Source: Cyanobacteriota bacterium
Lineage (GTDB): Bacteria > Cyanobacteriota > Cyanobacteriia > Cyanobacteriales > Nostocaceae
NCBI GenBank assembly: GCA_046045965.1
Contig: JBJOKS010000010.1
Span: forward strand, 1 to 64,000
Direction of reading: 5' to 3'
DNA length: 64,000 nucleotides
In this document: one piece after another, positions 1 through 64,000 of the stretch
How positions within the stretch are numbered: the first letter of the stretch is position 1
How the letters are laid out: every line of letters starts with the position of its first letter
Notes under the pieces: generated by a model
Seen by the model: only the letters and a program-made list of their open reading frames with translations
Databases searched by the model: none
What the model was told of the DNA's origin: nothing
Made by a program: the position numbers and the translations under genes

Positions 1-2
1 CG

Positions 3-608
3 GGACAATATAAACCTGAATATAAAGACTACAAAACCTTTTTCACGAAGATTGCAGAAATCGAAAATCAAAGTAGTTTAATTTTAATCAGTCAGGAACA
101 ATGCCAAGAAATGCTATCCTTAGATGAAGAATTATATCCTGTTAAATGTTTAGAATTATCAGGTTTAAATAATACTGATATTTTCCAAAACATAAAACTA
201 AAAGATGAGCAAATCTGGTCAAAATTGATAGATTTGTATGCAGGAAATACCGTATATTTAAAAGATATTAGCAACGTCATTAAAAAGATGTTTCAAGGTA
301 GCGTTGCTGATTTTCTCAATGAAGGTTTTATGTTAACAGAAGATATGAAATCTCAATTTGATGAATTATTTCACAGACTATCACCCATAGAACAACAAAT
401 TATTTCTGTTATAGGTAAATTTTCTCAACCTGTGACTAGAGAACAGTTAAAAGAAAACTTGAATTTATCATCTACCGAATTAATTAATGGGTTACAGTCT
501 TTAAATAGACGCTATTTAGTGACAACCATAGAAACAGAAAAACCCCGATTTAACTTGTCTCCTATTTTCCAAGAATATGTGAAAATTAAAATAACTGATG
601 ATAAATAA
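3..608 (+). CDS. C-terminal part of NB-ARC/NACHT-like ATPase protein with winged-helix tail (5' truncated by window edge)
   Basis: Frame is open from position 3 (GQYKPEYKDY...LILISQE), then L..LY.GN..YL and RLSPIEQ..SL.RRYLV motifs typical of cyanobacterial STAND-type ATPases. Confidence 0.7.
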   Translation, partial: GQYKPEYKDYKTFFTKIAEIENQSSLILISQEQCQEMLSLDEELYPVKCLELSGLNNTDIFQNIKLKDEQIWSKLIDLYAGNTVYLKDISNVIKKMFQGSVADFLNEGFMLTEDMKSQFDELFHRLSPIEQQIISVIGKFSQPVTREQLKENLNLSSTELINGLQSLNRRYLVTTIETEKPRFNLSPIFQEYVKIKITDDK

Positions 609-678
609 TAACAAATCATATTATCTGCGTCTATCTGCGTTCATCTGCGTTCAAAATTAAAAAAAGCAGAATAAAAAA

Positions 679-698
679 GACAGGTAAAATACCTGTCC
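679..698 (-). terminator. Probable intrinsic terminator after petA
   Basis: Hairpin GACAGGTA-AAA-TACCTGTC with an A-run on its left (U-run on the minus strand). Confidence 0.6.
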
Positions 699-723
699 CA
701 CAAAGAAATATTTAGCAGAGAAA

Positions 724-1725
724 TTAGAAATTCATCTCAGCAGCTTGGACTTTTTCTACCTGCTTCTTCTTCAGCACCAGCATAACTTGTGCCAACATCA
801 CTAAACAGATGAAAGCAACCATCCATACAACTCTGGAACTATCTTGTAAGACGATTTCTGTATCTTTCTGACCAAAACCGCCAACATTGGGGTTATTGGT
901 TAAAGCATCACCAGATGCAACAGTTTGTCCTTCAGAAACAATAAGTTCTGGACCTGCGGGAACAGTATCGCTAACAACTTCACCAGATGCGGTTTTGATG
1001 CTAACTACATACTTAACATTACCGTCTTCATCTTCTGTTTTTTCAATCTTGCTGATTGTACCAGCAGCAGAAGCGTTGTAAATGTTGTTGTTGCTCTTTT
1101 CACCTGTGGGGTAAACTTGTCCACGTCCTCTGTTACCGCCAACATGAACAGAATATTTGCCAAAGTGGATATTTTTGTCGGTAGCGGGGTTAGGTGAAAG
1201 CACAGGGAAGACAATTTCTTGATATTCTTCCCCTGGTAATGGTCCAACGATGACGATGTTTTCTTTGTCTTCGCTGTAGGTTTGGAAGGGAGTCTCACCT
1301 ACTTCTTCCTTCATTTCTTCAGGAATACGATCTTCAGGTGCAAGTTTGAAGCCTTCGGGTAACATCAATACAGCACCGACATTTAAGCCCACCTTAGAAC
1401 CATCAGCACCTACTTGCTGTACGCTGGTGTCGTAGGGGATTTTGACGATCGCCTTAAATACGGTATCAGGTAATACTGATTGGGGTACTTCTACTTCTGT
1501 TGGTTTGGCTGCTAGGTGACAGTTAGCGCAAACGATCCGTCCTGTTGGTTCGCGGGGAGTTTCAGGATAGGCAGCTTGCGCCCAAAATGGATAAGCAGCA
1601 GCAGTTTGGGGGTGAGCAAAATCGCTGGTGAAGAAAAATGTCACAGTGGCGATCGCTACAAGCAATGTATTTAACATTACTTTAGCAGCGCGAGTTAACC
1701 TCGCAGGTGTACGGGCGTTTCTCAT
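724..1725 (-). CDS. petA: Apocytochrome f
   Basis: Signal peptide, YPFWAQ, CANCH heme motif, C-terminal TM and [15 protein letters not shown]. Confidence 0.99.
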
Positions 1726-1734
1726 CTCTATAAA

Positions 1735-1794
1735 GTCAGTTGTCAGTTGTCATTAGTCATTAGTCATTAGTCATTAGTCATTAGTCATTAGTCA
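1735..1794. repeat. Heptamer tandem repeat (STRR-type, TCATTAG/TCAGTTG)
   Basis: About 6 TCATTAG copies between petC and petA. Confidence 0.9.
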
Positions 1795-1849
1795 AGAGTA
1801 AATTTCAAAGTTCTAGACTATTGACTGGAGACTAATAACTCAACACTGT

Positions 1850-2389
1850 TTAAGCCCACCAAGGTTCTTCGTTGGTGCGGAAATCGGTTTCTGTCCAAGG
1901 TGTGAGAACGATTTTGTCATCTTGGACATTAGCATGAGCTAAAGCTAAGGACTTGGGTGCAGGTCCGCGGACAACTTTACCAGTAGCATCGTACTGGGAA
2001 CCATGACAAGGGCATTTAAACTTGTTCTCAGCTACGTTCCAGGGAACAACACAACCTAAGTGGGTACAAATAGCGTTAATGCCATAGTCCGCTATTGCTT
2101 CTTTGCTTTCTACCACAATATAGGTAGGATCTCCCTTGAGTCCTTGTACTAGGGTGCGATCGCCTACATTATGGCTGTCTAGAAACTTACCAAGGCTAAC
2201 ATCGTTACCCAGTTCGTCTTTTGCAGTTACACCACCACCAGCACCACCGGCAGATGGAGGGATAAAGTAGTTGACAACAGGGTACAATGCACCTAGAGCC
2301 ACTCCAGTAACAGTCCCAAAAGTCAGCAGGTTCATGAACTGACGACGACCCATATCGGGTACGTCCATTGATTCAGAAAATTGAGCCAT
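1850..2389 (-). CDS. petC: Cytochrome b6f Rieske iron-sulfur subunit
   Basis: Tat motif RRQFMN, CTHLGC and CPCHGS Rieske boxes; upstream of petA. Confidence 0.99.
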
Positions 2390-2714
2390 AGTCTACGCGC
2401 TCTTTGTGTAATTTGTTCAGCAATTTTGACAAGAGTGGTAGCAACTAGCCTCACACTTTGCCTGAGTCGAAATACTAACGCCCCCAGTGATGCCATACTT
2501 CTTGGCAAGAAGACCTATCTAGCATCACTTTCTGTTAGCATTACATTTCTTTATATCCTTATCATACTGGAGTTACGGAACTTAATATCATAACCAAATG
2601 TAAAATCTAATTGAGAAAAGCGATGATCCCATTAGGGTCTCACTAGGAGTATTGCGTTCGCTGATCGTGGCATAAGCCAGATCAAAAATCAAAAATCCTC
2701 AAGCTTGAATTAAT

Positions 2715-3023
2715 ATGACAGGAAAGGAATTACGTCAACTGCTGATTGATAAATGGGGATACTCTTATGATGTCCAGTTCCGCAGGACTCAAGGAAAAGT
2801 ATTTCTACAAGTCATGTGGAAATATCTTGAACAAGCTTCATTCCCTTTAAGCGAACCCGAATATCAAGAACATCTGGATAGTATCGCTAATTATCTCAAC
2901 GCCTTGGGAGGAACGAGTCAAGTACAAACCTTTATTGTACAAACCAAAGAGCGTCCCCGCTTAGGTAAAGCTGTGAGTATCCCTCTAGATTTGGGCGATC
3001 GCACATCAGAATGGATAGTGTAG
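2715..3023 (+). CDS. DUF3067 family conserved cyanobacterial protein
   Basis: KWGYSYDVQ...LQVMWKYLEQASFPL...RPRLGKAVSIPLD signature. Confidence 0.85.
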   Translation: MTGKELRQLLIDKWGYSYDVQFRRTQGKVFLQVMWKYLEQASFPLSEPEYQEHLDSIANYLNALGGTSQVQTFIVQTKERPRLGKAVSIPLDLGDRTSEWIV

Positions 3024-3101
3024 TAGGTGACAGGTGACAGGTGACAGATAAATCTTTGTGTGGATATATCAAATTTAAGCAGAGAAGAAACAAAGAAGAT
3101 C

Positions 3102-4142
3102 ATGAGTAAATCTTCCCGCAAAAACAGATTTAAACTCAAAATCATTAATAAATCCGCCCTAATTCGCCTGGGTGTAATTGTCCCTGCTTTCCTAATTATA
3201 AGTATTTGGGGCTACTGGACAATGTTTTGGATGCCCAAACAAAGCTATCAAGGACAACTTCCACCCATAAAACAAGAAGAAATCATACTTCAAAAATCGC
3301 TACAGGAAGACTTACAAAAACTAGCATTTGAAATTGGTAGTCGTAACAATAATCAATATTCAAAACTCAATCAAGCAAAAGACTTTTTCATCAACTCTTT
3401 CAGTCAAGCTGGTTACAAAATCAACCAACAAGAATATAAAATAGACAACAAATCATACTACAACATAGAAGCAGAAAAAAAAGGAACTACCAAACCAGAA
3501 GAAATAATTATTATTGGCGGACATTACGATTCAGCCTTTACCAGTCCAGGAGCAAACGATAACGGTACAGGAGCAGCAGCAACCCTAGAACTAGCTAAAA
3601 TCTTCGCCAACAAAAACACAAACCGTACCATCAAATTTGTAGAATTTACCAACGAAGAACCGCCTTTTTTCTGGACAGAAAATATGGGCAGTTTAGTATA
3701 TGCCAAAAACTTAAAACAGCAAAATCAAAAAATTGTCGCCATGTTGAGTTTAGAAACAATGGGATATTTTTCTGATCAACCAGGGAGTCAAGAATATCCC
3801 TATCCCATAAATTTAATCTACCCTAACCAGGGTAACTTTATTAGCTTTATTGGTAATATTAAATCTAGCAAATTAGTTAAAAAATCAATAGGTTCTTTTC
3901 GTAATCATGTAAAATTTCCATCTCAAGGTACAGCACTACCCAGCTTTATTCCCGGTGTTGGTTGGTCTGATCAATGGTCATTTTGGCAGCAAGGATATCC
4001 AGGGATAATGGTGACAGATACAGCGCCTTATCGTTATCAATATTATCATACTATAGATGATACAATAGATCAAATTGACTTTGATAAATTTGCCAGAGTT
4101 GTTAATGGTTTGGTAAACGTAATTTCTGATTTAGCCACATGA
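3102..4142 (+). CDS. M28 family Zn peptidase, N-terminally anchored
   Basis: GGHYDS, PGANDNGTG, NEEPP, SDQWSF, YHT..D motifs; start codon uncertain. Confidence 0.9.
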   Translation: MSKSSRKNRFKLKIINKSALIRLGVIVPAFLIISIWGYWTMFWMPKQSYQGQLPPIKQEEIILQKSLQEDLQKLAFEIGSRNNNQYSKLNQAKDFFINSFSQAGYKINQQEYKIDNKSYYNIEAEKKGTTKPEEIIIIGGHYDSAFTSPGANDNGTGAAATLELAKIFANKNTNRTIKFVEFTNEEPPFFWTENMGSLVYAKNLKQQNQKIVAMLSLETMGYFSDQPGSQEYPYPINLIYPNQGNFISFIGNIKSSKLVKKSIGSFRNHVKFPSQGTALPSFIPGVGWSDQWSFWQQGYPGIMVTDTAPYRYQYYHTIDDTIDQIDFDKFARVVNGLVNVISDLAT

Positions 4143-5020
4143 TTGAATATATTAAAACCTCCCGTTTAAATATCGCTTATCACAGCTATGGTGATATTAA
4201 TAAACCTACCATCATTTTATTACATGGTTGGCCAGATGACCCATTAACTTGGAGTCAAATTATTCCCGTTTTAGTAGAAGCTAATTATCACTGTATTACA
4301 CCCTATCTGAGAGGTTTTGGATTCACACATTTTCTAGATTACCAAACTCCCAGAAGTGGACAACTCGCAGCTTTAGCACAAGATATACTTGAATTTATTG
4401 AAGGTTTGAATATTGGTAAAATCCATGTAGTAGGACATGACTGGGGTGCAAGAATAGGTTATAATATTGCTGCTTTGCGTCCAGATTTATTACATACACT
4501 AACAGCATTATCAGTAGGTTACGGAACTAATAACCCACAGCAAAATATATCATTTTTTCAAATACAACAATATTGGTATCAATGGTTTTTTGCTACAGAA
4601 AGAGGAAGGAAAACTTTAACAACAGATAGAAGAGATTTAATTAAATATATGTGGAAATTATGGTGTCCTCATTGGAATTTTAGTGATGATGAATTTTTAG
4701 AGACTGCAAAATCTTTTGATAATCCCGATTGGGTAGATATTACCATAGATTCTTACCGTAATCGTTGGGGATTTTCTGCTAATGATCCTGAATATGAAAA
4801 GATTCATCAAAAATTAATGACTTCCCCAAAAATTAATGTCCCAACCACAGTATTACATGGAGGTGCTGATGGTGCAACTTTACCAGAAACCAGCGATAAT
4901 AAAGAAGAGTTTTTTTTAAAAGATTATCAAAGGTTTGTCATACCAGAAGTTGGTCATTTTATCCAAAGAGAAGCACCCCAAAAAGTAATTGAAGCTGTTT
5001 TAAATAGAGTAGGAAAATAA
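4139..5020 (+). CDS. Alpha/beta hydrolase (epoxide hydrolase-like)
   Basis: LLHGWPD, YLRGFG, GHDWG nucleophile motif, GHF; ATGA overlap with upstream gene. Confidence 0.9.
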   Translation: MIEYIKTSRLNIAYHSYGDINKPTIILLHGWPDDPLTWSQIIPVLVEANYHCITPYLRGFGFTHFLDYQTPRSGQLAALAQDILEFIEGLNIGKIHVVGHDWGARIGYNIAALRPDLLHTLTALSVGYGTNNPQQNISFFQIQQYWYQWFFATERGRKTLTTDRRDLIKYMWKLWCPHWNFSDDEFLETAKSFDNPDWVDITIDSYRNRWGFSANDPEYEKIHQKLMTSPKINVPTTVLHGGADGATLPETSDNKEEFFLKDYQRFVIPEVGHFIQREAPQKVIEAVLNRVGK

Positions 5021-5027
5021 TAAATAA

Positions 5028-5299
5028 TTTTATGACTCAATATTCCCATTAGTTACTTATGATAAAGCATTAAGTAAAGCATTAGGTTCTTTATCAACGA
5101 GTAAGCCTCAAGTAGTTACACCTGAACAATTATTATCTGAATTGGGAACTAAGGTGTGAAGGTTTATATTGATATGGGTGTTTTTATTGACTATCTCAGT
5201 CCACAGGCGATCGCTGGATCAACTCTCAGAACTACAGAACGTCGTGGCCGTGATCCAATAAAATTCTGTGATACTGATTTAGCAATAAACGTATTATAA
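5028..5299 (+). pseudogene. Two PIN-domain-like fragments (C-terminal piece 5028-5159; N-terminal piece 5156-5299)
   Basis: PLVTYDKAL...VVTPEQLL with no start codon, then GTG-started VKVYIDMGVFIDYL truncated after 47 aa. Confidence 0.5.
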
Positions 5300-5363
5300 A
5301 ATACACAGTATTTTGGATAGAGCTAAAAAAGCAAGCGATCGCCTCTAAGAGAAGCAATTCAAT

Positions 5364-5382
5364 GATAATGATAAGTATTTTC
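5364..5382. promoter_or_regulatory. Putative Fur box
   Basis: GATAATGATAAGTATTTTC matches 16/19 of GATAATGATAATCATTATC; upstream of the ferredoxin operon. Confidence 0.55.
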
Positions 5383-5698
5383 AATAAGCTTTAGTATTTT
5401 TTCATATTTACCTCGTTACTGTTTTTGCCTGAAAAGCTTGTGTTTTAAGGCTTTTGACCTCTAACTTTGCCAAACAGCCTGAAGCTTGACTAATTGATCA
5501 GGTTAAGAGAAACTAAATGATAGTAGATGTAACTGCTAATTAAATTAATAATTTTTGTAAAGTTTTTGAGATATATATTTTGAAAGATGGAACATTATGA
5601 ACAAATGGCAACTTTGTCTCTGAGTTCCTTCGGCAATGTAAAGATTAACTCCGCTCAAGCAGTTAGTTCAAGGATACTATCGAGGTTGGCTAGAGAGA

Positions 5699-5911
5699 AT
5701 GGAAACATTAGAATTCATAATTTATCCAGACGGTCGCGTACAAGAGAAAGTCACAGGTATTGTGGGTGCTTCTTGTGCGGAAGTGACAGCAGCGATAGAA
5801 GCGCAACTAGGACAAGTGCTGAGTCAGGAGTCAACCTCAGAATTTTTCGCCACCAATAATATACAAGAATCTGGAGTGGCGAATACCCAAACCGCGTTTA
5901 GCGAATGGTAA
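5699..5911 (+). CDS. DUF2997 family protein
   Basis: METLEFIIYPDGRVQEKVTGIVGASC; usual partner of ycf35. Confidence 0.9.
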   Translation: METLEFIIYPDGRVQEKVTGIVGASCAEVTAAIEAQLGQVLSQESTSEFFATNNIQESGVANTQTAFSEW

Positions 5912-5950
5912 ATTTTCCAACTCGTTTATTTTCATTGATTACAAATCACC

Positions 5951-6337
5951 ATGTCACACTTTAGCCAAATTAAAACACAAATCCGCAATCTAGAATCCTT
6001 ACAAGATGCGCTTTCTGACTTAGGGATAGACTGGAAACCAGGACCCCATGAAGTGCGTGGTTATCGTGGTCAAACCCATCCAGCCGAAGTTACCATTGAA
6101 CAAGAAAATGGTTATGACATCGGTTTTAGATGGAATGGTCAGGAATACGAATTGGTAGCTGACTTACAATATTGGCAACAAAATTTATCTGTAGATGGAT
6201 TTTTACGTCAAGTCACCCAGCGATATGCTTATCAAACAGTAATGAAAGAAACCGCCAAAGTTGGTTTCCAAGTTGCTGAACAACAAAAAAATGAAGATGG
6301 TTCCATTCGTTTAGTAGTACAACGCTGGAGTGCGTAA
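5951..6337 (+). CDS. ycf35: Ycf35/DUF1257 family protein
   Basis: MSHFSQIKT...YDIGFRWNG..YELVADLQYW. Confidence 0.92.
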   Translation: MSHFSQIKTQIRNLESLQDALSDLGIDWKPGPHEVRGYRGQTHPAEVTIEQENGYDIGFRWNGQEYELVADLQYWQQNLSVDGFLRQVTQRYAYQTVMKETAKVGFQVAEQQKNEDGSIRLVVQRWSA

Positions 6338-6804
6338 TGTCCCAAATGCAACCGTTCCCAGAAGATTTAGATCATAATCTAGACAATAGTCCTTCCGGTT
6401 TAGAACCAGAACTAGGTGGTTTTTTGCGAGATGAACCAGAATGTTCTGGTTTAGAACCGGAACTGGGCGGTTTGCTGCGTCAGAAAGGTGTTTATGTGGA
6501 TGAAATTACCTGTATAGGCTGTAAACACTGCGCTCACGTTGCTCGTAACACCTTTTATATTGAGCCAGATTATGGGCGATCGCGTGTAATTCGTCAAGAT
6601 GGCGACTCAGAAGAGGTAATTCAAGAAGCTATAGATACCTGTCCTGTTGACTGTATTCACTGGGTTGATTATACCGAATTAAAAAACCTAGAAGAAGACC
6701 GCAGATATCAGGTTATTCCTGTTGTTGGTTATCCGGTAGATCATGCTGTAGCTACCACAGAAAAACGACGCAAAAAGCAAAAGTTAAGAAACAAACAAAC
6801 ATAA
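6337..6804 (+). CDS. Single-cluster 4Fe-4S ferredoxin (Fed7-like)
   Basis: CIGCKHC and CPVDCI; duplicated SGLEPELGG N-terminal motif; operon with ycf35. Confidence 0.9.
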   Translation: MSQMQPFPEDLDHNLDNSPSGLEPELGGFLRDEPECSGLEPELGGLLRQKGVYVDEITCIGCKHCAHVARNTFYIEPDYGRSRVIRQDGDSEEVIQEAIDTCPVDCIHWVDYTELKNLEEDRRYQVIPVVGYPVDHAVATTEKRRKKQKLRNKQT

Positions 6805-6841
6805 AATTCAAAAATTTAAATATCAAACAGTTAATTGTAAG

Positions 6842-6864
6842 AGGCTGGAATTTAAAACCAGCCT
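6842..6864. terminator. Hairpin between convergent genes
   Basis: AGGCTGG...CCAGCCT followed by TTGTTTT. Confidence 0.6.
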
Positions 6865-6870
6865 TTGTTT

Positions 6871-7155
6871 TCATTTAAGAGTGAGAGGGTCATGCTGTGA
6901 AAGCAACTTCTCAACTTTTGCTTCGTCAATTCGGGAAGTTAACCTTCTGGCTTCGTGCAAGTCTCTAGTAGTTTTTGCCAAAGTAAAAGTTGAACCCACA
7001 GAAAACGCCAAACCCATACCCATAAAGCCTTTTACCCAATTATCCACAGGCAAATTGACAATGCCAAAACCCGTCATAGAAATAGACATAATAAAAGCTG
7101 CCCAGGTTTGAAAAATCCACGCATTGCTGTCTCTTTGCGGTCCAAGTGTTTGCAT
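6871..7155 (-). CDS. YiaA/YiaB family inner membrane protein
   Basis: Two TM helices; WVKGFMGMG...FTLAKT.RD motif. Confidence 0.85.
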   Translation of the reverse strand: MQTLGPQRDSNAWIFQTWAAFIMSISMTGFGIVNLPVDNWVKGFMGMGLAFSVGSTFTLAKTTRDLHEARRLTSRIDEAKVEKLLSQHDPLTLK

Positions 7156-7343
7156 ATCTCCCCCTATAACTAAGTACCGTAAGCACGATTTTATAAACTG
7201 GTCTAAATAGTGGTAATAGTAACCGACCAGTTCCGCAACTGTGCTTAATAAAGAGACTTAAAAATCCATCAAATTCAGCAAATACAGGTGGAAATTTTGT
7301 ACCAGTTTGGCAAGTGGCATAAACATTAAGTACCTTTTTTTGC

Positions 7344-8924
7344 TTATGGCGTTTCTGGAAAAGTTTGCACCTTACCATCTGGAGTGAAAACAACTCGGAG
7401 TTTGAGACTTTGTCCAGCTTTATTAGTAGAAACAAAGGGGTTACCAATTTGTGGCATACCAGTGTTATCAATATATTCTCTAGCGGCTCGATTCAAGGGT
7501 AAAATACGTTCAATAGACCCATCAACACCCAACATCAAACTATATTCTAGAGTTTGAGAAAAACCCGCAGGTGGCCGCCAATTCTTTTGCAAATAGGCTC
7601 TGGCTTCTGCTGCTTGAGGTATATCAAATAATTTGTTTTCGTCAGCAGCAACCTGTGTAGGTGAGGGTGCTGTTCTTGCGGCGCGCAATTTTGCTACTAA
7701 ATCATCATTACTGGCCACAGCAGGAGCTTGGGTTGCAGAATTAGCACCTCGATTTAATTGCTGTGACTCTAGTGGAGACGATATTTGGGGAGGAATCTGA
7801 CTTTGAAGGTCATTAGGTAAGGTAGTAATAGAACTAGGGATAGGGGGAATACTACTGGTATTTTCAGAAGGAAGACCACTTTGGCTAATTACCCCTGTAG
7901 AGCCTTGTTGAAAACTGGGTGTTGATGATGATGGGATTTGTAGATTACTAGGAAGGACTGGCTTACTTGTTTGCGGTATTGTCAGTGCATTTTTTTGTGA
8001 TGAGGCAAAGGTGTCTGGGACAGTTGCATTAGGGAAAGTCAGAGGCTTTGGATCTAGAGTAGAATCAGCTGGTGGTGGAGGGGGATCTAAATTGGGTAGT
8101 TCTAATGTATCGCTAATACTTGGAGGAGAAGGTAAATTACTTGGGGGAGTTAGTCCCGGTTGAGAGGCGTTTAAATTCGGGTCTGGTGAGGGTTCGAGGG
8201 CAATTTTGTCTGTGGCTGAATTTTGATCAGCTGTTTGCTGCTGACTTTGCTTGATGCTGTTGGCATATTGCCAGGTTAAAGGAGTTAAACCCACAGCTAA
8301 TGCAAACATCGCCGCTATAGGTGTCCAAGTAGGTAAACTGGGAATCCTGTTCTCAGTTTTGTTCTTACTTTTGAGATTTGGTAGTGTGATGACATCAGTA
8401 GAATATTCATCTAAAGCAGTTGCCAAATCAAATAGTTGTAACAGAGTAAGTTGAATTATAGGGCCAGATGTTGGGTTGGCAAGGGAACCAAGATATAGTT
8501 TATGAGTTAAATTGTCACTGGATTCTAAGTAAATTGTGGCCTCTAAAATTCCCATGCTAGAGGGGTGTGGAATCTTAGGTGTGGGTGATGTGGGGGTAAC
8601 ATCTTTTAACTCTGGTTGATCAGATGTTGTGCTTGATGGAGGGGATTCTAAGAAGGTAAAACAAAAGCTATCTGCTGATTTTTGCAGAAGTTGCTGTACG
8701 TAGTTAGTGACAGCATTACACAAAGCTTCTAGTTGATCGCGATCGCCCTGTATTGGTACTCTCAGTTCTTCTGGTAGCGTCGGATCATCAAAGTGCAGTT
8801 CAAAACGCAGTTGATTAATGACAGTTTGCCCCATCCAGCGAGATAAAGGTGAGCTTTGCGCCGAGATTTCTAGTGTGCAAGTGGGGGGTGTGTAGCGACG
8901 AATGACAGAATTTGATCCAGGCAT
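7344..8924 (-). CDS. DUF4335 domain protein with TM and Pro/Ser-rich region
   Basis: RRYTPPTCTLEI N-terminus, L..LQLFDLATALDEY; downstream of DUF3038. Confidence 0.8.
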   Translation of the reverse strand: MPGSNSVIRRYTPPTCTLEISAQSSPLSRWMGQTVINQLRFELHFDDPTLPEELRVPIQGDRDQLEALCNAVTNYVQQLLQKSADSFCFTFLESPPSSTTSDQPELKDVTPTSPTPKIPHPSSMGILEATIYLESSDNLTHKLYLGSLANPTSGPIIQLTLLQLFDLATALDEYSTDVITLPNLKSKNKTENRIPSLPTWTPIAAMFALAVGLTPLTWQYANSIKQSQQQTADQNSATDKIALEPSPDPNLNASQPGLTPPSNLPSPPSISDTLELPNLDPPPPPADSTLDPKPLTFPNATVPDTFASSQKNALTIPQTSKPVLPSNLQIPSSSTPSFQQGSTGVISQSGLPSENTSSIPPIPSSITTLPNDLQSQIPPQISSPLESQQLNRGANSATQAPAVASNDDLVAKLRAARTAPSPTQVAADENKLFDIPQAAEARAYLQKNWRPPAGFSQTLEYSLMLGVDGSIERILPLNRAAREYIDNTGMPQIGNPFVSTNKAGQSLKLRVVFTPDGKVQTFPETP

Positions 8925-8979
8925 AGCAAGAATGGCAATGGGGACAAAAAAGAATTTTGGATTTTGGATTTGTTATTAA

Positions 8980-9013
8980 AAATCTCAAATCTCAAATCTC
9001 AAATCTCAAATCT
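8980..9013. repeat. Heptamer tandem repeat AAATCTC
   Basis: 4-5 copies visible. Confidence 0.85.
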
Positions 9014-9017
9014 AAGT

Positions 9018-9620
9018 TTATTTTGTGGAACGATCCAAAAGTGTTAACCACAACCGCCGGTGTCCAGTAGGGGCGCTATAAAATAGTAAATCGACCAGCA
9101 GTTTTATGGCTAAATTGGTCAGCAAATCTGTGGAAATTTCTTCATCTTCTTCCATCCGTTCTTGGTAGGTGTTACAGAAAGCATCAATATAATCTCCCAG
9201 TAAAGCATTTTGATGAGGTTCTTGCTTGTTGGCAGCTATTTTTTCTAATAACCCCACAGCACGGCGAATTAACTCTTGGTGTTGTTTAGCAAGATAACAG
9301 GTAATCAGAACAAGCGATCGCGCTTCTTCTACATCCAGTTTTTTTCGCCCTCCTTGACCTTTGCGTATGGGGTTAGACTGGCGCAGTCGCCATAAGGCCA
9401 CCCGATCCGGTACTTTTGACTCTAACTGGAGAATAATAGCCGCAGACAGCATAGCCTCAGAACCAATACCAGTTAAAGTTTCTAGTGCTAACAACACTAA
9501 ATCTAACTGGGTTTTTATGTTGTCCCATTGAACTGAGTTGGGGGTCGGAAACTGGTTTAACTCCTCCCACTGGGAACTCGGTGTGGTTGAATTTGCGGCC
9601 GATTGCATAACTTTTAGCAT
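9018..9620 (-). CDS. DUF3038 family protein
   Basis: LDLVLLALETL, DRVALWRLRQSNP, LLFYS..GHRRLW. Confidence 0.88.
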   Translation of the reverse strand: MLKVMQSAANSTTPSSQWEELNQFPTPNSVQWDNIKTQLDLVLLALETLTGIGSEAMLSAAIILQLESKVPDRVALWRLRQSNPIRKGQGGRKKLDVEEARSLVLITCYLAKQHQELIRRAVGLLEKIAANKQEPHQNALLGDYIDAFCNTYQERMEEDEEISTDLLTNLAIKLLVDLLFYSAPTGHRRLWLTLLDRSTK

Positions 9621-9800
9621 AGGTGATCAGGCGAATAAAGGCTGTTGCTGTTACCCTTTTTGAAACAGACCATCAAGCATGAAAATTGGTTTCTCGTCAT
9701 GTAGCTCTAAATCAGTTTAGTCACAGCATTTGTTGTAGTTTTTTTACTTTAGATGAAATTTTCTTGTCTCAATATAAGAAATTTATGAGGCTTTGATGAA

Positions 9801-9962
9801 GACTGGGGACTGGTGATTGGTGATTGGTGATTGGTGATTGGGAAAGATGGTAAAAGGCAAGAGGTAAGAGGCAAAAGTTTATTAATTTTGACTTTTGACT
9901 TTTGACTTGATACCTCCCCATCTCCCCATCTCCCCAGTCACCAGTCCCTAGTCACCAGTCAC
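9801..9962. repeat. Mixed STRR block (GGTGATT, TTTTGAC, CCCCATCT, CCAGTCA)
   Basis: Several short tandem arrays in the mutS2-DUF3038 spacer. Confidence 0.85.
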
Positions 9963-12425
9963 CTATTCAACATGAGCAACAGTGACACCACTACCGCCAT
10001 CTGCTTGTTCTGCACTTTCATGGTGGCTGACTCTGGGGTGTTGTTGCAAGAAGGCGTGAACCCCTTGTTTTAATTTACCAGTACCGTGTCCGTGAATAAT
10101 CCACAATGGTCCAGCAGCTTCAGAAATGGCTTTGTCTAAGATATATTCGGCATCAGCTACCCGTTTTCCGCGCAAATCAACGGTATTTTTCGAGGTGCGA
10201 ATGGCTACCGTTGGTGTCGGTGGTGGGGTAACGGTTGGTGCTGGTTTGGGTTTAGTGATGGGTTCTGGTTTTTGTCCATCTAAAGATTCTACATCTGACA
10301 ACTGCACTGTCATTTTCATGATGCCAAAACGCACAGTTAACTCCCCATCTGCATTAGGGGCGGTTAATACTTCAGCGGTTTGCCCTATTTTGGGTATACG
10401 AATGCGATCGCCTACTTTGGGCATAAACCCTGGTTTGGGTTTGGGTGGTGGTGCTGGTTGATATTTCTCTGTAATTTCACTTAATGCCTTGGTTGCTTGC
10501 TGGGCATCTTGAGCGGTGGGTTTTCCTTGTTGTAAGCGCCGAATAACCTGGGCAATTTCTCCTTTAGCTTGGATAATTGCTTTCTGTACTGCGACTTCTT
10601 GAGAAGCACGCAAATCTTTTTCTCTTTCTTCCAACGCTGTGGCTTTTCGAGAAACTTCTTTGTATAATTTTTCCGCTTGCTTTAATAATTCTTGAGCTTC
10701 AGCGGCTTTGGTTTCCTGACTACGCCTTTGAGCTTCTAAACCTGCAATTACCTGGTTAACTTCGTCCGTGGCTTCTCCCACTTGGCTTTTAGCTGCTTCT
10801 ACCACTTCTGGTTTTAAGCCTAAGCGCAAAGCAATGGTTAAGGCGTTAGAACGTCCAGGAATACCCCACAATAACCGATAAGTTGGTGAAAGGGTAGCTT
10901 CGTTAAATTCTACTGAGGCGTTTTCAAAGCGAATATCATCGTATTTTAAAGCCTTCAATTCTCCAAAGTGGGTAGTAGCAATAGTTAACTGAGCATGATC
11001 AGCGAGATATTGCAAAAGAGCGATCGCTAATGCACTACCTTCCACCGGATCTGTACCTGCTCCTACCTCGTCCAATAATACTAAGCTTTGGGGTGATGGG
11101 GAGGTGGGGTGATGGGGAGGTGGGGTGATGGGGAGGTGAGGTGAAAGTTCTTCCCCTGTTCCCTGTTCCCTGTTCCCTGTTCCCTCAGTAATAGCATTTA
11201 AAATCCGACTAATGCGGCGAATATGCCCGGAAAAAGTAGATAAGCTTTGTTGTAAAGATTGTTCATCCCCAATATCGGCTAAAATCTGGTCAAACCAAGG
11301 CATTTCCACTGGTTCGCGGGCAGGAACAAATAAACCCACTTTAGCCATTAAAGCAGCTAACCCCAAGGTTTTCAAAGTTACAGTTTTTCCCCCAGTATTA
11401 GGACCAGTAATTGTCACTACTTTGATGTGGGGACTGATTAATAAATCAACGGGAATTACTGGATGTCCTTGTTCATGCTGTTGTTGCCAAACTAACAAAG
11501 GATGGCGTAATTGCCGCAGGGTAATTATTTCCTGTTCTTGACGATTTACGAACCTGGGAGGATTTGCACCTATCCAGAAACTATACCTAGCTTTGGCTGT
11601 GGCTAAGTCTAAGGTGGTGACAATGGCTAATAATTTTTCTAAATCAGGTTTAACAGCGCCAACTTGCTGTGTTAAATTGCGACGAATAACTTCTTCTTCG
11701 GCTTGTTCTCTTCTGATGGCTTGGCGCAGTTGGTTGCCCATCGGCACAATGCTATTAGGTTCGATATACAAAGTTGCGCCGCTGGTGGATGTGTCGTGAA
11801 CAATACCAGGAATTGCGTCTTTTTGCGGAGCTTTGACAGGGATAACATAGCGATCGCCCCTTTGGGTGATAATCTGCTCTTGTAATGCTCCTGATTTCAC
11901 CTGAATGATATTTTGCAGTTTACGTGTAATTTGACTGCGTAATTTTCGCAAATCTTCGCGAATTTCCCCTAATTTCTGACTAGCGCGGTCTGTAACTTGC
12001 GCTCTTTCATCAATACAACGGTGAATTTCTTGCTCTAATTCCGGGTAAGTCCGTAACTCAGCGACTAACTCAGTTAAAATCGGTACATCTTCCTGATTGT
12101 CAATCACCCGGCGTAAATTTCTCGCACCGGCGAGGGTGGTGGCTATTGCTAACAGTTCTTCCCCAGAGAGAATGCCTTGTAGTTCGGCTCGTTCTAGGGA
12201 GTCGCCAATATCTTGAATGCCTTCAAAGGATAACCCAGGCGTAAGCCGACTTTCCAGTTGATAGACTTCTTTGGTTTGCGCTAACAACTCTGTACTTTCC
12301 GCTTGAGTTGTCGGTATCGGCAAGGCACGGGCAACCATCGCCCCTAACTTAGTTGCCGCAAAGGTGGAAAGGTGCTGGCAAAGGCGATGCCATTCTAATA
12401 GTTCTAGGGTTTCAGACTGGATCAA
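9963..12425 (-). CDS. mutS2: Endonuclease MutS2
   Basis: GPNTGGKT Walker A, LLDEVGAGTDP, TTH, KOW region and C-terminal Smr domain (IHGHGTG). Confidence 0.97.
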   Translation of the reverse strand: MIQSETLELLEWHRLCQHLSTFAATKLGAMVARALPIPTTQAESTELLAQTKEVYQLESRLTPGLSFEGIQDIGDSLERAELQGILSGEELLAIATTLAGARNLRRVIDNQEDVPILTELVAELRTYPELEQEIHRCIDERAQVTDRASQKLGEIREDLRKLRSQITRKLQNIIQVKSGALQEQIITQRGDRYVIPVKAPQKDAIPGIVHDTSTSGATLYIEPNSIVPMGNQLRQAIRREQAEEEVIRRNLTQQVGAVKPDLEKLLAIVTTLDLATAKARYSFWIGANPPRFVNRQEQEIITLRQLRHPLLVWQQQHEQGHPVIPVDLLISPHIKVVTITGPNTGGKTVTLKTLGLAALMAKVGLFVPAREPVEMPWFDQILADIGDEQSLQQSLSTFSGHIRRISRILNAITEGTGNREQGTGEELSPHLPITPPPHHPTSPSPQSLVLLDEVGAGTDPVEGSALAIALLQYLADHAQLTIATTHFGELKALKYDDIRFENASVEFNEATLSPTYRLLWGIPGRSNALTIALRLGLKPEVVEAAKSQVGEATDEVNQVIAGLEAQRRSQETKAAEAQELLKQAEKLYKEVSRKATALEEREKDLRASQEVAVQKAIIQAKGEIAQVIRRLQQGKPTAQDAQQATKALSEITEKYQPAPPPKPKPGFMPKVGDRIRIPKIGQTAEVLTAPNADGELTVRFGIMKMTVQLSDVESLDGQKPEPITKPKPAPTVTPPPTPTVAIRTSKNTVDLRGKRVADAEYILDKAISEAAGPLWIIHGHGTGKLKQGVHAFLQQHPRVSHHESAEQADGGSGVTVAHVE

Positions 12426-12997
12426 GGCTTCAACATCTAATCTGAAACTATGGTAACAATTCTGGTTGCAAGAAAGTGAAGTTTTTGAGAATGAAATTTT
12501 TATGGTTCTTGGCCTCTTGTAGAGACGTTACATGAAATTTATTTACATTTTGATGTGCTTCTATTCTTTAATAAATTTCACTAATCCATGTTTGAATTGC
12601 ACTAAGTAAAGTAGTTTGATTTGGTGGAAAGCCTTACATTTTTTTAAATTGTTATGGTTGTGGCTATCATTCAAAATGTTAAGTAGGTCATTAACTGAAT
12701 AAGGATAGTCTGTAGAGACTTTAAATTTATTAGTTAAAGCATTGAATATATCTAAACCTTTAATCTTTGTTAAATCATAGGGAGGTGTAAATTTCTGTCA
12801 CCCTAGTTATCAAGATGTTCAAACTTAAACTATCTAATTTTGTTAATATTCTTAATTCTCATAAACTTAAGTTGTTAATAAAGTTAATTAATCCTGAAAA
12901 ATCAAAAAAATAATATTGACATCTCTCTAGAGAAGAGAATAAAATGTATTCAAACAAGAATATAAAAATACCTGCTCAATATCTTGCAGGAGAAAAT

Positions 12998-13654
12998 ATG
13001 CTGTTTAGTCCAGCTAACTTACCTTATTGGATTTTCCTAATCACGGGAATACTGCTTTTTTTGTTCATGATTTTTATAGGAGGGGGAGAAGCAGAATTAG
13101 ATGCTGATGCAGATTTAGATGTGGAAACTGACAGCGAAGTGAGCTTTGGAAACTTTCTCGGATGGGCAGGAATTGGTAAAGCTCCATTGTTGTTATTGTT
13201 GGCAACAGATTTAAGTCTGTGGGGTGTCATTGGCTGGATGTTAAATGTTTGGTTTGGTGGCATTGCTCAAAATCAAACATTTTCTTTAATTGCAATTTTT
13301 ATCTTGTTTATTTCCCTAATTATCAGTTTATTCATGGGTAGATTGATAGCTGAACCAATTGGTAAAATGTTTGCTGAATTTAGTGAAGATGCAAGTAGTG
13401 AACGTTTAGTAGGTTGCATTGGTAATGTTATTTCTGTTTATATTCCTGCGGAAAATTTAGGCAAAATTGGTCAGGTCGATATTTTCGATCCAAAAGGTAA
13501 TTTTTTGACTATTAATGCTGTTATTCCAGATTGGGCAACTATCGCACCACAACGGGGAGAAAAAGTGATAGTAATTGAACTTAAACAGCAAATTTATCTA
13601 GTAATTGCTAAAGACAGCGTAGATGAGGAACATTGGTTAAATAACTCGAATTAA
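12998..13654 (+). CDS. YqiJ/NfeD-like membrane OB-fold protein (flotillin partner)
   Basis: N.PYWI, acidic D-repeat, G.GKAP, C-terminal OB-fold; RBS CAGGAG before the ATG at 12998. Confidence 0.8.
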   Translation: MLFSPANLPYWIFLITGILLFLFMIFIGGGEAELDADADLDVETDSEVSFGNFLGWAGIGKAPLLLLLATDLSLWGVIGWMLNVWFGGIAQNQTFSLIAIFILFISLIISLFMGRLIAEPIGKMFAEFSEDASSERLVGCIGNVISVYIPAENLGKIGQVDIFDPKGNFLTINAVIPDWATIAPQRGEKVIVIELKQQIYLVIAKDSVDEEHWLNNSN

Positions 13655-13684
13655 AACAATCTAATTTAGATTAAGGAAAAGAAA

Positions 13685-15595
13685 ATGCTTTTTTGGTTAA
13701 CATTTATCCAGGCTCTACCAACTGTTAATGTACCGGAAATATCATCATTTAAGGTACAATCAAAGCAGGAATATACAACATCAATTACTCCCACATTTCC
13801 GCTTTCAACACAGCCGACTTTAGCCCAAATTAGTGGAGGAGTAGTATTTCCTGGGATTGTTGTTACTTTAGTTTTACTGCTGCTATTAAGCTTGTTTGCT
13901 TATACCAGAGTTTATGTTGTCACACCCAACAACGAAGCTTTTGTGAGAACGGGGGGATTATTTACTAAAAAGAAAGCAGTAATTCTTTATGGTGGTTGCA
14001 TTGTTTTACCAGGATTTCATCAATTAACAAGAGTACCTTTGCGGGAAATTTCTATTGATGTAGAACGGACTGGAAAACTTGCAGTGAGAACAAAAGATTA
14101 CCTCAGAGCAGATATTAGAGTCACGTTTTATGTATGTATTAATGCTTCCGAAGATGATGTTTTGACAGCAGCAGCAAGACTATCTCAAAATGGTACTAAA
14201 ATTAATCCTGAAGACATCAAAAATGCTTTAGAAAAAAGAGCAGATGACGCAATTAGAGCAGCAGCTAAAACCAAGGATTTAGCAGAAATTGATTCTGATA
14301 AATTGGGGTTTGCTCAGGAAGTTTTAAACTTGGTGGGGACAGATTTGAAGAAAGTGGGATTAACACTAAATAACATTGCCATTTCGGAAATATTAGAAAG
14401 TGTTACCTATGATCCTGATAATTTCTTTGATGCTCAAGGTGTGCGGTTGCGAACGGAAATTATTCAACGTTCAGTGCAACAAAAACGGGAAGTTGAGTTA
14501 TCAGCACAGGTGACAATTGAGCAAAAAGAATTGGATGCTCAAAAAAGATCATTGCAAATTGCCCAAGAACAAGAAAGTGCTAAACTAGCTCAAAAATTGC
14601 AAGTGGAAGCATTGAAAGCACAGCGAGAAAGGGAAATTCAAGAAGCAAAAGATAGAGAAGCTGCAATGGTACAACGTACCAAAATTTTGCAGGAAAAATC
14701 AGTTGAAGAGGAAGAAATTCGCAGAAAGTTATCCCTTCAACAAAGTCAAATTGAAGCTGATATTGCTTTAGAAGAACGGAATAAACAATTAAAAGTAGCC
14801 CAAGCTTTGCAAAAGCAAGAAGCAGAATTAGCAGAAATTGTTCGCCAACAAAGTGTAGAATCTGGTAAACTAAAAGCACAGGTACAAATAGCTGAATCTG
14901 AAAGAGTAGCAAGGTTAGCTCAAGAAGATGTGGCCATAGCAATTGCTAACAAAAAACGTGAAAGTTTTGTTGCTCAAGCAGAACAAGCTAAAGCGGAAGA
15001 GTCTGTAAAAACAGCCGGTGAAGTTGAAAAAGCTGAACGTACCAAACGCTTATCTATTATAGCCGCAGAAAGGGAAGCACAAGAACGGAGTATCAGCGAT
15101 CGCAACGTTGTCGAAATTGAAGCTTTCCGTCGTCGTCGTCAAGCAGAAATTGCCCAAGAAGCAGCAGAATTAGAAGCAGAAGCAATTCGTACTCTTGCAG
15201 ATGCTAACCGTGATAAAGCTTTAGCTGAAGCAGAAGGTATTCAAGCCAAAATTGCGGCGGAAAATACAATTAGTAACGCTAATTTGAGTGCGAAAATTCT
15301 CACAACTATCTGGCCAGAATTAGCAGATAAACTACCAGAAATTGTCACTGCTTTAGCACCACAACCAGGCGTTTTAGGAGATACTCGCATTTATTCTTTC
15401 CCTGGTGCAAATGGTAGTAGTGGGAGTCAAGATATTAACAAGTTGCTATTATCTACTAGCGGACTTTCCTTAATTAATACCTTGTTAGATGAAGGTAAAT
15501 TAGGAGACTTAATTGGACAAGTTGGTCAAATGGTGCGTAGTAATAACTCAGTTAGTCCACCAAGCTTAAATCACCAAGACAAAGAAAGTAATTAA
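13685..15595 (+). CDS. Flotillin/SPFH domain protein (YqiK-like)
   Basis: TM, SPFH domain, NFFDAQG motif, long E/A/Q coiled coil. Confidence 0.92.
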   Translation: MLFWLTFIQALPTVNVPEISSFKVQSKQEYTTSITPTFPLSTQPTLAQISGGVVFPGIVVTLVLLLLLSLFAYTRVYVVTPNNEAFVRTGGLFTKKKAVILYGGCIVLPGFHQLTRVPLREISIDVERTGKLAVRTKDYLRADIRVTFYVCINASEDDVLTAAARLSQNGTKINPEDIKNALEKRADDAIRAAAKTKDLAEIDSDKLGFAQEVLNLVGTDLKKVGLTLNNIAISEILESVTYDPDNFFDAQGVRLRTEIIQRSVQQKREVELSAQVTIEQKELDAQKRSLQIAQEQESAKLAQKLQVEALKAQREREIQEAKDREAAMVQRTKILQEKSVEEEEIRRKLSLQQSQIEADIALEERNKQLKVAQALQKQEAELAEIVRQQSVESGKLKAQVQIAESERVARLAQEDVAIAIANKKRESFVAQAEQAKAEESVKTAGEVEKAERTKRLSIIAAEREAQERSISDRNVVEIEAFRRRRQAEIAQEAAELEAEAIRTLADANRDKALAEAEGIQAKIAAENTISNANLSAKILTTIWPELADKLPEIVTALAPQPGVLGDTRIYSFPGANGSSGSQDINKLLLSTSGLSLINTLLDEGKLGDLIGQVGQMVRSNNSVSPPSLNHQDKESN

Positions 15596-15724
15596 TAATT
15601 ACTAATTCATAATTCGTAAGTGAAATAAATTATGAATTATTAAGCAGATGCTTGTTGTTGAACTTTCAATATTAGTTTAAAGAGACGTTTCATACAACGT
15701 CTCTATATTGTTTTTTCAGCACAT

Positions 15725-16654
15725 CTAATCAACTTTAAACCTAGCTAATAATTCCTCACGGGAAAGATTAGATAAATTCAGCAATAACTGAGTTCTTTCT
15801 GTCAAAGAAAGTTCCATCATCCGAGTTACAATCACAGATAATTCCTGATCTAAATTACCAAAACGGACTGCTAACAAACTCTCTATCATCAAACGCTGTC
15901 CGTCTTTTTGTCCTTCCTGTCTTCCTTCCTGTCTTCCTTCCTCTATTCCCTCTTGTTTCCATTCTTCCCGTTGTTTAAGATACGCAGGTGATAAACTCAT
16001 AATTAACTCCTTTACCTCTTCATCATTGACATCACTATTCAATTCTAAATTTTTCCGCCAAGATGCGAAAATTTCCACCAGTCTGTTCCATTTATCATTC
16101 TCTTTTGAGAGTTGAACTACTTCGGTAATAGCTTCCGTTTGGATTTTACCTTTTCCTAGTACCCTTAACCATAGTGTATCCTCTGTCATGGGTAATTGGT
16201 TAATGGCAACAATGGCAGTTTTATAAGCTTTTGGGAGAAAATATACTCCTTTTTCCCAGTTATCTTTTGCTTTTCCTCCAAAACTGTTGAGGATTTTTTC
16301 AGAACAGGTTGGTGTTAAAATCCATAAACAAGGTAATTCTTCTTCAGATAGAGAACGTTTTTCTCTTTTCGCTTGTCTTAACAATTCACCTTGAACGCTA
16401 TACAATTTTAACAAACAACTCCTAATTTCTATTTCATTAGGTGCATTACGGTAAGGTTCAAAAAGGCAGCTTGTAACCGCCATTTTTCCTAAAATTCCTA
16501 ATTCTGAATTTTCTGATTTTGTTGTAGGAACAAACCAAACATCAATTTCTTGAACTTCGCTTTTTACATCTTTGCTAATTGTGACATTACCTAGAGGTGT
16601 TAATAATTCCTCTAGATATTCTTTTGCTAGTTGATCATGGGGTTGTCGAGTCAT
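15725..16654 (-). CDS. Rpn/DUF4351-like (PD-(D/E)xK-related) cyanobacterial protein
   Basis: HDQLAKEYL, EIDVWF, FEPYRN, LWLRVLG, QEG repeats, RFG C-terminal domain. Confidence 0.75.
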   Translation of the reverse strand: MTRQPHDQLAKEYLEELLTPLGNVTISKDVKSEVQEIDVWFVPTTKSENSELGILGKMAVTSCLFEPYRNAPNEIEIRSCLLKLYSVQGELLRQAKREKRSLSEEELPCLWILTPTCSEKILNSFGGKAKDNWEKGVYFLPKAYKTAIVAINQLPMTEDTLWLRVLGKGKIQTEAITEVVQLSKENDKWNRLVEIFASWRKNLELNSDVNDEEVKELIMSLSPAYLKQREEWKQEGIEEGRQEGRQEGQKDGQRLMIESLLAVRFGNLDQELSVIVTRMMELSLTERTQLLLNLSNLSREELLARFKVD

Positions 16655-16947
16655 AAAACGGCTTTTTCTTGCACCAAAACATAAGGTTCAACAATCAAAG
16701 CATTAAACCGTTTGGTGCGATCGCTATTCCAATTTCCCAACTGTTCCGGTGAAGGTTTAGCTAATAATTGTTCATCAATCCAATTCTGCACTGTGGGAAT
16801 ATTATCACTAGCGATCGCTTCTCCCACATCTAGCAAATCTAAACCAACTGCTACTACAATTATCGCATCTCTTTGTGCATGGGGAATTAGCCAATCCCAT
16901 TCTGCTTCATCCAAGTTTTCTTTTAAAGCATCTTTTAATTCTGACAT
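16651..16947 (-). CDS. DUF2288 family protein
   Basis: W..L.PH..R, LDL..VG.AIA.D, F.A.IV.P.VLVQE. Confidence 0.88.
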   Translation of the reverse strand: MSELKDALKENLDEAEWDWLIPHAQRDAIIVVAVGLDLLDVGEAIASDNIPTVQNWIDEQLLAKPSPEQLGNWNSDRTKRFNALIVEPYVLVQEKAVL

Positions 16948-17075
16948 AATTCATCGATGATATTCCTATAATTTTCATTTTACATGATTTCTTAATTTGA
17001 GTAAACTAATTCGTAATTATTTTGAGCGCAGATACACAGATGCTTGATTTCTTATCTCCCATCAATGACTAATAA

Positions 17076-18113
17076 CTAAATTTCTGATTTCATTTCTTCA
17101 ATTTCTAACAAAGAAACAATAATACCTGTGATGGGAATAGATATAAAAATACCCAATAACCCAGCAATTCTCGCACCCAAAAGTACAGCAAAAAAAACTA
17201 CAACAGGATTAAGATTTAATGTACCTTGCATCACTCGTGGAGCAATCAAATTATCTTGAATTTGTTGAAGAATAATACACACTCCCAATACCCTCAGAGC
17301 TAACCAAACATCTTGCGACAAAATAATTAAACTGACTATACTAATTCCTAAAGTTGCTCCAATACCGGGAATAATATCAATTATGCCTACTATGGTTGAA
17401 AGTAACAAAGCAAAAGGCACTTTTAATAATACAAAAACTATAAATGTGGAAGTTGTGAGAAACAAAGTTAATAATAATTGACCTCTAAAAAAGCCTAAAA
17501 AACTACGTTTAATAACTTTAGTCACTCTACCCCGGTTTTCTTGGGGGATGATCTTTAGCATCAAATTCCAGAGTTTTTCGCCATCAAGTAACATGAAAAA
17601 AGCCACAACTGCAATTAAGATAAAAGTAATAAAATTTGTTAGTAATCCTTGCAAAATAGCTAAACTTGTGACTAAAGTGGATACTGCTTGCTCACGGATT
17701 TGGGTTTCAATCGCACTTAAATCTATCTGAAGATTTCGACTTTGCAAAAATTTTTCTATTTGCTCTATTAAAGGTACTAAAGAATTTAAAAATACAGTAA
17801 TACTATCTACTAATTGTTGTCCTTGAGATAAAACTGCTAAACCTACAGTGATAGCTATACCCCCAAGAATAACTATGCTCACCAAAAAAACAACAATAAC
17901 TGCAAACCCGTGCGGTAAAAACCTTTCTAACCATTTGACAGGATAGCTAAGTAAAAAAGCTAAAATAGCAGCAAATGTGAAAATCACAATTACCACTTGA
18001 AAATAATCTAGTAGTTGTATAATTACCCAACCACAAGCAATTAAAAGCAAAAATCGGACTAATGCTAAACTATTGAGACGTTGTAATAAATTTTTGGCTT
18101 CAAAGCCACTCAT
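17076..18113 (-). CDS. AI-2E family transporter (PerM-like)
   Basis: Multi-TM protein, FFMLLDG, QQIQDN.IAP. Confidence 0.9.
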   Translation of the reverse strand: MSGFEAKNLLQRLNSLALVRFLLLIACGWVIIQLLDYFQVVIVIFTFAAILAFLLSYPVKWLERFLPHGFAVIVVFLVSIVILGGIAITVGLAVLSQGQQLVDSITVFLNSLVPLIEQIEKFLQSRNLQIDLSAIETQIREQAVSTLVTSLAILQGLLTNFITFILIAVVAFFMLLDGEKLWNLMLKIIPQENRGRVTKVIKRSFLGFFRGQLLLTLFLTTSTFIVFVLLKVPFALLLSTIVGIIDIIPGIGATLGISIVSLIILSQDVWLALRVLGVCIILQQIQDNLIAPRVMQGTLNLNPVVVFFAVLLGARIAGLLGIFISIPITGIIVSLLEIEEMKSEI

Positions 18114-18269
18114 ATCAATTTTAGATTTTGGATGTTAGATTTCCGATAATCAAACTTTTGACAACTTCAAATTTACATCATCCTACAGACTATTACCACA
18201 TCCTTAAAGCATATTTCTTAAAACTGAATATCCCCAACTTATCAAAACAGTCAGGGATCTATTTAATGA

Positions 18270-18908
18270 TTATCGTCCTAAATCGTGCATTTCATTAATA
18301 ACATCTGCACATTTACGAGTTATAGCTTCTAAATGTTCCTTATTTGTAGAAGTAGGAGCATCAATCAATTTACCAATTCTAATAGTAATGGGAACTTTAC
18401 GAGGAATAGGTGTACCTTTTTGGACAACGTTTTCACTTCCCCATACACTGACTGGTAACAAAGGTGCTTTAGCCTTAGCAGCTAAAAGTGCAGCACCTCT
18501 TTTGGGGTCATGAATACGACCATCTAGGGTGCGAGTTCCTTCTAAAAAAACACCCACAGCCCAACCATTTTCTAAATATTCTAACGCTGCACGAATGGCT
18601 GCACGGTCAGCAGTACCGCGACTAACGGGATAAGCACCGTATAATTTAATAGCTTGGGCTAAAACAGGCACATTAAATAATTCTTCTTTAGCCATGTATG
18701 CAACTGGCCGAGATACACAATTAGAAACTATAGGTGGGTCAAAGTAACTTGCATGGTTGCTAACTACCACCACTCGACCAGTTTGGGGGACATTCTCCAC
18801 CCCATAAATTTTTCCCCCAAAGTAAGCGTGTAGCATGGGGCTAACCACTGACCACTTGAAAGCGTGGTAAAGTGCCAAACTAATAAAAGGTTCGCGTTCT
18901 CTGGTCAC
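18270..18908 (-). CDS. plsC: 1-acyl-sn-glycerol-3-phosphate acyltransferase
   Basis: NHASYFD, FLEGTR motifs; GTG start inferred. Confidence 0.92.
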   Translation of the reverse strand: MTREREPFISLALYHAFKWSVVSPMLHAYFGGKIYGVENVPQTGRVVVVSNHASYFDPPIVSNCVSRPVAYMAKEELFNVPVLAQAIKLYGAYPVSRGTADRAAIRAALEYLENGWAVGVFLEGTRTLDGRIHDPKRGAALLAAKAKAPLLPVSVWGSENVVQKGTPIPRKVPITIRIGKLIDAPTSTNKEHLEAITRKCADVINEMHDLGR

Positions 18909-18985
18909 GGAAGATATTTTAAATAAGACTAAAATTAAGCATACAGCAGAAGTGGAGTGAATCACTTTCTCAGCCCTAACTTTTT

Positions 18986-19017
18986 TCCTATTCCCTATTC
19001 CCTATTCCCTATTCCCT
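18986..19017. repeat. Heptamer repeat CCCTATT
   Basis: About 4 copies. Confidence 0.85.
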
Positions 19018-19142
19018 AACCTCATAGAGATACTAACTATTTAACACAAACATAATATTAAGATGCAACCGCAGGTAGAGAATATAAAGAGCGAACACCA
19101 ATAGCCTAGATATTAAACAACCAATTATATCGAGGTTAGGTT

Positions 19143-19334
19143 ATGGCAGTATCAGCAATTGATATTTCCAGAAGTCTCAGCGGCATAGATTTTCCGGCAA
19201 ATAAACAGGATCTGGTTGACCATGCCAGAGAGAAAAATGCCAACCAGGAAATTATTGACGTTCTCCAACAAATGCCAGAACGTGAATATGAAAACATGGC
19301 AGATGTAGAACATGAGTTTGGTCAAGTTAGATAA
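19143..19334 (+). CDS. DUF2795 family small protein
   Basis: L.GIDFPA.K.DL...A...A...L..MP.REY...DV. Confidence 0.88.
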   Translation: MAVSAIDISRSLSGIDFPANKQDLVDHAREKNANQEIIDVLQQMPEREYENMADVEHEFGQVR

Positions 19335-19643
19335 TTTTTGAATGGGTTTGTGTTTTTGTCTGTCTAGTTAATTAAATACTTTTTGGCATTTTAAATATAG
19401 TGGGACTTAGACAAAAAATACCGATAAAAATGTTTAAGACCCACTATTCATTGCTCTTTATATTTGAGAAGTTAGAAATTGTTTCAAATTTTTTCTCAAA
19501 TTCTCACTAATATCAAGGGCGATATCTTTTCATTAGTTAATTGCTGTAGACTTGGACTACTTATAAATTTCTTGCATTTCATTTATTGAATACAGAAACT
19601 AATTTTTATCTACTGCGTTCACCTCCACTGAATATCTATGAAA

Positions 19644-19760
19644 TTACAGATAGCCAATAGCACGACCGTAGTTATAAAGTTTTCTTAGTACATAATTTGC
19701 TATCATTAGTCCCCGTTCTGTAAGAATGATACCTGATTGTCCATGATATACAGTTGTCAT
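19644..19760 (-). pseudogene. Truncated DUF433-like antitoxin fragment
   Basis: AGGAG RBS then MTTVYHGQSGIILTERGLMIA, resembling the II.TERGL.I.G start of cyanobacterial DUF433 proteins; similarity lost afterwards. Confidence 0.45.
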
Positions 19761-19820
19761 ATCCATCAACTCCTAAAGGTTGTATCTGCTCAACCTAATT
19801 TAATTGTGAATCAATTTCCC

Positions 19821-20699
19821 CTAACTTGGCAACTCTCCAGTATTCCGAATATTTTTCAACTCTATGCCGTTAACTGTACGCTTAATTAACCCAGTTAAAA
19901 CGTTACCAGGTCCAATTTCTATTACCTTTTCAATCCCAAATTCTGGTAATTGCAAAGCAATTTCTCGCCAACGCACTGAACCAGTCATTTGTTGAGTTAA
20001 ACGCTGTTTTAAAATGTCTGCATCAACTTCAGGAACTGGATCAACATTAGAAGATACAGGAACTTTTGCTGTTTGAAAAACTATGCTATCTAATATTTCT
20101 TGAAATTCCTGTGATGCTGCTTGCATTAAATGTGAATGAAATGCACCAGAAACTTTTAAAGGTAATGCCCGTTTTGCTTTCACTTGAGACATTACAGTTT
20201 GTACAGCTTCCGGTGTCCCAGAAATAACGACCTGTGCAGGACTATTATCATTTGCTAACACGACATCAGCCGTTTCAGAAATCACTTTTTCTAATTGTTC
20301 CCGATCAAAATTGAGTAACGCTGCCATCATTCCCCCAGCAGCATTATCCATAATTTCCGCTCGGCGTTTGACTAAGTGTAAACCAGTAGACCAGTCAAAA
20401 ACCCCAGCAACATAAAGAGCTATATATTCTCCTAAACTGTGACCGGCGACTAAATTTGGTTCTTGTCCTTTTTCCCGCAATAAGTCAGAGAGAATACTTT
20501 CTATTACATATAAACAAGGCTGTGTATAGAGTGTGCGTGATAGTCTTGCTTCGTCTGCACAAATTTCGCTCACAGACCAGCCCAAAATTGCCTCAGCTTG
20601 GTCGAATTTTGCTTTAGCAAATTCTATATTTAGTAGATCCATTCCCATGTTTAAGACTTGCGAACCTTGTCCGGGAAACACCCATGCAGTTTTTGTCAT
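19821..20699 (-). CDS. fabD: Malonyl-CoA:ACP transacylase
   Basis: FPGQGSQ, GHSLGE, SGAFHS. Confidence 0.98.
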   Translation of the reverse strand: MTKTAWVFPGQGSQVLNMGMDLLNIEFAKAKFDQAEAILGWSVSEICADEARLSRTLYTQPCLYVIESILSDLLREKGQEPNLVAGHSLGEYIALYVAGVFDWSTGLHLVKRRAEIMDNAAGGMMAALLNFDREQLEKVISETADVVLANDNSPAQVVISGTPEAVQTVMSQVKAKRALPLKVSGAFHSHLMQAASQEFQEILDSIVFQTAKVPVSSNVDPVPEVDADILKQRLTQQMTGSVRWREIALQLPEFGIEKVIEIGPGNVLTGLIKRTVNGIELKNIRNTGELPS

Positions 20700-20762
20700 T
20701 TGTCCTTAGTAATTAGTCCTTAGTAATTAGTCATTGGTAATAGGGAAAAATAAAATTTATTA

Positions 20763-20796
20763 CCCAGTCCCCAGTCCCCAGTCCCCAGTCCCCAGT
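20763..20796. repeat. STRR1-type repeat CCCCAGT
   Basis: About 5 copies. Confidence 0.9.
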
Positions 20797-20799
20797 AAC

Positions 20800-21801
20800 C
20801 TATCTTCCCCATTGAAAAATTGCTGCACCCCAGCTTAAACCTGCACCAAAGCCGGAGGTAGCAATGATATCATTAGGTTTGATTTTGCCTAGTCTTACTG
20901 CTTCATCTAATGCTAGGGGAATGGAAGCGGCGGAGGTGTTGCCATAATGAGCAACATTACTAATTACTTTATGTTCAGGAATATTTAATCTGTCAGCTAC
21001 GGCATTGATAATGCGCTGATTCGCTTGATGTAATATTAGCCAATCTATGTTATCTACACTCAGATGAGCTTCAAATAAAGCTTTGTCTATGACTTCTGGC
21101 ACTTTCTGGACGGCAAAGCGATAAACTTCTTTACCGTTCATGCTGATGGGTTGATAAGTGCCTGTAGGTACATGAATATTTGGTGTGACTTGTTTTGTAG
21201 TACCTTGATAACCCAAGTTGAGATAGTGGTTTTGAGTGCCATCACTTTTGAGGGAAAATCCCAGTAAGCGATCGCTCTTATTTGCTTGCAAAACTACCGC
21301 CCCTGCACCATCACCGAATAGTACACAAGTGCGCCGATCCTGCCAATCTACCCAACGAGAGAGGATATCTCCCCCTATCAGCAGTACATTTTTATAAACA
21401 CCTGTTCTAATAAATTGGGCTGCTGTTACCAGTCCAAATATAAAGCCAGAACAGGCGGCTGTTAAATCCAAGGCGACTGCTTTAATTGCGCCTAATTCAG
21501 CTTGAACTCGACAAGCACTACCAAATAAATCATCTGGGGTAGAAGTTGCCAACAAAATTAAATCAATATCCTCTGCTTTAATTCCTGCGGCGGCGATCGC
21601 CTGTTTACCAGCATCCGTTGCCAGTGTAGTCAATGATTCAGGCGGTAATGCTAACTGCCGTTGACGAATTCCTGTTCTTGTGGTAATCCACTCATCTGAA
21701 GTTTCCACCAGTTGAGTTAGTAACTGGTTATCCAAGGCAGTTGCTGGTACTGCCGAGCCACTACCTGTAATTGCTATGCCATTGTTGAATAAATTCTGCA
21801 C
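20800..21801 (-). CDS. fabH: 3-oxoacyl-ACP synthase III
   Basis: AACSGF, HQAN, GNTSAAS; GTG start inferred. Confidence 0.98.
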   Translation of the reverse strand: MQNLFNNGIAITGSGSAVPATALDNQLLTQLVETSDEWITTRTGIRQRQLALPPESLTTLATDAGKQAIAAAGIKAEDIDLILLATSTPDDLFGSACRVQAELGAIKAVALDLTAACSGFIFGLVTAAQFIRTGVYKNVLLIGGDILSRWVDWQDRRTCVLFGDGAGAVVLQANKSDRLLGFSLKSDGTQNHYLNLGYQGTTKQVTPNIHVPTGTYQPISMNGKEVYRFAVQKVPEVIDKALFEAHLSVDNIDWLILHQANQRIINAVADRLNIPEHKVISNVAHYGNTSAASIPLALDEAVRLGKIKPNDIIATSGFGAGLSWGAAIFQWGR

Positions 21802-21823
21802 TCCCAATCTCCCCATTTGTCAA

Positions 21824-21856
21824 TTGTCAGTTGTCAGTTGTCAGTTGTCAGTTGTC
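21824..21856. repeat. Heptamer repeat TTGTCAG
   Basis: About 4-5 copies. Confidence 0.85.
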
Positions 21857-21954
21857 TTTTGTTCAGCAGAAATAACCAATAACTAAGTACCAATAATGAC
21901 CGATGACTAATGACAAATGACGATTGCTATTAGCGTAGCTTCTCATAGAGAAGG

Positions 21955-22977
21955 CTAATCGCTTTCGCTTTGTAGGATTTGATATTGTGACTGTAGTCTT
22001 TGCAATACCTGGTTGTCTACAGCTTCCTTGGCCATGCGAATAGCACTAAAAATAGAAGGTGCTTGGGAACTACCATGACCGATAAAACAAATCCCATTTA
22101 CACCTAATAGCAATGCTCCCCCATGTTCGGCGTGATCCATGCGCTGTTTAACGCGCTTCAGGTTGGGTTTTAAAATTGCTGTACCAATTTGTCCCCGGAT
22201 ACCTTGGGGTAGTTCTTCCCGCAGAATTTGTAAAATTACTCCTCCTACTGCTTCGGCAAATTTTAATAACACATTACCAACAAAGCCATCGCAGACAATA
22301 ACATCAAATTCACCTGATAATACATCACGTCCTTCCGCATTACCAGTAAAGTTAATTTGGGTATTTTCCCTTAATAATTGGTGGGCGCGGACTGCTGCTT
22401 CGTTACCTTTGGTGTCTTCTTCACCGATATTCAATAATCCTATTTTGGGTTCAGGCATTCCCAAAACATACTGGCTATAAATAGACCCCATAACTGCAAA
22501 CTGCTCTAAAAATTTAGGGCGACAGTCTACATTAGCACCAACATCAAGTATTAATACTGGTTTGGATTTGATGGTGGGGAATACTGTCCCAATAGCTGGG
22601 CGGTCAATTCCTGGTAATCTGCCTAAACGTAGCAAAGCTGATGCCATTGCTGCGCCTGAGTGTCCAGCAGAAAATACAGCATCGGCCTGATTCTTTTTAA
22701 CCAAGTCCATCGCTACGTTAATGGAAGCCTTGCGCTTTTTTCTGACTGCGTTTAAAGGCTCTTCATCCATTGTGATTGTTTCCTGTGCAGGAACAATCTC
22801 CAAGTCCGTCATATTTGTCTTTGGCGGTATGACAGCTTCAATTTGTTGGGTATCACCTACCAACAAGATTTTCACACCCAATTCTTCCTTCGCTCGCAGT
22901 GCGCCAGCGACGATTTCAGCGGGTGCGTAATCCCCTCCCATAGCGTCAATTGCGATCCTTACACCAGTCGATCCCAT
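21955..22977 (-). CDS. plsX: Phosphate acyltransferase
   Basis: IAIDAMGGD, LD.GAN, CDGFVGN, HGSS. Confidence 0.98.
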   Translation of the reverse strand: MGSTGVRIAIDAMGGDYAPAEIVAGALRAKEELGVKILLVGDTQQIEAVIPPKTNMTDLEIVPAQETITMDEEPLNAVRKKRKASINVAMDLVKKNQADAVFSAGHSGAAMASALLRLGRLPGIDRPAIGTVFPTIKSKPVLILDVGANVDCRPKFLEQFAVMGSIYSQYVLGMPEPKIGLLNIGEEDTKGNEAAVRAHQLLRENTQINFTGNAEGRDVLSGEFDVIVCDGFVGNVLLKFAEAVGGVILQILREELPQGIRGQIGTAILKPNLKRVKQRMDHAEHGGALLLGVNGICFIGHGSSQAPSIFSAIRMAKEAVDNQVLQRLQSQYQILQSESD

Positions 22978-23208
22978 TGCTCCTAGCTCAAAGAAACCTT
23001 ACAAATTTTATCAGATTGCAATACTCAACAATTAAAAATTTCAAAAAAAGACATGAAAAACTATAGCAGGAGTCAGGAGTCAGGAGGCAGGAGGCATCTA
23101 TTGGTTCTCATTCGCGTTCATCTGCGTTTAATATTCTGAGCATATAAAAAGGCTCTACCTTGGATCACACCCAAAGCAGAACCTTTAAGAATTTATAAAA
23201 CCGAAAAA

Positions 23209-24681
23209 CTAACTCAAAACCCAACTAACCAAAGTTCTCACACCAAAACCAGTCGCCCCAGCACCGTTGTAACCATTTTCCTTATCAGCCCAAACAGGAC
23301 CTGCAATATCTAAATGCGCCCAAGGAGTATCCTTCACAAACTGCTTCAAAAACAAAGCCGCAGTAATAGAACCGCCATAACGAGGTCCGGTATTTTTCAT
23401 ATCCGCAATACCAGATTTTAACCCGTCAAAATATTTTTCTTCCATCGGCATCCGCCAAAGTTTCTCACCTGCTGTTTCTGAGGCGGTTTGCAGTTGGGAA
23501 GCGACAGCATCATCAGGTGTAAATAAACCAGCGATATCATCACCCAAAGCCACCACACAAGCACCTGTGAGAGTAGCTAAATCAACGATCGCATCTACAC
23601 CTAATTTATCAGCATACACCAGAGCATCAGCCAAGGTTAAACGCCCTTCAGCATCGGTGTTATTAACTTCGATTGTTTTGCCATTGGATGCGGTTAAGAT
23701 GTCTCCTGGGTGCATAGCCTTACCGCTAATCATGTTTTCGGTAACGGCGGATATAAAGTGAATCTCTACATCTGGTTTTAACTGACCAATAGCTTTAGCA
23801 GCGCCAAGAGTGGCCGCAGCACCACCCATGTCAATTTTCATGGTTTCAATCCCGCTACCAGCGCCTTTAATGTTCAAACCACCAGAGTCAAAGGTTAAAC
23901 CTTTACCAATAATGGCTAATTTGCGTCTAGGTGTGGTTTCTGGTTTGTAGATGAGGTGAATAAATTTAGGTGGTAAGTCCGAAGCTTGAGCGACTCCTAA
24001 AAATGCACCCATACCTAATTTTTCACATTCTGCTTGTTCCAGAATTTCCAGATGTAAACCGTGATCTTTGGCTATAGCTTGAGCAGTTTCTGCCATAGTA
24101 ATCGGTGTAACCGCATTAGCGGGAGCCGCTACTAACTGTCTAGCTAAAATTACCCCAGAAACAATTTGTTCTGCACGGGTAACGGCTGCTTCTTGTCCTG
24201 GTAAACCCAATAAATCTATAGTTTCGATATTGGGATTTTTATCTTCTGGTTCGGATTTGAAGCGAGTATCTTGATAAAGTGCCAGTTGTGTACCTTCAGC
24301 AATAGCTTGAGCTGTAGCTGCTGGATCGTTGTTATAAACGGGTAAACTGATTCCTAGAGTTTTGGTTTTTTGCTTTTTAGCGGTTCGCGCTATTGTAGCC
24401 GCAACACGGCGTAAAGTTTCTAATTTCAGCGCGTCTGGTTTACCTAAACCGACTAAAATCAATTTCCGCACGGGATGACTAGCACCTACCCGAATAACGA
24501 CGGTACTATTAGCTTTACCTGTAAATTCTTCTTCAGCAATGATTTCTTGGAAAATTCCGGCGCATTTCTCGTTTAAAGTCGCTAAATCCCCTGTTAACTC
24601 TACTGCGTCTTCAAATAAGCCAACTGCTAGGGTATCACCAGTCCAATCTAATAAAGCTGTATTTGTAGGTTGAATCGTCAT
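23209..24681 (-). CDS. pepA: Leucyl aminopeptidase (M17)
   Basis: [32 protein letters not shown]. Confidence 0.97.
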
Positions 24682-24780
24682 TTTTGTAATGTTCTGTTAA
24701 CCTTCCTTACTTGTACCAGTATTGCTTAAAATTTCCAGGGTGTGGGGATTGTTGATCGGGGACTGGGGATGAAAACTAAC

Positions 24781-24863
24781 TTCTCCTGTTAAAATAATCC
24801 CTATTAGGGATTGAAACTAACCGATCCTCACTATTGGCAAAATCTCTATTGGAGATTGAAAAC
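24781..24863 (+). CRISPR. Orphan CRISPR-like mini-array: two degenerate type I-D-like repeats flanking one short spacer
   Basis: AATCCC-TATTA-GGGATT-GAAAC (24796-24817) and AATCTC-TATTG-GAGATT-GAAAAC (24841-24863); 45-nt period; 23 nt between them; no cas genes in window. Confidence 0.7.
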
Positions 24864-24932
24864 ATAATGTTGAACATCACAAACGCCAAGTTAAGCTTTA
24901 TTGCTGATAACTTTCTTGGTGAAAATGAAGCG

Positions 24933-25154
24933 ATGAGAGAAATTGCTTACAGCATGGATTTATTAATTCCTGGCTTGTACTTATGGCTACCAGGAATAAA
25001 TATTCGCCTTGGTGGTGCTGTTCCTGATGATCAACCCTACAGATATCCAGGTAAAATTCACAGTCATGCTGGTATTGCTTTAGTATTACCAGGGTACAAG
25101 ATTTTTACATCTTACCAGGGAACTTATGACTCATTTGGAGAGGAGTTTAAATAA
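24933..25154 (+). CDS. Hypothetical protein, 73 aa (alternative ATG at 24867)
   Basis: Open frame with protein-like composition directly downstream of the mini-array; no family recognised. Confidence 0.65.
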   Translation: MREIAYSMDLLIPGLYLWLPGINIRLGGAVPDDQPYRYPGKIHSHAGIALVLPGYKIFTSYQGTYDSFGEEFK

Positions 25155-25201
25155 GGATAGGTTAGTAAGGTAAAAGATATTGATATTTTATCAGGCTACC
25201 T

Positions 25202-25429
25202 ATGACCCTTAACACGCATAAAATCCAGGGACTACCAAAGTTTAAATGTCAAACATTAAGCGCAACTCAATTTGAGAAATTAATGATTGATGCTGGTTAC
25301 TCAATATCAGGTACTGCACCAGCCCAAGGTAATAGAATTAAAGTTTGGTGGATTCATGATCAATACCCAAGAGTAGAATCTATTTATAGTCCTGACAAGA
25401 AAACAGTTATTACTGCGTATCATGTATAA
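25202..25429 (+). CDS. Hypothetical 75-aa protein, possible small RNase toxin fold
   Basis: Helix (ATQFEKLMIDAGY) followed by beta-strands and a C-terminal VITAYH motif reminiscent of HicA/BrnT/RelE-like RNases; function is inference. Confidence 0.65.
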   Translation: MTLNTHKIQGLPKFKCQTLSATQFEKLMIDAGYSISGTAPAQGNRIKVWWIHDQYPRVESIYSPDKKTVITAYHV

Positions 25430-25502
25430 GATTCGCTTTTTAAGGTTTAATTGTTCAACTTTAAACTCATTATCACTCCATTCCTGAATGCTTACTCATA
25501 GA

Positions 25503-26990
25503 TTAAATAAAATTCTTGCCCTGTTGATAAATTTCCTTTGCATAATTAGTCCAAGCACCTTGTCCCCAATATCTAAAACAACTGGTTTGCAGCAAAAGAT
25601 TATGTAATAAAACTTGGCGGTAGTGGTTTTCTTTAGTGATAGATTGATCTGAATTATCGGTTAACAAATCATCGAATTTTTGATGAAATAAATTACTTAA
25701 TTCATACATGGGTGATAAAACATTTTCGTATCCTTGCACCCAACTAATATGATTTGTCCATGATGCACCATCAACATGAAAATTAGGGTTAGTTTTCTTG
25801 ATTTCTTGAATGGCATTTTCTACTGCATCTGGTTGACAATTATCTGCGTTTATTCGCTGCCAAATTTGATGCTGTCCAATTGGTTGACATTGGGGAAAAT
25901 CTTCCGGTTGACAACCAGCATCTGCTAATAATTCTAAATATTCTGTACCACAAACACCAACCACACCTGTTTTACCTCCGCCATTTTGCTGCATATCCCA
26001 CCAAGCTTGTTTAAAACCGCTGGGAAATTCATTCATCATTACACCGCCGTTTTCACCATCACCTATTTGGCTGACAATTGGTGGTACTAAAACATTACCT
26101 AATTGTTGTTTATTTAAAGTTTTTGCTTCATAGTATGGCTGCATTTGGGCAACTAATTTAGTATCTGATCCTTGGGTTTTAATTAATGCGGTAATACTAA
26201 TGGTTTCCCCTTGGGAATTACGAGCAATTAAACGATGTGGTAAGTGTTTATAAACCAGAGGTTCACCGTTAATTGTTTCTACAGTATGTTCTTGTACTAA
26301 TAACCAATGATAACCACATTCTTTGAGGGCTTTGATAAATGCAAATAGGGTATCTGGATGGTTTGGGAGGTGCATTTCTGGGGGGGAAAATCCTTTAATT
26401 CTTGCTAGTGCTTCCCAGCCAAAAATTGCTGCAAAGTGATGTTGCCAAGCAATAATATGTAGTTTAAAATCTGCTATGGGTGTGGAAGGGATGACTGCAT
26501 GACTCCACATTGTCCCTAACCATTCTACATAAGGCTGATAAGTGCGATCGCAAGTGATACGTTTGAGATTTTCTAAAATATCACTTCTTCCCATTTGTCG
26601 AAGTCCCCATAATAGATTACCAGAATAATCGAGCATTACACGGGGGTTACAACCTTGATGTACTAATTCGGGAATAAAATCTCCCATACGACTGTAACAA
26701 TAAGCAAAGGGTCCTGCGTTGTGGTTGTCTCCTTCGTTTTGGTGTTCAAACATATATTGCAGGTTGCTGATCAGGGAACCACCATGTCCTGCTGGTATAG
26801 TGGGTTGGTGCATATGCAGAGCGATCGCAAATACTGCTTTTACATCTGCTAATTTAATATTAGTTGTTGGTAAAAATACAGGATCATTATGGTTAACTAC
26901 AGATAGAACTTCATTTTCCCAACCTGATATATTTGGTAAATCATCAATGATTTCGGGTAAAATTGGCAGATTAGATGGTAATTTTAACAT
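25503..26990 (-). CDS. Glycoside hydrolase family 57 protein
   Basis: ALHMHQP, GFSPPEM, DGENGG, TSC.RYWG. Confidence 0.88.
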   Translation of the reverse strand: MLKLPSNLPILPEIIDDLPNISGWENEVLSVVNHNDPVFLPTTNIKLADVKAVFAIALHMHQPTIPAGHGGSLISNLQYMFEHQNEGDNHNAGPFAYCYSRMGDFIPELVHQGCNPRVMLDYSGNLLWGLRQMGRSDILENLKRITCDRTYQPYVEWLGTMWSHAVIPSTPIADFKLHIIAWQHHFAAIFGWEALARIKGFSPPEMHLPNHPDTLFAFIKALKECGYHWLLVQEHTVETINGEPLVYKHLPHRLIARNSQGETISITALIKTQGSDTKLVAQMQPYYEAKTLNKQQLGNVLVPPIVSQIGDGENGGVMMNEFPSGFKQAWWDMQQNGGGKTGVVGVCGTEYLELLADAGCQPEDFPQCQPIGQHQIWQRINADNCQPDAVENAIQEIKKTNPNFHVDGASWTNHISWVQGYENVLSPMYELSNLFHQKFDDLLTDNSDQSITKENHYRQVLLHNLLLQTSCFRYWGQGAWTNYAKEIYQQGKNFI

Positions 26991-27044
26991 TTTTGTTTGT
27001 TCCAAAATCAGGTATAACTGTAAATTTTGCCCTGATATTTAGCA

Positions 27045-27644
27045 ATGAATACCCCAAGTCACGCAATTCTCAATTTAGTGATTTTTAATCAACAATTACG
27101 CATTCAGGCAAGTCCGGCTATTATCATCGGTGCAATCCTTCCTGATATTCCCATATTTGTGTTCTATTTTTTGATGAAGTTTGTTTACCGTTTACCAGAA
27201 CGGCAGATTTGGTCTGAGGTTTATTATCAACCTTTTTGGCAATTTATTGTGAGTACGTCTCATTCTATTCCTCTAGCTTTGCTGGGGGTATTAATTGCCC
27301 ATTTTGGAAATTGGCAAATAATTGAGGTTGGTTTTATGAGTATGGTGTTGCATTCTTTGTTAGATTTTCCTGTTCATAATAATGATGCACATCGTCATTT
27401 TTTTCCTTTGAGTAATTATCGTTTTATTAGTCCGGTTTCTTATTGGGATGTTAAGCATTATGGACGCATTGCGGCTTTGGTAGAAATTCTACTGGTTTTA
27501 GGGGCAACAATTTATCTATTTCCTGGTATTCAAGCTTATTTGGGTGCTGGTTTGTTGGTTGCGGTGAATGTATTTTATTGGTTTGGCTATTTTCGGTTTT
27601 ATTTGAAAAGGAAATTAATTGAAGATCCCCCCAACCCCCCTTAA
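27045..27644 (+). CDS. Membrane-bound metal-dependent hydrolase-like protein
   Basis: TPSH, GAILPD, HS, LH.LLD, H..DAHRHF motifs with TM helices. Confidence 0.75.
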   Translation: MNTPSHAILNLVIFNQQLRIQASPAIIIGAILPDIPIFVFYFLMKFVYRLPERQIWSEVYYQPFWQFIVSTSHSIPLALLGVLIAHFGNWQIIEVGFMSMVLHSLLDFPVHNNDAHRHFFPLSNYRFISPVSYWDVKHYGRIAALVEILLVLGATIYLFPGIQAYLGAGLLVAVNVFYWFGYFRFYLKRKLIEDPPNPP

Positions 27645-27828
27645 AAAGGGGGGCTTTTTTCTATTTCTGAAATTATCTTGCCTTTGTGTGCTTTGTGTCC
27701 TTTGTGGTTCGTGGTTTCATAATTCAAATAAACCGCAAAGTTCGCAAAGTTCGCAAAGTAGGAATTGTGCAAGTAGTTAGAAATTAAGTGCTTTTATTTC
27801 AGAGAGTTGGTATGAAGGGGTAATGAAA

Positions 27829-28701
27829 TTACTTGCGGGCTGAACCAAAAGCTAACCGATTTCTAGAAAACAGTGAGTTGTTAAAGTGTGGGATTTTGGT
27901 GACAAAATTCTTGATGATTTTGGGTTGAAGTTGTTTGTTTGGTGCTGCTAGTTGTAATACTATTTCTAGTAACCAAGGGGCTAGGTTTTGACACCAAACT
28001 GCTAAATGAGATTGCCATCCAACTAATATTTCTGATTGATCTTTTTGCAGTCCGATGATCAGGGTTTGGGCTACTTGTTGGGGTGTCATGGGGGTGACTC
28101 CTCGAAATAGTTTTAAGTCGCGCACCATGTCTGTATCTGTGAGGGTGGGAAGTAAGGCCACAACGCGGATGTTGTGTTCTGCTAGTTCCCGTCGTAATGC
28201 TTGGGTAAAACCTAAAATGGCAAATTTGGTGGCTGAATAGGTGGCCATTGTTGGTGCTGCTACTTTACCCATGAGACTGGAAACGTTGACAATTGTTCCC
28301 TCTTTTTGGCTGGCCATGCGTCGCGCTATCAAGTTTGTGAGGGTGTACATTCCCAACAGGTTGACGGAAAGTTCTTCTTGGACTTGGGGAAGTTTTGTTT
28401 GCAGAAATGAATTTTGATATGCGACTCCTGCACAGTTGACGAGTAGATGAATTGGTCCATAACTGCGCCAAATTTGAGCGATCGCTATATTCACGCTGAC
28501 TGCTTGGGTTAAGTCTAGGGTGATGGTTGTGGTTTCGGTTCCCAGTTTTTCGATTTCTGCGGCTACTTCGGCTAATTTTTGGCGATCGCGTGCTACCAAG
28601 ATCAGCCGCTTTACTCCTTGCTGGGCTAATTCTAATGCGATCGCTTTTCCAATTCCACGAGAAGCACCCGTAATTAGAGCAACTTTACCTTGAATATTCA
28701 T
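27829..28701 (-). CDS. SDR family oxidoreductase
   Basis: TGASRGIG, NCAG, YSATK; no RGSGR pentapeptide, so not HetN. Confidence 0.93.
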   Translation of the reverse strand: MNIQGKVALITGASRGIGKAIALELAQQGVKRLILVARDRQKLAEVAAEIEKLGTETTTITLDLTQAVSVNIAIAQIWRSYGPIHLLVNCAGVAYQNSFLQTKLPQVQEELSVNLLGMYTLTNLIARRMASQKEGTIVNVSSLMGKVAAPTMATYSATKFAILGFTQALRRELAEHNIRVVALLPTLTDTDMVRDLKLFRGVTPMTPQQVAQTLIIGLQKDQSEILVGWQSHLAVWCQNLAPWLLEIVLQLAAPNKQLQPKIIKNFVTKIPHFNNSLFSRNRLAFGSARK

Positions 28702-28864
28702 CGGTTTTCACCTCCAAATTTTTCGCCTTCCCTTTCTTTTGCTATCTTTGGGTAAGACGATTTGTGAATGGTAATTCTGGTTCTACGAGATTTTTCTGTT
28801 ACTCATCTGCAATACCCCTCCATTGCTGACAAAGCAGAATTTTCTCGTTGGTACAATAGTTTCG

Positions 28865-28903
28865 TCAAAACTGACGCTCATTGGCAGTGTGGATACAGCG
28901 CAT
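28865..28903 (-). other. Candidate 12-aa upstream ORF MRCIHTANERQF
   Basis: Start context GAGGTAAAACCGATG nearly identical to the SDR start context GAGGTGAAAACCGATG. Confidence 0.35.
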
Positions 28904-29025
28904 CGGTTTTACCTCTCTTTGATCCGAGCTTTTACCAGTATGTTGCCACTACACACGTTAGCAACTAAATCAAGAGATTGCAATATTTTTTAATAAGAAT
29001 TTCTTAACAATTCTTCACAAGATTA

Positions 29026-29194
29026 TATAGCCGTGGACAGGGTGGTTAGGACATCAATTGATAGCGCATGATAGCGCAGCCTAGCGTCAGCCATTGATAA
29101 AACTCCCACTATAAGAGGGTTTTACTCCTGAACGCCAGTTGCTTTATGCAGGGAAACCCTTCCACTGCAATGCCTCCTCCTGACTCCTGCTATA
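29026..29194. repeat. Composite dispersed repeat / MITE-like element with nested small repeats
   Basis: TATAGC...GCTATA ends; internal GATAGCGCAGCCTAGCGTCAGCCAT is a degenerate inverted copy of the element at about 59004-59028; ends in CTCCTGA units. Confidence 0.55.
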
Positions 29195-29306
29195 TATATA
29201 GGAGTATTTTAGTTAGATAAGTTTTAATTAATACCGCCTGAGCTTGGTGGTGATTTGATGACAATTGGTTGCATGGAATAATATTTAAATGGCACTAAAC
29301 CGCTGA

Positions 29307-29514
29307 TAATTAGGTAGGCGTTGAAAATTGTCGTTATGGCAAGGCAAGAGGTGAAGCAGTGCGGTCTTGGGAGTTTCCCCCATGAGAAACTGCTGTTCGC
29401 CAAGCGTGCCGGAGGCATTACCCGAAGGGCAAAAGGCACTCATGCAAGAGGGAAGAGACTTTCAGAGATTTTACATTTTTGTACTTGCTTGGTTTTTTCG
29501 AGCCGACTTACTTA
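29307..29514. mobile_element. MITE-like element with imperfect TIRs and nested GC-rich small repeats
   Basis: Left end TAATTAGGTAGGCGTTGAAAA versus right end TTTTCGAGCCGACTTACTTA; left-end sequence recurs inverted at about 59105-59154. Confidence 0.65.
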
Positions 29515-29534
29515 AATGCAGATAATACTGTCAT

Positions 29535-29942
29535 TTAGTAAGCTTTAAATCTTCTACTATCGTAGTAAAAGGTGAGAAATGTATTATTATCAACCAATAT
29601 TCCTAAAATGATATCGAGCTTTTCTCGAAAATATGGACTACCAGTTTCTTCTTCATTGATAATAATAGGCTCATCCAGTATTTCTACAACTATAGCTGGC
29701 TGATTTTTATAAGGTATTTTCCTATTTTTGAGAGTTTCTTTCCATTTCACTAATTGTCCAACTTGAAAAAAATCTTTTTTGAGATAATTATTACAAGCTG
29801 TTTGCAGTTGAGCTATATATTCCTGTTCATAGCTTTCTTCTTCTGGGTCAATGTTGTGTTCTTCTTCAACAAAGTTGTGAGGTTGGAAATATGGTATTAA
29901 TGTACCTATTATGTTTTGGCTAGTATTTTGTTCTTCGCTCAT
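29535..29942 (-). CDS. Hypothetical protein (acidic N-terminus, SH3/KOW-like F.VGQLV.WK region)
   Basis: 135-aa AT-rich ORF; no family recognised with certainty. Confidence 0.7.
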   Translation of the reverse strand: MSEEQNTSQNIIGTLIPYFQPHNFVEEEHNIDPEEESYEQEYIAQLQTACNNYLKKDFFQVGQLVKWKETLKNRKIPYKNQPAIVVEILDEPIIINEEETGSPYFREKLDIILGILVDNNTFLTFYYDSRRFKAY

Positions 29943-30070
29943 ACCAATTATGATTTAACTCTCTATAATGACTAAACTAAATTGAGTAATTTGAGAATGA
30001 TTTTTTATTTATTCAACATACAGGCATTACATCCACAATATATATAATACCAAAAAACAGGTATAAAACA

Positions 30071-31975
30071 ATGGTACGGTTAAAGATTTGGCAATGGCTC
30101 ATCCTAGTCTCACCAATAGCGACAATTATCGGGTTTATACTCATATCCGCAGGAACACAAATTCACGCTTGGGGGCTAAGTTGGATTTGGGCTGTATTTA
30201 CCCTTGTATTTGTGGGTTGGCGTTGGTTGCTGGTGCGTTGGACTAAACCTGCTGTTAATCAAATTGAAGCTGTATTTACCCAAGTGCGGGAAGAATTAGA
30301 ATCTAGCAGCGATAATAATATAGATGTATCCACCGGAAAAAACAATACCCAACAAATAGAAACTGCATTAAACAAAGTTTTGAATGATGCTCAAAATGAT
30401 CCTCCTCTTTGGGAAGATTTGCAAATTTTTTGGCAAAGATGTCAAGATTTAGTAATTGCGATCGCACAAATTTATAACCCAGAAGTTAAATATCCTCTCC
30501 TTAACATTTACATCCCCCAAGTCTATGGATTAATTCGCGGTACTGTGGATGACATGGATAAATGGATGCAGAAATTATCTCCTGTTCTTAATCAAGTTAC
30601 CGTTGGACAAGCTTATCAAGCTTATGAAGTATACCGCAAATTAGAACCCTCTGCACGCAAATTTTTACGAGTTTGGAATTTCGCACAATGGTTTTTAAAT
30701 CCCGTCGCTGCGTTCGCAAAAAAAGCTAGTGAAGGTGTGAATAATCGCGCTTCTCAAGAATTACTAATAAATTTGAGTCAAGTATTAAGAGAAGCGGCTT
30801 TACGGAACTTGTGCAAACGAGCAATATCTCTGTATGCAGGGACGAAAATTGAATTACCTACCCCCGAATTACCCCAACCTAAAACCCAAACCCTACGCGA
30901 TATTCTTACCCAAGCTGAACCACCAGAAAAAGTAGCACAAAAGCCAGTTAATATTCTCATTATCGGACGTACAAGTGCAGGTAAAAGTAGTTTAATTAAT
31001 ACACTTTTTCAAAGTGAACTTGCGGCTGTTGATGTTTTACCTAGCACAGATAAAATTAAAACTTATCATTGGCAAACAGAAAGCGGTGAAATTCTCAATC
31101 TTTGTGATACTCCCGGCTATGAACAAGTAAAACGTGATGATTTGCGGGATTTAGTCATTGATTATGCCACAAAAGCGGATTTATTATTATTAGTTACTCC
31201 CGCACTTGATCCCGCTTTACAAATGGATGTAGACTTTCTCCAAGATATTAAAGCAGAAGTCGCAGATTTACCGATCATTACCATTGTCACCCAAGTAGAT
31301 AAACTGCGTCCGATCCGCGAATGGCAACCTCCTTATAATTGGCAAATGGGAAATAAACCGAAAGAGATTTCTATCCGAGAAGCGACAGAATATAGAAATC
31401 AATTGTTAGGAAGTTTCTCTAATTTGGTTTTACCCATTGTTACAAATGACGTAAAAACTGGCCGCAATGCTTGGAATATAGAGGAATTATCTTTAGGATT
31501 ATTATCAGCAATAGACCCGGCTAAACAATTACGTCTCACCCGCTTTTTACGCAACCTAGAAACCCGCATTACCGAATCTGCAAAAATAATAGATCATTAC
31601 ACCTTTCAAATGGCAACAACCCAAGGACTTACCGCACTTTTGAAAAGTCCTGTTTTACAATTTATTTCTACTTTATCAACAGGTTCTCCTACCCTTGCTT
31701 ATCTTTTAGCAGAACAAATTCCCGTGGAACAATTACCCATAGTTATTGGTAAATTGCAGATGGCTTATGAACTGTTTCCATTGTTAAATACAGATAGTTC
31801 TAAATCACGTAATTTTGATTTATTATCTCTTTGGCCTTTGTTGTTAGAAAATCCTGGTACACCAGACCGCAATGCTTGGGCATTTGGTCATGCTTTAATA
31901 GAATATTGGACTCAGAATTTAACCATTGAACAACTGCGGGAAAGATTTGATTATTACATCAGGAGTCAGGAGTAA
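30071..31975 (+). CDS. Membrane-anchored GTPase (Era/YeeP-like domain)
   Basis: Two N-terminal TM, GRTSAGKSS, DTPG, TQVD. Confidence 0.88.
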   Translation: MVRLKIWQWLILVSPIATIIGFILISAGTQIHAWGLSWIWAVFTLVFVGWRWLLVRWTKPAVNQIEAVFTQVREELESSSDNNIDVSTGKNNTQQIETALNKVLNDAQNDPPLWEDLQIFWQRCQDLVIAIAQIYNPEVKYPLLNIYIPQVYGLIRGTVDDMDKWMQKLSPVLNQVTVGQAYQAYEVYRKLEPSARKFLRVWNFAQWFLNPVAAFAKKASEGVNNRASQELLINLSQVLREAALRNLCKRAISLYAGTKIELPTPELPQPKTQTLRDILTQAEPPEKVAQKPVNILIIGRTSAGKSSLINTLFQSELAAVDVLPSTDKIKTYHWQTESGEILNLCDTPGYEQVKRDDLRDLVIDYATKADLLLLVTPALDPALQMDVDFLQDIKAEVADLPIITIVTQVDKLRPIREWQPPYNWQMGNKPKEISIREATEYRNQLLGSFSNLVLPIVTNDVKTGRNAWNIEELSLGLLSAIDPAKQLRLTRFLRNLETRITESAKIIDHYTFQMATTQGLTALLKSPVLQFISTLSTGSPTLAYLLAEQIPVEQLPIVIGKLQMAYELFPLLNTDSSKSRNFDLLSLWPLLLENPGTPDRNAWAFGHALIEYWTQNLTIEQLRERFDYYIRSQE

Positions 31976-31990
31976 GCTATATCTCTTTAT

Positions 31991-32097
31991 CTTGTTCCCA
32001 GTCTCTGACTGGGAATGCTATCATAGAGTCTCTGACTCTAATTTAACAGAAGGCAGAGCCTTCTAAAATTCATTCCCATACAGAGTATGGGAACGAG
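31991..32097. repeat. REP-like palindromic element
   Basis: CTTGTTCCCAG..CTGGGAATG ... CATTCCCATAC..GTATGGGAACGAG; terminal inverted repeat plus internal hairpins. Confidence 0.75.
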
Positions 32098-32103
32098 AAA
32101 TAA

Positions 32104-32523
32104 TTAAAATATAAAATCTAAAGCTTGCTTAATAATCAATTCTTGGTCTATCATATTTTTTAAAGTTAATCCATCATAAATTCCGCCAAAAGCTTCTAAT
32201 GCCGCATTATCTAATGCTCGATCATAAGCTTCTAACAAAATCTCCTCTAGTTCTTTTTTATTCATATAAAACCCTCCAGATTTTCGGCGCTTGTTAACTC
32301 GAATTATTGCATCCGTAGCATTACGAATAGAAACATCCCAGTAATTAGTTGTGCGTTTTTCTGACTGTTGTTTAATTAAGTGAACTAACAAAATGACACA
32401 ATAACTATAAATTTTATTAATTTTATCTTCTTTGCTCATTTCCTCTAACTCATCAATTAAAAATATTGCTGCCTCTAAATTGCCAGCAATAACTAATTCT
32501 CTGAGTTCTAATAATTCTTCCAT
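32104..32523 (-). CDS. DUF29 family protein
   Basis: ELEEMSK.D, LL.HLIK, W.VSI.N, AY..A...A..E. Confidence 0.85.
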   Translation of the reverse strand: MEELLELRELVIAGNLEAAIFLIDELEEMSKEDKINKIYSYCVILLVHLIKQQSEKRTTNYWDVSIRNATDAIIRVNKRRKSGGFYMNKKELEEILLEAYDRALDNAALEAFGGIYDGLTLKNMIDQELIIKQALDFIF

Positions 32524-32624
32524 AATTCACTGTGACATTTCTCACAAAATTAATAACTGCTCTCTTTTTCACTTTTCAAGAAAGCAGTTTTTCCCAAATT
32601 ACCAAACTTGCCAAAATCAAGAAT

Positions 32625-32954
32625 CTACACATCTTCCGTTTCAAGTTGTGCTACTGTCACAGCATTAAACGCGAAGGCAAAAACCAAAGGCATCGGACAC
32701 TTTAAAACAAAGGTATAAATAACCGATAAAATGGTAATAACTACAGCCGCTATTGACCAGTATAGCTCCTGATTTGTTAATCCATTCTCTTCTTTAATTA
32801 CTCTCAAAACATGAACCGGAATTGGTTCTGGCATTACGCCACCAGGAGGAAATGCCCAATAGTTATCACGGCGTTCTACAAATAAATCTGTCCAGCCGTT
32901 TTCCATACACCAAGCTTCGATCCATTCGATAGAGTAATGATTGATCATGAACAT
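32625..32954 (-). CDS. Conserved cyanobacterial hypothetical membrane protein
   Basis: WIEAWCMENGWTDLF...YWAFPPG.VMPEPIP and two C-terminal TM; start uncertain. Confidence 0.8.
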   Translation of the reverse strand: MFMINHYSIEWIEAWCMENGWTDLFVERRDNYWAFPPGGVMPEPIPVHVLRVIKEENGLTNQELYWSIAAVVITILSVIYTFVLKCPMPLVFAFAFNAVTVAQLETEDV

Positions 32955-33166
32955 ACAAATTCCAGTTTTCAGTTTGAGTAGTTAGTGAATATAGATTTAT
33001 CGGAGATTCCTGACAAGCTAAGAAATGCTTATAAGATTAACGCTAATTCCATAATCGTGAAATTTAGTTCAGCTGTTGATATTCCCTTATTCAAAAGACT
33101 AACAGGCAACAGCGATTGTTTGCAACAAACTACAATAAACTTTACTTTAAGTCATGAATATCAATA

Positions 33167-33184
33167 AATGTAAATTACTGTAAA
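33167..33184 (-). promoter_or_regulatory. Putative HLR1 (RpaB) site
   Basis: Minus strand reads TTTACAGT-AA-TTTACATT, one mismatch to (G/T)TTACA(T/A)(T/A)-N2-(G/T)TTACA(T/A)(T/A). Confidence 0.5.
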
Positions 33185-33366
33185 TTACCGATTGAGTAAC
33201 TGCCAACCTCTTAAGGAATAATTAATTTATCAACCTTTCGAGACAATTTAAATAATTTTGACCAGAAGACAACAAAATTTAATTACAAAATATTAAGCAA
33301 AACAGATATTCTGACCAAGATAATGAGGTAAACTGAAATACAAGAAACATTACAAATGGTTAACAA

Positions 33367-33861
33367 ATGATATATTGGCGGCGAGGCATAGGATTATTGT
33401 TAGCAGTTATGATCTGGTGTGTGGCATCTCCAGCACTAGCAACAGACTGGACTCATCCTCTATCATTTAGCAACGCGGAGTTAGGAAGACATGATTTTTC
33501 GGGACAAAATTTACAAGCAGCGGAGTTTTCTAACGCTAACTTAGAAATGGTTAACTTTACAGGTGCTGACTTGCGGGGAGCAGTTTTGAGTGCTTCTGTG
33601 ATGACAAAAGCAAATTTACATGGGGCTGATTTAACTAATGCAATGGTTAATGAAGTAAAATTAAATGGGGCTGATTTAAGTGATGCCGTTTTGTTAGAAG
33701 CTATTTTGCTGCGTTCCGTTTTTACTGATGTCAACATTAAAGGTGCAGACTTTAGTGATGCAATTTTAGATAGAGCGCAAATTAAAGAGCTATGTCAAAA
33801 AGCTAGTGGTGTCAATTCTAAAACTGGTGTTAATACTCGTGAGTCGTTAGGATGTCGATAA
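33367..33861 (+). CDS. Exported/lumenal pentapeptide repeat protein
   Basis: Signal peptide ending ALA, A(D/N)Lxx repeats, LC..A.G.N..TG..T..SLGC. Confidence 0.92.
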   Translation: MIYWRRGIGLLLAVMIWCVASPALATDWTHPLSFSNAELGRHDFSGQNLQAAEFSNANLEMVNFTGADLRGAVLSASVMTKANLHGADLTNAMVNEVKLNGADLSDAVLLEAILLRSVFTDVNIKGADFSDAILDRAQIKELCQKASGVNSKTGVNTRESLGCR

Positions 33862-34991
33862 AGCGTATTGGTATAATTGGTGGTGGACAACTGGCCTGGA
33901 TGATGGGGGATGCTTCCAAAAAATTAGGATTAGAATTAATAGTACAAACTCCTAGTAAAAATGATCCCGCTGTATCTATTGCTGAAGATCCGGTTTTTGC
34001 AGCAGTTGATGATGCAAAAGCAACGGAAATTTTAGCTACAAAATGCGATGTCATCACTTTTGAAAACGAATTTGTTAACTTAGATGCTTTATCTTTATTA
34101 GAGAAACAAGGTGTTTGTTTTCGTCCTAGATTAGCAGCTTTATCTCCTTTATTAGACAAATATCATCAACGTTGCTATTTACGAGATTTAAAATTACCAG
34201 TTCCGCAATTTTTCGCTCTGGAAAAATCAGAGGATATTGAATCAAAAATAGAATATTTGGGTTTTCCTATTGTGATCAAAGCCAGACGACATGGTTATGA
34301 TGGACAGGGAACTTTTATTATCCATGATTTAGCGAATTTGTCAACAGTAATAAATCAAAATCATACACATTTCTTAGTAGAAGAATTTGTCCCTTTTACC
34401 AGAGAATTAGCTATAATTGCAGCGCGTTCTGTGGATGCGGAAATTGTTACTTATCCAGTGGTAGAAACCCAACAAGAACAACAAGTTTGTCGTCGAGTAA
34501 TTGCACCAGCGGATATTACACCCGAACAAGCAAAAAAAATTAAGGCGATCGCTCATACAATATTAAATAGTCTACAAGCTGTGGGCGTTTTTGGGATTGA
34601 GTTATTTATCACCGCTGATGGTAAAATACTGATTAATGAAATTGCACCAAGAACTCATAACTCTGGGCATTTTTCCTTAGATGCTTGTGAAACTTCTCAA
34701 TTTGAACAACACCTGAGAGCAGTTGCTGGTTTACCTTTGACCAATCCTAATTTACATTGTTCTGGTGCAGTTATGGTTAATTTGCTAGGGTATGAAAACT
34801 CACGTAGTGATTATCAATTTCAGCGCCAAAAATTAGCAGCTATTCCCCATGCTTACCTCCACTGGTACGGAAAAACCGAATCTCGTCCCGGTCGTAAACT
34901 AGGACATATCACAGTATTGTTAGAACAGCAAAACCGAGATGCTATAAACTCTATCATCAATACCATAGAATCTATCTGGTATCCTGTTTAA
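33852..34991 (+). CDS. purK: N5-carboxyaminoimidazole ribonucleotide synthase
   Basis: IGGGQL, GYDGQG, NEIAPR.HNSGH, GRKLGH. Confidence 0.97.
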   Translation: MSIKRIGIIGGGQLAWMMGDASKKLGLELIVQTPSKNDPAVSIAEDPVFAAVDDAKATEILATKCDVITFENEFVNLDALSLLEKQGVCFRPRLAALSPLLDKYHQRCYLRDLKLPVPQFFALEKSEDIESKIEYLGFPIVIKARRHGYDGQGTFIIHDLANLSTVINQNHTHFLVEEFVPFTRELAIIAARSVDAEIVTYPVVETQQEQQVCRRVIAPADITPEQAKKIKAIAHTILNSLQAVGVFGIELFITADGKILINEIAPRTHNSGHFSLDACETSQFEQHLRAVAGLPLTNPNLHCSGAVMVNLLGYENSRSDYQFQRQKLAAIPHAYLHWYGKTESRPGRKLGHITVLLEQQNRDAINSIINTIESIWYPV

Positions 34992-35104
34992 AATGGGGAC
35001 TCTTTACTGGGGACTGGGGACTGGAAAGAGGGTAAAATAACAACTGACAACTGATTACAAAAAAATTTTTTTATTCCCCCACTACACAAATTGCATTTGA
35101 CAGT

Positions 35105-35110
35105 TATAAT
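35105..35110 (+). promoter_or_regulatory. -10 element of the 6S RNA promoter
   Basis: Perfect TATAAT about 6 nt before the predicted 5' end. Confidence 0.6.
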
Positions 35111-35115
35111 GAATT

Positions 35116-35299
35116 AGTTGCACTACGACGTTGGTGACTGCCCCCAAGTTTTTTGATCTATGTCTTTAACGAAAAGGGAACCAATTCGTTCTTGTGGCAG
35201 TAGACCGAGCTTGTACTCGGAAACTTTAAACAAGCAACACCCGTTCCCACCTGGTTTACCCAGGTCATAAACTTAGGTAAAACGGCGTTGTGGTGAACT
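35116..35299 (+). ncRNA. ssrS: 6S RNA
   Basis: About 185 nt with complementary ends (AGTTGCACTACGACG / CGTTGTGGTGAACT), central hairpin CCGAG..CTCGG, and the known cyanobacterial position downstream of purK. Confidence 0.88.
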
Positions 35300-35330
35300 T
35301 AAAAAGTTTTTAAAAACTAAAAACATTTCC

Positions 35331-35361
35331 GATCCCCGACTTCTTCAATAAGTTGGGGATC
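35331..35361. terminator. Hairpin/REP between 6S RNA and rsmH
   Basis: GATCCCCGACTT...AAGTTGGGGATC; related degenerate copy at about 18230-18258. Confidence 0.6.
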
Positions 35362-35444
35362 TTATTATTTATTATTATCATAATGGGCAAGATGACCGTA
35401 CCACAAGATTTTTACTACAATATTTTTACCACAAGATGTTTATT

Positions 35445-36356
35445 TTACTCATCTACTGGGTTTTTTCTTTCTGCTATTCTCAATTTAGCAGAACGCGAAC
35501 GCGGGTTATTTTTTATTTCCTCTTCTGTTGCAATAATCGGTTTTTTTGTCAATATTCTTAACAACTCCGAGTTTCTTAAACCGTGTTTAACTATTCTATC
35601 TTCTAAGCTGTGAAAACTAATAATCGCAATTTTTCCCCCAGTAACCAGCGCGTGAGGTGCGTTTTCTATCAAAGTTTCTAATACTTTTAACTCATCATTA
35701 ACTGCTATTCGCAAAGCTTGAAAAACGCGAGTTGCAGGGTGTATTCTTCCATGACGATATTTAGGAGGAACAGAATAAAAAATTGCATCTGCTAATTCTG
35801 TGGTAGTTTGAAAAGGACGCTTTTCTATTATTCGTCTGGCAATTTTCCTGGAAAGTCTTTCCTCACCATATTTAAAAAATATATCGGCTAATTCTTGTTC
35901 ATCCCACTCATTAATTATATCACCAGCAGTTAAAGATTGTTGCTGATTCATTCGCATATCTAAATTCGCAGTATTTCTAAAACTAAAACCTCTTTCTGGG
36001 TTATCTAAATGATAGGAACTTACACCCAAATCTGCTAAAATGCCATCATAAGTATTTGCAGGAAATTGAAAATTAGCAAAATTGCTATGAATAAAATTCA
36101 CCCTATTTCCAAATTCTGCTAAATTCTCCTGTGCAGCTTTTAAAGCGTCCAAATCTTGATCAATTGCGGTAATTTTTGTGTTTTCAGCACTTTCTAAAAT
36201 TAACCGACTGTGACCACCACCACCCACAGTTAAATCTAAATAATTTCCACCTGGTTGAATATTTAAACCTGTGATAATTTCCTGACTGAGAACAGGAATA
36301 TGGGAGAAAGTAAATTCATCTAAGTCTAGGGGTGTTTGTAAATTTGATTTAATCAT
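35445..36356 (-). CDS. rsmH: 16S rRNA m4C1402 methyltransferase
   Basis: [45 protein letters not shown]. Confidence 0.97.
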
Positions 36357-36437
36357 TATTTTATTGATATGGTGATTATTATTTGAGGTAAAATCATTAA
36401 TAATTAAACGCAGATGAACGCAGATAATTTAATTTGA

Positions 36438-36521
36438 CTAAGAAGCCATTTTAGCGTTAATAAAACTAAAAATCCTTTCTAATTCTAATAAACCAGCTAG
36501 TTCTGCTTTTTCATCAGTTAA
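36438..36521 (-). pseudogene. C-terminal remnant of a small antitoxin-like gene
   Basis: LTDEKAELAGLLELERIFSFINAKMAS* with no start, cut off by the adjacent REP-like element. Confidence 0.45.
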
Positions 36522-36627
36522 CGGCGGTTAGAAACCGCATCTACACAGACGAAACCCACCTGCGTGGGTTCTAAATTTAGTCCGCGAAGGCGGACTTTGC
36601 TTGTGTAGCCGCGAATTCTATTCGCCG
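36522..36627. repeat. GC-rich REP-like multi-hairpin element
   Basis: CGGCG...CGCCG ends, CTACACA/TGTGTAG arms, hairpins AACCCAC..GTGGGTT and AGTCCG-CGAAGG-CGGACT. Confidence 0.78.
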
Positions 36628-36665
36628 GATTTTTATTATATTAACTTATTGACTTATTGACAATC

Positions 36666-39600
36666 TTATTCTAACGGAAACCCCCCATAACCTGCAATAA
36701 TTTTATCAACATCTTCCATAATCTTAATAGTCTCCGAAATAATAGAAATAATATTTTGATAATGCGTCAAATCATCAAAATTTAACTCTCTTCCTTTCCT
36801 GTCTTTTAACCACTTTTGACAAACTTGATAACCACCTATATAAAAATTCCAGATTTGCGGAGGAACTTGATCAAAATACTGTTCAGAGTTTATCCAAATT
36901 TGTTGATGCTTTTCATTATATTTGACTTGTTCTACAATATTAGAACCCGCAATAGGATAAGTTGCAATTTCCGTTCCTGTGACTTTCATTAAATGTAACT
37001 GTACTAATTTATCACCCTTTGCTACCAACTCCCAAAACAGCGCAGAATTAGAAGTTAAAGGAACACGGGGAAAATCAATCTTTAAAAATTCAGCATAGCG
37101 TTGACGGTAAGTGGGAGAATGAAAAACAGCGTAAATGTAATTAAAAATATCCTCTGGTCCAAAGGTTTGTTTTTGATTTCCTTTTCCATCAACAATAAAT
37201 TCTAATCCTAATTTTTGGGAAAATTCAGTAATAAAATTTGGGGATAAATTCGGTCTACGTCCTCCTGGTGTATTAGTTGGTGTAGCATCAAATAAAGTTG
37301 GGGTATCTGTTGGGTAAAGGTAAAGAGGTATGATGGGACCACCACCAAATTTACCTGCTGTATCTAAAGCATTAATATTTGCTATCTTATCAGTACAGAA
37401 AATATGTCTAAAATCTTTCACTACTTGTCTGGAAATTAATAATCCAACATTACTATGAACATTCCTAAAATGTTGCATAATTTCCTGTCTAGGTCTATTG
37501 ACAACACTAGAATGATGATAATACTCTCTCAAATCAAAAGGACGATAAAGACATTTAACAAAAAATTCTTCCCAATTTACACAAGATGACAAAATTCTTC
37601 TTTGCTGATATAATTGCCAATCAATTGTTACTTGTAGTAAATATTCACTTTGTATTTGAAAGTCAGAAATCTTTAAATCTCGAAAATTTTTGATTCGTTC
37701 TTGAAGATGCGAAAATTCAAAATCAAATACAAAATGATCTCGATGAGTTTTGATACCAGCAGAATTAACTGGCATTATATCAATAATTCTCCATCCTTTT
37801 TCATATTCGGGTAATAAATCATTATTCTGAGGACTAAATAAATAAAATTCAGTTTGGGGATTTATAATTTTCCACTCAGTCGAACTAATATCATTTTCAG
37901 CTAACCAATGATACTTACCATTAACTAACTGATTATTTTCATAAACTTCTCTCATACCCCATAAATCAGCATGATAAACCGTTGCTAACTTTTGCTGACT
38001 ATTTTCATATTTAATAAAAATACTAATTGCTACACCTTGCTGAATATCAAAAACATTCTTATCCGGTGAACCATCAGGACAAAGTTCTTTTTTCTTACTA
38101 TTACCATGTAAATCTAAAACATAAATTTCATCAAAAGTTTGCATCAAATTTTGACGCATTCCCCGAAAAGTGGGGTTATCTAAATAACCATGATTCGTAA
38201 TTAAAGCCACAATACCATAACCCGTTTCCGAAACGCGATGTTGAGCAAAACGGATAAATTTGACATAATCATCTAATAATCCTTTCGGGTTTCTTTCTCC
38301 CAAAGGTTTACCGTCTACTTGATAATAATCCCTAACTAAACCTACAATCCAAGGATCAGTATTTACAGATTCATAAGAATAAGGAGGATTTCCTAAAATC
38401 ACCATTACTGGAACATCTTGTTTTACATCCTTTGCTGCTTCAGCTTCATCTCTAATTCTATTCATAAAACCATCAGCAGGAGGAATTTGAAAAGCTTCTT
38501 GTAAAGTATTAGTTAAATAAATCCTCAACCGTTCATCAGAACTAAAATCATAACCCAACTCTTGCAACTGCAAACCTAATTTCATGTGAGCTACAGTATA
38601 AGGAGCAATCAATAATTCAAAACCAAATAAACGGGGTAATAAATGCTGACTCACATAACTAGACCACATCCCCTTTTGAGATTTAAAACTATCATAAATA
38701 TAATCAATAATCCTATACATAAAAGTTCCCGTACCCACAGCAGGATCGAGAATTAAAACTTGATGAGTTTCCATAGTTCCCTCACCCTGGGGATGGGGAA
38801 TTTTAATCTTTTTAGAATCAGCTAAACCCTGACTAATATTAAACTTATGTTTCAGCACATAATCCACACTTTTAATGATATAATTAACCACAGGTTCAGG
38901 AGTATAATAAACCCCTCTTGACTCCCGCATTTTGGAATCATATTCTGCCAAAAAAGTCTCATAAAAATGGACAACAGGATCTTCCCTACGGGTACGTTTA
39001 CCAAAATCTTTAAGAATTTCCGCCATATCTGTTTGTTGCAGAATATTCGCTAAAGTATCTACCGCCCAAGTAATTCTCTCATCTAAATCAGGACCTGCAA
39101 TTTGTCCAAAAATACTTCTTAAAAAAGGGTTAGTTTTTGGTAACTTAAAAGCTGCGGTTTCCCGTGAAAAACTTTGAACATTATCAGTATTACATCTAGC
39201 TGCAAACAAACCATAACAAATAGTTTGAGCATACATATCCGCAAATTGTTCACCAGTTAAACCCTTAATTAATACCCGTTCAAAAGATTCTAACTGTTGA
39301 CGTAACATACCCCCCTGATCAACATCCTTTAACGCCGTTTTAATCGCATCCCTAATTAATTGAGCTAAACCAGACATCCGTTTAGCTAAATCCTTGGGTG
39401 TAGTAATTGGGGGAACTTTAGTTAATAGAAACTGGCGGAAAAGTTGGTCAAATTCTTGTATTCCTGTTTTGTCAAATTTGATTTTTTTCTGTTTATCAAT
39501 ACTTCCCAAAGAAGCAGATAACTTTAACTCACCTTGGACATACCAACGAAACTCTAAATAATCAGTTAAAATCAAATTACCCAAAGCATTAAAATAACGT

Positions 39601-39860
39601 GACATCTGAGGAGTTTTTACAACCTTATTCAGAGAAACGCCAATATCCTTAGCCTCAATATGACCAACTTCCAAAACACCATTTTTTACCACAAAATCAG
39701 GCGCACCGCAAGCAATTCTTTTAGGTTCATTAATAGCTTGAATTCCAGAATATAAAGACTCAATTAACTTCTGCAAAGCTGGACGATAACTATGCTCAGT
39801 AGCATTTTGAGTTTGATAAACTTGACTAACTTCTTGAATATAAACTTGCAGATAATTCAT
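36666..39860 (-). CDS. Single-polypeptide restriction-modification enzyme (type IIG / type ISP-like, no helicase)
   Basis: N-terminal PD...EAK nuclease motif, GVYYTP, DPAVGTGTF, NPPY amino-MTase motifs, C-terminal ISP-like specificity region (IGGYQV..KWLKDRK). Confidence 0.88.
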   Translation of the reverse strand: MNYLQVYIQEVSQVYQTQNATEHSYRPALQKLIESLYSGIQAINEPKRIACGAPDFVVKNGVLEVGHIEAKDIGVSLNKVVKTPQMSRYFNALGNLILTDYLEFRWYVQGELKLSASLGSIDKQKKIKFDKTGIQEFDQLFRQFLLTKVPPITTPKDLAKRMSGLAQLIRDAIKTALKDVDQGGMLRQQLESFERVLIKGLTGEQFADMYAQTICYGLFAARCNTDNVQSFSRETAAFKLPKTNPFLRSIFGQIAGPDLDERITWAVDTLANILQQTDMAEILKDFGKRTRREDPVVHFYETFLAEYDSKMRESRGVYYTPEPVVNYIIKSVDYVLKHKFNISQGLADSKKIKIPHPQGEGTMETHQVLILDPAVGTGTFMYRIIDYIYDSFKSQKGMWSSYVSQHLLPRLFGFELLIAPYTVAHMKLGLQLQELGYDFSSDERLRIYLTNTLQEAFQIPPADGFMNRIRDEAEAAKDVKQDVPVMVILGNPPYSYESVNTDPWIVGLVRDYYQVDGKPLGERNPKGLLDDYVKFIRFAQHRVSETGYGIVALITNHGYLDNPTFRGMRQNLMQTFDEIYVLDLHGNSKKKELCPDGSPDKNVFDIQQGVAISIFIKYENSQQKLATVYHADLWGMREVYENNQLVNGKYHWLAENDISSTEWKIINPQTEFYLFSPQNNDLLPEYEKGWRIIDIMPVNSAGIKTHRDHFVFDFEFSHLQERIKNFRDLKISDFQIQSEYLLQVTIDWQLYQQRRILSSCVNWEEFFVKCLYRPFDLREYYHHSSVVNRPRQEIMQHFRNVHSNVGLLISRQVVKDFRHIFCTDKIANINALDTAGKFGGGPIIPLYLYPTDTPTLFDATPTNTPGGRRPNLSPNFITEFSQKLGLEFIVDGKGNQKQTFGPEDIFNYIYAVFHSPTYRQRYAEFLKIDFPRVPLTSNSALFWELVAKGDKLVQLHLMKVTGTEIATYPIAGSNIVEQVKYNEKHQQIWINSEQYFDQVPPQIWNFYIGGYQVCQKWLKDRKGRELNFDDLTHYQNIISIISETIKIMEDVDKIIAGYGGFPLE

Positions 39861-40240
39861 AATAAAAACTCTTGCTTCTCTCTCTGCGACTTTGCACCTT
39901 TGCGCGAAATATAAAAATTAATTAGCCCAACCATAAAATAAATATATCTAAAAACCAGCAAAACCACCCAAGCCGTAACAAAACTTAGATACAAACAACA
40001 CCACCCGTCAAAAATTCTCCCCACCCCACAACCAAAGAGAAAATAAAAAAACCAGACTCACAATTCCTTAAATCACCAGATCCCTATAATAATTGAAGAA
40101 GCAAGACAAAATAAAACATCAAGTACAACTCCAAACCTGCTATCCTGACAAGCTGAAAATTAGCAGATGCGGTAAATCGTATCTGGTTAGCATCTTGGCG
40201 GTTCAATACAAATTGTTGACAACGGGAGAACACCACATCT

Positions 40241-41425
40241 ATGAGTAGAATAGAAACTCGCACTGAACCAATGGTGCTAAATATGGGTCCTCACCACCCT
40301 TCAATGCACGGGGTTCTGCGGCTAATTATGACCTTAGACGGTGAAGATGTCGTTGACTGTGAACCAGTCATAGGCTATCTGCACCGAGGAATGGAGAAAA
40401 TTGCCGAAAACCGTACCACAGTTATGTATGTCCCCTACGTTAGCCGTTGGGACTACGCTGCGGGGATGTTTAACGAAGCAGTGACAGTCAACGCACCAGA
40501 AAAATTAGCAGGTATAGCAGTTCCCAAACGCGCTAGTTACATCCGCGTCATTATGCTGGAACTGAACCGCATCGCTAACCACTTATTATGGTTTGGTCCC
40601 TTCCTGGCAGACGTTGGCGCTCAAACACCATTCTTCTACCAATTCCGGGAACGGGAAATGATTTATGATCTGTGGGAAGCGGCCACAGGTTATCGCATGG
40701 TAAATAACAACTATTTCCGTGTCGGTGGTGTAGCTGTTGACTTACCCTATGGTTGGGTAGATAAGTGTGAAGAGTTCTGTGACTACTTCCTCCCCAAAGT
40801 AGACGAATATGAACGCTTAGTTACCAACAACCCTATTTTCCGCCGTCGTATTGAAGGTATTGGGACTATTACCCGTGAAGAAGCGATTAACTGGGGTCTT
40901 TCTGGTCCAATGTTACGCGGTTCTGGTGTGAAGTGGGACTTGCGGAAAGTTGACCATTATGAATGTTACGATGATTTCGACTGGGATGTACAGTGGGAAA
41001 CCGCAGGTGATTGTCTCGCTCGTTACATGGTGCGGATGCGGGAAATGCGGGAATCTGTGAAAATCATCAAACAAGCTATCAAAGGTTTACCTGGTGGTCC
41101 TTACGAAAACCTAGAAGCTAAACGGATGATGGCAGGACCAAAATCAGAATGGGATGCTTTTGATTATCAATATATTGGTAAGAAAGTTGCACCTACTTTT
41201 AAAATTCCTACAGGTGAAATCTACTCCCGTGTAGAAAGCGGTAAAGGTGAACTGGGTATTTATCTAGTTGGTGAAAATAACGTCTTCCCCTGGCGTTGGA
41301 AAATTCGCCCCGCAGACTTCAATAACCTGCAAATTCTGCCCTCTTTGTTACGTGGTGTGAAGGTAGCAGATATTGTAGTGATTCTCGGTAGTATTGACGT
41401 GATCATGGGTTCTGTGGATAGGTAA
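40241..41425 (+). CDS. ndhH: NDH-1 subunit H
   Basis: [22 protein letters not shown]-terminal DVIMGSVDR. Confidence 0.99.
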
Positions 41426-41692
41426 ACTTCAGGATTACGTCATAATTTTGAGATATAGAGGTGTATTTGAAGCATCTCTATATTTTTTATAAATTTCTGG
41501 AACTATCTGGGGCTGGCGGTAAAGTTCTGTGGGTTATGCTGAGATTGAGGTTTGAGGTCAGCTATAAAAAAGGGTTTGTATGGAAATATAGGTATAAAAG
41601 CAGGGAACAAGTAACAGAGAGTTTGATAATTTATGAATCAAATGTATAATTAATCTGGCTCAGGTACTTATTAATCAGCATTAAAAAATCAC

Positions 41693-42535
41693 ATGAAAAA
41701 TTTCAAATTAGTTTTTCCTCAATTTTTCAACGAGAAAACTCGCTATAATTTAAGGAATTTAGTATATTTAAGAATGCTAACCCCTTATTTTTCACAAAAT
41801 GCTGTCTTCATATTTGGATCTCAAAGAAGCGGAAATACACTCCTTCTTTCGGTACTAAATGCCCATCCACAAATTGTTGGTGTAGATGAAACAGAATTTT
41901 CTACTCCCTATCCTTTCCCATCTGCACAACGACTCATTGCTAATAGTTTATTCAATCAACTTTATTGTTATAAAATTCTTGAACATTCAAATAAAGTTGA
42001 ATTTATGAAAAAATACTATCCAAAGGCTAAAATAATATGGCCTGTTAGACATCCCTATGGTGTTGTATCCTCGATGCGTCGCTTATTATCTCAAGGTAAA
42101 TCTTGGATTGAACGTTGTGCAATCACAGAAATTGAAAGATTAAGACCATTTTATCCTCAAGAATTAGCAAAGTGGGATTTAGAACAATTATCAGAAGTAG
42201 AAATAGCTGCTATTTATTGGTTTTATAAAAACAAATTTCTGCAAATTTTGCTTGATGAAGGTTTTGATGTTTTATCATTTAAATACGAGGATCTTTTAGA
42301 AGATAACAAAACAACCTTAGAAGAAATAATTTCGTTTCTAGGTCTCAGATGGAGTGAAGATGTAATCAGTTATCATAAAATAAATGCTAATAAAACTTTA
42401 GCAGGAGGTACTAAAATGAATTCACCTTTGGACATAACAAGAGCTAAAGGATATGAAGGTCTGAATGATAATGATAAAGAAAAAATATACTCTATCTGTG
42501 AACCTTTAATGAAAACTTATGGCTATATTGATTAG
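41693..42535 (+). CDS. Sulfotransferase family protein
   Basis: G.QRSGNTLL 5'-PSB loop, R.P..V.SS 3'-PB motif, KYEDL. Confidence 0.85.
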   Translation: MKNFKLVFPQFFNEKTRYNLRNLVYLRMLTPYFSQNAVFIFGSQRSGNTLLLSVLNAHPQIVGVDETEFSTPYPFPSAQRLIANSLFNQLYCYKILEHSNKVEFMKKYYPKAKIIWPVRHPYGVVSSMRRLLSQGKSWIERCAITEIERLRPFYPQELAKWDLEQLSEVEIAAIYWFYKNKFLQILLDEGFDVLSFKYEDLLEDNKTTLEEIISFLGLRWSEDVISYHKINANKTLAGGTKMNSPLDITRAKGYEGLNDNDKEKIYSICEPLMKTYGYID

Positions 42536-42825
42536 CATTGGTTGATGTTCAAGTTACTACAGCATCAACTTTATGTATGGGCAAAATTAGATATTGAAAT
42601 GATCCAAAAATGAGTGCAAACTTTAGGCACAAGTCCCAATATCATTGAAACTTAACTGATGTTCTGGACTTCTGCTACAGCAGACTTACTACCAACATAA
42701 TTTGTGATGACATTTTTCAATCAAAGTTTTAAATATAATGGCATCCCTAATGTAAGTTATGTAGCTTGTAAGTGCTAAATCGTTTTTCTCTATTCCCCAT
42801 GCTCCAATCTGCAAGCAAAAATTTT

Positions 42826-44010
42826 ATGGATTCCAACCCCGCACTCTGTCAAGCTATAGCCAGTCGTATAGCTGCAAGTCCCCAACAGCGCATTACCTTT
42901 GCTGAATACATGGACTTGGTTCTATACCACCCAGAAAAAGGCTATTATGCCAGCGATGCTGTGAAAATTGGGTTTCGGAGTGGCGATTTTTTTACCTCTG
43001 TCAGTTTAGGGGCTGACTTTGGGGAATTACTAGCATTACAATTTTTACAGATATGGGAAATTTTAGGGCAACCACAGCCTTTTCACCTTGTAGAAATGGG
43101 AGCAGGTCAAGGTATTTTAGCATCTCATATTCTCAATTACCTAAAACTACACCATCCAGATTTTTTTACTGCGCTGGAATACATCATTGTTGAAAAATCT
43201 CCTTTTCTTAAACAAGAACAACAACAACGTTTACAGGAGTTTGCTGTCAGGTGGTGTAATTTGCCGGAAATAGCCCCAAACTCCATTATCGGCTGTTTTT
43301 TTTCTAATGAGTTAGTAGATGCCTTTCCCGTGCATCAGTTCACAGTAGAAGCGGGAAAATTGCAAGAAATTTATGTCACCATTCAAGAAGATGGGGAAAA
43401 TGATATTCCTGATCCTTCATTTATAGAAGTAGTAGGGGAAGCATCTACACCGCAGTTAGCAGAATATTTGCAATTAGTGGGAATTGATATAAGCCAAAAT
43501 ACTTATGATGATGGTTATCGTAGTGAAATTAATTTAGCCGCTCTTGACTGGTTGGGTATAGTGGCAGACTGCTTGCAACGCGGGTATGTGTTAACAATTG
43601 ATTATGGCTACCCTGCCAGCCGTTATTATCACCCCAGGCGATCGCAAGGAACTCTACAATGCTACTACCAACATCGTCATCATAATAACCCATACATCAA
43701 CATCGGAAAACAAGATATCACCGCCCATGTTGATTTTACAGCTTTAGAAGTATGGGGTAAAAGGTACGGTTTAAATCCAATTGGTTGGACACAACAAGGT
43801 TTATTTTTGATGGCCTTGGGTTTAGGAGCAAGAATAGCTGCCCTTTCCTATCAGCAACAATCAATATCACAGCTACTACAACGCCGGGAAGCACTACACC
43901 AACTGATCGATCCCACGGGAATAGGTAACTTTGGGGTTCTATTACAAAGCAAGGGATTGACAGAAACACAAAGCCAGCGATCGCTCCAAGGATTAACTAT
44001 ACCAGAGTAG
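42826..44010 (+). CDS. NDUFAF7/MidA family SAM-dependent methyltransferase
   Basis: ITFAEYM..LY.P..GYY, GDFFT, EMGAGQG, NELVDAFP, IDYG, QDITAHVDF. Confidence 0.92.
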   Translation: MDSNPALCQAIASRIAASPQQRITFAEYMDLVLYHPEKGYYASDAVKIGFRSGDFFTSVSLGADFGELLALQFLQIWEILGQPQPFHLVEMGAGQGILASHILNYLKLHHPDFFTALEYIIVEKSPFLKQEQQQRLQEFAVRWCNLPEIAPNSIIGCFFSNELVDAFPVHQFTVEAGKLQEIYVTIQEDGENDIPDPSFIEVVGEASTPQLAEYLQLVGIDISQNTYDDGYRSEINLAALDWLGIVADCLQRGYVLTIDYGYPASRYYHPRRSQGTLQCYYQHRHHNNPYINIGKQDITAHVDFTALEVWGKRYGLNPIGWTQQGLFLMALGLGARIAALSYQQQSISQLLQRREALHQLIDPTGIGNFGVLLQSKGLTETQSQRSLQGLTIPE

Positions 44011-44205
44011 GGGTGATTGGTGACTGGGGACTGGCGACTCTTTACTGGGGACTGGGTAAAAACTAAATTCTTACTATTGCCTTTTGCCTTTTGCCTCCTG
44101 ACTCCTGACATTAAAACTATATTTGGTGAATCCTGATATCCGTCTTTATTGGACTAGGATAACAGTGATTACTTTAAAGTTAAAAACCTTGGGAAAGCAA
44201 TAACT

Positions 44206-44301
44206 ATGAATGCTCACGATTTGATTGTGTTAGTAACTCTACTTAGCCCCGGTATCTTACTTTCAGTTGTAATTATGGCCACTTTTGCCGCAGGAGGATA
44301 G
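44206..44301 (+). CDS. Unannotated 31-aa hydrophobic peptide MNAHDLIVLVTLLSPGILLSVVIMATFAAGG
   Basis: ATG to TAG with a purine-rich GGGAAAG upstream, single-TM composition, stop directly followed by STRR as for neighbouring genes. Confidence 0.6.
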   Translation: MNAHDLIVLVTLLSPGILLSVVIMATFAAGG

Positions 44302-44391
44302 GTGACAGGGAACAGGTGACAGGTGACAGTAAAAAGGAAAGGGAGCAGGAAGGAATAAAATTCTTTACCTATTCCCTATTCCCTTTTTTCC

Positions 44392-44432
44392 CAATGACCA
44401 ATGACCAATGACCAATGACCAATAACCAATGA
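44392..44432. repeat. STRR2-type repeat CAATGAC
   Basis: About 5 copies. Confidence 0.88.
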
Positions 44433-44448
44433 CTAAGGAAAGTGAAAC

Positions 44449-45327
44449 ATGAAGGTGGCATTTCTGGGAACTGGATTGATGGGACTACCGATGGCTCAAA
44501 GGTTATTAGCTGCAAATATAGAGCTAATTGCTTACAACCGCACCCCAGAAAAATTAGCACCACTACAAGCAGCAGGGGCTGAAATTGCCACAAAACCGCG
44601 TCAAGCAATTCGTTCTGCTGACTGTATCATTCTCATGCTATCCAACGCCGCAGCGATTTATCATGTCTTGCTCACAGATACTTCTTGGCATACTTTATCA
44701 GGACGCAGCATCATTCAAATGGGGACAATTACTCCCCTAGAAAGCCAAGAAATCAGAGATGCGGTAGTGGCAGCAGGTGGTGAGTATATAGAAGCGCCTG
44801 TACTCGGTAGTATCCCAGAAGCTGAAACTGGCAAATTAATTGTCATGGTCGGTGGTGAACAAGAACAGTATCAACGCCATGTCAAGTTACTGGAACATTT
44901 TGGAGCTAATCCTGTATACATAGGTCCTGTAGGATCTGCATCATCCCTGACTCTAGCACTCAATCAACTCATTGCTTCCCTCACTACTAGCTTTGCCCTG
45001 AGTCTGGCTTTTGTCCAGTTGCAAGGTATTGATGTAGACTTATTTATGCAAATCCTGCGCGAAAGTAAACTTTATGCGCCTACCTTTGATCAAAACCTGA
45101 AACGGATGTTAGATGGCAATTATACCAAGGCCAACTTACCCACCAAGCAATTGATCAAAGAAATAGATTTATTTATCTCTGAAGCTAAATCCCTTGGTTT
45201 GAATCTCAGCAGTATTGAGGGTGTAAAACACATCTTACAGTCAGCAATGAATATGTCCTATCCAGAAGATGATTACTCTTCTGTTTTCCCCGCTATTCGT
45301 GAATGGGGTGAAGCCAGCGGAGAGTAG
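44449..45327 (+). CDS. NAD(P)-dependent beta-hydroxyacid dehydrogenase family protein
   Basis: FLGTGLMG.PMA, YNRT, EAPVLGS. Confidence 0.9.
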   Translation: MKVAFLGTGLMGLPMAQRLLAANIELIAYNRTPEKLAPLQAAGAEIATKPRQAIRSADCIILMLSNAAAIYHVLLTDTSWHTLSGRSIIQMGTITPLESQEIRDAVVAAGGEYIEAPVLGSIPEAETGKLIVMVGGEQEQYQRHVKLLEHFGANPVYIGPVGSASSLTLALNQLIASLTTSFALSLAFVQLQGIDVDLFMQILRESKLYAPTFDQNLKRMLDGNYTKANLPTKQLIKEIDLFISEAKSLGLNLSSIEGVKHILQSAMNMSYPEDDYSSVFPAIREWGEASGE

Positions 45328-45445
45328 GTGACTGGTGACTGGTGACTGGTGACTGGGGAGATTTATGATTTTCCATCACAAAATACGTACAGATTTTACA
45401 GGATTAATTAGTTTCCCAATTCCCAATCACCAATTACCAATCACC

Positions 45446-45958
45446 TTAAAATGGGATGTCGTCTGGATCAGGTTCTGCTTCTGTTACGGGTTGATAGGAT
45501 GGAGGTTGAGAACTTGCTGGTTGATAGACAGGTTCGGGGATTGTGGGCTGAGGTGCTGGATTTGTAAAAGTTGTAGTTGGGGTTGGTGCTGGACTGCTGG
45601 GTTGATGATATACAATCTCTGGGAGACGTTGTGCTGGTGGTTGATTCGTCTGTACACCTTTGCCCATAGCATGAATTCGTTGTACTGTCAACTCAGCACG
45701 TTTTTCTTTAAAACCTTCGGGGCGTTCAACAGTATTCATACCTAAGCGTCCTTCGATGATCACGCGATCGCCTGGATGATAAGTTTGATGAATTTCTTTG
45801 GCCAAATTACCCCAACTTACCACTTTCAATGGATGGGAAGGATCATCTGGGCGCACTCCTGAAACATGGACTATCATTTCTGTGACTTCCAACCCGTCTG
45901 GTGTATGACGCAGTTGGGGAGCATCATAAATTTCCGCCATTAAAATACAACTGTTCAT
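45446..45958 (-). CDS. ssb: Single-stranded DNA-binding protein (cyanobacterial type, Pro-rich linker)
   Basis: OB-fold (PQLRHT, WGNLA, IEGRL), acidic DDIPF tail; RBS GAGGAGG before the ATG at 45958. Confidence 0.92.
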   Translation of the reverse strand: MNSCILMAEIYDAPQLRHTPDGLEVTEMIVHVSGVRPDDPSHPLKVVSWGNLAKEIHQTYHPGDRVIIEGRLGMNTVERPEGFKEKRAELTVQRIHAMGKGVQTNQPPAQRLPEIVYHQPSSPAPTPTTTFTNPAPQPTIPEPVYQPASSQPPSYQPVTEAEPDPDDIPF

Positions 45959-46051
45959 ATAGTTTATTTCCTCCTCATCAATCAAACTTTACAATATTTA
46001 GGATTTAGTAAATCAATTCTCATGTCTCAATTTAACTTAACATTTTGAACA

Positions 46052-46117
46052 CAAAAAACAAAAGTCAAGGGAGAACGTTGAACCACCATGAATAGCTGTT
46101 CAAGCTCTCCACCTGAC
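46052..46117 (-). terminator. Long hairpin plus U-tract upstream of ssb (terminator or attenuator)
   Basis: Arms GTCAAGGGAGAACGTTGAAC and GTTCAAGCTCTCCACCTGAC with an A-run on the left. Confidence 0.6.
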
Positions 46118-46142
46118 CGAAACGAGCATTTAATTCTGCAAT

Positions 46143-46156
46143 AGTACAAATATACC
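46143..46156. promoter_or_regulatory. Possible cyanobacterial LexA box
   Basis: AGTACAAATATACC, one mismatch to RGTACNNNDGTWCB; upstream of ssb. Confidence 0.4.
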
Positions 46157-46165
46157 ACTAAATTG

Positions 46166-47380
46166 TTAAATCTGAACATGAACCGGAAAAACACCCAAAG
46201 CAATTAACCTCGCCGGAAGATCCCGTAAAATAGGTAAGCGTAGCCAAAAAGGTGGCTTAAAAGTTTGATTTTCCGTGAGAATAGGGGCAAAGATCCGCTT
46301 TTGGATCAAAGTCTGAAATGCTTGAATCAGGCGTGTAGGAAACTCTCGACGCTGCTGCACTTTGGCTAAATCGCTGATTTCAACATGATGCTTTTTCAGT
46401 GATTGACTCAGTAAATTAGCGGTGACAACGGCATCCTGAATTGCATAATTGATACCCACACCACCCACGGGGGACATAACATGAGCTGCATCGCCAATAA
46501 GCAGTAGTCCTGGATGATACCAGCATTTAACGCGACTAGACTCAACAGACAAAAAAGCTATCTGTGACCAATCTTGTAAAATTTCAATGCGATTATTTAA
46601 TTCTGGTACTACCTCAATGATAGAATTTTTTAACGTTGCCAAACCAGCTGCACGCAATTTTTGATAACCACCTTTGGGGATCACATAACCAAGTTGCCAT
46701 TCCTCACCCCGGTCTAGCATCACCACAATTTTACCAGCACCGAAACGTCCCATACCCCCAGTAAATTCTTCTGGTTGACGAGGGAGACGAAACCAGAGGA
46801 CATCCATAGGTGGTGAAGTTTCTACAGACTCAAAACCGCCTAATTGTCTTAATTTGGAATGACGGCCATCTGCTCCTACTGTCAGTGTAGCTCGGACTTC
46901 AAGCCAGCCACCTTGTCCACGATAACGCACACCTTGAATTATGCCATTTTCTTCAATTAATTCTTGGACATTTGCACCCATGACTAAATGAAAATTTGGG
47001 TATTTTTCGGCTTCTTGGCTGATAAATTCCAAAAAGCGCACCTGGGGCAGCATTATGATATAGGGATAGCGGGTTTTTAGGTGACTAAAATCTGCCAAAG
47101 TAACAGTATCTTGGGGAGTTTTTACGCTGAGGTGTTGCATTTTTGTGTGGGGTAATTGTAAAATGCGATCGCTCAAATTTAACTCTTCCATAATTTGCAT
47201 TACCGATGGGTGAATAGTATCACCCCGAAAATCCCGATCAAAATCTTTATGTGCTTCCAGCAATGTCACCGCAATACCCTGACGCGCTAAAAGTAAAGAT
47301 AATACAACTCCAGCCGGTCCACCACCAACAATACAACAATCAGTAGTTTTTATGTCTACAATTTCGTGATTTTTATTCAT
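46166..47380 (-). CDS. FAD-dependent oxidoreductase (UbiH-like monooxygenase)
   Basis: GGGPAG, GADGRHS, IGDAAH.MSP.GG.GIN.AIQDA. Confidence 0.92.
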   Translation of the reverse strand: MNKNHEIVDIKTTDCCIVGGGPAGVVLSLLLARQGIAVTLLEAHKDFDRDFRGDTIHPSVMQIMEELNLSDRILQLPHTKMQHLSVKTPQDTVTLADFSHLKTRYPYIIMLPQVRFLEFISQEAEKYPNFHLVMGANVQELIEENGIIQGVRYRGQGGWLEVRATLTVGADGRHSKLRQLGGFESVETSPPMDVLWFRLPRQPEEFTGGMGRFGAGKIVVMLDRGEEWQLGYVIPKGGYQKLRAAGLATLKNSIIEVVPELNNRIEILQDWSQIAFLSVESSRVKCWYHPGLLLIGDAAHVMSPVGGVGINYAIQDAVVTANLLSQSLKKHHVEISDLAKVQQRREFPTRLIQAFQTLIQKRIFAPILTENQTFKPPFWLRLPILRDLPARLIALGVFPVHVQI

Positions 47381-47449
47381 AAAACCTCCTGAAAACCAAG
47401 CATGATCAATTTTTTCTGGAGATGCTACAAAAATTGTCTATTTCTTTAA

Positions 47450-47530
47450 TAAGTAGGACACAGAATAAATCCCTGGCTTATTTGACAAGTCTCTTATTTG
47501 GGTATTACGTTTTTTAAGTTGAGCTACTTA
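47450..47530. mobile_element. Short MITE-like element
   Basis: TAAGTAG...CTACTTA terminal inverted repeat, like the end of the 29307-29514 element. Confidence 0.45.
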
Positions 47531-47885
47531 TGAAAAATCCTCTGCAGATGTTTCACAACAGTCTCTATAATTAAACTAACTCAAATTTTCAAGAATAACT
47601 AAACTCTTGCCGGTTCGGGAATATATAACATTTCTCAATCATCAATTCTGCGGACACGCTACACGTAACCCAACAATATCCCCGACTTCTTGAAGAAATT
47701 GGGAATATGATATAATTAGTAGATTTATGGTATTTTAGGAATTTTTTAGGGATTTTTAGGTAACTAATGGCTTTTTGTAACAATGGATTACCTTTACTGG
47801 ACTAATAGAAAACTTTTGCTACCCACTAGAGCGCAAATCCAGTTATAATTTATTGCTGTCTGATACCTGTGTCGGAGTTTTACTA

Positions 47886-48755
47886 ATGACCACTCAATCT
47901 ACCCTCAATGAAGTAGCCAAAAATTTAGAACAGCATGAAAACTCAACCCGGATTAAAAAATTAATATATTGTGCTTGTACACATGATTGGCAGAATGATC
48001 AAAATATACTAGACAACTTTAAATTAACTGAATTAATTCAGGAATTGTACAGTTTTAACCCAACCATAGAACACTTGAATTATACTTTTTATCAAATTGT
48101 CAATACCCTAAGTAAACCACGCGAATACTCTCTAATTGCCAATATCATTTTAAATGAAATAGAGAAACTCTATGTAATCAATGAGGAATTAACAGGAATA
48201 ATATTTAATCAACCGCAGCAAGAAATATCAACAAATACTCGCGATGAATTTACAGGCTATCAAATCAAATATGAATATAATAAATTTGATTTAAGGCAGA
48301 ATATTATGCAGTATACTAATCCACTCAGAGCTAAATTAGTTCTATTTTTTGCTCTTGACAATAAGATTGATTTCTTAGAAGACTGGAACAAACTGAAGGC
48401 TGAAGAACTGGATGGTTTATTGGAGAAATTATTTGATTCTTGTGCAACTATCAGAGAACTAGAATTTCAACTAAATAATGCAGTTATATCTCTAGGTAAC
48501 CAGTATGAAGACTCTCAAGCCGCAGGTGCAATTATGCAATCTATGCAGGGTTTTTATAGCGATATTCCATCAAATCAAAATCAAAATCAACCGCTTAAAA
48601 AATCCTTATCTGAAGAAACTACTAGTACCATCGCTAATTCTTCCCATCAAATAACTTCATCTGATAATGATAGCGATATCTATGAAAATGACAAAGATAG
48701 CACCTGTCAACTTATAGCACCTCCTACACCATATCCATTCAATAGAAAAGCATAA
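47886..48755 (+). CDS. Conserved cyanobacterial hypothetical protein
   Basis: RIKKL..C...W.ND and FDLR..IM.YTNPLRAK segments; long intact ORF. Confidence 0.75.
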   Translation: MTTQSTLNEVAKNLEQHENSTRIKKLIYCACTHDWQNDQNILDNFKLTELIQELYSFNPTIEHLNYTFYQIVNTLSKPREYSLIANIILNEIEKLYVINEELTGIIFNQPQQEISTNTRDEFTGYQIKYEYNKFDLRQNIMQYTNPLRAKLVLFFALDNKIDFLEDWNKLKAEELDGLLEKLFDSCATIRELEFQLNNAVISLGNQYEDSQAAGAIMQSMQGFYSDIPSNQNQNQPLKKSLSEETTSTIANSSHQITSSDNDSDIYENDKDSTCQLIAPPTPYPFNRKA

Positions 48756-48824
48756 ATGACAATTATAAACCATTATTGAGTCTAGGAAAACTTGAGAACC
48801 TTATAGTAATTGAAAAGCAAAGAT

Positions 48825-49817
48825 ATGGATGCCAATGAACTTCTGAAGAGATATGCAGATGGAGAAACAAAATTTATTGAAGCCCAACTCAGTGGCGTAA
48901 ATCTATTTGGTGCAGACTTGATAGGTGTAGTCTTAAATCAGGCAGATTTGAGTAATGCTATCCTAATTTTTACCTATCTGAGTCGAGCAATTTTGAATAG
49001 AGCAAATCTAAATTATAGCAACCTTAGTGGTGCTAATTTAAATCAGGCAAGTTTAATCAAAGCTAACTTGCATGATGCTGATTTGCATGGTGCGAGTTTA
49101 CAGGGTGCTAATTTGCAAAATGCTGATTTAACCTTAGCAGATATGCTAGATGCTAACTTAATGAATGCCGATTTGCGAGGTGCTAATCTCAGTGGTGCTA
49201 ATCTTACAGGTGTGTGTATGCGTGGTGCTAACCTGCGAGAAGAAAAGAGAGTTTTCACTGCTATTTTACTGGGTGCTAACTTGCATAAAGCTGACTTACG
49301 AGGTGCTGACTTAACTGGAGCAAATTTAAGTAAAGTTAATCTCAGTGGTGCTAATTTGAGTGAAGCAACATTGCGTGGTGTTAATCTGAGTGGTGCTAAC
49401 TTGAGTGAAGCAATTTTAAATAATGCTTCTCTGAGTGATATTAATTTAAGTGGTGCTAATTTATCAGGTGCTAACTTGATGAATTCCAGACTAGAACGTG
49501 CAAATCTGATAGATGCCGAACTTGCAGATATTAATTTGTATGGTGCGCTGATGGCAGATGCTAAACTGACTAGAGCGAAAATGAATGGAGCAAACCTGAG
49601 TTTTGCTAGACTCAGTAGAGCAGATTTAAGTCGCGCTATCCTGCGGGGAGCTAATCTTATGGAAGCAGACTTAGTTGATGCCTATCTTGCTAGAACAGAC
49701 TTGACAAATGCTAATTTAAATAAGGCAAATCTGTTCAGAGCAGAAATGAGTAGCGCAAATCTGATGGGTGCTAATTTGCGAGAAGCAGTAATGTCTGATG
49801 GCACAATTAAATATTAA
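48825..49817 (+). CDS. Pentapeptide repeat protein
   Basis: MDANELLKRYA.GE start and about 60 A(D/N)Lxx repeats. Confidence 0.95.
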   Translation: MDANELLKRYADGETKFIEAQLSGVNLFGADLIGVVLNQADLSNAILIFTYLSRAILNRANLNYSNLSGANLNQASLIKANLHDADLHGASLQGANLQNADLTLADMLDANLMNADLRGANLSGANLTGVCMRGANLREEKRVFTAILLGANLHKADLRGADLTGANLSKVNLSGANLSEATLRGVNLSGANLSEAILNNASLSDINLSGANLSGANLMNSRLERANLIDAELADINLYGALMADAKLTRAKMNGANLSFARLSRADLSRAILRGANLMEADLVDAYLARTDLTNANLNKANLFRAEMSSANLMGANLREAVMSDGTIKY

Positions 49818-49949
<132 letters not shown>

Positions 49950-49954
49950 ATATA

Positions 49955-51295
49955 TTATTCCCCAGTAATAGAGAGTTCACTTACCCAAACTCTGGGACAA
50001 ACACCTGCTGGTGTTAACTCCGCTTCTTTCTCCACATAAACAATAGATTTCAAGACTTCCAAAAAATCACCAGCTACCGTTGCTGACTCAATACTGGTTT
50101 TTTCACCTTTATTAATTAACCAACCATCAAAAGGCAAAGAAAACGAACCTTGTAAAGCCTTAACACCTGCATGGAGAGCTTGTAAATCATCAATTAAAAT
50201 CACATTTTCGGCAGTTTCTAAACTCAATTCTTTCTCTGCTGTTCCTGCGGCAAAAACATGATAAAAATTAGGACCCACGCTCACCTTTGCACCAATACTA
50301 GCATTACCTGTAGGTTGAGCATTTAACCGTTTTGCAGTTCCCGCACTGTGGAGAAAACTGGATAAAACACCATTTTCAATTAACTTCACCTGACGGGTTG
50401 GTGTACCTTCACCATCAAAACTTTCAGCACCAATATTTGCAGGGTGTAAAGCATCATCATAAACTGAAAGTAAAGGTGAAGCAATTTGTTTACCAATATC
50501 ATCAGCTTTTGATAAACTTTGATTATCAAGAATACTTTGGGCATTAAATAAATTAGAAAATGCACCCAATAAACTCAAAAAAGCTTCAGGAGCAAAAACC
50601 ACCTGATATTTGCCAGTTTTGATTTTTTCATAATGCAAATGACTGATAGTTTTATCAGCAGTTTCTTTAATGCAACCTGAAATATCTAAATCCGCTACAC
50701 TTTCCTTAACTCGATATGCTCCTGCACTGCGGGGTTTTTTACCTTCTTCCTCAGTTTTACTGTAAAGATAAACTGAAGCTAAAGAATGAGATTCAGTTCT
50801 TAAAGCACCATCACTGTTGAGATAAAAACGGTCAATATCTCTTTGTGCTAAACCATTATAAGGTACTCCTTTAATAGCCGGATGAGCAGCTAAAAGTTCT
50901 TTTTCTGCTACTAATAATTTTTCAATTAGTTCAGAAACAGGTGCTTGAAGTGCTTTTTCTTTAGGTGTGTATTCGATGGGAATAGTTGCTTCTGGACTAA
51001 AATCAGGAACATTTTCTTTTACACCAAAAAAACTAGCTTCGTAAGCTGTTTGTAAAGCTAATTCTAAGCCTTTGGGGTCTACATCTGTGGTGCTGGTGAC
51101 ACCCATTGTATTTTCTTCATTCCAAACCCGAACTGTGACACCAGAACGGTTGGAAGCTTTCACTTGTTTGGGTTCACCTTGGTCAACTTGAACGCTGGTA
51201 TCGTCTACGGTTGAACCGTAAATGTCGAATTTTTTAATGCCTAATTTGGCAGCGTTTTCTTGAGCGTATTGAGCAATTTCTTCTATTTTTGGCAT
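49955..51295 (-). CDS. pmbA: TldE/PmbA family protein
   Basis: FDGEGTP, PTGNA, GSFS; lacks HExxxH; downstream of tldD. Confidence 0.88.
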   Translation of the reverse strand: MPKIEEIAQYAQENAAKLGIKKFDIYGSTVDDTSVQVDQGEPKQVKASNRSGVTVRVWNEENTMGVTSTTDVDPKGLELALQTAYEASFFGVKENVPDFSPEATIPIEYTPKEKALQAPVSELIEKLLVAEKELLAAHPAIKGVPYNGLAQRDIDRFYLNSDGALRTESHSLASVYLYSKTEEEGKKPRSAGAYRVKESVADLDISGCIKETADKTISHLHYEKIKTGKYQVVFAPEAFLSLLGAFSNLFNAQSILDNQSLSKADDIGKQIASPLLSVYDDALHPANIGAESFDGEGTPTRQVKLIENGVLSSFLHSAGTAKRLNAQPTGNASIGAKVSVGPNFYHVFAAGTAEKELSLETAENVILIDDLQALHAGVKALQGSFSLPFDGWLINKGEKTSIESATVAGDFLEVLKSIVYVEKEAELTPAGVCPRVWVSELSITGE

Positions 51296-51420
51296 GATTT
51301 TGGATTTTAGATTTTTGAACGCAGATGTAGCTTGCTTCCCGAAGGGTACGCAGACAAACGCAGATGATATGGTTTATCTGTTTTCATCTCCATGATTTTG
51401 ATTTGTTGTATTTGTTGTTT

Positions 51421-52893
51421 TTATCGTCCGCCGACGGTAATGGAATCAACTTTAATGTGGGGTTGTCCAACTGTGGTGTAAATGCTGCCACTGACGGAAC
51501 CACAAAAACCGGGAGCTAGTTCTAAATCTTTAGAACACATGGAAATTTTGTTCATAATTTCTTTTGCTTCGCCGATGAGGGTAGCGCCTTTTAATGGTTT
51601 GGTAATTTTGCCATTTTCTATTAAATAAGCTTCGTCAACACTAAAGTTAAATTGACCGGTTGCGCCGACACTTCCGCCACCCATTTTTTTGCAGTAAATA
51701 CCTTTATCAACGGAAGCAAATAAATCTTCGTTGCTGTATTCGCCGCTATCAATATAGGTGTTTCTCATGCGACTTGCAGCAGCAAAGGTGTAATTTTGAC
51801 GGCGACCACTACCGGTTCTGGGGTGTCCGGTTCTCGCTGAACCTGTTCTGTCAGCTAGGAAGTTTTTGAGAACGCCTTTTTCAATTAATAATGTTCTTTG
51901 GGCTGGCATTCCTTCGTCATCCATATCAATTGTTCCGAAGGCATTATCAGCACGTCCTTCATCCCAAGCTGTTAAACTTTCATGGGCGATTTTTTCACCT
52001 TTTTTATCCGCAAATGGTGTGGTTTTTCTTTCTATTTGGGTGGTTTCTAATAGGTGTCCGCAAGCTTCATGGAAAATTACTCCGCCAAAGTGATTGGCCA
52101 TAATTATGGGATAATTACCTGATTCTACATAATCTGCATAGAGCATTTTACCCGCAGATTCGGCGATTTGTTCGGAAGCTTGTTGATAATCCCAGGTTTT
52201 CAGGAAGTTGGGATCACTGGTGTTACCTGCACGTTCGGCTATGGAAGATCGGTTAGCACCATCAGCACAAAGAAGATTAAAGCCTACTGACTGGGTAAGG
52301 CGAATATCACGGGCAAATGTACCGTCACTACCAGCAACTAATACTTCTTGCCAGTCACGGAAATAAGAAGCGCGACGAGATTGGACGTGGGTAGCTTTTT
52401 TGTTGAGTTGAGCAGTACCATCAAGGAGTATTTCTCCCATTTCTCTGATAGAACTGCATAAGGGCAACCAGCCATCTTTACCGCGTTTGGTAGCGTAGTC
52501 TCTCAATAATTCTAGGTTGATTTCGGGGATGAAAGCTGTAGCTGCGGGTAGTTGCAAACCCATTATAGACAAACCTTTTTCTAAGGCTGCTTTTAAGCCG
52601 GCAAATGTTAGGTTATTGGTGCTAACGTAACAGTCAGCTTTGCCGCGAAATACTCTCACTCCTGCACCAGTGGCTAAACTGGGTGAGATGCTGGTGATGG
52701 TGTCGTCTTCTGCTAAACAACTAATGTAGTTACGACGTTCTAAGAAAAATTCTACAAAATCAGCACCAGCTGCGCGTCCTAGTCCCAAAAGTGTGGACAG
52801 GGGCGCTTCCCAAGTGTCATCAAAGCGTTCTGTTGTGGATGAATACTGTAGACTGGGGAGTTGATTGGAAAGAAGTAAGGTATTTGTAAGCAT
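51421..52893 (-). CDS. tldD: TldD metalloprotease
   Basis: HEACGH..E, DDEG, RMRNT, GFCG..SG...VGQPH. Confidence 0.92.
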
Positions 52894-53318
52894 GAATAGC
52901 CTCGTCTGCTGCCGTTATCAGATATGTTAAAAAATCCTGGTGTGTTTACTCTAGCAATTTTCTTGAGAAGTCAGCATCCTGAACAACTTCTTTATGCATA
53001 ATCACTCTGTTTTTTGGCTAGTCGGTTGAGGATATTCTTGTTGATTAAGTGATGTATCTGACATGGATACAGTAGAACCATCTATTACTTTTACTTTTCG
53101 ACAACTACATGACGGGCGCGATCGCATAACGGTTTCGGTAATATTTCAAGGTTAGCAGCAAAACAAGCAGGTGTGAGTGTAAAAAATTTAATTGCCTTAC
53201 CTAAACGACAGCTTGGTTTTTGGGAACTATTTAACTAACATGGAAAATTAACGATTTCCAATCCACACAGGTGGTTATTTGTTGTGTATATATGGTTTGT
53301 AACCGAGTTTTTTAGGAA

Positions 53319-54443
53319 ATGTCTAACTTAGAAAATCAAGATCTTAATTTAGACCGTTCATTATCTGGGTATGATTATGAACTACCGACGGAGTTAATTG
53401 CCCAAAACCCAGCTGTTCCTAGAGATAGTTCACGTTTATTAGTGGTCAATTCTCCCAGTACAGGTCAGGAAATACCAGCCTTAAACCACATTTTTCGAGA
53501 TTTGTCAGAAATACTCAAACCTGGGGATTTGTTGGTAATGAATAACACAAAAGTTATTCCGGCTAGGTTGTATGGCCGCAAGTCAACAGGTGCTGAAGTG
53601 GAAGTGTTGCTGTTGGAAGAAAGACAGCATAACTGTTGGTTGGCTTTGGTAAAGCCGGGAAAGCATTTTAAAATAGGAACTCAAATTATTTTTGATGGGG
53701 ACAAATTAGCTCCTGGTAATGAATTGACGGCCACGGTTGTGGATAGGGATGAAGCAACTGGGGGACGCTTGTTACAGTTTGATGTACCGCAACATCAGTC
53801 TTTAGTGCAGGTGTTGGAGAAATTTGGAGAAATACCTTTACCTCCTTATATCAATGCGTCAACTGCGGCTGATGAACAATATCAAACTGTATACGCTCAG
53901 GAACAAGGTGCGATCGCAGCACCAACGGCAGGGTTACACTTTACACCAGAACTTTTCCAAAAATTGCGCGATCGCGGTATTAATCAAGCTTTTTTAACGC
54001 TACACGTCGGTGTGGGTACTTTTCGTCCTGTAGAAGTCGAAGATGTGACTACTCACCAAATGCACGCAGAATGGATTGAGGTGAGCGCCGCTACAGTAGA
54101 GCAAATCCGCGCTACTAAAGCCGCTGGAGGGCGAATTATTGCCGTTGGGACCACAGTAGTCCGAGCGTTAGAAGGTGCGGCACAATCTGGGGATTTACAA
54201 CCTTATGTGGGTAAGGTAAATTTATTTATTTACCCTGGTTATCAATGGCAGGTAGTTGAGGGTTTGATTACGAATTTTCACTTACCCCGTTCTAGTTTGA
54301 TGATGCTGGTAAGCGCCTTAATTGGTAGAGAAAGACTGTTGAAGATTTACCAACAAGCGATCGCATCTCAATATCGTTTCTATTCTTTTGGTGATGCTAT
54401 GCTCATTTTACCCGAAGCAACTATTAATGCTGGTGATTGCTGA
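53319..54443 (+). CDS. queA: S-adenosylmethionine:tRNA ribosyltransferase-isomerase
   Basis: [46 protein letters not shown]. Confidence 0.98.
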
Positions 54444-54553
54444 TTGGGGATCGGGAATAATATTTATCACCCATTACCCATTACCCATTACCCATTTATG
54501 AATTAAATTGTGAATTTTTGATGTAGTTATGGGTACTCTGGTGTTGTGAGGAT

Positions 54554-55711
54554 ATGAACGATAAATACAGGGCTGCTAATATGTCTAAAAAACTTCATTC
54601 TAATCAGTGTTTACACAGTCATTTAAAAGTGGCATTTTCCAAAAATTCTGCACAGCAACTAGGATTTTTGTTGACGACTTCAGCATTTTTATTGTTGGCA
54701 TTACCGACATTTATTAATACACCAGGTAGTAAGGTGTTGGCGCAAAATGTGGTTTCTCAGGATTTGGATGCAGCAATTTTATACCAACTGGGAGTTACAC
54801 GTTATAACCGCAAAGACTTACAAGGTGCAGAATTAGCTTTTCGTCAGGCTTTACAGCGAGATCCTAAGATTGGGTTAGCACGGAATTATTTAGGTAATAT
54901 TTTGATAGAGCAAAATCGCCTAGATTTGGCTGTACAAGAATATGGGGAAGCAATTAGACTGATTCCCAATTTTGGTGAAGCTTATTACAATTTAGGGTTA
55001 GCTTTGCAAAAACAGGGACAAAAAGAAGCAGCAATTACTGCTTATCGCCAAGCGTTGTTAGTCAGTCCGACAATGGCAAATGCCCACTATAATTTAGGTT
55101 TACTCTTGTATGAACAAGAACAGCGTCAGGAAGCGATCGCTGCTTATCAGCAAGCTATTAATTTAGATAGCAGTAATGTGGATGCTTACTTGAATTTAGC
55201 GATCGCTCTCCAGCAAGAAGGTCAAACAGAACAAGCAATTTCTAACTATCGTCAAGTTTTAAAGCTTGATCCTAAAAATACCGTAGCCTACAATAATTTA
55301 GGTGCTTTATTAGTGATTCAAGGTCAACCTTCAGAAGCTATTGCTGTTTACCAACAAGCTATTCGCCAAAATTCCAAAAATGCTTTAGCTTACTATAACT
55401 TAGGAGTGACTTTATATAATCAAGGAAATCTCCAACTAGCAAATCAAGCATTTAAACGCGCTCGTCAAGAATATGGTCAACAAGGAAATACAGAACAAGC
55501 TGCAAAAATTGACGAGATGACACAGAAAATTGCCCAGTTTTTAGCACCCAAAAAACCTGAAGTTCTTCCAGTAACAACCCCTACTCCTAATCAAGATCCT
55601 AATAAAGATTTAGTATTACCACCACCTGAAGAAGCAATACCAATTAATTCGACTAATGAACCTCAAAAAGAGGAGGAACAGTTACAAAAACCTGAAGAAA
55701 TGGGTAAATAG
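54554..55711 (+). CDS. Exported TPR protein
   Basis: Signal-like segment and about 7 AYYNLG-type TPR repeats; start may be 54581. Confidence 0.9.
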   Translation: MNDKYRAANMSKKLHSNQCLHSHLKVAFSKNSAQQLGFLLTTSAFLLLALPTFINTPGSKVLAQNVVSQDLDAAILYQLGVTRYNRKDLQGAELAFRQALQRDPKIGLARNYLGNILIEQNRLDLAVQEYGEAIRLIPNFGEAYYNLGLALQKQGQKEAAITAYRQALLVSPTMANAHYNLGLLLYEQEQRQEAIAAYQQAINLDSSNVDAYLNLAIALQQEGQTEQAISNYRQVLKLDPKNTVAYNNLGALLVIQGQPSEAIAVYQQAIRQNSKNALAYYNLGVTLYNQGNLQLANQAFKRARQEYGQQGNTEQAAKIDEMTQKIAQFLAPKKPEVLPVTTPTPNQDPNKDLVLPPPEEAIPINSTNEPQKEEEQLQKPEEMGK

Positions 55712-55838
55712 GTAATAGGTAATAGGTAATAGGTAATAGGTAATAGGTAATAGGTAATAGGTAATAGGTAAAAACTCTTTTCTGTCACCTGTCACCTGTC
55801 ACCTGTCACCTGTCACCTGTCACCTGTCACCTGTCACC
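55707..55838. repeat. STRR block (AATAGGT x9, CTGTCAC x8)
   Basis: Two perfect arrays between convergent genes. Confidence 0.95.
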
Positions 55839-56533
55839 TAAATTGGTAAACGATTAATATCTTTATTACAGCCAATAACTACCATTGCTGAACCACGTTC
55901 TAAACGCTTGTTAGAGTCAGGATTAATCTTAAATTTACCATCCTGACTCACTGCTAACAAATTTAAACCGTAACGGTTTCTGAGTTGAATTTCTGCAACA
56001 GTTTTACCATGAAATTCATCGGGTACAATTACTTCAACAATGCTATGATCTGGATCAAGGTCAAATCGATCTAAAATTGATGGTTTAGTCAGTGTCCTTG
56101 CTAAAGCACAACCAGCTTCATATTCTGGGAATACTACATGATCTGCTCCCACTCTTTTTAACAACTTGCGGTGAACTTCACTCGAAGCTTTAGCAACTAC
56201 ATGAGGTACACCAGCTTCTTTGACATTGAGAGTGGTGATAATACTTTCTTGAATATAGTTACCAATAGCTACAATTACGGTATCAAACTCCAGAATACCA
56301 GCTTCTTTGAGTGCAGCAGGTTCAGTTGAATCTAATTGTACTGCATGACTGACTATTTCATCAGTTAAAGCCTCAGCAACCAGCTTTTCATCAACATCTG
56401 TAGCTAGAACTTGATAACCTAAACTGTGCAGTGTTGCACAAACAGAACGACCAAAACGCCCTAAACCAATTACAGCAAATTGCTGGTTATCTTGACGTAA
56501 ACTGCGAAAAAATTTTAATGATGAAAGGTTCAT
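55838..56533 (-). CDS. ktrA: Ktr/Trk K+ uptake RCK subunit
   Basis: IGLGRFG, GAD.V..PE, RCK-C domain. Confidence 0.92.
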   Translation of the reverse strand: MNLSSLKFFRSLRQDNQQFAVIGLGRFGRSVCATLHSLGYQVLATDVDEKLVAEALTDEIVSHAVQLDSTEPAALKEAGILEFDTVIVAIGNYIQESIITTLNVKEAGVPHVVAKASSEVHRKLLKRVGADHVVFPEYEAGCALARTLTKPSILDRFDLDPDHSIVEVIVPDEFHGKTVAEIQLRNRYGLNLLAVSQDGKFKINPDSNKRLERGSAMVVIGCNKDINRLPI

Positions 56534-56540
56534 TTTTAAC

Positions 56541-56683
56541 TAGGGAACAGGGAACAGGGAACAGGAAACAGGGAACAGGGAACAGAAGGCAAAAGGCAAA
56601 AGGCAAAAGGCAAAAGTAGGTAATAGGGAATAAAAAATAGTGTTTACCGATAATTACCCATTACCAATTACCCATTACCAATT
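56541..56683. repeat. STRR block (GGGAACA, GGCAAAA, ATTACCC)
   Basis: Arrays between ktrB and ktrA. Confidence 0.88.
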
Positions 56684-58016
56684 AACCAACAAGTAAATTT
56701 TCTTCAGGATAGTGAACTCTACTAGGACGAGGATCACCTAATATAGCCGACATTAATAATAGAACACCGACTCTCCCTATATACATGGTGATAATTAAAA
56801 TCAGTTTTGCCGCTATGGAAACAGTACCAGTTATACCTGTTGATAAACCTACTGTAGCAAAAGCTGATACCACTTCAAACAGAATTTGAATAAACTCTAA
56901 GTTGGGGTCTGTGAGACTAATTAAAATTGTTGCACCTATCACTGTAGCTAGAGAACCAACTACTACACCCACAGCTTTTAATATTAGTGATATTGCTATC
57001 TTCCGATCATAGAGTAAAACTTCTTCTTTCCCTTGGAGTATGGTTTTTGTACAACTGGTGAGAACTCTCAATGTTGTTGTTTTTATACCTCCTCCTGTAC
57101 CACCTGGACTTGCACCAATAAACATTAATGCAATCGTAATAAATAAACCTGCATCTGTCATTTTTCCAATATCAATGGTGTTAAAACCAGCAGTTCTGGG
57201 GGTGACAGATTGAAACCAAGCTAATAATAATTGATCAGAAAAACTAAAATTAGCAAATGTTTGAGGATTTCTGATTTCTATACACAAAAAAGCGATTGTT
57301 CCCAATACTAAAAGCAGCAAAGTTGTACTGGTGGCGACTTTAAAATCAAGAGAAAATACTATAGCATTGGGTTTCTTCAAAAATCGATCACGCAACCAAA
57401 GATACATATCTAAAATTACTTGATAACCAATTCCTCCAAAAATAATTAAGCCTGTAACTGTGAACACTACTAACCCAGAAGTTTGATAACCTATTAAACT
57501 ATCTTTAAACAGGCTAAAACCTGCATTATTCCAAGCATTAACACTATGAAATATGGCTAACCAAAGTCCTTTATTCCATCCAAAATCTTTAACAAAAGCC
57601 GGCAGTAATAACAATATTCCCGTAATTTCAAAAATCATGGTTGTAGCAATAATTGAACGAATGATTTGCGTACTACCACTCATTCCTGGACGGTCTAAAG
57701 CTTGTTGAATTGCTACTTTTTGCCTTAGATCAAATCTTCTGCCAATTAACAAAATCAAAAATGTGGTAGTGGTCATGTATCCTAAACCACCAATTTGAGC
57801 CAACATCATAATAAATAATTGACCCCAAAAGGAAAAATCAGTACCAGTATCAACTACAGCTAACCCCGTAACGCACACTGCGGAGGTTGAGGTGAATAGT
57901 GCTACAATGGGGTCATTCCACATACCATTGCTAGTTGAGAAAGGCATCATTAACAGGATAGTTCCTGCTAGAATGACAGCCAGAAATCCCAAGCAGATTG
58001 TCCGAGCAACAGTCAT
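56682..58016 (-). CDS. ktrB: Ktr/Trk K+ uptake membrane subunit
   Basis: SAVCVTGL, NNAGF, RTAGF, GGTGGGIK, SAFATVGLS, M.IGRVG. Confidence 0.93.
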   Translation of the reverse strand: MTVARTICLGFLAVILAGTILLMMPFSTSNGMWNDPIVALFTSTSAVCVTGLAVVDTGTDFSFWGQLFIMMLAQIGGLGYMTTTTFLILLIGRRFDLRQKVAIQQALDRPGMSGSTQIIRSIIATTMIFEITGILLLLPAFVKDFGWNKGLWLAIFHSVNAWNNAGFSLFKDSLIGYQTSGLVVFTVTGLIIFGGIGYQVILDMYLWLRDRFLKKPNAIVFSLDFKVATSTTLLLLVLGTIAFLCIEIRNPQTFANFSFSDQLLLAWFQSVTPRTAGFNTIDIGKMTDAGLFITIALMFIGASPGGTGGGIKTTTLRVLTSCTKTILQGKEEVLLYDRKIAISLILKAVGVVVGSLATVIGATILISLTDPNLEFIQILFEVVSAFATVGLSTGITGTVSIAAKLILIITMYIGRVGVLLLMSAILGDPRPSRVHYPEENLLVG

Positions 58017-58129
58017 AATTAATTCACAATTTTCCTGTAAAAGCAAAATCGCCTGATCTAATTAAATACACAGATGGTAGCCTAAAAATATATTTTTTTA
58101 ACTTCGGCTTGGTCTTTATCTGTGGAATC

Positions 58130-58972
58130 ATGAGTACAACACTTTATCAGCAAATTCAAGAGTTTTATGATGCTTCCTCTGGTTTGTGGGAGCAAATTTG
58201 GGGAGAACATATGCACCACGGCTATTATGGTGCAGATGGTAAGCAGCAAAAAGAACGTCGTCAGGCACAAATTGATTTAATTGAAGAAGTGCTGAAATGG
58301 TCAGGGGTCAAGGATGCTGAGAATATTCTTGATGTAGGTTGTGGAATTGGTGGCAGTTCTTTATACTTGGCACAAAAGTTTAATGCTCAGTCCACGGGAA
58401 TTACACTCAGCCCTGTACAAGCCGCTAGAGCGAAGGAAAGAGCTTTGGAGGCTAATTTGGGTGCAAGAAGTCAGTTTCTAGTGGCCAATGCTCAGGAAAT
58501 GCCTTTTGCGGATAATTCTTTTGACCTGGTGTGGTCGCTAGAAAGTGGTGAACATATGCCAGATAAAACAAAGTTTCTGCAAGAGTGCTATCGAGTTTTA
58601 AAGCCTGGTGGTACTTTGATTATGGTGACATGGTGTCATCGTCCTACGGATGTTTTACCTTTGACTGCTGATGAACAAAAGCATTTACAGGATATCTATC
58701 GGGTGTATTGTTTACCCTATGTGATTTCTTTGCCTGAGTATGAGGCGATCGCCCATCAATTACCATTAAACAACATTCGCACCGCTGATTGGTCCACTGC
58801 TGTTGCTCCTTTTTGGAATTTTGTGATTGATTCTGCTTTTACTCCCCAGGCATTTTTCGGGTTACTGTTTTCTGGTTGGAGTACAATTCAAGGGGCGCTT
58901 TCTTTGGGCTTGATGAGTCGGGGTTATGAACGGGGTTTAATTCGGTTTGGTTTATTGTGTGGAAATAAATAA
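58130..58972 (+). CDS. vte4: Gamma-tocopherol methyltransferase
   Basis: WGEHMHHGYY, LDVGCGIGGS, SLESGEHMPDK; adjacent to homogentisate phytyltransferase. Confidence 0.9.
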   Translation: MSTTLYQQIQEFYDASSGLWEQIWGEHMHHGYYGADGKQQKERRQAQIDLIEEVLKWSGVKDAENILDVGCGIGGSSLYLAQKFNAQSTGITLSPVQAARAKERALEANLGARSQFLVANAQEMPFADNSFDLVWSLESGEHMPDKTKFLQECYRVLKPGGTLIMVTWCHRPTDVLPLTADEQKHLQDIYRVYCLPYVISLPEYEAIAHQLPLNNIRTADWSTAVAPFWNFVIDSAFTPQAFFGLLFSGWSTIQGALSLGLMSRGYERGLIRFGLLCGNK

Positions 58973-59154
58973 TTCAGAAGTCAGGAGTTCAGGAGTTCAG
59001 GAGTATGGCTAACGCCACGCTTCGCTATCAGGAGTTCAGGAGTTCAGAATAAATAAGAATGAACAAGCAAAAATAAAACAACACAATTAATCTTTACTCT
59101 TGCCTTTTGCCTTTAGCTTTATCATAACGACAATTTTTAACATCACCCAAATTA
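58973..59154. mobile_element. Degenerate MITE-like element with GGAGTTCA repeats and a nested small repeat
   Basis: Right end is an inverted copy of the 29307 element left end (CATAACGACAATTTT); ATGGCTAACGCCACGCTTCGCTATC inserted in an octamer array. Confidence 0.55.
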
Positions 59155-59157
59155 ACA

Positions 59158-60099
59158 ATGAATCAATTTTCTCAACAAAATTCACCTATTTTTCCAGTCA
59201 GTTGGCTTTATGCTTTTTGGAAGTTTTCCCGTCCACATACCATTATTGGCACAAGTTTAAGTGTTTTGGGTTTGTATTTACTAACCCTTGGTGTCAGTTC
59301 TTCAAGTTTTTCTGTAGTTCATTTAGGTCAAATTTTCGGAACTTGGTTAGCTTGCATATCTGGAAATATCTATATTGTGGGTTTGAACCAATTGGAAGAT
59401 GTTGATATTGACAAGATTAATAAACCTCATTTACCTATTGCTTCAGGAGAATTTACCAAAGAACAAGGAACTTTAATAGTTGTTATTACTGGTATTTTAG
59501 CTTTGGTTGTAGCTTGGCTAAATGGACCATATTTGTTGGGAATGGTGGGGATAAGTTTATTAATTGGTACTGCTTATTCTTTACCACCAATTCGCTTGAA
59601 ACAATTTCCTTTTTGGGCGGCTTTGTGTATTTTTTCCGTGCGGGGAACTATTGTTAATTTAGGACTGTTTTTGCATTTTAGTTGGTTATTGCAAAGAAGC
59701 CAAGGTATCCCTGCTGCTGTATGGGTTTTGACGGCGTTTATTTTGGTGTTTACATTTGCGATCGCTATTTTTAAAGATATCCCTGATATGGAAGGTGATA
59801 AACTTTATAATATTACTACTTTTACTCTCCAATTAGGACAACAAACAGTATTTAATCTTGCCCTTTGGGTGTTAACAGTTTGCTATATGGGGATGATTTT
59901 TGTTGGTGTGTTACGGTTAGCTGAAGTTAACCCCATCTTTATATTTATCACCCATATTATACCCTTGATTTTGATGTGGACAAAAAGCAGAAAAGTAGAC
60001 TTACAAGATAAAAGTGCAATTTCTCGATTTTATCAATTTATCTGGAAACTGTTTTTCATCGAATATCTAATTTTTCCCTTTGCTTGTATTTTAGCCTAA
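59158..60099 (+). CDS. hpt: Homogentisate phytyltransferase
   Basis: FSRPHTIIGT, NQLED..IDKINKP.LP.ASG, KDIPDMEGD, FYQFIWKLF. Confidence 0.95.
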   Translation: MNQFSQQNSPIFPVSWLYAFWKFSRPHTIIGTSLSVLGLYLLTLGVSSSSFSVVHLGQIFGTWLACISGNIYIVGLNQLEDVDIDKINKPHLPIASGEFTKEQGTLIVVITGILALVVAWLNGPYLLGMVGISLLIGTAYSLPPIRLKQFPFWAALCIFSVRGTIVNLGLFLHFSWLLQRSQGIPAAVWVLTAFILVFTFAIAIFKDIPDMEGDKLYNITTFTLQLGQQTVFNLALWVLTVCYMGMIFVGVLRLAEVNPIFIFITHIIPLILMWTKSRKVDLQDKSAISRFYQFIWKLFFIEYLIFPFACILA

Positions 60100-60108
60100 A
60101 TTAAAACT

Positions 60109-60567
60109 ATGTTAGACAATTCACCTCTGGGTAATATCATCTCTATCTCTTTTGTCGTTACCAGTATCGGCTTCCTCATTTATTTTGCCTGGAAAACCTT
60201 AATTACCTCAAACTTATACCAAAAAGGAGTTACTCTTTTTCAAGCTAAAGATTATGATGGCGCAGAAGCAGCTTTTCGTCAAGTAATTGCCATCAATGCC
60301 ACTAATGATGTAGTAAGATTATTATTAGGTGATTTGTTAAACCACCAAGGTAAAATTGAGGAAGCAAAACAAGTATTTAGTGATGTAATTAATCGTAGTT
60401 CCAAAAATCCTGATGCTTATTTAAGGTTAGCCAATATTTTATTATTGCAAAACCATCGGGAAGAGGCAATAAAAAACTTACAAACATCAAAAGCTTTATT
60501 CCAAAAACAACGTCAACCACAAAAAGCAGCAACTATAGATAAAATTCTCAAAGAAATAGGGAGGTGA
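60109..60567 (+). CDS. Membrane-anchored TPR protein
   Basis: N-terminal TM and 3 TPR-like repeats. Confidence 0.85.
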   Translation: MLDNSPLGNIISISFVVTSIGFLIYFAWKTLITSNLYQKGVTLFQAKDYDGAEAAFRQVIAINATNDVVRLLLGDLLNHQGKIEEAKQVFSDVINRSSKNPDAYLRLANILLLQNHREEAIKNLQTSKALFQKQRQPQKAATIDKILKEIGR

Positions 60568-60647
60568 CTCTTTACTGGGGACTGGAGAAGCAGGGGAAGC
60601 AGGGGAGGTTAATAACCCAATTACCAATGACAAATTACTAATAACTA

Positions 60648-61361
60648 ATGACTAAAAATAAAGTTTACATTGTTGGTGCTGGACCTGGAGACATTGAATA
60701 TTTAACAGTTAAAGCCTATCGGCTTTTAGCATCGGCTGAAGTTTTAATTTATGATGCTTTAGTAGATAGAGAATTGTTAGAATGTGTACCACAAAATTGT
60801 TTAAAATTAGATGTAGGTAAACGTGGTGGTAAACCCAGCACTCCCCAGGGAGAAATTAACAGTTTATTGGTCAAGCATTGCCGGGAAGGGAAACAAGTTG
60901 TTAGACTTAAATCAGGTGATCCGTTTATTTTTGGTCGTTGTATTTCCGAAATAGAAGCCTTAAAAGCTGCGGGTTGTGAATTTGCAGTCATACCGGGAAT
61001 TTCTTCAGCTTTAGCAGCACCTTTATTAGCAGGAATACCCTTAACAGATACCGTACTCAGTCGTTGTTTTGCTGTGTTGACAGCACATGAACCAGAGGTT
61101 TTAGACTGGGAAGCACTATCAAGAATAGAAACTTTGGTAATTTTAATGGGGGGAAAAAATTTAGCAGAAATAGTCCATCAACTGCTAAGATATAGGCGAT
61201 CGCACTCCACACCCATTGCTATTATCCGTTGGGCAGGAACTCCCAGTCAAGAAATATGGACAGGTGAACTGGGTAATATTTTGGCACAAACTGCCGATTT
61301 ATCTCTCTCCCCTGCTGTAATTGTCATTGGTGAAGTTGTAGGATTACGGAATTTCCTATAA
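60648..61361 (+). CDS. cobA: Uroporphyrinogen-III C-methyltransferase
   Basis: VGAGPGD, YDALV, RLKSGDPFIFGR, PGISSA, PAVIVIGEVV. Confidence 0.95.
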   Translation: MTKNKVYIVGAGPGDIEYLTVKAYRLLASAEVLIYDALVDRELLECVPQNCLKLDVGKRGGKPSTPQGEINSLLVKHCREGKQVVRLKSGDPFIFGRCISEIEALKAAGCEFAVIPGISSALAAPLLAGIPLTDTVLSRCFAVLTAHEPEVLDWEALSRIETLVILMGGKNLAEIVHQLLRYRRSHSTPIAIIRWAGTPSQEIWTGELGNILAQTADLSLSPAVIVIGEVVGLRNFL

Positions 61362-61412
61362 CATGAAAAAATATAAACTCTTATCAATTACTCCTCTTCC
61401 AACTATAAAATC

Positions 61413-62240
61413 GTGCATAGCAATATCCCTATATCCCCGTCCCCCCATCCTCATGACTTTCCCCTCACAGGTAAAACCATCCTAGTTACCCGTTCAGTGG
61501 GACAGTCTAGCCAATTTAGCGATCGCCTGACAGACGCAGGTGCTAAAGTAATTGAAATGCCAGCTTTGGAAATTGGACCCCCTAGCAGTTGGAAAGCTTT
61601 AGATCAAGCAATATCTAATTTATCAACTTTTGACTGGTTAATTCTGACTTCTAGCAACGGTGTAGAATACTTTTTTAGCAGACTCCAAGCCAAAGGAAAA
61701 AATAAAAATGCCTTAGCTAAGGTTAAAATTGCTGTTGTGGGTGAAAAAACAGCTAAAAGTTTGAAAAAACAGCATATCCAAGCAGATTTTATTCCTCCCC
61801 ACTATATTGCTGATTCTTTAGTTGTCAACTTTCCTGAAAAATTAGCAGGTAAAAAGATTTTGTTTCCCAGAGTTGAAAGTGGAGGGAGAGAAGTTTTAGT
61901 TAAACAATTAACGTCCAAGGGTGCAGAAGTCATTGAAGTTCCCGCTTATGAATCTTCTTGTCCCCAGAATATTCCCCCAGCAGCAGAAATAGCTTTGCAA
62001 AATCATACTTTAGATATCATTACCTTTGCAAGTTCCAAAACTGTACAATTTTTCTGTCTATTAACAGCAACAAAATTTCCCGAAGGAATTACCCATTATC
62101 TAGAAAACACTTGCATTGCTTCCATCGGTCCCCAAACTTCTAAAACTTGTTTTGATTTATTTGGCAGGGTCGATATAGAAGCGGAAGAATACACTGTAGA
62201 TGGTTTACTCAAAGCAATTATTCAATGGGCTAGTAAGTGA
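61413..62240 (+). CDS. hemD: Uroporphyrinogen-III synthase (same frame as cobA; start uncertain)
   Basis: GKTILVTR, LTSSNGV, AVVGEKTA, TFASS, SIGP.TS. Confidence 0.9.
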   Translation: MHSNIPISPSPHPHDFPLTGKTILVTRSVGQSSQFSDRLTDAGAKVIEMPALEIGPPSSWKALDQAISNLSTFDWLILTSSNGVEYFFSRLQAKGKNKNALAKVKIAVVGEKTAKSLKKQHIQADFIPPHYIADSLVVNFPEKLAGKKILFPRVESGGREVLVKQLTSKGAEVIEVPAYESSCPQNIPPAAEIALQNHTLDIITFASSKTVQFFCLLTATKFPEGITHYLENTCIASIGPQTSKTCFDLFGRVDIEAEEYTVDGLLKAIIQWASK

Positions 62241-62265
62241 CTCTTTACTGGGGACTGGGGACAGA

Positions 62266-62335
62266 AAGCAGGGGAAGCAGGGGAAGCAGGGGAAGCAGGG
62301 GAAGAAACAACTAATGACTAATGACTAATAACTAA
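62266..62335. repeat. Nonamer AGCAGGGGA and heptamer CTAATGA repeats
   Basis: 4 nonamers and 3-4 heptamers. Confidence 0.85.
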
Positions 62336-62925
62336 TGAGCAAACGCTTAATAGGTTTAACTGGTGGTATTGCTACGGGTAAAAGTACAGTGGCTAATTAT
62401 TTAGCTACTGCTTATAATTTACCGCTTTTAGATGCAGATATTTATGCCAGAGATGCAGTATCTGTAGGTTCTCCTATTCTGGCACAAATTGCCCAACGTT
62501 ACGGTAAAGAAGAAGTTTTATTAGCAGATGGTAATTTAAACCGTCTAAAATTGGGAGAAATTATTTTTAATCAACCAGAGGAACGTATTTGGGTAGAAAA
62601 TGTTATTCATCCTTATGTTAGAAAGTGCTTTTTAAAAACTATTCATGAATCATCTGCACCTATTTTAGTATTAGTTATTCCTTTGTTATTTGAAGCTGGT
62701 TTAGAAAATTTAGTGAGTGAAATTTGGGTTGTATCTTGTTCAGAAGAACAGCAAAAACAAAGATTAATTCAACGTAATAATTTAAGCGATGAACAAGCAG
62801 AAACTCGAATTAAAAGTCAGTTACCATTATCAGAAAAAATTGCCCGTGCTGATGTAGTTTTAGATAATTCCTCAACTTTAGAATCACTTTTAAAACAAGT
62901 AGATGAAGTGATAGAAAGATGTTAA
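62335..62925 (+). CDS. coaE: Dephospho-CoA kinase
   Basis: IGLTGGIATGKS, DAD, IHP, IPLLFE, RI.SQ. Confidence 0.96.
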   Translation: MSKRLIGLTGGIATGKSTVANYLATAYNLPLLDADIYARDAVSVGSPILAQIAQRYGKEEVLLADGNLNRLKLGEIIFNQPEERIWVENVIHPYVRKCFLKTIHESSAPILVLVIPLLFEAGLENLVSEIWVVSCSEEQQKQRLIQRNNLSDEQAETRIKSQLPLSEKIARADVVLDNSSTLESLLKQVDEVIERC

Positions 62926-63075
62926 TTTTTAAATCCCCCCTCACTTAAAAAAAAGAGGGAGAATGAAATATAGGACTTAAGCAAAAATATTCCCAAACTC
63001 CCTTCCTCTGCGTTCTCTGCGTCCTCTGCGGTTCGATATTCCGTAAGTAAATAGTTACCAATAATTACCCATTAT

Positions 63076-64000
63076 TTAACTTTCTCCCCCCACAACTACA
63101 TCACGAATACGCAAAGAAGGACCACCACAACCAACAGGTAAACCGTTTTGTCCACCTTTCCCACATCCACCGGATTCATCCCAGTAAAAATCATCACCTA
63201 TCGCTTCTATATCTGCGAGGGTTTGGAAAACATTACCGGAAAGGGTAACATCTTTTACAGGTTCAGCTATTTGACCATTTCTAATCATCCAAGCTTCACC
63301 GGCTGTAAAGGTGAACATTTCCCCGTTTGTCATCCCCCCTAACCAGTTACGTGCATATACTCCTTCTTTGATATCTGTGAATAAATTTGCTACTGGGGTT
63401 TTACCTCTTTCTATCCAGGTATTTGTCATGCGGACTATGGGTGAGTAGTGATAATCTAAACAACGGGCGTTACCTGTGGGCGCTTCACCTAATTTACCCG
63501 CAGTTTCACGAGAATGCAAACGTCCGACTAAAACCCCATCTTTGATTAATTGCGTAGTAGTCGCAGGTGTACCTTCATCATCGTAAAAATAACTACCTCG
63601 ATGACCTTGGGGTGCAGCACCATCAAAAATTTGCAATTCTTCTGAACCAAAGCGCCTTCCCAGGGTCATAACCTCCAGTAAATCAGGGTTTTCATAGGCC
63701 ATGTCTGCTTCGGAAAGATGGCCAAAAGCTTCATGGACAAATAAACCTGTAAGTATGGGGTCAATGACGACGGTATAAGTGTTACCTTTAACTGATGGTA
63801 AGGATAAAGCTGTTACTGCTCTTTCGGCTGCGCTTTTAACTTGAGTATCTAAATTGACTAAATCTTCAAATGCTTTCCGTGATCCTGTGGTTTCTCTGCC
63901 GGTTTGTACAGTGTCGCCATTCCTTGCTGTGGCTGCAAAACGCATTTCCATGTCTACCCAGGATTGTTCTATTAATGTTTCTTCTGAAGTAGCAATAATT
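63076..64000 (-). CDS. Second TldD family metalloprotease (5' part outside window)
   Basis: HEAFGHLSE, YDDEG, RMTNT, GCGK.GQ. Confidence 0.92.
   Translation of the reverse strand, partial: IIATSEETLIEQSWVDMEMRFAATARNGDTVQTGRETTGSRKAFEDLVNLDTQVKSAAERAVTALSLPSVKGNTYTVVIDPILTGLFVHEAFGHLSEADMAYENPDLLEVMTLGRRFGSEELQIFDGAAPQGHRGSYFYDDEGTPATTTQLIKDGVLVGRLHSRETAGKLGEAPTGNARCLDYHYSPIVRMTNTWIERGKTPVANLFTDIKEGVYARNWLGGMTNGEMFTFTAGEAWMIRNGQIAEPVKDVTLSGNVFQTLADIEAIGDDFYWDESGGCGKGGQNGLPVGCGGPSLRIRDVVVGGES

What the first reader, a model, noticed from the sequence alone, without database searches (positions are those of the whole stretch)
24760..25429. Candidate CRISPR-repressed toxin module: orphan mini-array whose spacer seed matches the promoter region of a downstream small toxin-like ORF
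Seen: the spacer after repeat 1 (24818-24840, TAACCGATCCTCACTATTGGCAA) is complementary to + strand 25150-25164 (AATAAGGATAGGTTA) at spacer positions 1-5, 7-11, 13 and 15. The only mismatches in the first 13 nt are positions 6 and 12. The site lies 38-52 nt upstream of the ATG of the 75-aa ORF and just upstream of an extended -10-like TGaTATTTT (25181-25189). Known: class 1 effector complexes flip out every sixth guide base, and short partial guides give repression rather than cleavage, as in CreTA/CreA and other crRNA-like regulators. Inference: a Cas6-processed guide could silence the 75-aa putative RNase in trans using cas genes encoded elsewhere, giving a stand-alone addiction or anti-anti-CRISPR module; the 73-aa ORF has an unknown role. 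Caveat: the flank on the protospacer strand is TAC, not the GTH PAM expected for type I-D, and two flanking bases pair with the repeat handle. RNA-level pairing with the + strand transcript (type III-like or cis fold-back) is therefore an equally open alternative.
Basis: partly seen in the sequence, partly recalled or inferred. Interest (0 to 1): 0.85.

Follow-up and report, generated by a model that had tools for sequence, protein, structure and literature searches.

The report
CRISPR repeat leader on gene pair
Two cut-down CRISPR repeats sit directly in front of a small, conserved two-gene unit of filamentous cyanobacteria, an arrangement kept in many relatives, which suggests that the CRISPR RNA-cutting machinery helps control these genes.

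Summary
Spacer 24818-24840 is complementary to 25150-25164 at 12 of 15 positions, and at 10 of 11 in the seed. Chance gives this in about 1-6% of shuffles.

The repeats derive from CRISPR. R1 scores 39 bits against Rfam CRISPR-DR5, whose cut-off is 40. Its 3' 19-mer fills long arrays in 4 of 5 relatives.

The larger result is comparative. ORF1-ORF2 is a cyanobacteria-only pair with no known family. In one Nostocaceae clade (57 loci), a truncated repeat hairpin plus crRNA handle ends 1-7 nt before the ORF1 start codon. In Nostoc it lies behind true arrays.

I read the element as an array-trailer repeat kept as a Cas6-cuttable leader of the operon.

- The seed match persists in 7 of 9 lineages that carry the ORF1-ORF2 insert.
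- The target never varies, so covariation cannot be tested.
- The expected PAM is absent.
- G114 and G149 have lost the match.
- Nostoc-type loci have neither the insert nor a target.

ORF2 toxicity is unproven. I call it a new variant of a known kind.

The parts
24745..24787 (+). G-rich heptamer-like run ending in GGGGATGAAAAC, then TAACTTCTCCT. It may be a further decayed repeat unit in front of R1.
   Evidence: Direct repeat D4: 24766-24787 against 24807-28, 77%. The G-rich part has 23-32-nt look-alikes on other contigs, so it may instead belong to a dispersed heptamer repeat family. The unit TAACTTCTCCT pairs 9 of 11 with the same downstream site, but 45 of 500 shuffled guides do as well.
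24788..24817 (+). R1: a truncated CRISPR repeat with hairpin and 8-nt handle. It is 30 nt against the family's 37.
   Evidence: Rfam CRISPR-DR5 39.0 bits (cut-off 40), E 0.0006, with a 7-nt deletion in the 5' part. The 3' 19-mer is identical to repeats of long arrays in G321 (61 copies), G114 (29), G407 (153) and G466 (97). It occurs once in the window's own genome.
24818..24840 (+). 23-nt 'spacer'. Positions 1-11 form the seed that is complementary to 25154-25164.
   Evidence: Orthologous spacers are 16-23 nt long and differ at positions 4, 5, 6, 9 and 10.
24841..24863 (+). R2: the terminal truncated repeat, consisting of hairpin plus handle only. It ends 3 nt before the ORF1 start codon.
   Evidence: 86% identical to R1 over 21 nt, with a compensatory stem change. 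It folds as a hairpin in the minimum-energy and centroid structures. The homologous element sits 1-7 nt from the ATG in 57 loci, and 40 of 57 pass a strict hairpin test.
24810..24854 (+). Predicted 45-nt crRNA-like product between the inferred Cas6 cuts in R1 (24809/24810) and R2 (24854/24855). The second cut would also create the 5' end of the ORF1 mRNA, leaving a 12-nt leader.
   Evidence: This is an inference. Mature crRNAs of Anabaena 7120 start precisely with the 8-nt tag (Reimann et al., bioRxiv 10.1101/2020.04.14.041012, passages of section 14). No RNA ends could be read here, because only contigs were available.
24867..25154 (+). ORF1, 95 aa. The conserved core is residues 22-88. It belongs to no known family.
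   Evidence: The AlphaFold2 model has pLDDT 74.6, and the best structural match has Z 3.5.
25133..25201 (+). Lineage-specific insert between ORF1 and ORF2, flanked by a duplicated junction motif.
   Evidence: Direct repeat family D2 at 25086, 25112 and 25188. Comparison with relatives in which the ORF2 start lies inside ORF1. The insert is 51-300 nt long and tandemly expanded in G114, G466, G472, G476 and G451.
25202..25429 (+). ORF2, 75 aa. It is highly conserved and has no known family.
   Evidence: Invariant H6, R45, K47, W50, H52, E59, Y73 and H74 in 37 sequences. The AlphaFold2 model has pLDDT 96.6, with one helix and a four-stranded sheet. There is no Foldseek match at E <= 0.001, and the best VIA Z is 5.7, a generic match. 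A profile search found 73 representatives among 1.84 billion proteins.

Best explanation
The element at 24788-24863 is what remains of the trailer end of a Nostocaceae CRISPR array: two truncated repeats. It has been kept as the 5' leader of a conserved two-gene operon, ORF1-ORF2.

The last repeat is reduced to the part that Cas6 recognises, the hairpin plus the crRNA handle. It ends 3 nt before the ORF1 start codon.

Proposed mechanism:
- The operon is transcribed together with, or behind, the repeats.
- Cas6 cuts at the base of each hairpin.
- The cut in R2 gives the ORF1-ORF2 mRNA a 5' end that carries a crRNA tag about 12 nt before the AUG.
- The cuts in R1 and R2 together release a 45-nt crRNA-like RNA.
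- Expression of the pair is thereby tied to the state of the cell's Cas6 and Cas complexes.

Shown: the anatomy; its conservation in 57 loci of several genera, with compensatory hairpin changes; its position behind true arrays; and cover by RNA-library contigs, which cannot prove that it is transcribed.

Inferred: Cas6 cleavage, the direction of the effect, and any toxicity. My guess is that cleavage and capture by Cas complexes keep translation low.
For: Identity of the repeats:
1. R1 is a CRISPR-DR5-type repeat, identical in its 3' 19 nt to array repeats of 4 of 5 related carriers.

Conservation of the arrangement:
2. I collected 123 distinct ORF1 loci. Of these, 57 form a clade whose ORF1 begins ML..T(N/K). 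All 57 show at least the right arm and handle just upstream of the ATG.
3. 40 of the 57 pass a strict test: at least 5 contiguous pairs, followed by a GAAA-like handle motif starting 6-13 nt before the ATG.
4. In a non-structural alignment of the 49 distinct upstream segments, 85% of hairpin cells pair, 11 cells show changes on both sides, and 0 of 500 shuffles reach the observed covariation score or pairing.
5. L133 and L135 keep a doubly changed stem although the full repeat in front of them has decayed.
6. Only the hairpin and handle are kept. The repeat's 5' part is missing in every case.

Position relative to arrays:
7. In Nostoc-type loci the truncated repeat follows full 36-37-nt repeats with unique spacers of about 36 nt, up to 7 or more repeats within the stretch fetched.
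8. By pattern search, repeats lie upstream in 44 of 56 loci and downstream in only 3 of 56.

Specificity:
9. The covariance model hit 3 of the 66 loci outside the clade. Two of these (L180, L123) are really clade members. The third (L161) is a convergent array beyond ORF2.
10. Loci outside Nostocaceae show no such hairpin at the ORF1 start.

Machinery and expression:
11. The window's genome encodes cas1, two cas6 genes and a Cas10d.
12. All 5 carriers tested with an intact hairpin have cas6 above the cut-off. Among carriers with a decayed hairpin, 3 of 5 do. The samples are small and related.
13. A 526-nt contig from an RNA library (X2) covers 24703-25228 with no differences at depth 20.9, and its flanks are uncovered.
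14. Precedent: a lone repeat-like motif in front of a non-CRISPR RNA is cut by Cas6-3 and loaded into the Csm complex in Sulfolobus (PMC4041471, passages read).
Against: - No RNA 5' end could be read. Only contigs were available, and an RNA library can hold DNA.
- The window's genome has no array with this repeat. Its own arrays carry a different hairpin, so processing would need cross-recognition. That is known for Anabaena Cas6 enzymes but is untested for these repeats.
- In one group (L008, L009, L011, L012, L081, L085, L088) and in L013 the left arm has decayed while both ORFs stay intact. The hairpin is therefore dispensable for the gene pair.
- 17 of the 57 loci fail the strict hairpin test.
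- The loci are related and were partly chosen by me, so counts overstate independence.
- Conservation could partly reflect recombination with resident arrays.
- The first 12 codons of ORF1 show no extra synonymous constraint: 0.089 against 0.099-0.118.
- The function of both proteins is unknown.
Confidence: 0.5

Rival explanations
1. One reading: a CreTA/CrePA-like circuit. The R1-spacer-R2 transcript is processed into a crRNA-like guide. Its 11-nt seed directs a class 1 effector to 25154-25164, just upstream of an ORF2 promoter, or as a roadblock between ORF1 and ORF2. This represses the putative toxin. The model is compatible with the best explanation as an extra layer specific to this lineage.
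For: - The seed matches 10 of 11, with the single mismatch at position 6. Chance gives this in 4 of 300 shuffles of the module, and 0 of 500 shuffled guides reach it.
- The match is kept at 9-10 of 11 (10-11 with G-U pairs) in G321, G407, G451, G466 and G472/G476.
- Among orthologous spacers, position 6 shows all four bases. Four of the five changes at paired positions are C>T opposite G. This is my reading, and the events are few.
- In G466 the unit lies next to a type I-D-like cas operon (Cas1d, Cas4, Cas6, Cas3) whose 36-repeat array has the same repeat 3' end.
- Published kinds: I-D mini-arrays with toxin-antitoxin cargo, and CreTA/CrePA (review PMC12737573, section 10 read).
Against: - The target is invariant, so no covariation is possible.
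- The match is lost in G114 (8 of 11, chance level) and in G149 (6-8 of 11), although both ORFs are intact.
- G442 (L086) keeps a target-like site but has no upstream repeat to make a guide.
- The flank is TAC, not the expected GTH.
- The spacer is only 16-23 nt long.
- The insert holding the target is absent from most of the clade.
- Among the 33 loci scanned, a non-self seed target turned up only in 4 Anabaena-type loci. None of the Nostoc-type or second-type loci has one.
- No promoter was called at the site.
- ORF2 toxicity is not shown.
- The window's genome lacks arrays of this repeat type.
Confidence: 0.2
2. Neutral relic. The gene pair once landed behind an array. The repeats are decaying leftovers carried along by descent and refreshed now and then by recombination with resident arrays, and they have no role in expression.
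For: - Arrays of filamentous cyanobacteria are known to fragment often (Reimann et al., abstract and passages).
- The hairpin has decayed in several lineages whose ORFs are intact, and 17 of 57 loci fail the strict test.
- Decayed copies keep the mini-array next to broken ORFs: G258, G411 and G406.
- The terminal hairpin takes the form of different repeat families in different genomes: L170 and G114.
Against: - The same truncated form, abutting the ATG, persists across sub-lineages whose ORF1 proteins are only about 60-70% identical. Meanwhile linkers, spacers and upstream arrays turn over.
- Compensatory stem changes occur where the neighbouring full repeat has decayed, as in L133 and L135.
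- The handle is nearly invariant.
- Recombination with arrays would restore full-length repeats, which are never seen at this position.
Confidence: 0.2
3. The hairpins act without guiding anything. Either they are decoys that soak up Cas6 or Cas proteins, like RNA anti-CRISPRs, or they are a Cas-independent 5' stem-loop that stabilises the mRNA or masks the ribosome site (GGAG lies in the 3' arm of R2).
For: - Solitary repeat units that mimic CRISPR repeats are in print (Nature 2023, PMC10651486; search listing and abstract only).
- G149 has four hairpins with tiny spacers.
- GGAG lies inside the R2 stem.
Against: - The locus lies between a Peptidase_M17 gene and another chromosomal gene, not in a phage.
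- ORF2 has no match among 50,697 phage records, and matches only 3 cyanobacterial plasmids.
- A generic stem-loop would not need the conserved handle.
Confidence: 0.1

Closest known systems
[quoted passage not shown] 2023, bioRxiv 10.1101/2023.03.03.530964; section 24 and passages read)
   Same: Two repeat-like sequences with a short spacer lie upstream of small non-cas genes. The spacer is partly complementary to a nearby non-coding site. In the relative G466 the unit lies beside a type I-D-like cas operon with matching repeats.
   Different: - In the window the unit is far from any cas gene, and the genome lacks arrays with this repeat.
- The last repeat abuts the start codon of the first cargo gene, leaving no room for a promoter between them.
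- The candidate target lies between the two cargo genes and lacks the expected PAM.
- I could not see that paper's Supplementary file 6 (only its legend is held), so I cannot say whether these very loci are listed there.
CreTA and CrePA (crRNA-like antitoxin CreA guiding a Cas effector to the promoter of an RNA or protein toxin; review PMC12737573, section 10 and passages read)
   Same: A degenerate two-repeat mini-CRISPR with an 11-nt-scale seed match close to a small gene. The addiction or anti-anti-CRISPR logic would fit.
   Different: - Those systems sit inside cas loci, and their targets carry a PAM.
- Toxicity and Cas-dependence are shown by experiment for them. Here neither is shown.
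- The match here is not general in the clade.
- ORF2 has no KilA-N domain or any other known toxin domain.
ncRNA60 of Sulfolobus solfataricus (PMC4041471, passages read)
   Same: A single repeat-like motif in front of a non-CRISPR RNA. Cas6 cleavage leaves a crRNA-like 5' handle, and the product is loaded into a type III complex.
   Different: ncRNA60 is a non-coding RNA in an archaeon. Here the RNA behind the motif would be the mRNA of two conserved proteins, and the arrangement is conserved in many genomes.
Extraneous crRNA (ecrRNA) from the extra repeat of an array (PMC12080349 and PMC13187072; search listings and abstracts only)
   Same: The last repeat of an array has no spacer of its own, so its processing product carries flanking sequence in the spacer position. 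In Nostoc-type loci that flank is the ORF1 start.
   Different: ecrRNAs were described for class 2 systems as a burden to be suppressed. Here the flank is a conserved gene, and the terminal repeat appears to be kept.
Type II toxin-antitoxin pairs
   Same: Two small genes, the second starting inside the first. The distribution is patchy and some copies lie on plasmids. ORF1 occurs alone in 25 genomes, and ORF2 never does.
   Different: No toxin or antitoxin family, fold or DNA-binding domain was recognised. A singleton metagenome protein fuses both parts, which is unusual for such pairs.

Membership tests
CRISPR repeat (Rfam CRISPR-DR5, RF01318) | Match to the family's covariance model at or above the gathering score | tested here: inconclusive
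   R1 scores 39.0 bits against a cut-off of 40, with a 7-nt deletion. R2 was not reported.
CRISPR repeat (Rfam CRISPR-DR5, RF01318) | The same repeat forms regular arrays with unique spacers | tested here: met
   The 3' 19-mer of R1 recurs at about 72-nt spacing in G407 and G466, and is present in G321 and G114. It does not recur in the window's own genome.
Functional CRISPR array | Full-length repeats separated by spacers of about 35 nt, with leader and cas genes nearby | tested here: not met
   In the window the period is 45 nt, the repeats are truncated (30 and 23 nt), the spacer is 23 nt, and no cas gene or array lies on this contig.
CreTA / CrePA-type Cas-repressed toxin module | Two degenerate repeats flanking a spacer | tested here: met
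   R1, spacer and R2.
CreTA / CrePA-type Cas-repressed toxin module | Spacer seed complementary to the toxin gene's promoter | tested here: inconclusive
   The seed matches 10 of 11 at a site 38-48 nt upstream of ORF2. The promoter itself is not shown. The match is lost in G114 and G149 and is absent from the other sub-lineages.
CreTA / CrePA-type Cas-repressed toxin module | Target flanked by the system's PAM | tested here: not met
The flank on the protospacer strand is TAC in the window and in all carriers, because GTA follows the site on the + strand. The PAM of this repeat type was not determined.
CreTA / CrePA-type Cas-repressed toxin module | Location within or beside the cas locus whose effector it uses | tested here: not met
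   Not met in the window. Met in the relative G466.
CreTA / CrePA-type Cas-repressed toxin module | Toxicity of the gene product and its Cas-dependent repression | not testable with these tools
   This needs expression and knock-out experiments.
Type II toxin-antitoxin pair | Recognisable toxin and antitoxin families or folds | tested here: inconclusive
   No hit in Pfam, NCBIfam, PADLOC or PHROGs. Fold searches gave only generic matches. The Atlas lead to DUF4258 scores 0.80, below the level at which chance hits are common.
Type II toxin-antitoxin pair | Two-gene operon in which the first gene can occur alone but the second cannot | tested here: met
   ORF1 is in 89 of 401 genomes and ORF2 in 64 of 401. 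All 64 lie within the 89. ORF1-only loci have no other partner ORF behind them.
RNA anti-CRISPR (solitary repeat unit of a mobile element) | Encoded in a phage, prophage or plasmid | tested here: not met
   The flanking gene is a Peptidase_M17 gene. ORF2 has no match in the phage collection.

The most novel reading that the evidence does not exclude
The mRNA of a protein-coding operon is born as the last 'crRNA' of an array. Cas6 cuts the terminal repeat and leaves a crRNA tag 1-7 nt before the AUG. Type I-D or type III effector complexes then capture the ORF1 start region as if it were a spacer, and so silence or destroy the message. When Cas6 or the effectors are missing or blocked (cas loss, anti-CRISPRs), the message is freed and the toxin-like pair is made. 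This would be a guard on CRISPR-Cas integrity that needs no guide-target match at all.
Probability: 0.15. Interest if true: 0.85.

Novelty: new variant of a known kind. Interest (0 to 1): 0.6.

Why it matters
If the terminal repeat really is a Cas6 site that sets the 5' end of a conserved mRNA, this would be a natural case of CRISPR processing machinery wired into ordinary gene expression, repeated in dozens of Nostocaceae genomes.

It would bear on three open questions:
- What happens to the product of the last repeat of class 1 arrays.
- Why arrays in filamentous cyanobacteria fragment yet persist without cas genes.
- How small toxin-like gene pairs are coupled to CRISPR-Cas.

It also supplies a new, compact, cyanobacteria-specific protein pair whose structure (ORF2 model pLDDT 96.6) matches no known fold family.

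Tried and rejected
- Family scans of ORF1 and ORF2 against Pfam, NCBIfam, PADLOC and PHROGs gave nothing usable.
- Foldseek on PDB with the ORF2 model gave no match at E <= 0.001. The best was RnlA at 0.11.
- VIA-align wide gave a best Z of 5.7 for ORF2 and 3.5 for ORF1, both generic.
- Complex prediction with ORF1 (residues 16-95) plus ORF2 returned no verdict, with scores 0.46, 0.00 and 0.01. This is evidence neither for nor against binding.
- The ESM Atlas returned only unnamed cyanobacterial clusters, plus a weak DUF4258 lead at 0.80.
- A profile search with the ORF2 alignment found 73 representatives. None of the 12 that I scanned had a meaningful Pfam family.
- The cis fold-back alternative was tested by folding 24703-25260. 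No spacer-target pair has probability above 0.01, so I rejected it.
- Rfam at gathering scores on 40 related loci reported no CRISPR family even where true arrays are present, so it was no use as a counter.
- The first 12 codons of ORF1 in 26 Nostoc-type sequences show no extra synonymous constraint.
- The consensus promoter and terminator scan found nothing at the proposed sites.
- The insert and the mini-array are not dispersed repeats in this genome. Only the G-rich stretch at 24743-24770 has look-alikes.
- Of the supplements to Shmakov et al., only a legend is held.
- Earlier findings of this scan hold nothing on this genome or on these proteins.
- Paper searches for a CRISPR repeat abutting a start codon, or for a Cas6-processed mRNA leader, found no such description. 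Hou et al. 2019 on CRISPR in multicellular cyanobacteria is not in the library, so a mention there cannot be excluded.
- Contigs from RNA libraries cannot show RNA ends. Parts without cover mean nothing.
Full report
OBSERVATION

- R1 (24788-24817) and R2 (24841-24863) share a 21-nt hairpin-plus-handle core at 86% identity. The single stem difference is compensated on the other arm.
- Between them lies the 23-nt spacer TAACCGATCCTCACTATTGGCAA.
- The reverse complement of 25150-25164 matches spacer positions 1-5, 7-11, 13 and 15.
- In dinucleotide shuffles, a seed match of at least 10 of 11 anchored at spacer position 1 turns up in 4 of 300 shuffles of the 667-nt module and in 5 of 300 shuffles of the surrounding 2.3 kb. 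With any offset allowed it turns up in 12 of 200.
- Across the whole window, both strands, there are 3 sites with at least 12 of 15, including the spacer itself.

WHAT THE REPEATS ARE

- R1 matches Rfam CRISPR-DR5 at 39.0 bits against a cut-off of 40, with 7 nt missing from the 5' part.
- Its 3' 19-mer occurs once in the window's genome. It occurs 61, 29, 153 and 97 times in G321, G114, G407 and G466, at array-like spacing, and not at all in G472.
- The window's genome (107 contigs, 92% complete) has three arrays on other contigs, with 52, 41 and 13 repeats. These repeats are related but carry a different hairpin.
- It also has cas1, two cas6 genes and a Cas10d.
- None of these lies on the window's contig. 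The unit sits between a Peptidase_M17 gene and a 500-aa ORF with no Pfam match.

THE GENE PAIR

- ORF1 (24867-25154, 95 aa) and ORF2 (25202-25429, 75 aa) have no hit in Pfam, NCBIfam, PADLOC or PHROGs.
- All their relatives are cyanobacterial 'hypothetical proteins'.
- In a sample of 401 genomes of the order, ORF2 is found in 64 and ORF1 in 89. All 64 are among the 89. ORF1-only loci have no other partner behind them.
- In most relatives the ORF2 start lies inside the end of ORF1.
- ORF2 is strongly conserved, with invariant His, Arg, Lys, Glu and a C-terminal Tyr-His. Its model is confident (pLDDT 96.6): one helix packed on a four-stranded sheet.
- Neither Foldseek nor VIA-align places it in a family.
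- The ORF1 model is weaker (pLDDT 74.6) and matches nothing.
- 'Toxin-like' therefore rests on gene arrangement and distribution only.

THE COMPARATIVE RESULT

I collected loci from three sources: the order-wide protein searches, a family-wide DNA search and named genomes. From the roughly 150 places listed I added 60 regions, which I chose for spread over genera. Collapsing identical sequences and dropping loci without an ORF1 match left 123 distinct ORF1 loci.

In 57 of them ORF1 begins ML..T(N/K). Just upstream of the start codon of each of these 57 there is at least the right arm and handle of a CRISPR repeat.
- 40 of 57 pass a strict test: at least 5 contiguous pairs, then a GAAA-like handle motif starting 6-13 nt before the ATG.
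- The other 17 carry a mismatch or a decayed left arm.

Three sub-types stand out:
- Anabaena/Dolichospermum type, which includes the window: a 30-nt R1, a 16-23-nt spacer, then R2 and 2-3 nt before the ATG.
- Nostoc type: a full 36-37-nt repeat, often the last of a true array with unique spacers of about 36 nt. It is followed by a conserved stretch of 15-16 nt, the truncated repeat, and 7 nt before the ATG.
- A second type: a 30-nt repeat, a 56-nt spacer, the truncated repeat, and 1 nt before the ATG.

Further points:
- Repeats lie upstream in 44 of 56 loci by pattern search. 14 loci have three or more within the stretch fetched. Only 3 of 56 have repeats downstream.
- In a sequence-only alignment of the 49 distinct upstream segments, 85% of hairpin cells pair, 11 cells are changed on both sides, and 0 of 500 shuffles reach the observed score. 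Kinship inflates such figures.
- L133 and L135 carry a doubly changed stem behind a decayed full repeat. This is the clearest sign that the terminal hairpin itself is kept.
- The covariance model hit 3 of the 66 loci outside the clade. Two are misfiled clade members, and one is a convergent array beyond ORF2.
- By eye, three further loci (L014, L132, L142) have a weaker hairpin right before the ATG.
- Outside Nostocaceae no such hairpin precedes the ORF1 start.

The target lies in a 51-300-nt insert between ORF1 and ORF2. Only the Anabaena-type lineage and G149 have this insert. It is flanked by a duplicated junction motif.

Seed matches in the carriers:

| Genome | Watson-Crick pairs of 11 | Note |
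|---|---|---|
| G000, G321 | 10 | 0 of 500 shuffled guides reach it |
| G407 | 10 | 11 with G-U pairs |
| G451 | 10 | |
| G466, G472/G476 | 9 | 10 with G-U pairs |
| G114 | 8 | 216 of 500 shuffled guides do as well |
| G149 | 6-8 | chance level |

- The target AGGATAGGTTA is identical in all carriers except G149, so covariation cannot be tested. Where the target region differs (G149), the spacers do not follow it.
- Position 6 of the spacer shows all four bases among orthologues, and four of the five other changes are C>T opposite G. This fits pairing with a flipped sixth base, but it rests on few and related events.
- The flank is TAC in every carrier.
- Neither the conserved short spacer of the Nostoc type nor that of the second type has a non-self seed target in its locus. 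A search for at least 13 of 16 also found none in 21 loci.
- Folding gives no support to a cis fold-back.
- In G466 the unit sits about 2.3 kb from the first gene of a type I-D-like cas operon (Cas1d, Cas4, Cas6, Cas3). That operon's 36-repeat array has the same repeat 3' end. This is the setting in which Shmakov et al. describe I-D mini-arrays with toxin-antitoxin cargo.

EXPRESSION

- One RNA-library run holds a 526-nt contig identical to 24703-25228 at depth 20.9, with uncovered flanks. Another run holds a 1363-nt contig across the whole unit.
- This is a weak hint that repeats and ORF1 lie on one RNA. Contigs cannot show RNA ends, and such libraries may hold DNA.

MECHANISM

The best-supported reading is that the element is an array-trailer repeat kept as a Cas6-cuttable leader of the ORF1-ORF2 operon.
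- In Anabaena 7120, crRNAs begin exactly with the 8-nt tag, and the two Cas6 enzymes cross-cleave some repeat groups.
- By analogy, cuts would fall at 24809/24810 and 24854/24855. They would release a 45-nt crRNA-like RNA and an mRNA with a 12-nt tagged leader.
- Whether this raises or lowers expression is unknown.
- A neutral relic (about 0.2) and a decoy or plain stem-loop (about 0.1) remain possible.

COMPARISON AND NOVELTY

- Mini-arrays that regulate cargo, CreTA/CrePA, a Cas6-cut non-CRISPR RNA (ncRNA60) and extraneous crRNAs are all in print.
- I found no description of a conserved truncated repeat abutting the start codon of a conserved protein operon, at the trailer of arrays, in many genomes. 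One relevant paper is not in the library.

LIMITS

- The loci are related and were partly hand-picked.
- No RNA ends, no PAM and no protein function were obtained.
- The window's genome is incomplete, so a cognate array may be unassembled.

Noticed in passing
window 24743-24772: A G-rich heptamer-like run (GGGGATT / GGGGACT units) just upstream of the mini-array. It has 23-32-nt look-alikes at 87-91% identity on at least six other contigs. It looks like a dispersed short tandem repeat family of filamentous cyanobacteria (the name STRR is recalled, not tested).
   Followed up: partly
protein P0269 (metagenome singleton, 148 aa): One protein joins an ORF1-like half (residues 1-73) to an ORF2-like half (74-146) in a single frame. 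This hints that the two proteins work together. It is a single sequence on one 4.8-kb contig, so it could be an assembly or gene-calling error.
   Followed up: partly
L183 (G466:C110) 12176-16346, minus strand: Three ORFs of 274, 290 and 815 aa lie between cas3 and the operon start and have no NCBIfam hit at 1e-5. By size and place they should be the Cas5, Cas7 and large-subunit genes of a divergent type I-D-like system. An MntA-family antitoxin gene lies next to them.
   Followed up: no
L183 (G466:C110) 4332-4898: A long tandem run with a 7-nt base period (copies spaced 14 or 21 nt apart) lies between the CRISPR array and cas1.
   Followed up: no
L071 (G114), L067 (G466), L069 (G472), L070 (G476), L073 (G451): between ORF1 and ORF2: The ORF1-ORF2 insert is expanded to 127-300 nt by tandem copies of a unit that ends in the ORF2 start context. 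It also holds small palindromic inserts, and in G451 a GC-rich palindrome. The junction seems to be a hot spot for small insertions.
   Followed up: no
G000 contigs C6:164896-168669, C45:1927-4887, C66:4484-5566: Three CRISPR arrays of 52, 41 and 13 repeats with two related repeat types. Those on C6 and C45 lie next to cas6 genes. The C45 cas6 match lies in a 387-aa open frame, like the long Cas6 with an extra domain described for Anabaena 7120.
   Followed up: partly
window 25503-27005, minus strand: A 500-aa ORF directly downstream of ORF2, in convergent orientation, has no Pfam family at E <= 0.001.
   Followed up: no
cluster of P0001 (ORF2 relatives): One source names a member 'PASTA domain-containing protein'. 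Pfam gives no PASTA hit for ORF2 even at E <= 1, so the name looks automatic and unsupported.
   Followed up: partly
L077 (G258), L072 (G411), L075 (G406), L082 and L087 (G757, G758): Decayed copies of the unit. In some, the mini-array sits next to a truncated ORF1 and ORF2 is missing. In others, ORF1 fragments lie in the same aminopeptidase-flanked site without the mini-array. The unit is being lost in several relatives.
   Followed up: no
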